NCBI GenBank assembly: GCA_003560545.1
Contig: PWLK01000081.1
Location: forward strand, 1-32,135
Origin: Candidatus Woesearchaeota archaeon
Lineage (GTDB): Archaea; Nanobdellota; Nanobdellia; Woesearchaeales; 21-14-0-10-32-9
Length of the DNA stretch: 32,135 bases
Direction of reading: 5' to 3'
Shown here in pieces: positions 1 to 32,135 of the stretch (positions within the stretch are counted from its first letter, which is position 1; every line of letters begins with the position of its first letter). A program made the translations under genes and the position numbers. The notes under the pieces are model-generated. The model saw only the letters and a program-made list of their open reading frames with translations. It did no database searches and had not been told where the DNA came from.

Positions 1-550
1 CATTCAAGGCATCCAAAGAAACGTTATGCCTGGAAAGCACGTCTTTCATCCTGCCTTTTGAAAGGAACTGGCAGAACTGAGTTACGTTCTTAGGGCGCTG
101 AGTGTAACGGCACCGCTCAAAATCAATCAAGACAGGAACTGCTTCTCTTACAATTATATCCTTATGAGGATTAGTCATCTCGTACTTGTTAATGCCTAAC
201 AAATCCATCTTCCTGCACTGCACTAACACCTCAAGCAAAACATCCAGTAGTTCTTCCTTGGAAGCATTTTCCACCCATTTATTGAAAGGAACCCCTTCGA
301 CGAATTCACGCACAAGGAAATCATTTTCTTTATCGTAATAATAAAACTTGGGTCCAACGCCTGTCTCGTTCAGGGCCTTGTTAAACATGGCTTCGCCTGC
401 CACAGTATTATTAGCGTTGCTGCAAGGATTCCTGGATTTCAAAAGAAAAACTTTGCCATCCAGAACGGATTTGTAAACCACTCCCCGCTTGCCCTTAGCA
501 AAAAAATCTTTGTTCTCCCATAAAAGCTTTGCCTTGTCTTTCCAAGCCAT
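1..550 (-). CDS. Small RIO/Bud32-like atypical Ser/Thr protein kinase (COG2112-like). The 3' end runs off the window.
   Basis: ORF is open to the window edge and is not in the supplied track. Hand translation from ATG 548-550: MAWKDKAKLLWENKDFFAKGKRGVVYKSVLDGKVFLLKSRNPCSN...GPKFYYYDKENDFLVREFVEGVPF...NPHKDIIVREAVPVLIDFERC. It has a Gly-rich loop (GKRGVVY), a hinge (EFVEG) and an HKD...IDFE catalytic segment. Confidence 0.6.
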   Translation of the reverse strand, partial: MAWKDKAKLLWENKDFFAKGKRGVVYKSVLDGKVFLLKSRNPCSNANNTVAGEAMFNKALNETGVGPKFYYYDKENDFLVREFVEGVPFNKWVENASKEELLDVLLEVLVQCRKMDLLGINKYEMTNPHKDIIVREAVPVLIDFERCRYTQRPKNVTQFCQFLSKGRMKDVLSRHNVSLDALN

Positions 551-570
551 GGCTTAAAAGAAAACCCAGA

Positions 571-583
571 TAAATATAAATAT
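571..583. promoter_or_regulatory. AT-rich TATA-like element shared by the divergent genes starting at 550 (-) and 604 (+)
   Basis: taaatataaatat is centred about 27 nt from both ATGs, in a 53-nt intergenic region. Confidence 0.4.
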
Positions 584-603
584 GCCTGTTAAAACATAAT
601 AGG

Positions 604-3108
604 ATGGCTGATAAAAAGAAAAGCTTTTGGTCCAAGCACAAAGTCTTGATTTCAGTAACCACGATACTATTCCTTGCATTCCTCTTTGTGTCAGCAGGGA
701 TTTACTTTAGGGTAAGCTTCTTGCTGCACGAGGAAATAATCATACAGGTAAGCCCCAGGTATTCCTCCCTGGAAGTAGAAAGAAATGAGTACAAAGAACA
801 AATGATAAGCGTGGAAGTCCAGAGCACGTGGATGTGCAACGCTGAATGCAACTACGAATTAAGAAATATTGGCACAGGAGAAATACTGGCCAGCAAAAAC
901 ATAACTGTTACCGGAAGCGAAAAAACGGAGCTGGAACATTGGTTTGGCACGGATGAATACGGGTACGGCCAGGATTATTATACGTACACAGTAACATGCA
1001 AAGCTATTCCTACAGTGCTATGCTCCGCTGAAAACCCTGAGAGAAAAAGGGTTTCTGTGATCACAGTCAACTACGAGCCCTCCAGAGATGAAAAAGAAGC
1101 AGAGGAGTTCCTGAGAGAAAGGTTTCAAAACCTGACTGCGCAGCTGAACACAGCTGACACCAACATTCTGACAGGCGAAGCCAGGCTAGAACAAATCAGC
1201 ATTAAGAAGGATGACTTGGAAGATCATGCGAATGACAGCAAGCAATTACTGAACGAAATAAGGTCAAGCATTGGAATTATCACTGGATCCTGGAACGAGA
1301 GTAACTTTCTGGGTGCAAAGCAAAATTACGAAGAGCTGAATGTATCAGGGGAAGCAGAAGAACTTGCCCGTACCACGAATACTTTTCTTGAAATGATATC
1401 TGAAAGGATAGAAACACATAACCAGGCAGTGCTGGTTTTAGACGAGATATACGATGACAGGGCTTTCACGAACAACTTGTTCGAGACAAGCAAAGCTAAC
1501 AATGATTTAACCCGTTTATTCCTGGATGCAACAACAAGTTATAATAGCTTAACCAAGAGTTTTAACACTGATGATTTCATTAGTTACGAGGAACTCATAA
1601 GCGATCTAAGCATGGTTAACGATTCGTTCAACGACGCAAAAGCCGAGTACGTTGAGGCTTATTTAAACAGCACGGAGGACTACTTAGACTTGTTCTTAGG
1701 AGAGTTCTCTGCTTGTATAAGCAACGCAGCTGGTTGTGAGCCTGAAGAGATTAGCAGCGTACTCCGCGAAAACGTATCTGTTACTGAAAGTTTTAGGCAT
1801 ACGAATAACAAATGCCTTACTGCAAGCAACGTGCTCGGCGAAACGAGCAGGATAACAAGTGAAAAACAAGAGGTTCTCGGGCAAATAGACAGCCAGATGA
1901 GAGCTGAAGCAGAAAAAGAAAAAAACAAGGTGATGCTTTCGGTAATCCTGAGGTATGAAGAAGAATTAATAGAGGGAGAACTTGAAAATACTTCTATGAT
2001 GGGAAGACTTCAAGAATACAAAGAGAATTTTGAAAGAGAATTAAACGAAACAACTATCACGAGTAACTACTACCCTTTTTCGTATAATGAATCGTTAAGA
2101 GAGTACTTTACACCAATTGATATGAGCAGGGTTGAACTATTAGATGAAAAATGCCTGCCTCCTAATGAAACACTTTTCTTCGAGGAACCATTGCGGGACC
2201 TGAAAGAGCAGCCTTATGATGTGGTTGAAAGCAACAAGACATATTCTTTGCCAGAGGTACTTGCTATGTGCTGCGCTTACAATGAATGCAGGCCTTGTTG
2301 TGAGCATGGATGTGAAAAGAATAATCCGTTAGTATTATTGCATGGCCACGCATTTATCGGAAGGCATACCCCTGAATACTCTGCGGATGCGTTCAACGAA
2401 ATGCTGGACTTTTTCTCAGAAGAGAAATTGTACCTTCCAATGTCAACTCTTACTCCTGAGAAAAGGTTTCTTGAAACAAGAACCGGTGACCTCGGAAGAA
2501 ATCATAAGCCTATAGCTATGAAAGCAACTTATTATTATATTGCTTACGTTGACGGCCCTGGCTACACCACTATTATAAGCAAGAGCGAGAACATAGACAC
2601 GTATGCTATACGGCTTGAAGAGATGATAACCTGGCTGAAAAATGCTACTGGCTCAGAAGAAGTTGATATAGTCGCGCATTCCATGGGAGGCTTAGTAGTC
2701 AGGAGGTACTTGCAAGTGTTCGGGGAGGAGAGTGTTGACAGGGTTATCATGATAGGCACTCCTAACCATGGGATTACGCCTGTGATTGGAAGGCTTTGCA
2801 GCGTGTTCGGAGAAGAAAGGGAGTGCAGGGACATGGAAGAGGGAAGCGCGTTTATGAATACTTTAAACCAGCCAGAGCATATTCCTGGGAACGTGGAATT
2901 GCACACGATAAGAGGGGAAGGATGCCGTATGGAAGGGGGAACCGGGGACGGGATAGTGTTAGGTGAACGCGTCCCATTGGATTACGCTGAAAACCATGTT
3001 ATCAGGAGGGATTGTGATATCTTACAAGAAAACATGCATACAGACATGCTGAGCCCGGAGAAATACCCTGAGGTATACGAACTGATAACAAGGATACTTC
3101 TAAGATAA
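604..3108 (+). CDS. Membrane-anchored, probably extracellular Cys-rich/coiled-coil protein with a C-terminal alpha/beta-hydrolase (lipase class 2 / PGAP1-like) domain
   Basis: N-terminal TM helix (VLISVTTILFLAFLFVSAGIYF). Many N-x-S/T sequons. Cys cluster CCAYNECRPCCEHGCE. Nucleophile elbow VDIVAHSMGGLVVRRYL, then IGTPNHG, GDGIV and HTDML as candidate Ser/Asp/His triad. Confidence 0.7.
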   Translation: MADKKKSFWSKHKVLISVTTILFLAFLFVSAGIYFRVSFLLHEEIIIQVSPRYSSLEVERNEYKEQMISVEVQSTWMCNAECNYELRNIGTGEILASKNITVTGSEKTELEHWFGTDEYGYGQDYYTYTVTCKAIPTVLCSAENPERKRVSVITVNYEPSRDEKEAEEFLRERFQNLTAQLNTADTNILTGEARLEQISIKKDDLEDHANDSKQLLNEIRSSIGIITGSWNESNFLGAKQNYEELNVSGEAEELARTTNTFLEMISERIETHNQAVLVLDEIYDDRAFTNNLFETSKANNDLTRLFLDATTSYNSLTKSFNTDDFISYEELISDLSMVNDSFNDAKAEYVEAYLNSTEDYLDLFLGEFSACISNAAGCEPEEISSVLRENVSVTESFRHTNNKCLTASNVLGETSRITSEKQEVLGQIDSQMRAEAEKEKNKVMLSVILRYEEELIEGELENTSMMGRLQEYKENFERELNETTITSNYYPFSYNESLREYFTPIDMSRVELLDEKCLPPNETLFFEEPLRDLKEQPYDVVESNKTYSLPEVLAMCCAYNECRPCCEHGCEKNNPLVLLHGHAFIGRHTPEYSADAFNEMLDFFSEEKLYLPMSTLTPEKRFLETRTGDLGRNHKPIAMKATYYYIAYVDGPGYTTIISKSENIDTYAIRLEEMITWLKNATGSEEVDIVAHSMGGLVVRRYLQVFGEESVDRVIMIGTPNHGITPVIGRLCSVFGEERECRDMEEGSAFMNTLNQPEHIPGNVELHTIRGEGCRMEGGTGDGIVLGERVPLDYAENHVIRRDCDILQENMHTDMLSPEKYPEVYELITRILLR

Positions 3109-3654
3109 TCGAGCTTTGTAAATAAGGATGTCTTCAAAAAAGAAATGTTTCTTTCCAATAACCTCGAATCTGTATTTTAATTCTTTCAACTTCCTTTCAA
3201 GAAACGGAATATCTGCGGTTGAGCTTGCAACAAAGAACACAACGCCGTTCTCTGAAAGAAACTCTTTGGCCTGCTCCAAGAACTCAACGGTTACCTCAAC
3301 GCCTTTCCTCCCGCCATGCAAGGACTCATCATAATAATCATCCTCCCCTAAGGGAAGGTATGGTGGGTTAAAAACGATTAAGTCCGCCTTAACACCAGGG
3401 AATTCTTTGAACAAATCACTCTTAAAAACGTTTACATTACCCGCGTTAGCTGAATCAAGTTTTTGCTTTGCAGCTTTTACTGCTTCAGCATCGATATCGC
3501 AGGCAAAAATTTTTTCGGAGAAAGAAGACAACGCTAAAGCAATGATACCGGAACCTGTACCTATATCAACAGAAACCCCTATTTTTTTACCTTTGAACTG
3601 TTCGAGTAATTTATCGCGTAAAAGAAAAGAATCTTCCCTTGGCTCGTACACCAT
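3100..3654 (-). CDS. HemK-related N5-glutamine methyltransferase (archaeal Mtq2/PrmC-like)
   Basis: MVYEPREDSFLL N-terminus, SAM motif VDIGTGSGIIA and the NPPY motif (IVFNPPYLP). About 184 aa, as in the archaeal hemK-related family. Confidence 0.75.
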   Translation of the reverse strand: MVYEPREDSFLLRDKLLEQFKGKKIGVSVDIGTGSGIIALALSSFSEKIFACDIDAEAVKAAKQKLDSANAGNVNVFKSDLFKEFPGVKADLIVFNPPYLPLGEDDYYDESLHGGRKGVEVTVEFLEQAKEFLSENGVVFFVASSTADIPFLERKLKELKYRFEVIGKKHFFFEDILIYKARLS

Positions 3655-3657
3655 GAA

Positions 3658-4149
3658 TTACTCCTCTTCCTTTCCTTCTTCAACATTCCGAAAAGCAATA
3701 TCTGCTTCAACGAAATACTCCCTTACACGAGAAATAATAGAATCAAGATAATACTTTTCAATCTTCTCAGAGAACAACTCCGACAAAGAAGCATTCTCAT
3801 TAATCCTATAATAATTACCAATCCTCTCCACCAACAACAAATCCCTCAACCTCAAAACCTGCCTCCTAATATTACTAGGAGCAACACCCAACAAAGGCAA
3901 GCCTTTCTCTTCCCTTAAACCTATTACTTTTTTTTCAATCTCAGTACTAGTCAAACCATCCGAAGAACGACTTTCCAATAAAACAAGAAAAACATCCACC
4001 ACGACATCCCTGGAATCACCGGGCTGCAACAAGCCAATACTCAAACAAAGCTTCCTAACCAACTCCCTCTTCTCCAAGCCACCAGGCCGCTCATACTTCC
4101 TAAGAGTAACCTCGGACAACGGAGTATCCCTTGAAATCAACTTAGCCAT
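3658..4149 (-). CDS. Winged-helix DNA-binding protein (putative transcriptional regulator)
   Basis: Start moved to ATG 4149 (MAKLISRD...), about 30 nt downstream of a TATA-like box. wHTH-like LTSTEIEKKV...APSNIRRQVLRLRDLLLVERIGNYYRI. Confidence 0.5.
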   Translation of the reverse strand: MAKLISRDTPLSEVTLRKYERPGGLEKRELVRKLCLSIGLLQPGDSRDVVVDVFLVLLESRSSDGLTSTEIEKKVIGLREEKGLPLLGVAPSNIRRQVLRLRDLLLVERIGNYYRINENASLSELFSEKIEKYYLDSIISRVREYFVEADIAFRNVEEGKEEE

Positions 4150-4174
4150 AATAAAATGAAAAGAAACCAAGTAC

Positions 4175-4187
4175 AATATAAATATTT
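4175..4187 (-). promoter_or_regulatory. TATA-like box for the wHTH gene
   Basis: aatataaatattt lies about 30 nt upstream of ATG 4149, implying a leaderless or very short leader mRNA. Confidence 0.4.
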
Positions 4188-4191
4188 CTAC

Positions 4192-4641
4192 TCACCTAGG
4201 CCTGCCAGTAATAGAACCCGTGACACGCCTCTCAAACAAATAACCATCAGGAACGTAATCAAGATTAACCCTTACATTAACCAAGTCACCACCAAAAACA
4301 AAATCTGTATCACAATGAACGAATTCACGGCCACCAGAAGAAATAACCACACTCAAATCTTCCTCGTAAGACTGGCCCTCGAAAACGCATTCCACGCCCT
4401 CAACGGTTACCTGAGCACCAGCCATATTCCTAAGAGACATATTAACCAAGCCATCACTAGTAACCTGGAACTCCTCGCAAATAAAATCCTCTGTAAAAGT
4501 ACAACTGTCAGGAACCAAATGCTGTGGGTTAGGAAAAAAAACTAGGTACATCGCGCCTATCACGATAGCTGCAGCGATCATAGCCCAGCCATAAGTAGTA
4601 AGATACTCAATCGCTGCCTGACCCTTCCTATCCTCTAACAT
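4192..4641 (-). CDS. Protein with a class III signal peptide (archaeal type IV pilin-like), paralog A
   Basis: N-terminus MLEDRKG|QAAIEYLTTYGWAMIAAAIVIGAMYLV: basic residues-Gly cleavage site, Q..E motif and a hydrophobic helix. GGAG Shine-Dalgarno upstream. Conserved PDSC...CEEF motif shared with the next gene. Confidence 0.7.
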   Translation of the reverse strand: MLEDRKGQAAIEYLTTYGWAMIAAAIVIGAMYLVFFPNPQHLVPDSCTFTEDFICEEFQVTSDGLVNMSLRNMAGAQVTVEGVECVFEGQSYEEDLSVVISSGGREFVHCDTDFVFGGDLVNVRVNLDYVPDGYLFERRVTGSITGRPR

Positions 4642-4691
4642 CTTCCAACTCCAAAAAAAAGGCTAAAAAAAGAGAAAAAAAATTTGCTTTA

Positions 4692-5192
4692 TTATTCTCG
4701 CACTGTAGCCGTAATCGTGCCAGAGGCCGTACTATCAAAAGAACCTCCTGACCTCCTATGGTCAAACTCAAAAGCAAGCCTTGCTTTCTCGCCAGGAGAT
4801 GCTTGGACGTCATCTACATCGCAGTGCAGGAAGAACCTTCCACCATCAGCAATCCTGCCATCAGTTATTTCATCAACGGCACCAGCCTCGCTATAAAAAC
4901 CACAAGAACCACTTACGATAGAGTCCCCAGCTATGTTTACATCTCCACCACTAAGTTCTCTGGTACCACCCATGTTGTTAATAAGGCTAATATCAACAGA
5001 ATTCTCAGTTACCTCGAATTCTTCACATGTAAATCCGCTTGTAATTGAACAGCTGTCGGGGATTAACTGCTGAGGGTTTAAAACGCCGAAGTATGCTAAT
5101 GCTCCGATCATAACCAATATAACCATAAACGCCCAACCGTATGTTGTTAAGAACTCCAGGGCTGCTTGGCCTTTTCTTTGTTTAATAACCAT
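4692..5192 (-). CDS. Protein with a class III signal peptide (archaeal type IV pilin-like), paralog B
   Basis: MVIKQRKG|QAALEFLTTYGWAFMVILVMIGALAYF. GAGGTG Shine-Dalgarno 9 nt upstream. LIPDSCSITSGFTCEEFEVT aligns with LVPDSCTFTEDFICEEFQVT of paralog A. Confidence 0.7.
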   Translation of the reverse strand: MVIKQRKGQAALEFLTTYGWAFMVILVMIGALAYFGVLNPQQLIPDSCSITSGFTCEEFEVTENSVDISLINNMGGTRELSGGDVNIAGDSIVSGSCGFYSEAGAVDEITDGRIADGGRFFLHCDVDDVQASPGEKARLAFEFDHRRSGGSFDSTASGTITATVRE

Positions 5193-5364
5193 TTGTGCTT
5201 ACACCTCTCACAAAATTTTTTTTATTCGGATAAAACCCGTTGGTTTATCTTAATATAACATTACTCCTTTAATTACTCATATTTAAAGTTTTCTACTATT
5301 ATTATTTGAGTAAAGTATTTATAAGCAACGCTCTTACCAACTCTATTTGGAGGATTGATGGCTT

Positions 5365-6321
5365 ATGAATAATGATTTTGCTTATGAAAAAGAAGTTGTT
5401 TCAAAGAAAATAGAAGAAGTTATAGGACAAGAAGATGTTAAGAAGCAGTTGAAATCTGCTATTCTTATGAGGCGCCACGTGATAATCGTAGGTCCTCCAG
5501 GGATTGGAAAGACTACTCTTGCAAGGAGTATAGCAAGGATACTTCCTAAGAGGAAAAAGGTTAATGAAGAAACTAAAGAGGAAGTTGAGAAAGAACCTGT
5601 TTTTGTGAGGGTTCAGGGCAGCCCTGACCTGACCGCTGAAGACTTAATAGGAGATATTGATCCTGTTAAGGCGTTGAAGTACGGACCTCTTTCAAAGGAA
5701 GCTTTTACCCCGGGTAAATTGTTTAAGGCAGATGGAGGAATACTTTTTTTTGACGAGGTAAACAGGTGCAGTGAAAAGCTTCAGAACTCGTTGTTACAGG
5801 CTTTGGAGGAGAGAAAGGCTACTATTGGGAGTTACGATGTGGACTTAGACGCGGATTTTATATTCATAGGAACTATGAACCCAGAGGAAGCAGCCACTGA
5901 ACCTTTAAGCGATGTATTCCTTGACAGGTTTGACTTGATATACATGAAGCCGCCTGCTTCTATTGATGAAGAGCTTGAAATAGTAGACTTGAAAGGAAGG
6001 AAACTCACAGGGTTCCCAGAAGACTTGTTGGCTAAGACTATTGCGTTCATAAGAAACCTTAGGTCTAGTAAGGACTTGGAGAAACATCCTTCGGTGAGGG
6101 CCAGCCTTGGTATATATGAGAGGGCGCAGAGCAATGCTTACCTTGACAAAAGGAAAGAGGTAAATGTTAATGACGTGCAGGAAGCAATGGTTTCAGTTTT
6201 AAGCCACCGGATTCGTTTAAAGCCTTCTTTGAAGTATTTGAAGAGTGCTTCTGAGTACGTAGCAGAGCAATTCTCAGAGTTCGCGGAAGACGAAAAAATC
6301 ACAAAGGGTGGTGGCCCGTAG
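5365..6321 (+). CDS. AAA+ ATPase of the ChlI/BchI (MoxR-related) family
   Basis: Walker A GPPGIGKTT and Walker B GGILFFDEVNR. LQNSLLQALEERKATIG...FIFIGTMNPEE...FLDRFDL closely follows the Mg-chelatase I-subunit pattern. Confidence 0.8.
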   Translation: MNNDFAYEKEVVSKKIEEVIGQEDVKKQLKSAILMRRHVIIVGPPGIGKTTLARSIARILPKRKKVNEETKEEVEKEPVFVRVQGSPDLTAEDLIGDIDPVKALKYGPLSKEAFTPGKLFKADGGILFFDEVNRCSEKLQNSLLQALEERKATIGSYDVDLDADFIFIGTMNPEEAATEPLSDVFLDRFDLIYMKPPASIDEELEIVDLKGRKLTGFPEDLLAKTIAFIRNLRSSKDLEKHPSVRASLGIYERAQSNAYLDKRKEVNVNDVQEAMVSVLSHRIRLKPSLKYLKSASEYVAEQFSEFAEDEKITKGGGP

Positions 6322-7549
6322 CAGGGAGCAAAGCTTTACCAGTGAGGAAACAGAATTCTTAAAGCAGGAAGACAGGACTAGTGTTGAGAAGGGCAGTGCT
6401 GAAGAACTGCAAGGCAAGCTTGGCAAGGATAACAGGGAAGATAAGTTAATGCACACCGTTATGGATGTGGACAAGGACAAGGTTGAAAAAGCCTCTGTTT
6501 TAACTGATGCTATAAACAATAATATTTCTAGCTTTACACCCGACCTTTCTTTTGAGCAAATGGTAAACAATTACAGGAATGCAAAGAAACTAATGGGAGA
6601 AACACTTATCCGTGAGCTAACAGGTTACGCGCCGGGATTCGTGGAAAAAAATATTCGTGTGCCCGAGTTTCAAAGGGAGTTAAAGGAAAGGATAAAGCAA
6701 AACACGGATAAGCTCAAAAAAGAAGGCCTCCTGGATTCTAAAGGATTCATAACAGACCAAGCCTATGACTACGAAGCACTAAGCATGCTCTCCGAGGAAC
6801 TAGATGAACTCGAAGGTAAAGGATTATTGGGCAGGAAGGAGAGCAGGAAGCGAAGTGAGTACGGCGAAAAACAAGACACCAGGCGTTATAAGAAAGGGGA
6901 TAAGTTCAGGAACGTATCCTGGAGGCACACCGTAAATAAAAGCATGAGGCGAGGGCACAATGAACTAGAGAAAGAAGACTTCGTAGTACATGAAAAAATG
7001 GCGAAAGGAAAAGTGAACATAATCTACGCGCTTGACAATTCCGGGAGCATGAAAGGAGACAAGATAAAAGTAGCGAAGAAATCAGGGATTGCCCTGGCAT
7101 ACAAAGCAACACAGCACAACGACAAAACCGGGCTAATAGTATTTAACTCAAAGATAGACAACGCAATAACCCCAACGCATGACTTTGAAACCATCCTAAG
7201 AGAAATAGCAAGAATAAAAACAACTGGAGAAACAGACATCGCACTATGCATCCACAAAGCACTCGAATTATACCCGAACAGCAAAGAAACCAATCACTTA
7301 ATACTACTAACCGATGCGTTGCAAACCCTTGGGAAGAAACCCGAAAAAAAAGTCCTTGAAACAGCATCCAGGGCGGCAAGCGCAAACGTAAGCATATCCA
7401 TCATCGGGATAAACATGGACAGGAAAGGAGAAGAACTCGCCAGGAAAATCGCAGACATAAGCAAAGGCACGCTATACAAAATAAGAAACCTGGAAGAAAT
7501 AGACAGCATAATCCTGGAAGACTACTACCAAACAAAAACACACCTCTAA
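6308..7549 (+). CDS. von Willebrand factor A protein (ChlD C-terminal-like) with a long charged N-terminal region. No signal peptide.
   Basis: Complete MIDAS: IYALDNSGSM (DxSxS), TTGETD, LLTDA. A GTG start overlaps the ATPase stop by 14 nt. An alternative ATG at 6449 is possible. Confidence 0.75.
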   Translation: MVARSREQSFTSEETEFLKQEDRTSVEKGSAEELQGKLGKDNREDKLMHTVMDVDKDKVEKASVLTDAINNNISSFTPDLSFEQMVNNYRNAKKLMGETLIRELTGYAPGFVEKNIRVPEFQRELKERIKQNTDKLKKEGLLDSKGFITDQAYDYEALSMLSEELDELEGKGLLGRKESRKRSEYGEKQDTRRYKKGDKFRNVSWRHTVNKSMRRGHNELEKEDFVVHEKMAKGKVNIIYALDNSGSMKGDKIKVAKKSGIALAYKATQHNDKTGLIVFNSKIDNAITPTHDFETILREIARIKTTGETDIALCIHKALELYPNSKETNHLILLTDALQTLGKKPEKKVLETASRAASANVSISIIGINMDRKGEELARKIADISKGTLYKIRNLEEIDSIILEDYYQTKTHL

Positions 7550-7560
7550 AAATAGAAAAT

Positions 7561-7570
7561 TATATAAATA
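7561..7570 (+). promoter_or_regulatory. TATA-like box upstream of the pilin-like gene at 7615
   Basis: tatataaata, followed by GAGGTG (7604-7609) 5 nt before the TTG start. Confidence 0.4.
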
Positions 7571-7614
7571 AAAACAACGGGTTTTAACACATTATAGTTA
7601 AAAGAGGTGCTAAC

Positions 7615-8154
7615 TTGAACAAAAAAGCAGGACTAAGCCTAGGAATAAACACGATCATCGTACTCGTAATAGCAATGGTCGTCATCGCAGCAGGAGTAAG
7701 CTTCATACGAACATTCTTCACAGCCGGCGAAGAAAGCCTAATCGGAGCATTCGAAGTAGGAGAATTCGGCAGGCAACCCGACAGGAACGACCAATTAGTG
7801 CTAAGCCAAGGAAACACTATAAGCATGAGAGGAGATGACAGACACATCTTAAGAGTAGGATTCTACAATATAGGAACAGAAAAGGATGTAATAATAGACG
7901 TAGGGGACTGCGTGGGAGAAGGCGAAGATGGCGGAACTCTGAATGCAACCATAGTATCCCCTGTGTTTAGCGTAGGTCCAAGCACAGCGCAAGGCTTTGA
8001 AACAATATTCCGACAAACAGAACCAGAAGAAGACGGAAGCATTCTCAGAAGCGGAACATTCATATGCGTAATACAAGCATGGAACGCAGAGGAACAAAAC
8101 GGAGGTAGTAATCCTTTAGCAGAAACATCGCTAGTAGTAAACCTAGTAAGCTAA
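7615..8154 (+). CDS. Pilin-like secreted protein (N-terminal class-III-like signal/anchor plus a beta-rich domain)
   Basis: TTG start with a strong Shine-Dalgarno. MNKKAGLSLGINTIIVLVIAMVVIAAGVSF. Downstream motif ILRVGFYNIGTEKD parallels VVFYVGIYNNYTETKE in the 8422 gene. Confidence 0.5.
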   Translation: MNKKAGLSLGINTIIVLVIAMVVIAAGVSFIRTFFTAGEESLIGAFEVGEFGRQPDRNDQLVLSQGNTISMRGDDRHILRVGFYNIGTEKDVIIDVGDCVGEGEDGGTLNATIVSPVFSVGPSTAQGFETIFRQTEPEEDGSILRSGTFICVIQAWNAEEQNGGSNPLAETSLVVNLVS

Positions 8155-8162
8155 GAAAAAAA

Positions 8163-8402
8163 ATGATAAAACGCAAAGGAAACAAGCTGCACTTAAGCAA
8201 AGAAGAGGAATTCGAAATCCTCAAAATGGTCTTGGACAAGTTCTTATGGATAGGCACCATAAGCCTAATGGCAGGAGTATACCTCCTACTAAGGCCTGAC
8301 TCAGAAGTCGGACTAGGCTTACTGGTAACACTGATAGGAGCAACACTGCTACTAATGTTCACATCCATAATCACGAAGCAGTTCAACTACTCCAAAGACT
8401 AA
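8163..8402 (+). CDS. Small membrane protein with two TM helices, function unknown
   Basis: 79 aa. Two hydrophobic helices (FLWIGTISLMAGVYLLL and LGLLVTLIGATLLLMFTSII). Tightly packed between two pilin-like genes. Confidence 0.45.
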   Translation: MIKRKGNKLHLSKEEEFEILKMVLDKFLWIGTISLMAGVYLLLRPDSEVGLGLLVTLIGATLLLMFTSIITKQFNYSKD

Positions 8403-8421
8403 GTTCTGAGAAGTGCTAAGA

Positions 8422-8940
8422 ATGCTTGGAAAGAAAGGAATGGAAATTTCTATAAACGTAATAGTAATGATAATACTAGGCATAATAATGTTCGGCGCAG
8501 CAATGGCAATATTTAACAATGTTTACAGCAACGTAGTCGACCTGGAATACCAAGTAAGTGAGCAAATAAGAGACAGAACCATAAGGAATTTTCCAAGCGA
8601 CCAACTAGTATACCTGCCTGAAACTAATAAGGCACCTGCGAGAAGGCTGTTCCGCACCGAAAACCAAGTCGTATTCTACGTAGGCATATACAACAACTAC
8701 ACTGAAACCAAAGAGTTCCATATGAACATAGAACCAACAAGCGCCAGCCAAGAGGTGCTTGATAACCGGCTAACATCCCTTGAAACAGTAAGCATACCTC
8801 AAAGGCAGCAAGACGTTCATTTCTTTATAGTAGACGTTGAAGGTCTTGAACGAGGGCAATACGGAATAATAGTAAACGTAACAACAGACGATGGAATACA
8901 GCATGGGCGGACAAGGATAGCGTACGTAAACCTAAACTAG
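8422..8940 (+). CDS. Pilin-like secreted protein (class-III-like signal plus a beta-rich domain)
   Basis: MLGKKG|MEISINVIVMIILGIIMFGAAMAIF. The track gives an upstream GTG at 8413, but ATG 8422 is preferred. Confidence 0.5.
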   Translation: MLGKKGMEISINVIVMIILGIIMFGAAMAIFNNVYSNVVDLEYQVSEQIRDRTIRNFPSDQLVYLPETNKAPARRLFRTENQVVFYVGIYNNYTETKEFHMNIEPTSASQEVLDNRLTSLETVSIPQRQQDVHFFIVDVEGLERGQYGIIVNVTTDDGIQHGRTRIAYVNLN

Positions 8941-9621
8941 CCCTTCAAGCATAGCAATCATTTCCTTGTACGGATTCTTAGCCTTAACAACACCTGAAGC
9001 CACCAACACTCCTTTAGCCCCAAGCCTCACAGAGTCTTGAACGTCTTTCGTTGTATGAATACCTGCACCGCAAAGAACAGGAATCCTTGATACACGGAGA
9101 ACGCTTTTCACGCTTTTCTCAACTACTTCCGGGCTGGCCTGGCTAACCGAAACATTACCACCGATTAATTCGGGTGGCTCAACGGCAACCATGTGAGGAT
9201 GGTAAGAAGCAACTTTGGCAGCCTTCGTGTTATTAGTAGCACAGCAAACCGTTACCAAGCCTAATTCTTTACAACGCCTAATAGCCTCGGAAAGAACGTT
9301 ATCAGAAAGCTTTTTCTCTGAATGATTAAGCAGCGTTCCTTTCGCCCCGGCATCCTTGAGTGCTTCTGGGGAAACACTGCCTGTATGCGCGCCTTGAGGC
9401 TCAGGGTCAGCGTGTTGTGCGAGTACGGGTATGCTTACTTTGCCTGCAACCATTCTTAGGTCTGTTGGCTGTACGGCTATCATGACTTGCTTACCTGTTT
9501 TCTTAGAAGCTTTTTCTGCTAGCAAGGCAAGCTTTAAAGCGTTCTTACCAGTGCTTTCCTTGTACGTCTTAAAATTAATGATGAGCACCGGTGTTTTCAA
9601 GGGCTTGTAAGGCATGCTCAT
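8932..9621 (-). CDS. tpiA: Triosephosphate isomerase (archaeal type)
   Basis: PVLIINFKTYKESTG..., LLNHSEKK, VAVEPPELIGG, VLCGAGI. About 229 aa, typical of archaeal TIM. Confidence 0.85.
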   Translation of the reverse strand: MSMPYKPLKTPVLIINFKTYKESTGKNALKLALLAEKASKKTGKQVMIAVQPTDLRMVAGKVSIPVLAQHADPEPQGAHTGSVSPEALKDAGAKGTLLNHSEKKLSDNVLSEAIRRCKELGLVTVCCATNNTKAAKVASYHPHMVAVEPPELIGGNVSVSQASPEVVEKSVKSVLRVSRIPVLCGAGIHTTKDVQDSVRLGAKGVLVASGVVKAKNPYKEMIAMLEGLV

Positions 9622-9639
9622 AGAATCGTTGGACGGGTT

Positions 9640-10416
9640 TTATATAGTTTTGGATTTCCTTGTAATCTTGTAGATGAAATATACTGCTAGTATCGTGAAA
9701 CCAAGTGACAGGTATTGCCCTGTACTGATACCTAGGAGTATGGCTTCGCCCGTAGGGTCTCTTAGGAAGTCAAGGAAGAACCTTGTTGAGTTGTACAATA
9801 ATACGAAGTACCAGAATAAAAGACCTTCTTTTAATTTCCAGGTCTTGCTAACAAAGTATAATACTCCTGTAAGGAAGAAGTCTTTTGCAGCAGCGTACAA
9901 CTGGTAGGGATGCCTGCACCCGTCGAAGCCGGGGAAGACAACGCACCAAGGAGCATCGCTCCTCGTACCTGGGAGTTCGCCGTTGATAAAATTAGCTATC
10001 CTTCCAAGTGCTAGGAAGAAAAAAGCAGGCAGAGCCATCAGGTCTGCCAGGGAGTAAAACCTTACGTTGTATCTCTTGGAAAAAAGATGTATTGCTATCA
10101 TCGCTCCGATTAGGCCTCCGTGGAAAGACATGCCGCCGTGCCAGACCATGAATAATTCTAAAGGATTTGCGAGGAAGGCGCCTGGAGAGTAAAATATGAA
10201 TGTAAATATTCTCGCGCCTAGGATAACGCCTAATAATAAGTATATCATGAACACATCTAACTTGTCCTTGTCCATGCCTTTCACGCGGTGTTTCTTGACT
10301 TGGTGGGACATGAAGAAGTATATGAATAAAAAACCGAGGAAGTAGACTAACCCGTAATACCTTACCTGGAGGAAGCCTAAGTCCAATAAAACCGGGTTTA
10401 TATCGTGTATAAACAA
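9640..10416 (-). CDS. lgt: Prolipoprotein (phosphatidylglycerol) diacylglyceryl transferase, bacterial type
   Basis: YYGLVYFLGFL, VWHGGMSFHGGLIGAMIA, LGRIANFINGELPGT, RHPYQLY and FLDFLRDP match the E. coli Lgt signature blocks. Multi-pass membrane protein. Confidence 0.85.
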   Translation of the reverse strand: MFIHDINPVLLDLGFLQVRYYGLVYFLGFLFIYFFMSHQVKKHRVKGMDKDKLDVFMIYLLLGVILGARIFTFIFYSPGAFLANPLELFMVWHGGMSFHGGLIGAMIAIHLFSKRYNVRFYSLADLMALPAFFFLALGRIANFINGELPGTRSDAPWCVVFPGFDGCRHPYQLYAAAKDFFLTGVLYFVSKTWKLKEGLLFWYFVLLYNSTRFFLDFLRDPTGEAILLGISTGQYLSLGFTILAVYFIYKITRKSKTI

Positions 10417-10432
10417 TTTGTAGTCCTCGTGT

Positions 10433-10744
10433 TCATAGCTGGAAAGTATCAGTTATTTTTTGCTTGAACTGGTCTTTGGGGAGAGCTCCCACGATCCTTC
10501 CCAGTTCTTCTCCGTCTTTGTACATGATGAGAGTTGGTATTCCGCGCACGCCTGCTGTAGCCGCTACTTCTCCGTGCTCGTCAACGTTGAGCTTGGCGAA
10601 AGTCACGCTTTCCATTTCCTTGCTCAACTCCTCGAATACAGGAGCTATCATCTTGCAAGGCGCGCACCACTCAGCCCAGAAATCCACTATTACGTTGCCT
10701 TTCGATATTACGTCTTTAAAGTTCTCTGTTGTTACTTCCTGCAT
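10433..10744 (-). CDS. trxA: Thioredoxin
   Basis: VDFWAEWCAPCK active site, GIPTLIMYKDGE. 103 aa. Confidence 0.9.
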   Translation of the reverse strand: MQEVTTENFKDVISKGNVIVDFWAEWCAPCKMIAPVFEELSKEMESVTFAKLNVDEHGEVAATAGVRGIPTLIMYKDGEELGRIVGALPKDQFKQKITDTFQL

Positions 10745-10783
10745 TTTAATACCACCCAGAGGACTTGTAACTGCAGGTTATTT

Positions 10784-10975
10784 TTATAAGTTGCCTTTTT
10801 TTCTTGAAAGAACGTTTTGGTTGTCAGTCAAAACTTCTTTTACTCCTTCTTCTTTATTCAAATCTGAGAACCTGAAGAGAAGCGAGCATTGCTCGCAGTG
10901 ATACCTGTACTTGTAGTTTCCTTTAACATCAGAACTGCACACAGGGCAACCGGAACCAATAATTTTTACGTACAT
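10784..10975 (-). CDS. Small zinc-ribbon protein, function unknown
   Basis: Start moved to ATG 10975 (MYVKIIGSGCPVCSS...YHCEQCSL). Two CxxC pairs. Confidence 0.4.
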   Translation of the reverse strand: MYVKIIGSGCPVCSSDVKGNYKYRYHCEQCSLLFRFSDLNKEEGVKEVLTDNQNVLSRKKGNL

Positions 10976-11130
10976 ATCAAGGAAAAGGTAGTATTGATAT
11001 GTTTTTATGGTTTGCTGAAATAAAAAGAATTTGTTAGGGAACCATAAGCTTTTTAAACACCTCGTTATTTCTCGGAGCGGGTTTAGAGGTTCTAGCACAG
11101 ACCATAAAATCAAGAAAGGTGTTTATGTAA

Positions 11131-11556
11131 ATGAAAGATGTTGATCATGGATTAGTCGTGGAAAAGCTCGCGGAGAAGCTTGAAGGGACTGTTAAGGCTC
11201 CTGAATGGGCTGGTTATGTAAAGACAGGACATGGAAAGCAAAGGCCTCCTATCAGGAATGACTGGTGGAACGTCCGGTCTGCAGCGGTCTTGCTAAGCAT
11301 TCAAAAGCTGGGACCTGTAGGTGTTTCAAAGCTAAGCGTTAAGTATGGTACAAAGAAAGACATGGGTGTAAGGCCTGAGAAGGCAACGCCTGGATCAAGG
11401 AGTGTTCTGAGGAAGATATTGCAACAGTTAGAAGCCGGCAAGCTTGTAAAGCAAGCAGAGAAAGGCAATCATAAAGGCAGAATTGTCACAAATGACGGTA
11501 TAAAGCTTATATCAGAGGCTTCCAGGGAAGCAAAGAAAAGCGCTGGGGGTAAATGA
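11131..11556 (+). CDS. rps19e: Ribosomal protein eS19 (S19e)
   Basis: PEWAGYVKTGHGKQRPP..DWWNVRSAAVL...GRIVT. GGTG Shine-Dalgarno 8 nt upstream. Confidence 0.9.
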   Translation: MKDVDHGLVVEKLAEKLEGTVKAPEWAGYVKTGHGKQRPPIRNDWWNVRSAAVLLSIQKLGPVGVSKLSVKYGTKKDMGVRPEKATPGSRSVLRKILQQLEAGKLVKQAEKGNHKGRIVTNDGIKLISEASREAKKSAGGK

Positions 11557-11732
11557 AAATGTCGAGATTCATAAACATAGCGAAAAAGCTAAGGCTTATC
11601 AAGAAGTCAAGGCAGAACAGATGGGCTCCGTTTTGGACCGTGCCAAAAATATATGGGACTGGCAGGAGAATGCATCCTGGAAGGCATACAACAGTGAAAA
11701 GGAACTGGAGAAGGAATAAGACCAAGGTATGA
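11553..11732 (+). CDS. rpl39e: Ribosomal protein eL39 (L39e). Below the ORF-track length cutoff.
   Basis: Hand translation: MKMSRFINIAKKLRLIKKSRQNRWAPFWTVPKIYGTGRRMHPGRHTTVKRNWRRNKTKV. ATGA overlap with the S19e stop. Conserved archaeal order S19e-L39e-L31e. Confidence 0.85.
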   Translation: MKMSRFINIAKKLRLIKKSRQNRWAPFWTVPKIYGTGRRMHPGRHTTVKRNWRRNKTKV

Positions 11733-11739
11733 AGGTGGC

Positions 11740-12237
11740 ATGGAAATGAGCGAGGAAAGAACTTATACGATTCCGTTAAGAAAAGATTTTATCAAAGTCC
11801 CAAGGTATTACAGGGCTAAACGAGCTGTCAACCAGGTAAAAGGCTATATTTCGAAGCACATGAAGGTTGAAAACGTGAAAATAGGCAGGATTCTGAACGA
11901 AGAAATATGGGCTGATGGAATAAGAAACCCTCCTGGGAAAGTCACGGTTAAAGCAATCAAAGACGGGAACACCGCGAAAGTAGAGCTTGAAGGTCATGCT
12001 TACAAAGTAGAAAAAGTGCAGACGGAGAAAACAGAACAGCCTTCAACCCTGAAAGATAAGCTGGCAGCAAAGATGGGCGCTGACAAGGAAGAACCCGCTG
12101 AGGAAAAAGAAGAAGGAAAAAAGGCGGAAGAGAAGCCTGAGGAAGCGCCTAAACAGGAAGAAAAAGAAGGAAAACCTGAAAGCAAGCCAGCTGCGAAGAA
12201 AAAATCTGTGAAGAAGGCCACGGCTAAAAAAGAATAA
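11740..12237 (+). CDS. rpl31e: Ribosomal protein eL31 (L31e) with a long Lys/Glu-rich C-terminal tail
   Basis: ERTYTIPLRK...PRYYRAKRAV...EEIWADGIRNPPGKVTVKA. The tail starts at about residue 88. Confidence 0.85.
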   Translation: MEMSEERTYTIPLRKDFIKVPRYYRAKRAVNQVKGYISKHMKVENVKIGRILNEEIWADGIRNPPGKVTVKAIKDGNTAKVELEGHAYKVEKVQTEKTEQPSTLKDKLAAKMGADKEEPAEEKEEGKKAEEKPEEAPKQEEKEGKPESKPAAKKKSVKKATAKKE

Positions 12238-12255
12238 AAAAAACGTGTTTCTCTT

Positions 12256-12561
12256 CTATAATTGGGCTTCAAGTTTCTTAAGAGAACTGTCCAGTGCTAC
12301 GAACAAGTTTCTTTCAACAGCCTCAGAGGTCTTGGTCTTGCCTTCGTGGACGAGTTTTGCGTGGACTTCGTATTTCTCGGAGGCCTCAGTCTTATGCACT
12401 TTCTTTAGGTGCACGCTAAGAGTTTCATAGCCTTCGATGTTATCTGAGAATTTCCTTGCATAACTGCCAACGATTTTCTTAACAACAACCATTTCCCCCG
12501 GGCTTATTTCTTTGAAGCCTGACAACTGTATGCTGCCGCCAAGTTCTTGTGTGTCATCCAT
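12256..12561 (-). CDS. HPF/RaiA (ribosomal S30AE family)-like protein. Putative ribosome-associated hibernation factor.
   Basis: 101 aa. IQLSGFKEISPGEMVVVKKIVGSYARKF...LSVHLKK...YEVHAKL...NLFVALDSSLKKLEAQL aligns in pattern with E. coli HPF/YfiA (..NITG..EIT.A.R..V..K..KL.....V.L......A.I......DMYAAID.LI.KLERQL). Confidence 0.5.
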   Translation of the reverse strand: MDDTQELGGSIQLSGFKEISPGEMVVVKKIVGSYARKFSDNIEGYETLSVHLKKVHKTEASEKYEVHAKLVHEGKTKTSEAVERNLFVALDSSLKKLEAQL

Positions 12562-12734
12562 TTTGCCAGTAAAAATACATATAATATCATATTAAGGCAT
12601 GAACTGAATTTAAATATTTTATGGGTTTAACAAAGCAAGATTTATAAATAAAAGGGTGCTCCTTAATAGTGGTTGATGTGGCGAGTTGCTTCGCTGAAAA
12701 CCCCAAAAAAAGATTATAATGGAGGCAGAACATA

Positions 12735-13304
12735 ATGGGATACCTAAAATACTTTAAAGAAACCTGGAAGAAACAAGGAAAAGAATTCTCAGACGCGATG
12801 GCTGAAAAACTCATAAAGTGGAGGAAAGAGCCATCAATGGTAAAAGTAGAAAGACCGACAAGGATTGACAGGGCGAGAAGCCTGGGCTACAAGGCAAAAC
12901 CCGGATTCGTAGTTGTAAGACATAAAATGACTAGAGGAGGAAAACAAAGGCCTTCCATAAAAGGAGGCAGAAGGACTAAGACGTCAAGGCAATGGCTTGT
13001 TCTGGAAAAGAATTACCAGCAACTCTCAGAAGAAAGAGTGAACAAGAAACACCCTAACTGCGAAGTCCTCGGAAGCTACTTCATAGCAGATGACGGAAAA
13101 AGCATATGGCACGAAGTCATACTGATAGACAGGGATAACCCCAATGTTTACATGAACAAAAACACGTCTTGGGCGAGAGACACAAAAGGAAAAGCTCACA
13201 GGGGACTGACAAGCGCTGCCAGGAAATCAAGAGGCCTCAGAAAGAAAGGAATGGGAAGCGAGAAAACAAGGCCTAGCCTGAAAACCAACAAAGGACGACA
13301 CTAA
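12735..13304 (+). CDS. rpl15e: Ribosomal protein eL15 (L15e)
   Basis: MGYLKYFKETWKKQ...VERPTRIDRARSLGYKAKPGFVVVR. GGAGG Shine-Dalgarno upstream. Confidence 0.9.
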   Translation: MGYLKYFKETWKKQGKEFSDAMAEKLIKWRKEPSMVKVERPTRIDRARSLGYKAKPGFVVVRHKMTRGGKQRPSIKGGRRTKTSRQWLVLEKNYQQLSEERVNKKHPNCEVLGSYFIADDGKSIWHEVILIDRDNPNVYMNKNTSWARDTKGKAHRGLTSAARKSRGLRKKGMGSEKTRPSLKTNKGRH

Positions 13305-13322
13305 AAAAAACAATTTTTTTTT
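13303..13322. terminator. Bidirectional oligo-T terminator between convergent genes
   Basis: A8-caa-T9 gives a T-run on both strands immediately after both stop codons. Confidence 0.4.
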
Positions 13323-13323
13323 A

Positions 13324-13464
13324 TTAGTTTTCCTCGGAATACTGCTGCTGTTCCAAGAAATCATTGTACTCCTCTTCAGGCAAAGACACTATCTCCCTGA
13401 AAACAGTTACCCTGGCACCGCAGTTCAACTTCCGACTAATCCTCTCAACCCTGATATCATGCAT
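13324..13464 (-). CDS. Small hypothetical protein (46 aa)
   Basis: ATG 13464 is preceded by GGTTGGGGGTTGG (Shine-Dalgarno-like) and an AT-rich box. MHDIRVERISRKLNCGARVTVFREIVSLPEEEYNDFLEQQQYSEEN. No recognisable family. Confidence 0.35.
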   Translation of the reverse strand: MHDIRVERISRKLNCGARVTVFREIVSLPEEEYNDFLEQQQYSEEN

Positions 13465-13528
13465 TACAACCAACCCCCAACCGTTAAAAGAAAATATACA
13501 GATGTTTAAATGTTTTAATGAAGAAAAA

Positions 13529-14089
13529 TCACCTGCCAACAAACAAGTAATGCTTCTCCTTACCGCTTATCTCCTCAAGAATTCTCTTCGCAACAATTTT
13601 TTCAGGGCTGGAAATAAGCTTAACCCTCTTCTTAATATCCTCAAACGACTTAAAAGACTCCTCTTTTCTTTGCTCAACTATCTCAAGCATGTGCTTCTTG
13701 CCAACACCAGGCAAGAGCTCTATTATATGCATCCTAGTATTCAAAGGCTGCGCTGTATTGAAAAAACTAACAAACCGTTCTTCCTGGGATTTAACAAGGG
13801 AAAGGATTGCGTGCTCTAACTCAGACTTAGCAGTGCTTGTAAGCTTCTCAAAATGAATCCTGCCATTAATATGATGGATTTTATCCCTCTTAGATTCTCC
13901 TATGTACACTTGCTCTAAAGGCTGAAGAAAAACTCCTTTCTTCGGAACGACTTCTAATAATACAAAGCTATTCATGCCCAGTGCCTGAGCAACAGGCTTC
14001 TTCATATGAGACGGGGAAGGATCTGAAGCATAGCCGTGAACCAAGAAATCAAGGACTATAGCTTTGTCTTCTTTTTTTCTTTGCATCAT
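13529..14089 (-). CDS. DUF655 family protein (OB fold plus helix-hairpin-helix, putative RNA/nucleotide-binding)
   Basis: AIVLDFLVHGY...VAQALG...LLPGVGKKHMLEIVEQR. Conserved archaeal position downstream of L21e-rpoF. Start moved to ATG-ATG at 14089. Confidence 0.8.
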   Translation of the reverse strand: MMQRKKEDKAIVLDFLVHGYASDPSPSHMKKPVAQALGMNSFVLLEVVPKKGVFLQPLEQVYIGESKRDKIHHINGRIHFEKLTSTAKSELEHAILSLVKSQEERFVSFFNTAQPLNTRMHIIELLPGVGKKHMLEIVEQRKEESFKSFEDIKKRVKLISSPEKIVAKRILEEISGKEKHYLFVGR

Positions 14090-14172
14090 AACGAAAAACC
14101 CCCTAAAACCATTAAACAAGCAACACAGGACTTTATAAATTTTGTGAAAAAACCATAGAGAAAAAGATTTTT

Positions 14173-14520
14173 TTATTTCTTGTACTCCTTAACAGCCTTA
14201 ACAATGCTCGCCATGTTATCCTTGCTAACAGTTAAAGCATACCCTTGGAGTATAACACTTAAATCCTCAACAGAAGATGGCAGCAAGTCAACAATCTTAG
14301 AAATGTGCTCTTCTTTAAGCCTTGGAATATTTAACTCCTCTAATTTCTTCTTAAGCTCAGCACACGCAGTCTTAGAAAGAGGGGAAAACGAATTTACGTA
14401 CTCCTGTGTCTTGCCAGCCCTAAAGCTCATCTCTTCATCCCTCTTGCTAATCTTGCTAAGCTCTGCTTTTAACTCTGACAATGTAAGCGGCTTTTTATCA
14501 ACAACCTCAATCCTTGACAT
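14173..14520 (-). CDS. rpoF: DNA-directed RNA polymerase subunit F (Rpo4)
   Basis: 115 aa. LTLSELKAEL...TQEYVNSF...KIVDLLPSSVEDLSVIL. Synteny with L21e and DUF655. Confidence 0.8.
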   Translation of the reverse strand: MSRIEVVDKKPLTLSELKAELSKISKRDEEMSFRAGKTQEYVNSFSPLSKTACAELKKKLEELNIPRLKEEHISKIVDLLPSSVEDLSVILQGYALTVSKDNMASIVKAVKEYKK

Positions 14521-14536
14521 GGCATTAACACCTTCC

Positions 14537-14824
14537 CTAAACTTTTTTCAAATGAACGGGGTGGACTATCACTCTCTTCTCCTTCCCCATATCCCTAACT
14601 TTGACTTCATAACAAGAACCTTTCCTTGAACTTACAATGCCTGTCATCCCTATAAACCTGGGATCGTACAATCCTTCGTGTACGGCGGGCTCAACACCTA
14701 AAGAAACCCTGTCACCCTCGCTGAACTCTGTCAGGTACCTCTTAGCACTAATCTTGCCTTTCCTCTTCGCAGGCTTAGTAAAAACGGATGATGTCTTCCT
14801 CCTGGTTCCTCCAATTCTTGCCAT
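14537..14824 (-). CDS. rpl21e: Ribosomal protein eL21 (L21e)
   Basis: GGTRRKT...EFSEGDRVSLGVEPAVHEGLYDPRFIGMTGIV...VIVHPVHLKKV. Confidence 0.9.
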   Translation of the reverse strand: MARIGGTRRKTSSVFTKPAKRKGKISAKRYLTEFSEGDRVSLGVEPAVHEGLYDPRFIGMTGIVSSRKGSCYEVKVRDMGKEKRVIVHPVHLKKV

Positions 14825-14838
14825 TTTACACCTTCACA

Positions 14839-15564
14839 TCATTTCTTAACAGGCTTAGCTTCCGTTGTAGCAGCTTGCTTCGGAGCCAGCTTATTAATAA
14901 TATCTTCAGGAATCCCTTCTGCTTCCATGGCCTTCCTGGCCTGCTCAGGTTTTCCCTCATTCTCTTTCAATATGCCCTGAGCAGTCTTTTCAAGCTGAGC
15001 CCTCTTAGCTTCAAGCTCAGCCTGCATCTTCTTCTTCTCCTCATCAAGCTCTTTCTGCTCTTCAGCCGTAATCTCAGTTTTCTCCTGTTTGATCTCCTTG
15101 TCAAATTTTCCTTGGTTAACCATATCAATAGCTTCAGAAGCAGTGACTTCTTCCACTTTAACACCGATGGACCTGCAAGTCCCAATAACCTCTTTAACTT
15201 TTTCCTTCAAGGTCTTCCCGCTAAGGGAATCCTCTTTCATCTTTGCAATCTTAATAATCTGCTCTATCTTCAAATCCGCAACAAAATCTTCCTGGGGCTT
15301 ACCTGAACCCTTATCAACACCTGCTTCTTTCTTTACAAGAGCAGAAGCGGGCGGCGTTCCAATAGTAATACTGTAATCCTTGGTATCAGAATCAACTGTT
15401 ACCTTAACAGGCACTTGCATGCCCTTAAAACTAGCGGTTTTCTTGTTAATATCCGCAACCACTTGTCCTATGTTAACCCCTAGAGGTCCTAGAGCTGGCC
15501 CTAACGGGGGCGCCGCTGTGGCTTTCCCGCCTTCCACCAAAACATCTATTGCTGTTGAAGCCAT
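14839..15564 (-). CDS. rpl11: Ribosomal protein uL11 with a C-terminal extension of about 80 aa
   Basis: VLVEGGKATAAPPLGPALGPLGVNIGQVV...ITIGTPPASALVKKEAG. The body ends near residue 160, followed by a Glu/Lys-rich helical tail. Confidence 0.9.
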   Translation of the reverse strand: MASTAIDVLVEGGKATAAPPLGPALGPLGVNIGQVVADINKKTASFKGMQVPVKVTVDSDTKDYSITIGTPPASALVKKEAGVDKGSGKPQEDFVADLKIEQIIKIAKMKEDSLSGKTLKEKVKEVIGTCRSIGVKVEEVTASEAIDMVNQGKFDKEIKQEKTEITAEEQKELDEEKKKMQAELEAKRAQLEKTAQGILKENEGKPEQARKAMEAEGIPEDIINKLAPKQAATTEAKPVKK

Positions 15565-15652
15565 TTTTTATCCTCTTAACAAACCCCGTGGAATAAGCGT
15601 TTATTTATAAAGCTTTCTCAAGAGAAAACTTTTTATTTAAACAACACAATTT

Positions 15653-15889
15653 TTATCGCTCAGAATCCCTTGTTATGTACCCGCCTGCTAAGAAAGCCAC
15701 GCCTAGAACAATTACAAGGAAACCCATATACAAGTTGGACCTGGCATTACTACACACCATTCCAAGATGCAAAGCCTCTATGTACGCCGTGTGTTCCTCT
15801 GTAACAGTTTCTCCAAGAGCGGGAAACGCATAAGACTTGTTTGTAAAGTCACCATAGTAATCCTGGCAGTAATAATAATCAGAGTACAC
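15653..15889 (-). CDS. Small Tyr/Cys-containing membrane protein, function unknown. The 5' boundary is uncertain.
   Basis: First canonical start is GTG 15889. C-terminal TM MGFLVIVLGVAFLAGGYI. The in-frame upstream sequence encodes a signal-anchor-like helix (see findings). Confidence 0.4.
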   Translation of the reverse strand: MYSDYYYCQDYYGDFTNKSYAFPALGETVTEEHTAYIEALHLGMVCSNARSNLYMGFLVIVLGVAFLAGGYITRDSER

Positions 15890-15998
15890 ACCTGAGAAAG
15901 CAGATATTACAATTGTTAAAACAATTATTATACCTCCCGCCCACGAAAAATATTTTTCTATCTTGCCTCACCCAAAAAACCGGTAAAAAAAAGTTTTT

Positions 15999-16577
15999 TT
16001 ATTCATCCCTTCTTATTACCTTAACAGCATCCATTTTAAGAGTTATAGGGATTGGCACTGCTGCTTCTAAGAGCTCAACCACAACTTCTTCCTTGGCCTT
16101 ATCAACCCTTGTAATCTTACACTTTTCTCTCTTGAAAGGACCGCTGATTATTTCTGCAATATCGTTCTTCCTAATATTCACGTCTTTCTTGGCCTGTTCC
16201 AGCATGTGCTCTATTTCCTTGTAAGAAACTTCCTTAGGAAGCAAGCCCCTGGAGTAAGGAACGCCGTAAGATGCTTGTTCTGCGTCAGCCTTAGTATCTG
16301 CTTCTAAGAATATGTACCCTCTCATACCATGAGGCCTTATAACGGAGTAAACATTAACTTTTTTCCTTGTGACATTGCTGGACACGAAGCTCATAACCTG
16401 GTCTTCCCTGTTCGCAGTAACCCTTAACGCGAAAATGCTTGTACTAATATCTGGCTTTCCCGCCTCGTCTTCTTCTTTCTTTGTCTCTTCTTCAGCGGCT
16501 TCCTCGTCCATCTCCTTTATTTTCTGAAGCTCTTCTTCTCCTGGCTTGTTCTTTTTAAGTATGTCTTCATCAACCAT
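15999..16577 (-). CDS. spt5: Transcription elongation factor Spt5 (archaeal NusG) with an acidic N-terminal extension
   Basis: NGN domain IFALRVTANREDQV...GYIFLEA. KOW domain IAEIISGPFKREKCKITRVD. Synteny secE-spt5-L11. Confidence 0.85.
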   Translation of the reverse strand: MVDEDILKKNKPGEEELQKIKEMDEEAAEEETKKEEDEAGKPDISTSIFALRVTANREDQVMSFVSSNVTRKKVNVYSVIRPHGMRGYIFLEADTKADAEQASYGVPYSRGLLPKEVSYKEIEHMLEQAKKDVNIRKNDIAEIISGPFKREKCKITRVDKAKEEVVVELLEAAVPIPITLKMDAVKVIRRDE

Positions 16578-16600
16578 TTTTATCCACGTCTAATAAAACA

Positions 16601-16837
16601 TTATTTTTTGAGGAATAGGAAAAACACGATTAAGGCCACAACGACCACTGCAACTATCCATATGCTTGCAAGCTCGTTAACCATGTGCAGCAAAAACCCT
16701 ATAAGGCCTATGAATGCTATGCCTATAGCGGAGACCTTTACAATGGTCTTGTACTCTTCCTTCGTAGGCTTTTTCGTAACCCTCAGAACCCTCCTGGATT
16801 CTGTGACGAAATTCCTGAGCCTTTCTCCGTACCCCAT
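16601..16837 (-). CDS. secE: Preprotein translocase subunit SecE (Sec61 gamma)
   Basis: FVTESRRVLRVTKKPTKEEY...VSAIGIAFIGLIGFLLHMV. Lies between ftsZ and spt5. It carries an extra C-terminal hydrophobic helix (IWIVAVVVVALIVFFLFL). Confidence 0.75.
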   Translation of the reverse strand: MGYGERLRNFVTESRRVLRVTKKPTKEEYKTIVKVSAIGIAFIGLIGFLLHMVNELASIWIVAVVVVALIVFFLFLKK

Positions 16838-16849
16838 TCTTAAAACCTT

Positions 16850-17950
16850 TTAATCTACAAATGTAATTCCTAACTCGGATTCTGCTTCTTTCTTCTTATC
16901 CTTGTTATCCTTAGAGAAGCTTCCTCCTATGATCTGGCTTGATTTTACGCCTGTAACAACGATCATTACCTTTATGGAGCCTTCTAAGTCATCCGAGATT
17001 TGCGCTCCCCATATCATCCTTGCGTCTTCATCAAGCTTTTCAGATATTTTCTCTACTACTTTCCTGGCTTCCTCCAAAGTCATATCGTTGCCGCCGGCAA
17101 CGTTTATCAATGCGCCGTTCGCACCTGTAATGTCAACATCTAGTAAAGGGTTGTTTATAGATTTCTCAACTGCTTCTACTGAGCGGTTATCCGAATCAGA
17201 TTCTCCTACCCCGATTAAGGCTACGCCTCCGTCACCCATAACAGTCCTTATATCCGCGAAGTCAAGATTGACCAGGCCTGCCTTGGTAACGAGTTCCGCG
17301 ACGCCCTTTACCGCGTTAGTAAGAATTTCATCTGCGATCTTAAAAGCTGTGTGCAACGGCAAATCCGGGGCGAGCTCTAATAACTTGTCGTTCGGTATGA
17401 CTATGAGCGTGTCAACGTTTTTCTTCAAAGAATCAAGGCCCATTATCGCGTTTTCATACCTGCGCTGGCCTTCCATTCTGAAAGGAATCGTTACTATGCC
17501 CACTGTTAGTGCTCCTGTGCGCTTAGCCATCTCCGCCACAATGGGAGCTGACCCTGTACCTGTGCCTCCGCCTAACCCGCAGGTTATGAAAACCATGTCT
17601 GCTCCTGCGATGGCTTGCTTGATATCATGCTCTGATTCCCTTGCGGCTTCTTCTCCGAGCTTAGGAATGCCTCCTGCTCCGAGGCCTTTCGTGGAATCCC
17701 TCCCGATAAGTATTTTCTTGTCAGCAGACGTGTAAAGAAGGTCTTGTGCGTCCGTGTTTATGCCCACGGTCTCCGCTCCGACAATCCCGATTTCGGTTAT
17801 CCTGTTAATCGTGTTGTTTCCGCCTCCTCCGCAGCCGAAGACTTTTATCTTTGCTTTCTGCTTGCTTAAAAGTTCCTCGAGCTCTGCGTCGAGCACGTTA
17901 TCCTTGCTTTGCACATCAGCTCCTTTTACTTCCTTGATATTATAAGCCAT
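16850..17950 (-). CDS. ftsZ: Cell division GTPase FtsZ
   Basis: [12 protein letters not shown], tubulin signature [27 protein letters not shown] Shine-Dalgarno and an upstream TATA. Confidence 0.95.
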
Positions 17951-18032
17951 TTGATAAACCCTCCTGTATTGTTTTGAAAGGCGCCAGACCCTCTCCCTTG
18001 TTTCTCCTGATAAACGAGATATTTAAACTTTG

Positions 18033-18749
18033 TTATTCTCCACCTGATTTCTTGTTTTCTTTTGGCTTTTCTTCTTTTGACTTGAACTCGGCTTCTACTC
18101 CTGCCGTTCTTTTTATATCTTCTTTTAGCATGTTCGTGTATTGCTCTGGCACGTTTTGTGAGAGCGTTATCACAGCTTTTTTGTCTTCCACGCCTGCCTT
18201 TTCATAAGGAATGTTTAGAAGTTCGAGGATTGCCTTAACCTGCTCTTCCTTGTCCTCTACTTTCCTTTTAATATTTATGTTGTAAATAACTTCTTTTCCT
18301 GACAACGGGTGGTTGAAATCCACGATTACCCTGCCACCGCTTACATTCCTCACGGTTCCGATCTGGTTGTCTATATTTAGCTGAAGCCCGGGTTGTGGCT
18401 GGATGTTTTGCTTCTTAAACACAGCCATGGGTATGAGCTTTAGCTGCTTAGGGTTTTTCTTTCCGTAAGCCTCTTCAACTGATAGTTTTACCTCGTGCTT
18501 TCCAGGGCTTAAGCCTTCAAGTTTCTTGTCCAGACCTGGCAAAACGTGCTTTTCTCCTACACAGATTTTGATTGGATTGTACTCGTTTTCGTGATGGTGG
18601 TGTTCGTCTCCGTGTTCGTGGTCGTGTGTCAAGCCTGCTTTTTCAGCTTCTTCTTTTATAGTCGTATCGTAGACTTGGCCATCATCAGCTGTTCTTGCTG
18701 TGTACTCGAGCTCTACGAAGTCTCCTTTTTTTACCGTCATTTCTTTCAA
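18033..18749 (-). CDS. FKBP-type peptidyl-prolyl cis-trans isomerase (SlyD-like, with IF chaperone insert) carrying a His-rich loop
   Basis: VKKGDFVELEYT...GQVYDTT...VLPGLDKKLEGL...AYG...GGRVIVDFNHPLSGK. The start may instead be ATG 18740. Confidence 0.85.
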   Translation of the reverse strand: MKEMTVKKGDFVELEYTARTADDGQVYDTTIKEEAEKAGLTHDHEHGDEHHHHENEYNPIKICVGEKHVLPGLDKKLEGLSPGKHEVKLSVEEAYGKKNPKQLKLIPMAVFKKQNIQPQPGLQLNIDNQIGTVRNVSGGRVIVDFNHPLSGKEVIYNINIKRKVEDKEEQVKAILELLNIPYEKAGVEDKKAVITLSQNVPEQYTNMLKEDIKRTAGVEAEFKSKEEKPKENKKSGGE

Positions 18750-18970
18750 CTCTTCGTCGTTCCCCTTAAAGGCTTCCGAACTGGCCTGAAAACCTTTTTT
18801 TTGAGAACTTGCAGGGTTTTAATGCGTTGTCGGACTCGAGGGAGTTTTATAAATGTTTCGGATTAGTAGTTGGACAAGAAGATGTGTTCTTCAAAAATAG
18901 TTTTTAGAAATATTTATAAACCTGAAAATTTCGGAAGTAGTAATTGTTTTCACTTTGCAGGGGTGCAAAA

Positions 18971-19228
18971 ATGGGCTTGAGAGATTATTTAAATAAAAAA
19001 ATACAAAATTTTTACGAGTTAGGAGAAAAGGTTGAACAGCTTCAAGATGTTGCAATGTATTCTGGAGAAACTCTGCCTGCAACAGCAAAAGAATTTAACA
19101 ACATTTTTGATAAACTAGACCAAGAATATCCTAACAAGACAATTACTTGGAAAGCAATGAAAGCAATAGAGTTGGTTGAAGATAAATACATATCCGAAAT
19201 ATTGGTTAAATACGAGAAACCACAATAG
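18971..19228 (+). CDS. Hypothetical protein (85 aa), orphan
   Basis: ATG 18971 with GGGGTG upstream and aatatttataaa about 50 nt upstream. Predicted helical. No family recognised. Confidence 0.4.
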   Translation: MGLRDYLNKKIQNFYELGEKVEQLQDVAMYSGETLPATAKEFNNIFDKLDQEYPNKTITWKAMKAIELVEDKYISEILVKYEKPQ

Positions 19229-19260
19229 TTTCCGGTTTCTCCCGTTGTTTTTCCGGTTTC
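19229..19260 (+). repeat. Direct repeat TTTCCGGTTTC x2, spaced 21 nt start to start
   Basis: Copies at 19229-19239 and 19250-19260, in the intergenic region between the two orphan genes. Confidence 0.6.
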
Positions 19261-19316
19261 ATCTCAGTAAGTATTTTTAATTAGTTTTCTTCTTTTTTAT
19301 TAGGAGGTTGATAATT

Positions 19317-19748
19317 ATGAGTATAGATTCATATTTGAAATCAAGGGCAGAAGAACTAAGAGGTCTTGCGCTGTCAAAGGACGGTACAGATATGTATTTG
19401 GTTATAGATAGCCTAGCAAGAGTATACAAATCCAGAAACGAAAACAGCAAAGATAACATGGTTTTGGCGGATTCATCAAAGAATTTCTACGGCGCCATAA
19501 GATTCATCGAGGAATACTTGCTTGACAATAATAAGGATAACGACTATTTAGAGTCTCGTATCAATCTTTTAGAGGAACTTCCCGGAATCGGAAAAGGCAA
19601 TAGTTTCGGCTTCCTAATATTTTACAATTTACTATCGGGAAATATTAAGAAGAAAGATGACAAAAAAGACGAATACGCATGTGTAAACGATATTGAAAAC
19701 ATAGTAATAAATGAAGAAATAAGGAAAATGACAGGTAAACCGGCTTAA
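19317..19748 (+). CDS. Hypothetical protein (143 aa), orphan. Possible helix-hairpin-helix motif.
   Basis: AGGAGGT 8 nt upstream of ATG 19317. LLEELPGIGKGNSFGFLI resembles an HhH LPGIG motif. No family recognised. Confidence 0.45.
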   Translation: MSIDSYLKSRAEELRGLALSKDGTDMYLVIDSLARVYKSRNENSKDNMVLADSSKNFYGAIRFIEEYLLDNNKDNDYLESRINLLEELPGIGKGNSFGFLIFYNLLSGNIKKKDDKKDEYACVNDIENIVINEEIRKMTGKPA

Positions 19749-19770
19749 AATTGTTTTTAATGGTAAAATT

Positions 19771-19780
19771 ATTTATATTA
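19771..19780 (+). promoter_or_regulatory. TATA-like box for the NSUN methyltransferase gene (leaderless arrangement)
   Basis: atttatatta is centred about 25 nt upstream of ATG 19800. Confidence 0.4.
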
Positions 19781-19799
19781 TGTGCGGTTCTCCTTTGAC

Positions 19800-20762
19800 A
19801 TGGATGAAGACAACAGCCAGATAGAGTACGTTAAGAAAGAGCTCAAGCCGTTGTTCGTGGAGCACTATAAGGAATTATTAGGAGGTGAATACGAGGATTT
19901 CATAAAGGCTTCTTCTGAGTACCAAAGGAAAGCTGTGAGGATTAACACGTTGAAGAAAAGCGTTGCTGAAATAAAGAAGCGCTTAGAGGATAAATGGGTT
20001 CTCGAAGGAGTTCCGTGGTGCGCTGAGGGTTTCTGGATGAAGTACAGGGATGGGAAAAGGTTTGATATAGGTAATACGCCGGAGCACCAATTAGGCTACA
20101 TCTACGTGCAGGATGCTGCTTCAATGATACCTGTAAAGGTTCTTAACCCGTTGCCAGGAGAACTGGTCCTGGATATGTGCGCTGCCCCTGGGAGCAAGAC
20201 AAGCCAGATAGCACAGGAAATGAGGAATGAAGGATTGCTTGTTGCTAATGACGCGGACGGGAAAAGGCTTGGAGCCCTGGGGATAAACCTGCAAAGGCTC
20301 GGCGTTCATAACACAGTCATAACAAAGATGGAAGGCTTCCACGTGAAGAAACAAGGCGAAGGCTTTGACAAAATACTTGTTGACGCCCCATGCACTGGGA
20401 CGGGGACTATAATGAAAACGTATAAAGTCATCGGGATGTGGAGTTACTCGCTGATCGAAAGGATGAAAAGAATACAACTAAAGCTAGCAAGCCACGCATT
20501 CACATTACTGAAGCCCGGAGGGGTAATGGTGTACAGCACATGCACCTTAGAACCCGAGGAAAACGAAGGCGTAATAACAAAGCTCTTAGAAAGAAATCCT
20601 GGTGCTGAACTGCTAGACATAGATTTCAAAGGGAAAAAGAACAAGCCAGTACTCGAGTTTAAAGGAAACAAGTACAACCCAAATGTAAATAAATGCCTGC
20701 GGATAAACCCTCATGACAACGGCACAGAAGGCTTCTTCGTAGCCAAAATAAGGAAAAAATAA
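19800..20762 (+). CDS. NOL1/NOP2/Sun-family RNA (cytosine-C5) methyltransferase
   Basis: DMCAAPGSKTSQIA, ILVDAPCTGTGT, MVYSTCTLEPEENE. Start moved from GTG 19782 to ATG 19800 because of the TATA position. Confidence 0.85.
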   Translation: MDEDNSQIEYVKKELKPLFVEHYKELLGGEYEDFIKASSEYQRKAVRINTLKKSVAEIKKRLEDKWVLEGVPWCAEGFWMKYRDGKRFDIGNTPEHQLGYIYVQDAASMIPVKVLNPLPGELVLDMCAAPGSKTSQIAQEMRNEGLLVANDADGKRLGALGINLQRLGVHNTVITKMEGFHVKKQGEGFDKILVDAPCTGTGTIMKTYKVIGMWSYSLIERMKRIQLKLASHAFTLLKPGGVMVYSTCTLEPEENEGVITKLLERNPGAELLDIDFKGKKNKPVLEFKGNKYNPNVNKCLRINPHDNGTEGFFVAKIRKK

Positions 20763-20790
20763 AAAAACCCAAATAAATTATTAGAAGAAA

Positions 20791-21426
20791 ATGGCTTTAG
20801 AAAAAGTCTTAATAGGAATGATTTCAATAGCATACATGTACGTAACAAGCATGTTCTTCTTATCACAACTAATCATACCCAACCTAGGATTCAGGAAAAA
20901 AATAAAAGAAGAACTACCAAAGGATGCAAAGAAAAAACTCTTAGAAATAAAAAACTCTTCTAAGAATAAGAAAGAAGCCCTAAAAAAAGTTATCGACTAC
21001 CAACTAACCAATTTTTACTCGGAGATGAGACAAGTCTTCCCCAGATTCAAATTCTTATTCGAATCAAACTTCAACAAACTATGGTCAAAAAAAGGATTCC
21101 TGCACTGCCACCAACAAAACTTTGTCCTAAGAAGACTGTTAATAGGCACAGGAATGTTCACAGAGAAAGACATACACCTAAAACACACGTTCTGCTACCT
21201 AAACATACACCAATACCTAAAAATCAATATTGGCAGGAACAAAAAAGAATGGATGAACGCAGACCCCTTCGCAATAAGCCTAGGATACAACTTAGGAGAA
21301 ATACTACCCAATTTCGCATACCCAAGCATGAAAAAGCGCGGTATAAACCCGTTACGAGACCCCATAAAAAGCAAGAAAATACTCGAAAGAACCACTATAC
21401 TCTCGCTGTTTCTAAAAAATAAATAA
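20791..21426 (+). CDS. Membrane-anchored protein with a possible transglutaminase-like Cys-His-Asp core
   Basis: N-terminal TM (LIGMISIAYMYVTSMFFLSQLII). GFLHCHQQNFVLRRLLIGTG ... NIHQYLKI ... WMNADP fits the G.C....L..LL...G / H.W / W..D spacing of the transglutaminase-like fold. Confidence 0.45.
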   Translation: MALEKVLIGMISIAYMYVTSMFFLSQLIIPNLGFRKKIKEELPKDAKKKLLEIKNSSKNKKEALKKVIDYQLTNFYSEMRQVFPRFKFLFESNFNKLWSKKGFLHCHQQNFVLRRLLIGTGMFTEKDIHLKHTFCYLNIHQYLKINIGRNKKEWMNADPFAISLGYNLGEILPNFAYPSMKKRGINPLRDPIKSKKILERTTILSLFLKNK

Positions 21427-21441
21427 AACAATAGAAAGAAT

Positions 21442-21891
21442 TTACTTCCTGGCTTTTTCGATTTTGCCTCGGAGTAAGGCGTTTAGGGATTGGTCGTTTA
21501 CTTTTATGACTTGCCAGCGCACACCGGGGATGTCCCCTTTGCTTCTGCCCATGCTGCCTCCCAGGCATTCAATGACGACTTCGTCGTGTTCGTCAACCAT
21601 TTTCTGGGCTCCGTCGCCTGGAAGAAAAGCGGTTACTTGCTTACCATTCTTAACTAGTTGGACGCGGACGCATTTCCTCATAGCGCTGTTAGGCTGCTTT
21701 GCTTCACGCTGTACTTTTTCGAGGACGATTCCTGAGGCCTGGCTTGAGCCTTCAAGAGGATCTGATTTTAAGGCTAGCTTTAAGACTTTCTTAGCGTACC
21801 ACTTATCTTTCTTCCTGGAAGTGCTTCTTCTTTTCTCCAGTTTTTTCCCGGCGTTTAAGCCAGATGATTTTTTACCCATATTCTTTTTCAC
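21442..21891 (-). CDS. rps12: Ribosomal protein uS12
   Basis: [30 protein letters not shown]...[10 protein letters not shown]. Confidence 0.95.
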
Positions 21892-21895
21892 CGTT

Positions 21896-22309
21896 TCATA
21901 CGACTTTGATTTCTTTTAACGCGAAGTACTTCCTCACGATTTCCTCGTAATTACGAAGGTTTTGTGCGCGGGCACCAATCATGAGGCCTTTGGTTTTCAT
22001 GTCAGGGCCTTTGATTGTGACTATGCCTTCGTCTTCGCTCATATCCAGTATTTTTAAGGGGAACATCAAGTTCCTTATAAATGTTAGCTTGTCAGGACTA
22101 AATTCGACTATTTTAATCTTTCTGTTCAGGGCTTTTTCAACTCGTTCTATATTTGACTTTTGCTTGCCCAACGCACGCCCCATCTCACCTGGCTGTACCA
22201 CGAAGACTATTTTATCCCTGTTGAAAAAGCAGTCTTTCAAGGACGCCCCAGTAATTTTTTCGAACAAGGACATCAGGTTCAGGAGTTCGGCGTCGTATTT
22301 TATCTTCAT
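21896..22309 (-). CDS. nusA: Archaeal NusA-like transcription factor (two KH domains)
   Basis: [13 protein letters not shown]...[34 protein letters not shown]. Conserved L30e-nusA-S12 order. ATG 22309 preferred over GTG 22330. Confidence 0.85.
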
Positions 22310-22330
22310 TTGCAATAAACCCAGAAACAC

Positions 22331-22588
22331 TTATTTTTTCACTCCGATAACAGATACGAGGAATGGCTTTCCACAGATAGTTCCAAGCTCTTCGTTGTTA
22401 ACCTCTAACAGGTTAACTTCTACTCCTCCGACTTTCTTGTAGTACTCTAAGTCCTTTTTTGCTTCAGGCTCAGCGTTTCTGGAAACAAAAACTTTTCCTA
22501 CCTCGCCTTTTCTCAGAAGCTTTAAAGTCCTTTCAGTTCCTATAACGATTTTGTCTGTGTTTAAGAGTTTTCTTATTTCATCAATCAC
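22331..22588 (-). CDS. rpl30e: Ribosomal protein eL30 (L30e)
   Basis: GTERTLKLLRKGE...ELGTICGKPFLVSVIGV. GTG start with AGGTGA 7 nt upstream. Confidence 0.85.
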   Translation of the reverse strand: MIDEIRKLLNTDKIVIGTERTLKLLRKGEVGKVFVSRNAEPEAKKDLEYYKKVGGVEVNLLEVNNEELGTICGKPFLVSVIGVKK

Positions 22589-22613
22589 GGTGTTTCACCT
22601 TCAAAAAATTTTT

Positions 22614-23762
22614 TTATTTTGGCTTCGTCCTCACTATCAGCCCTGGAAGGCCTGTCCCTATAGGGACTGGCTGGTTCAGCATTACGTTCTCTATAACGCT
22701 GTTCAAAGGATCGGATTCTCCTGTCAGGCCTGCGTTAATAACATGCCTTATCGGTGTTTCGAAGGAAGCCCTTGCGAGAACGGAAGGCTTTTCCTTGACA
22801 ATACCGTACCTGTTAATACCCATGATTTTCCCGGACATGCACATCGCGTCTGCAACGATCATGATATGCCTTATATCCACGTTCAATCCCTGTTCCTCTA
22901 TTACTTTCATTAACTCGTTAATAATAAGCTGCCTCGCTGCTTCTATCCCGAATTCTTTTTCTATTTCGTGGATGTTGTTAGTGTAAGTCCTTTTCCCATC
23001 TACGAAGTCCTGCTTGAGAACTTCCTTTAAGTTAGACCCCGCGGTTACAATCATGTACTCGTTGTCTTTCTTCACAGGAAGGACTTGTGTTATTCCTTTT
23101 ACGCCGTGAATGAAAACGTTCTTAAGCTTCTCCTTTAACTTATATAGCTGGATTATATCTTTGTCCTTACCTGATTGAGTCACAGTTATAGAATCATCTT
23201 TTTCAAGTTTGAAAGAAAACCCTTTAACGTTCTTCTTCAACGAATCAGTTATAGTTGAATGGCTTATTTTCAGCAATTCTATCTTGTTCTTATCCAAAAC
23301 AACTTTGAGGTTCGCCTCGGATATGTTAACAACAACTTCTTTTAAGAAATCGTTCATGGTCAGCTCTTTGAGGGATTCTGCCACTCGCTTAATATCTTTG
23401 CCTTCATTGTAAGGCTTTACCAAGAAAATATTCATCATCTCAGTGGAAATAGTCTTCCTCCCGTCAAGGACTTCTATAAGCCTTGGAAGTCCTGTTGTGA
23501 CGTTCATCTCCGCAACCCCTGCGAAGTGGAACGTGTTCAGCGTCATCTGCGTACCTGGCTCGCCAATGCTTTCCGCGCTTACAATACCCACGCATTCACC
23601 AGGCACGGCTTGTGATGAATCGTACTCATCTTCTATTGCCTGCATAATTTTCTTCAGCTTATCCTTGCTAATATTCCCGGACAAGTGCTCCTCTACTTCT
23701 TTTAGTATAGAACTTGGAAGCCTGTCCTCGTATTCCTTTAATGCTTGCTTAACATCAACCAT
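22614..23762 (-). CDS. rpoA2: DNA-directed RNA polymerase subunit A'' (Rpo1C)
   Basis: [28 protein letters not shown]...[11 protein letters not shown]...ASFETP. ATG 23762 with a GGGGT Shine-Dalgarno. Confidence 0.95.
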
Positions 23763-23790
23763 TTTTTTTCTTACCCCAAAAAACTTTTTT

Positions 23791-26391
23791 TTAATCGTTG
23801 AAAGAGTCAATTATACCCTTAATATTAATCTTTCCTGCTTCTGTCTTTGAAACATCCAAGCCATCCTCACCGTAAGTGAACTGAACGATTTTCTTGGAGG
23901 CATCCCTGACCGTGAAATCATATTCAAGCTTTAAATCCTGCATTGCGTTTGCAAGCCGCCTGTAAAGATAGCCGGACTTAGGAGTCCTAAGAGCTGTATC
24001 CATCAAGCTATCCCTTCCGGTCATCGCCATGAAGAACATCTCGTAAGGCTTTAATCCTTTCTTAAACCCGTTCTTGATAAAGCCTCTTGGAACCGCCCCT
24101 AAATCATCCTTTTTAAAACATGATAAAGACCTGCCCTTGTAACCCTTACCAATCCTTCCTCCTCGAAGTGCTTGCTGTCCTACACATGCAGACATCTGGG
24201 CAATGTTAATCGTGTTACCCTTAGCCCCTGACCGAACCATGATCATCGTGTTGCTGTCCTGCGGGGCTGTTAGTTCCACTATTTTACCGGACTCATTCCT
24301 AGCCCTGTTAAGCCTTTCAAGAATTCTTAACTCAAGAGTTTCCTCAATACTCCTCCCCGGAAGCCTTTCCAAGGTACCCTCATTATAGTCTTTTATAATC
24401 TTCTTAACATCCTCATCTGCTTTTTCAAGAGCTTCCCTAACCTGGCCCTCAGCGTCCTTGCTCAAGTCTATATCTGAAAGCTTAGACGTAAAACCGAACT
24501 TAAGAAGAGCTTCTGCTCCCAAACCATTAATCTTCCTCAAAAATATTATTATCTCATCCGCTCCGTACTTCTTATGAAGGTTTCTCAGCAACAACCCTGA
24601 GCCTTCCCCGAGGTTCGCGGAATCCATAACGCCTGATACGAGTTTCCCGTTAACAATCTTTACAACAGCATCAGGATCCTCAGGGTCCTTGTTGTAAATC
24701 CTTGACCTGCCCGTGAAGTTAAAGTCATCAGGTAGAATCACAGAGAAAACCTCTTTCCCGGAGACATACTTCTTATTCGGAAGCTTCCTGAAATCCTCTA
24801 TACCTGCAGAAGACAATAAGTCAATGGCTTCATCCCTCTTAAGCTTAAAGCCTTCTTTTGTAAGAATAAAATTCCCGGAAATACTATCCTGAATACAAGC
24901 AATAATGCTTAAGCCATACCTAGGACTTATAATCTGGGTTTGAACCTGCATCAATATCTCTGCTTCAGCCCTTGCCTCCTCGGTCTGAGGGATGTGAAGG
25001 TTCATCTCGTCCCCGTCAAAGTCCGCGTTATAAGGAGCGCAAACCGCGGGGTTAAGCCTAAGAGTCATGCCGGGAAGGACTTTCACGCGGTGACACATCA
25101 TGCTCATCCTGTGAAGGCTTGGCTGCCTGTTAAACAAAGCTATATCTCCATCCATTAAATGCCTTTCAACTATGAAGCCAGGCTGGATTTCTTCAAGCAA
25201 CTGCTCCTTGGTTTCATTAGTAATCCTCTTCCTCTTACCATCAGGCCTAATAATATAATTAGAACCAGGGTACTGGTCGGCGCCTCTTTCAAGGAATCCT
25301 TTCAGGTACTCCATGTTCCACTCCGTAACCCTTTCAGGAACGGTAAGCTTCTTCGCAATCACTTCAGGAACGCCTACCTCGTTAATATCAATCTTGGGAT
25401 CAGGGCTTATAACAGTCCTAGCAGAAAAATTAGTTCTCTTACCCGCAAGGTTACCTCTAATCCTTCCTTCTTTGTTCTTAATCCTCGCAGTCAAGGTATT
25501 CAAAGGCTGCCCACTCCTATGCCTCGCAGGAGGGAGTTGGGCGACGTCGTTATCAAAGAAAGTCGTAACGTGATACTGCAATAAATCCCAGAGGTCTTCA
25601 ATGATAATTTCAGGGGCGCCAGCGTTAATGTTCTCGAAAAGCCTTTGGTTAATCCTGACAATGTCACCGAGCTTATGGGTTAAATCATCCTCGCTTCTCT
25701 CACCGCTCTCCAAAGTAATACTAGGCCTCATCGTAACAGGCGGAATCGGGAGGACTGTTAATACCATCCACTCAGGCCTGGCATTCTTAGGGTTCAAACC
25801 AAAGACAACCAAGTCGTCATCAGGAATCCTTTCAAGCCTAGCCCTAACCTCTATTGGTGAAAGCCTTTTCTCATCTTCAATGAAAGAAGTTGGCTTGTCC
25901 AAAGTTATCTTATGCTGCTTTTCCTTGCAGTAAGGGCACTTATTAATAGTTCTCAGATTGGCAATGATAAGCTTTATCTTATCCCTTCTCTCACTCAGCC
26001 CTTGCTCTAACCCTACTTTTTCAAGCAAGTCACTGTACTCATCGATCTTGTTCTGCGGGATGAGAATCCTGCCACAACTCCTGCAAGTACTCCTAACCAA
26101 GTCCAACACCACGTCCACGAAACTTATATGGATAACAGGCCTTGCAAGTTCCATGTATCCGAAGTGGCCGAGGCTGTCCCTAAGTTTCTGGCCATCAGTC
26201 TTGCACCTAAGGCCTGGGTCTATAACGCCTAGGCGGACATCCATTAACCCTCCGTCAACAGGGTATCCTTCCTTGTCGTAAAGCTCAGGGGTAACAATCT
26301 TAGCCTTAGCAATGCTCTTTAACAGCTTAGGAGACATTACCCCGAAGTCTATAGCTTCTATGAATTTGTATATTGCTCTTTGATTATCCAT
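23791..26391 (-). CDS. rpoA1: DNA-directed RNA polymerase subunit A' (Rpo1N)
   Basis: Zinc motifs [15 protein letters not shown], catalytic [16 protein letters not shown] 26391 with an AGGTGG Shine-Dalgarno. Confidence 0.95.
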
Positions 26392-26403
26392 AACGACCAC
26401 CTT

Positions 26404-28209
26404 TTAAAACTTGCTTTTGAGCTTAATCTTAGGATAAATGCCCAGGGATTTGAACTCATCAAGCAACAATTTGAATGCATAACTAACTTCTATGTCACTC
26501 ATCTCGGAGTCCTCCCCGTAAACAGGGGACATTGGCTTGTTGTTCTTCCTCGCATCATAATACCCTACTAATCCTGATTTCTCGCATACAGGGACAACGA
26601 CTTGGTCGGAGTCAAACCTTTCCTTCAGTGTAAGTGATGCCCCGTGGGCTACAAAGGTATCCTTCTCCATTTCTCCAAGCCTTAAACCGCCTTCCTTAGC
26701 CCTACCCTCAGTGGGCTGCCTTGTTAATAGCTGTATAGGACCTCTGGCCCTGCTATGCAATTTGTTAGCAACCATGTGTTTCAATTTCAAGTAGTACATG
26801 TTGCCTACAAAAATCCTGACATCGTATTTCTCGCCTGTAATACCATTATACATTGTTTCAGAGCCATCATCCCTGAAACCCATTTCTAATAAGTCCTTCC
26901 TAATATCTGATTCTTCCTCGGATTCGAACATGGTAGCATCAATATATCTTCCTGTAAGGCTCCCGGTTTTCCCTGCTAATAACTCCATCATATGGGAAAC
27001 AGTCATCCTAGTAGGAATACCATGAGGGTTGAACAATATGTCTGGCTTCAAACCTGTCGAGGTAAACGGGACATCTTCTTCTGGGACGACGAGGCTTATA
27101 ACTCCTTTCTGACCGTGCCTGGAAGTGAACTTATCACCTATCTCAGGAATCCTTTGCTCTCTAAGCCTTACCTGTACGAGCTTGTTTCCCTCTTCGTTTT
27201 CAGTTAAGGTAACAAAATCAACGATTCCTTTCTCGCCGTGTTTCAAAGCCATGCTGGACTCCCTTCTTGAGTCAGAAGCCAAGCTGTACTCATCCATGCT
27301 GCTCAAAAACCTTGGCGGGCTTACCTTGCCAATCACAACATCTCCTTCTTTTACACCTGCTTCAGGGTATATAATACCGTCTTCTTCAAGGAACCTGTAC
27401 TCATGCTCAGACCTATAACCCCTGACTTCCTTGTCAGGCATTGTAACTTCATCCATCAACCCACCTGAATACCTTAACTCTTCTGAAACAACAGGCCTGA
27501 AATAAGTAGACCTGCCAAGGCCTCGGTCAACACTGCCTTTGTTTATAATTATAGCGTCGTCCATGTTATAACCCTTGTAAGTCAGGACTGCAACAATCAC
27601 GTTTTGTCCAGAAGGGTGCTTGTCATAATCAGACACGGAATGAGCAACACTTTGCACGATAGGATAATGAGGGTAATGCAGTACGCTAACATCCATATCC
27701 ATCCTTACAAGGAAGTTAGCAGCGTAAAACCCAACGGCTTGCTTCTGGTTCTTCGCACCCTGATTCAAGCGTACACCTTGGTTGTAATTCCCGAAAGGAA
27801 CCATCGTGGTAATAAGCCCTAATAAGTCAAGGCTGCTTATCTCCATGTGCGTGTGATCAGAAGTTACATCTTCCTCGGTAAAAGCAACTAAGGCATTCTC
27901 TTCTTCTGTAGCATCAAGGTACTCTATTACGCCTTGCTTTAACAAGTCAGACCAGGAAATCTCTTTCTTTTCAAGCTGCTGGATGTGTTTCTCTGTAAGC
28001 AAAGGCTTTCCTTCCTTGACCACTATTAAAGGCCTTGTAGATCTTCCCCTGCTTGTTTCAATCAAAACTTTTTCTTCTTCCTGTGAATAAGCGATGTTAA
28101 CAGAATCTGAAACTCTGCCCATCCTTCTTTCTGATACTACTTGATCCACGAAATCTTTTGCGTTCTTAACAGTTCCAATGTACTTGTTATCCATGAATAC
28201 GTCAGTCAT
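26404..28209 (-). CDS. rpoB1: DNA-directed RNA polymerase subunit B' (Rpo2C, C-terminal half of B)
   Basis: GDKFTSRHGQKGV, HGIPTRMTV, YYLKLKHMV..K.H.RARGP...LTRQP.EGR...GG.R.GEME. ATGA overlap with the B'' stop. Confidence 0.95.
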   Translation of the reverse strand: MTDVFMDNKYIGTVKNAKDFVDQVVSERRMGRVSDSVNIAYSQEEEKVLIETSRGRSTRPLIVVKEGKPLLTEKHIQQLEKKEISWSDLLKQGVIEYLDATEEENALVAFTEEDVTSDHTHMEISSLDLLGLITTMVPFGNYNQGVRLNQGAKNQKQAVGFYAANFLVRMDMDVSVLHYPHYPIVQSVAHSVSDYDKHPSGQNVIVAVLTYKGYNMDDAIIINKGSVDRGLGRSTYFRPVVSEELRYSGGLMDEVTMPDKEVRGYRSEHEYRFLEEDGIIYPEAGVKEGDVVIGKVSPPRFLSSMDEYSLASDSRRESSMALKHGEKGIVDFVTLTENEEGNKLVQVRLREQRIPEIGDKFTSRHGQKGVISLVVPEEDVPFTSTGLKPDILFNPHGIPTRMTVSHMMELLAGKTGSLTGRYIDATMFESEEESDIRKDLLEMGFRDDGSETMYNGITGEKYDVRIFVGNMYYLKLKHMVANKLHSRARGPIQLLTRQPTEGRAKEGGLRLGEMEKDTFVAHGASLTLKERFDSDQVVVPVCEKSGLVGYYDARKNNKPMSPVYGEDSEMSDIEVSYAFKLLLDEFKSLGIYPKIKLKSKF

Positions 28210-29720
28210 TTTGCCATCACCGGTTCAAAACCAAAACCTTTCAGTTTTCCGATTAATTCTTCTTCATCAACACCTCTTGTTACTTTTGCAAGCAACGCAA
28301 GGTTCTTCCTTAATCCTATATTAGTACCTTCAGGGGTTTCGCTCATGCACAAGCGACCCATATGCGTAGGGTGCAACGCCCTGGCTTCAAAGTTTTCCTG
28401 GCTTGCACTCAACGGGCTTATAACCCTTTGAAGCGCTGAAAGCATCTGAATGTAGTTAAGCCTTTCAATCCTCTGGCTTATACCTTTCCTGTTCCCACTC
28501 CAATTCCCCGTAGCCATGCTGCTGTAAATCCTCTGTGTTAAGAGCTTCTCCCTGATAATAACTTTGATGCTTGGGAACTTCCCTCTCTTCACAATTCTCT
28601 GGAAGTTATACAGCAAGTCCCCTATTAGTACCTTGATGTTAACCCTGAACAAGTCAGCCAACAAGTCCCCAGCCATTTTAAGCCTCTTGTTTGAATAATG
28701 ATCTTTATCTGCCACCGGAAGCTCTTTATTGGAAACCTTAATGTAGTCTTTCAGGTACTTGCAAAGATTAAGGGCTTTAGCGTGCCTTGCCTCGCTTGTA
28801 ATACCAATGTGAGGGAGCAAGTACTTGTCAAGTATTTCCTTAAGCCTTTCAATGCGTATCTCCTTTGACTGAGTTATTCCTATCTTCTTCGCAATATAAT
28901 CCAGAGCATCTTCCTCTGTCTTAATATCAACGAACTCGTAGAGATTGATAAATATTTCAGAGCTGTTAGGAAGGTCAACAATCCTCATAATATCCTCATC
29001 CTTAGTAACCCCTAATGCTTTTATGATAACAACCAAAGGAATCCTTTTAACCCTTGTAAAAGTCAGGTAGAAAATCTCATCCCTTAATTTCTCCATTTGG
29101 TGAGGGATCTTATAAGAACCTTGCTCTGAGAAAATCTTTCCGAGGTAATCACTGATACCCGTAGCCTGTGCCTCAACCAAGAACTTGTTTGGAGCCAGGT
29201 CTTCAACGGAGACAACCACTTTCTCGGTGCCATTAATAATAAAATACCCTCCTGGATCATCCGGGTCCTCCCCTGCCTTGATAAGATCCTCCCTACCCAT
29301 CTTGCTCAAATGGCAATACTTGCTCTTAAGCATGATAGGGATGCTGCCAATCTGGGTTGTAAAAGTTTCTTTTTGCATGCCATTCACATGTGCTGAAACT
29401 TCGAGGTACATAGGAGCAGAATAAGAAAGCTTTCTAAGCCTTGCCTCAGAGGGAAGCAAGTCCCTTTTAGAACCGTCAGCTTCGATAATTTCAGGCTTGG
29501 ACACACTGATCTTATCCAGGCGAATCTTGAACTCTTCAACATTCGTAGGAATAATAGTGGGTTCTATCTCTTTGTTTTCGTTTATAATTTTCTGCAATTC
29601 TTCTTCTACGAACTTGTTGAACGCATCAATATCTGACTGCACCAACGAATTCTCTTCAAAGTATTTCTTCAGCAAAAGCTTTGAAGTAGTCATATTAAGG
29701 TTTATAGGCTGATTACTCAT
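28206..29720 (-). CDS. rpoB2: DNA-directed RNA polymerase subunit B'' (Rpo2N, N-terminal half of B)
   Basis: QSDIDAFNKFV, PSEARLRKLSYSAPMYL, GGYFIINGTEKVVV, SQRIERLNY..LS.L.RV. ATG 29720 overlaps the rpoH end by 8 nt. Confidence 0.95.
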   Translation of the reverse strand: MSNQPINLNMTTSKLLLKKYFEENSLVQSDIDAFNKFVEEELQKIINENKEIEPTIIPTNVEEFKIRLDKISVSKPEIIEADGSKRDLLPSEARLRKLSYSAPMYLEVSAHVNGMQKETFTTQIGSIPIMLKSKYCHLSKMGREDLIKAGEDPDDPGGYFIINGTEKVVVSVEDLAPNKFLVEAQATGISDYLGKIFSEQGSYKIPHQMEKLRDEIFYLTFTRVKRIPLVVIIKALGVTKDEDIMRIVDLPNSSEIFINLYEFVDIKTEEDALDYIAKKIGITQSKEIRIERLKEILDKYLLPHIGITSEARHAKALNLCKYLKDYIKVSNKELPVADKDHYSNKRLKMAGDLLADLFRVNIKVLIGDLLYNFQRIVKRGKFPSIKVIIREKLLTQRIYSSMATGNWSGNRKGISQRIERLNYIQMLSALQRVISPLSASQENFEARALHPTHMGRLCMSETPEGTNIGLRKNLALLAKVTRGVDEEELIGKLKGFGFEPVMAK

Positions 29721-30042
29721 TAATAACACCCCTGTAAAACACAGATTCACCCGCGGTAGGGCTCTTTCTTTTTATCATAATAATATCATTCTCCCTAGCA
29801 TCCAAATGCCTTATAGCGGGATCAGATATGAAAATCTTAGGAAGCTCCTTAGGAGTCACGCTGTACCTCTTATACAACTCCTCCTTTTCCTTATCTGAAA
29901 GCTTTATATGCTCTGGTACGAGATCGTGCTCGACTTTAGAAGTATCCTTTACACGTGCTTTCTTCTTCTTTGCAGCTTTCTTGACAGCTTTTTTAGAAGC
30001 GACAGATTTTTTCTTTCCCTGGGTTTCTTTTTTCTTAGCCAT
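29713..30042 (-). CDS. rpoH: DNA-directed RNA polymerase subunit H (Rpo5) with a Lys-rich N-terminal extension
   Basis: HDLVPEHIKLSDKEKEELYKRY...LPKIFISDPAIRHL...GDIIMIKRKSPTAGES.FYR-like core. ATG 30042 with GGAGGGG upstream. Confidence 0.9.
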   Translation of the reverse strand: MAKKKETQGKKKSVASKKAVKKAAKKKKARVKDTSKVEHDLVPEHIKLSDKEKEELYKRYSVTPKELPKIFISDPAIRHLDARENDIIMIKRKSPTAGESVFYRGVINE

Positions 30043-30076
30043 TAAATACCCCTCCATTGGAAGTAAATTATCGTGA

Positions 30077-30150
30077 TGGGTCGGACGAGATTTGAACTCG
30101 CGACCACCTGGTTAAAAGCCAGATGCTCTACCGGACTGAGCTACCGACCC
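30077..30150 (-). tRNA. tRNA-Lys (anticodon UUU)
   Basis: Hand-folded cloverleaf: GGGTCGG/CCGACCC acceptor, GCTC/GAGC D stem, TCTGG-CT TTT AA-CCAGG, GCGAG-TTCAAAT-CTCGT. 74 nt, no encoded CCA. Confidence 0.9.
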
Positions 30151-30193
30151 AAGTTCTTGTGGAAGCCGTCCAGGCCGGCAAAACAGGTTGATA

Positions 30194-30268
30194 CGCCCTG
30201 GCCGGGATTTGAACCCGGGTCGAAGCCTCGACAGGGCTTCATGATAGGCCAGACTACACTACCAAGGC
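30194..30268 (-). tRNA. tRNA-Asp (anticodon GUC)
   Basis: GCCTTGG/CCAGGGC acceptor, AAGCC-CT GTC GA-GGCTT, CCGGG-TTCAAAT-CCCGG, discriminator G. 75 nt. Confidence 0.9.
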
Positions 30269-30459
30269 ATCACAAATGGAAATATGACTGGTTTTTCCTG
30301 GTCGAACTCTGAAGAAAAACTTTTGCATTCCCATTTTACTGTTATAACCCAAAGTGCACGGCACTGAACCTTCCACGAAGTTTTGGTGAAACTCAGTTGA
30401 TTTATAAACCTTGCGGTAACGATTTCCTCCATGAAATAAAAAGAATCCCTCGGGGGAGA

Positions 30460-30492
30460 CTTTCAGCCAACACCACTTGCATGGAACCTGGA
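30460..30492 (-). other. tRNA-Tyr intron 2 (33 nt, non-canonical position 59/60 in the T-loop)
   Basis: The bulge-helix-bulge motif is visible by eye: T-stem GGGAG:CTCCC, 3-nt bulge AG|T, 4-bp TTCA:TGAA, 3-nt bulge AA|T, then CCAG:TTGG. Confidence 0.7.
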
Positions 30493-30514
30493 TTTGAACT
30501 CCCAACCTCTCGGT

Positions 30515-30565
30515 CTCAGCTGACCTTGTTTCATTCATACCCTGAAGGGCTAGTCGCAAGGATTT
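30515..30565 (-). other. tRNA-Tyr intron 1 (51 nt, canonical position 37/38)
   Basis: It interrupts CTGTAG|A. Both junctions read AG|A. Intron +5..+9 CCTTG pairs with -14..-10 CAAGG. The central 4-bp helix has one T:T mismatch, so this is a relaxed bulge-helix-bulge motif. Confidence 0.7.
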
Positions 30566-30630
30566 CTACAGCCGAGCGCTCTACCGTTGAGCTACCGAGG
30601 GAAACCTATTCAGAACAGGATAAATAATTG

Positions 30631-30640
30631 TTTTATAAAA
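30631..30640 (-). promoter_or_regulatory. TATA-like box for tRNA-Tyr
   Basis: The minus strand reads CTTTTATAAAAC, about 34 nt upstream of the tRNA 5' end. It is preceded by a T9 run that terminates the upstream gene. Confidence 0.45.
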
Positions 30641-30664
30641 GTTTCCATAGAAAAAAAAAGAGTT

Positions 30665-32119
30665 TTATTCGTTTACGAATAACGGCTTAGCAGAGAACAC
30701 CATGCGCTCTTTTCCGTTCTTATTTTCAAATTTAGCTCTTGCTTTGGGAAGGGTAAGGTTTCCTATAATCTTAAGCTTTGCTTTCGCCCTATAAGTAAGA
30801 ATCCTTTCTTCTAAAGAGTCAAGCGAGTCAAGGTTCCAGTACAAGAGAGTTCCTTTCCTAGTGGTTTTTGTAACCTTCGTAGGCTTCAAAGATCCAAGGT
30901 GGTGGGAGTCTGAAATATCAATAATGCCGGGAAGCTTATCGTTAACAGACAACCCATGGATTTGCTTGCCAGACCTGTTCTTTACAAAAATCTTTATTTT
31001 CAACTCTGAAACGCCGTGCTCGTCCTTGCCAAGGACGCTTGCTTCTTTCATTATAACAATAGGGCTCCTGAACAAGTAATACGCTACTACAAGTATTATG
31101 ACCAAAGCTATGATTATTACCAGGACCCTATAATTAGTCTTAACAAGTATGTCAAATTCTTCTGCGGGCTCAAGGGAAGGAGCCCATTGGTAATGCGCTC
31201 TTCCATCAATTCTTACAACTTCCGCTTCAGGAGTTGTACTGGTAAAAATCCTTTTATACCAAGGCGCAGGAATATCTATCTCTGTAATCCTTTCGAAGTT
31301 TCCTTTGTTTGTTACAGTTATTTCATCTTTTGTAAGGAACCAATTGGTCTTGGACTCGTAATCGGTGTCGGTATCGACAATCCTGTCAATTGTCAGGCGG
31401 GGGAAGTTCTCTGTTATAACTCGTTCGGTTATAGGATAATAAGCATTCACCCTGATAGTGTATTCACCTGGTGCCTGGTGAGGATTAAGATCGAACTGCA
31501 TGTACACAGTTTTTTCCTGTGTAGGCCCCAGGGAGACTTCCATTTGCTGTTCTTCGAATAGCTGGCTTGAAGCTGTAATGTAGAGTTCTGAGATGTTAAG
31601 CTGGTTCCTGTTCCTTAACTGTACTGGTAAGCTTAAAGGCTCTCGCGGGTCGTGAGCTTCGGGCAGGCTTACATCCATTGCCACACTAGGCACGAATCCG
31701 GCTGGAGCGCCATCAGCTGTTATACTGATGGGGACTCTTATTGTTTCCATTGAGCCATCCTGCCTGCTCTGAATCCTTATGTTCACAGAGTAAGAACCAA
31801 AGGAAACCCCTGACCTAGGGATTATTGTAAGAATAAAGCTTTCTTCTGAGTTCGCAGGAATTGTAACCCTTGTTGGAGTGGTGGTTATAATCCAGTTAAT
31901 GGAATCAGGCGTTGAAAGGCGTATATCCATGGACTGGTCGTAATCCTCGAAGTTCTCAATTGTTACTTCGTACTCCGTGAACCCTCCAGGCATTGTCCTG
32001 GATGTTATGGTTTCTACGCTGGCAGAGAAAGAAGCTGCTGCGCTGCCAACAAACAATAACACTGCTAGTGATGATATGACGAACAAAGAAAGCAGTTTAG
32101 CCTTGTTTTTTCCTGTCAT
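30665..32119 (-). CDS. Secreted/membrane surface protein with repeated beta-sandwich (CARDB/NEW3/DUF11-like) domains, a central TM helix and a further C-terminal beta domain
   Basis: Signal peptide MTGKNKAKLLSLFVISSLAVLLFVGSAAA. Domain signatures ..YEVTIENFED..W.ITT..V.IPANSEE.F.LTI.P..G..FGSYSV.I and ..PGEYTIRVNAYY. TM VLVIIIALVIILVVAYYLF at about residue 335. Confidence 0.6.
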   Translation of the reverse strand: MTGKNKAKLLSLFVISSLAVLLFVGSAAASFSASVETITSRTMPGGFTEYEVTIENFEDYDQSMDIRLSTPDSINWIITTTPTRVTIPANSEESFILTIIPRSGVSFGSYSVNIRIQSRQDGSMETIRVPISITADGAPAGFVPSVAMDVSLPEAHDPREPLSLPVQLRNRNQLNISELYITASSQLFEEQQMEVSLGPTQEKTVYMQFDLNPHQAPGEYTIRVNAYYPITERVITENFPRLTIDRIVDTDTDYESKTNWFLTKDEITVTNKGNFERITEIDIPAPWYKRIFTSTTPEAEVVRIDGRAHYQWAPSLEPAEEFDILVKTNYRVLVIIIALVIILVVAYYLFRSPIVIMKEASVLGKDEHGVSELKIKIFVKNRSGKQIHGLSVNDKLPGIIDISDSHHLGSLKPTKVTKTTRKGTLLYWNLDSLDSLEERILTYRAKAKLKIIGNLTLPKARAKFENKNGKERMVFSAKPLFVNE

Positions 32120-32135
32120 TAATGTTACCCTCCAA

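Follow-up and report, generated by a model that had tools for sequence, protein, structure and literature searches.

Multi-intron tRNA genes with non-canonical bulge-helix-bulge (BHB) introns have been described in Thermoproteales and other archaea (Marck & Grosjean 2003; Sugahara 2007, 2008; PMC4090602, PMC6379350). Disrupted tRNA genes have also been reported from DPANN archaea with an alpha4-type splicing endonuclease EndA, one Woesearchaeote included (Kaneta et al. 2018; PMC5829648). The view of an earlier note on the present DNA that multi-intron tRNAs are known from Thermoproteales and some DPANN lineages is in line with these publications (PMC4090602, PMC6379350, PMC5829648). Alpha4-type enzymes cut strict BHB motifs, and relaxed motifs are cut efficiently only by the alpha2beta2 and epsilon2 types (PMC6379350, PMC5829648). 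Broad specificity goes with a CSL in alpha2beta2 enzymes, an ASL in epsilon2 enzymes, or the NEQ/L3 loop. Kaneta et al. (2018) tied tRNA disruption in DPANN to the L3 (Nanoarchaea/ARMAN-2) loop of EndA (PMC5829648), which is the lysine-rich loop of N. equitans defined in PMC3488258. In Euryarchaeota, the intron of pre-tRNA-Trp contains a box C/D guide RNA (Clouet d'Orval 2001; Singh 2004; summarised in PMC7994747).

The gene analysed here lies in a window of 32,135 nucleotides, the whole stretch of DNA under study, from a Woesearchaeota (DPANN) MAG of 915 kb in 113 contigs that is 83% complete with 0.1% contamination. As judged from its sequence, the locus is very probably a working two-intron tRNA-Tyr(GUA) gene of this archaeon, whose 83%-complete genome yielded no other tRNA-Tyr gene. 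Like the multi-intron tRNAs of the Thermoproteales type, it combines two introns of the protein-spliced kind in one gene, at 37/38 and in the T-loop, builds its hBHBh' motif from a tRNA arm and the intron, and defeats standard tRNA finders. Unlike them, it belongs to a mesophile-like DPANN archaeon with a genome of ~1 Mb, whose EndA is single-unit and alpha4-like, whereas the Thermoproteales enzyme is of the alpha2beta2 type with a Crenarchaea-specific loop. With the DPANN cases of Kaneta et al. (2018), the host shares the superphylum, the enzyme type, and a tRNA set that is incomplete until non-canonical introns are searched for. It differs from them in that the EndA proteins of the host and six relatives have no L3 insertion and in that the 59/60 intron of tRNA-Tyr has an almost strict BHB. 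The two-intron tRNA-Tyr therefore belongs to an already published kind and is not a new mechanism. Its more unusual feature is the always-retained 37/38 intron, in which an imperfect splice motif is combined with a conserved K-turn-like module.

Layout of the tRNA-Tyr gene and its detection by tRNA finders

Read contiguously, the T-arm of the locus is GGGAG-TTCAAAT-CCAGG, in which pairing is impossible. ARAGORN made no call on the raw locus, nor when intron 1 alone was removed. Removal of intron 2 led ARAGORN to call tRNA-Tyr(gta) with a 51-nt intron, and removal of both introns gave a perfect 72-nt cloverleaf with C1:G72, A73, and the anticodon GTA. C1:G72 together with A73 is the archaeal/eukaryotic tyrosine identity set. 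On unprocessed DNA, default ARAGORN and Rfam at the gathering score did not call tRNA-Tyr, unlike the neighbouring tRNA-Lys(UUU) and tRNA-Asp(GUC) genes, which both programs found. The raw locus scored 17.5 bits against the Rfam tRNA model, for which the cut-off is 29, and a Rfam search of positions 30255-30700 at a permissive E-value returned nothing beyond a weak tRNA match. A spurious 101-aa ORF (30254-30559, minus strand) overlies the gene.

The earlier note had proposed a tRNA-Tyr with introns at 37/38 and 59/60, a T-arm that is broken when read contiguously, a cloverleaf with C1:G72/A73 and GUA that is restored by removing inserts of 51 and 33 nt, failure of standard callers, and a spurious ORF over the gene. 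All of these points held. The two-intron structure itself is backed by in-silico splicing, by the presence or absence of the insert in orthologues, and by covariation of the central helix.

Table 1. Positions of the tRNA-Tyr gene and its parts in the window; ^ marks a splice site.
Feature	Position	Strand	Description
TATA-like box	30631..30640	-	TTTTATAAAA, GAAAC just before; ~30-39 nt upstream of tRNA position 1
tRNA-Tyr(GUA) gene	30601..30446	-	156-nt precursor
Exon 1	30566..30601	-	36 nt, tRNA positions 1-37; CCCTCGG TA GCTC AACGGTA GAGC G CTCGG CTGTAG; acceptor 5' strand CCCTCGG, D-arm, anticodon stem 5' strand and loop through G37, anticodon GTA; conserved in 20 orthologues
Intron 1	30515..30565	-	51 nt, canonical 37/38 position; ARAGORN intron call
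K-turn-like module in intron 1	30531..30555	-	GA / C-UAGCCC-UUCA-GGGUAU-G hairpin / AAU / GA
Exon 2	30493..30514	-	22 nt, A CCGAG AGGTT GGGAG TTCAAA; A38, anticodon stem 3' strand CCGAG, variable loop AGGTT, T-stem 5' strand GGGAG, T-loop TTCAAA (54-59)
BHB 5' strand of intron 2	30495..30503	-	GGGAG (outer helix h), then TTCA (central helix H); followed by bulge A58 A59^U
Intron 2	30460..30492	-	33 nt, T-loop position 59/60; MFE fold; U / CCAG (h') / inner hairpin / UUGG (h') / unpaired C / UGAA / AG
H helix 3' strand in intron 2	30465-30462	-	UGAA
Exon 3	30446..30459	-	14 nt, T CTCCC CCGAGGG A, ends at A73; T60, T-stem 3' strand CTCCC, acceptor 3' strand CCGAGGG, discriminator A73
Oligo-T run	30434..30445	-	TTCTTTTTATTT, directly after A73

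The gene does not encode CCA at its 3' end, and both intron boundaries are ambiguous by one identical base, over which they can slide. The TATA-like box upstream is likely an archaeal promoter; the element AAACTTTTATAAAA stands at an equal distance from tRNA-Tyr in two relatives, G001 and G007. The oligo-T run is likely an archaeal terminator, and in the 20-orthologue alignment T-rich tracts follow the tRNA-Tyr gene in the orthologues too. We considered a homing endonuclease upstream of the gene and rejected it: the ORF at 30665-32119 encodes a signal-peptide/transmembrane protein that matches no Pfam or NCBIfam family.

In the pathway that we propose, a precursor of ~156 nt plus a short leader would be transcribed from the TATA box to the oligo-T run. 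EndA would then cut out both introns at their BHB motifs and RtcB would join the three exons, after which the ends would be trimmed and CCA added; the order of these steps is equally a prediction. The spliced RNA would contain the junctions ...GGGAGTTCAAA + TCTCCCCCGAGGGA and ...GGCTGTAG + ACCGAG.

Splice motif and evolution of the T-loop intron

The BHB motif that the earlier note had drawn by eye around the second insert is present in the unconstrained MFE fold of the 156-nt precursor, and also in that of the isolated T-arm. The fold reads GGGAG+TTCA / AAU bulge / CCAG...UUGG / one unpaired C / UGAA / AGU bulge / CUCCC. Its outer helix h is the T-stem GGGAG:CUCCC, and its central helix H consists of 4 bp between UUCA (tRNA positions 54-57) and UGAA (intron positions n-5 to n-2). 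The bulges are 3 nt each, A58 A59^U on the 5' strand and A G^U60 on the 3' strand, and the inner helix h' is CCAG:UUGG. Intron 2 thus has the two 3-nt bulges, the 4-bp helix, and the outer and inner helices of an hBHBh' motif, and its sole deviation from the ideal is the unpaired C at 30466, on the 3' strand between h' and H, opposite the 5' bulge. Cleavage after the second bulge base would place the intron at 59/60, and its in-silico removal at the bulge cut sites yields the canonical tRNA called by ARAGORN.

This arrangement is an exact replica, in the other 7-nt loop of the tRNA, of the geometry of the canonical archaeal 37/38 intron: in both, loop bases 1-4 pair with the 3' end of the intron as the central helix, and loop bases 6 and 7 border the two cut sites. 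Unlike the canonical intron, intron 2 sits in the T-loop, so that T54-C56 are masked and no elbow can form as long as the intron is present. As T54-A57 are hidden in the central helix, the elbow between D-loop and T-loop can form after removal of intron 2 and not before. Intron 1 would consequently have to be recognised without a mature tRNA body, unless intron 2 leaves first.

To judge how often such a motif arises, we searched the genome on both strands for strict BHB motifs, removed each candidate intron computationally, and submitted the joined sequences to ARAGORN. The real genome gave 53,619 candidates, from which 22 tRNA calls across the junction were obtained at 14 loci, tRNA-Tyr included; the reversed genome gave 53,248 candidates, three calls, and one spurious locus. 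The near-equal numbers of candidates show that BHB-like motifs alone are common, whereas the 14 loci against one show that it is uncommon for the removal of such a motif to produce a tRNA.

A search of 40 relatives at the DNA level revealed orthologous loci, and two genomes of the same genus, G001 and G002, match all 156 nt with 90% and 85% identity, respectively. Among 20 orthologues, 11 carry an insert at the exact TTCAAA/TCTCC site (G000, the host, and G001, G002, G010, G016, G017, G008, G015, G013, G003, and G021) and nine have an uninterrupted T-loop (G004, G007, G014, G005, G011, G006, G035, G027, and G036). Filled and empty states coexist inside three of the four genera of the family, and in the genus of the host all three genomes have the insert. 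These data give a clean view of gain and loss of a T-loop intron, with one site either filled or empty within single genera. The inserts of the 11 orthologues are 20-87 nt long with unrelated interiors, and most end in TGAAAG or TGAAAA at their 3' end.

In a wider set of 123 parsed tRNA-Tyr loci, which includes matches from a genome collection, 73 have no T-loop insert and 36 have one. The remaining 14 were unparsable, most of them with further introns in the variable loop or the D-arm. Matches of the collection scan in Methanolobus psychrotolerans and in bacteria were chance hits and not tRNAs. In the alignment of the 36 T-loop introns, 88% of the cells of the H helix are paired, and all four H pairs have changed on both sides. 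Pair 54:n-2, for example, occurs as U-A in 18 rows and as C-G in seven; for pair 57:n-5, A-U (12 rows) and G-C (nine rows) are seen. None of 500 shuffles reached the observed covariation score of this helix, and sliding its partner by one column lowered pairing from 95% to 58-66%. Our parser imposed the T-stem pairing in this set but did not use the H helix, so that the covariation of H is an independent test, and the only one. The T-loop insert thus combines a covarying motif with a drifting interior and intron-less orthologues. Conserved BHB elements around interiors and lengths that drift freely are the signature of a spliced intron and not of a broken gene.

Other tRNA genes of the genome are interrupted as well. 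The tRNA-Pro(UGG) gene on contig C36 has a 35-nt intron at 59/60 with a design identical to that of tRNA-Tyr intron 2 (CCCGG UUCA AAC ... UGAA AGU CCGGG, with one unpaired base opposite the 5' bulge); the two T-loop introns have the motif in common but not the interiors. The BHB-aware scan also found a 64-nt D-arm intron in tRNA-Ser(GCU) and a 21-nt intron in tRNA-Gln(UUG), and a T-arm-anchored search yielded a candidate tRNA-Cys(GCA) with two inserts, of which the intron at 8/9 has an outer helix of just 2 bp. A mobile repeated intron was rejected as an origin, as a blastn-short search of both tRNA-Tyr introns and the tRNA-Pro intron against the genome gave self-matches only. ARAGORN -i, Rfam, and the BHB-aware scan found no second tRNA-Tyr in the 83%-complete genome; an intron-less copy elsewhere, combined with a lack of spliced reads from this locus, was what the earlier note had named as evidence against its reading. 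Nor did we find a second match to exon 1 in this genome or in the 99%-complete G001. Without a BHB-aware search, the genome seems devoid of tRNA-Tyr, tRNA-Pro(UGG), tRNA-Ser(GCU), and probably tRNA-Cys, and tRNAs that appear to be missing in this way would distort inferences on completeness and codon usage for DPANN genomes.

The conserved anticodon-loop intron

Intron 1 is kept in all 20 orthologues with a conserved sequence and is an ancient, always-retained intron of tRNA-Tyr. Its outer helix and 3' bulge (A G^A38) are well formed. The central helix CUGU:GCUG comprises C32:G, U33.U, G34:C, and U35.G, with a mismatch of U33 to a pyrimidine that is fixed (U.C in relatives), and the 5' splice site lies in an irregular asymmetric loop of 4-6 nt. 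We tried several registers by hand and by constrained folding to obtain a strict BHB, but none was ideal. Intron 1 therefore departs from the strict hBHBh' motif and fits a relaxed one, while its position and the ARAGORN call are canonical. A strict alpha4-type EndA would be expected to disfavour such an imperfect motif.

GAC and RAUGA are invariant in intron 1 of the 20 orthologues and belong to a K-turn-like module. A K-turn has a regular stem, a 3-nt bulge, and tandem G.A/A.G pairs with GA on both strands; in the module, its sequence signature, GA / hairpin / RAU / GA, is invariant or almost so. Of 103 distinct introns, 92% have a paired closing pair in the module, and pairing at stem positions 4-7 amounts to 74-81%, through a wide variety of pair types. 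Non-Watson-Crick combinations are frequent at stem positions 2-3, and outside the G.A pairs the two strands differ in length (1x2 or 2x3). An invariant CAGCYG, which can pair with bases 29-34 of the anticodon arm, is spaced 8 nt from the second GA in 100 of the 103 introns. A pattern scan of the genome collection found this type of intron in many Woesearchaeota and Nanoarchaeota, in a Bathyarchaeote, and in records labelled uncultured Methanosarcinales; Asgard archaea have a variant with AA for GA on one strand. Similar GA-hairpin-GAUGA modules occur in the same genome in the introns of tRNA-Trp, tRNA-Leu(CAG), tRNA-Leu(UAG), and the candidate tRNA-Cys.

With the box C/D guide RNA in the pre-tRNA-Trp intron of Euryarchaeota, intron 1 shares a K-turn-type GA/RAUGA pair in a canonical tRNA intron. 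It differs in having one K-turn-like element with no terminal pair of C box and D box, and in having neither a conserved 3' CUGA nor a free guide of 10-12 nt. A box C/D guide would have a C box (RUGAUGA) and a D box (CUGA) plus C'/D', with its guide ending 5 nt from D or D'. We rejected it on these grounds: there is a single GA/RAUGA pair, the 3' CUGA varies (CCGA, CUGU, CCGU), as do the last two bases of the intron, and h' already takes up the sequence upstream of the 5' GA. An H/ACA-like RNA was set aside too, as intron 1 has no conserved ACA box and offers half a pocket only.

G001, G002, and most relatives carry a gene for L7Ae (100-118 bits). A search of the 83%-complete host genome gave no L7Ae, only a weaker match to an 87-aa protein that is probably L30e. 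We tentatively suggest that intron 1 acts as an L7Ae-bound RNP module, which may either hold the imperfect BHB in a form that a narrow-specificity EndA can cleave or present U35/G37 for modification before splicing. In eukaryotic tRNA-Tyr, pseudouridine 35 is intron-dependent, and it is by analogy with this case that the modification role is proposed. Our literature search found no paper on a K-turn-like module in the 37/38 intron of tRNA-Tyr or on its proposed role.

Splicing enzymes and alternative explanations

The host genome encodes both a splicing endonuclease and an RtcB ligase. EndA (G000:C90) is a protein of 205 aa that matches PF01974 with 100.5 bits and TIGR00324 over its full length with 121.8 bits; RtcB (G000:C40) scores 567.9 bits. 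The closest solved relatives of EndA are the catalytic subunit of N. equitans and the homotetramer of M. jannaschii. A phmmer search of all ORFs of the host genome with EndA as query found no second EndA unit, although this query picks up the N. equitans beta subunit in PDB at 1.7e-15. PF01974 has a match in ~37-38 of 40 relatives, and all but four of these have exactly one unit, including genomes that are 99-100% complete. In the host, neither a second structural subunit nor a three-unit protein was seen.

The alignment of EndA with the alpha4 enzyme of M. jannaschii is almost gapless. Near the catalytic His, YDRGVKPGEDHARW of EndA is equal in length to YERGANIDKEHSVY of M. jannaschii, and the N. 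equitans protein has six extra, lysine-rich residues (KKGKRSER) around the catalytic His. In our alignment, this N. equitans-type loop is absent from the EndA of the host and of six related genomes, and relative to M. jannaschii EndA there is no insertion of the L1, L2, or L3 type. What varies is a lysine-rich N-terminal extension. The enzyme thus resembles an ordinary alpha4 type whose lysine-rich N-terminal tail is variable.

These results bear on the statement of the earlier note that a two-intron tRNA implies a broad-specificity endonuclease, and on the subunit architecture of EndA that it had proposed to check. The check speaks against the statement, as it turned up one M. jannaschii-like unit of 205 aa, no second subunit in the genome, and none of the known broad-specificity loops; since the motif of intron 2 is near-ideal, a broad-specificity enzyme is not needed for this intron. 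It is possible, though not what we favour, that the gene is spliced but requires broad specificity, provided by an undetected beta subunit or by a novel element such as the lysine-rich N-terminal tail. The imperfect BHB of intron 1, the 2-bp outer helix of the 8/9 intron in the candidate tRNA-Cys, the variable N-terminal extension, and the link of disrupted DPANN tRNA genes to modified alpha4 enzymes (Kaneta et al. 2018; PMC5829648) would all fit such an enzyme. Against it stand the phmmer search, whose query does detect the N. equitans beta subunit, the single unit in nearly all of the ~38 matching relatives, 99-100% complete genomes among them, and the lack of any of the three loop insertions.

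Two further explanations would deny that intron 2 is spliced out by EndA in a working gene. Much the less probable course of events is that the locus is a decaying tRNA-Tyr pseudogene, its T-arm broken by an insertion, with the functional tRNA-Tyr in the unassembled 17% of the genome. The MAG is 83% complete, an intron-less tRNA-Tyr could sit in the missing part, and the raw locus falls below the Rfam cut-off. However, none of the exon bases required for a perfect cloverleaf has been lost, a conserved and covarying BHB motif flanks the insert, and promoter and terminator signals have been kept; moreover, the two-intron gene persists in two more genomes of the genus, one of which is 99% complete and has no second exon-1 match. 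It is even harder to believe that the 33-nt insert is retained in a tRNA-Tyr with an expanded T-arm or is processed without EndA. That the host's EndA belongs to a type described as narrow in specificity could be taken in favour of this view, but a strict BHB is the very substrate that narrow-specificity EndAs cut (PMC6379350). In addition, a retained insert would sequester T54-A57 and prevent elbow formation, and the BHB elements alone are conserved while interiors and lengths drift freely (15-87 nt). A working gene from which both introns are removed by EndA hence fits the evidence best.

A lineage that is rich in non-canonical introns thus manages with a single-unit EndA devoid of all three published broad-specificity loops, which refines the published link between these loops and the disruption of tRNA genes.

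A K-turn-like module in intron 1 of tRNA-Tyr

The anticodon-loop intron of tRNA-Tyr (intron 1) contains a conserved K-turn-like module. Woesearchaeota, Nanoarchaeota, and one Bathyarchaeote have this module in their tRNA-Tyr introns, and Asgard archaea have it in a variant form. An invariant CAGCYG motif follows the module at a fixed spacing of 8 nt and could pair with bases 29-34 of the anticodon arm. In our scan of the genome collection, the tRNA-Tyr genes at loci L047, L048, L053, L145, and L127 (Woesearchaeota and Lokiarchaeota) carry additional inserts in the variable loop or in the D-arm/5' part, indicating that tRNA-Tyr has repeatedly been hit by multiple introns across lineages.

Coordinates of the features discussed (G000, host MAG; C, its contigs)
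Feature	Location	Strand	Remarks
K-turn-like module, intron 1	window 30531-30555	minus	GA / covarying hairpin / RAU / GA
Second TATA-like box, GGTTTATAAATC	window 30410-30399, within 30270-30410	minus
ORF, 484 aa	window 30665-32119	minus	immediately upstream of tRNA-Tyr
Split RNA polymerase subunit B	window 26404-29750	minus	two genes, 514 aa + 601 aa
EndA	L001:1474-2091 = G000:C90	minus
tRNA-Pro(UGG)	G000:C36:4761-4869; intron 4821-4855	plus	35-nt intron, T-loop position 59/60
Candidate tRNA-Cys(GCA)	G000:C79:4976-5112	plus	two inserts
tRNA-Ser(GCU)	G000:C12; intron 2500-2563	plus	BHB intron, D-arm region, 64 nt
Anticodon-loop introns with common block	G000:C79:958-1107; C62:10492-10744; C27:1445-1611; C101:1732-1877

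Other intron-split tRNA genes and the splicing endonuclease

The host genome holds further interrupted tRNA genes. The intron of tRNA-Pro(UGG), a gene not called by ARAGORN, shares its BHB design with intron 2 of tRNA-Tyr, down to the single unpaired base facing the 5' bulge. tRNA-Ser(GCU) became detectable only once its intron was taken out. In the candidate tRNA-Cys(GCA), an insert of ~19 nt lies near position 8/9. Acceptor bases 3-6 make up its central helix, and its outer helix has just 2 bp; the second insert is a 45-nt anticodon-loop intron with GA-GCCA...UGGC-GAU-GA, as elsewhere.

A homologous block of ~70 nt (CAACGGTT(A/T)CGCTCGTTGGACGCAA..GTTTC..TTCGTTCAAGC...) recurs in four anticodon-loop introns. 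Their host genes are tRNA-Arg(UCU), tRNA-Leu(CAG), tRNA-Ser(CGA), and a tRNA-Pyl(cta) called by ARAGORN, a call that is probably a mis-parse. From their sequences, these introns look like a single family dispersed among several tRNA genes.

EndA carries a lysine-rich N-terminal extension of ~33 aa (MPAKKKSAKKKKAKEE...KTKKKKIK), which varies from 0 to ~50 aa among relatives and may possibly serve as an additional RNA-binding element.

Flanks of tRNA-Tyr

The 484-aa ORF encodes a signal peptide and, further on, a transmembrane helix, and has no Pfam or NCBIfam match. Its product is a surface protein without a family assignment, not a homing endonuclease. On the other side, the second TATA-like box follows the tRNA-Tyr terminator, is kept in most relatives, and is separated from tRNA-Asp by an unannotated stretch of ~120 nt. 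The interval containing the box has no Rfam match and its fold is not unusual (z = -0.43). The two-gene RNA polymerase subunit B sits in an rpoH-rpoB-rpoA cluster that adjoins the tRNA genes.
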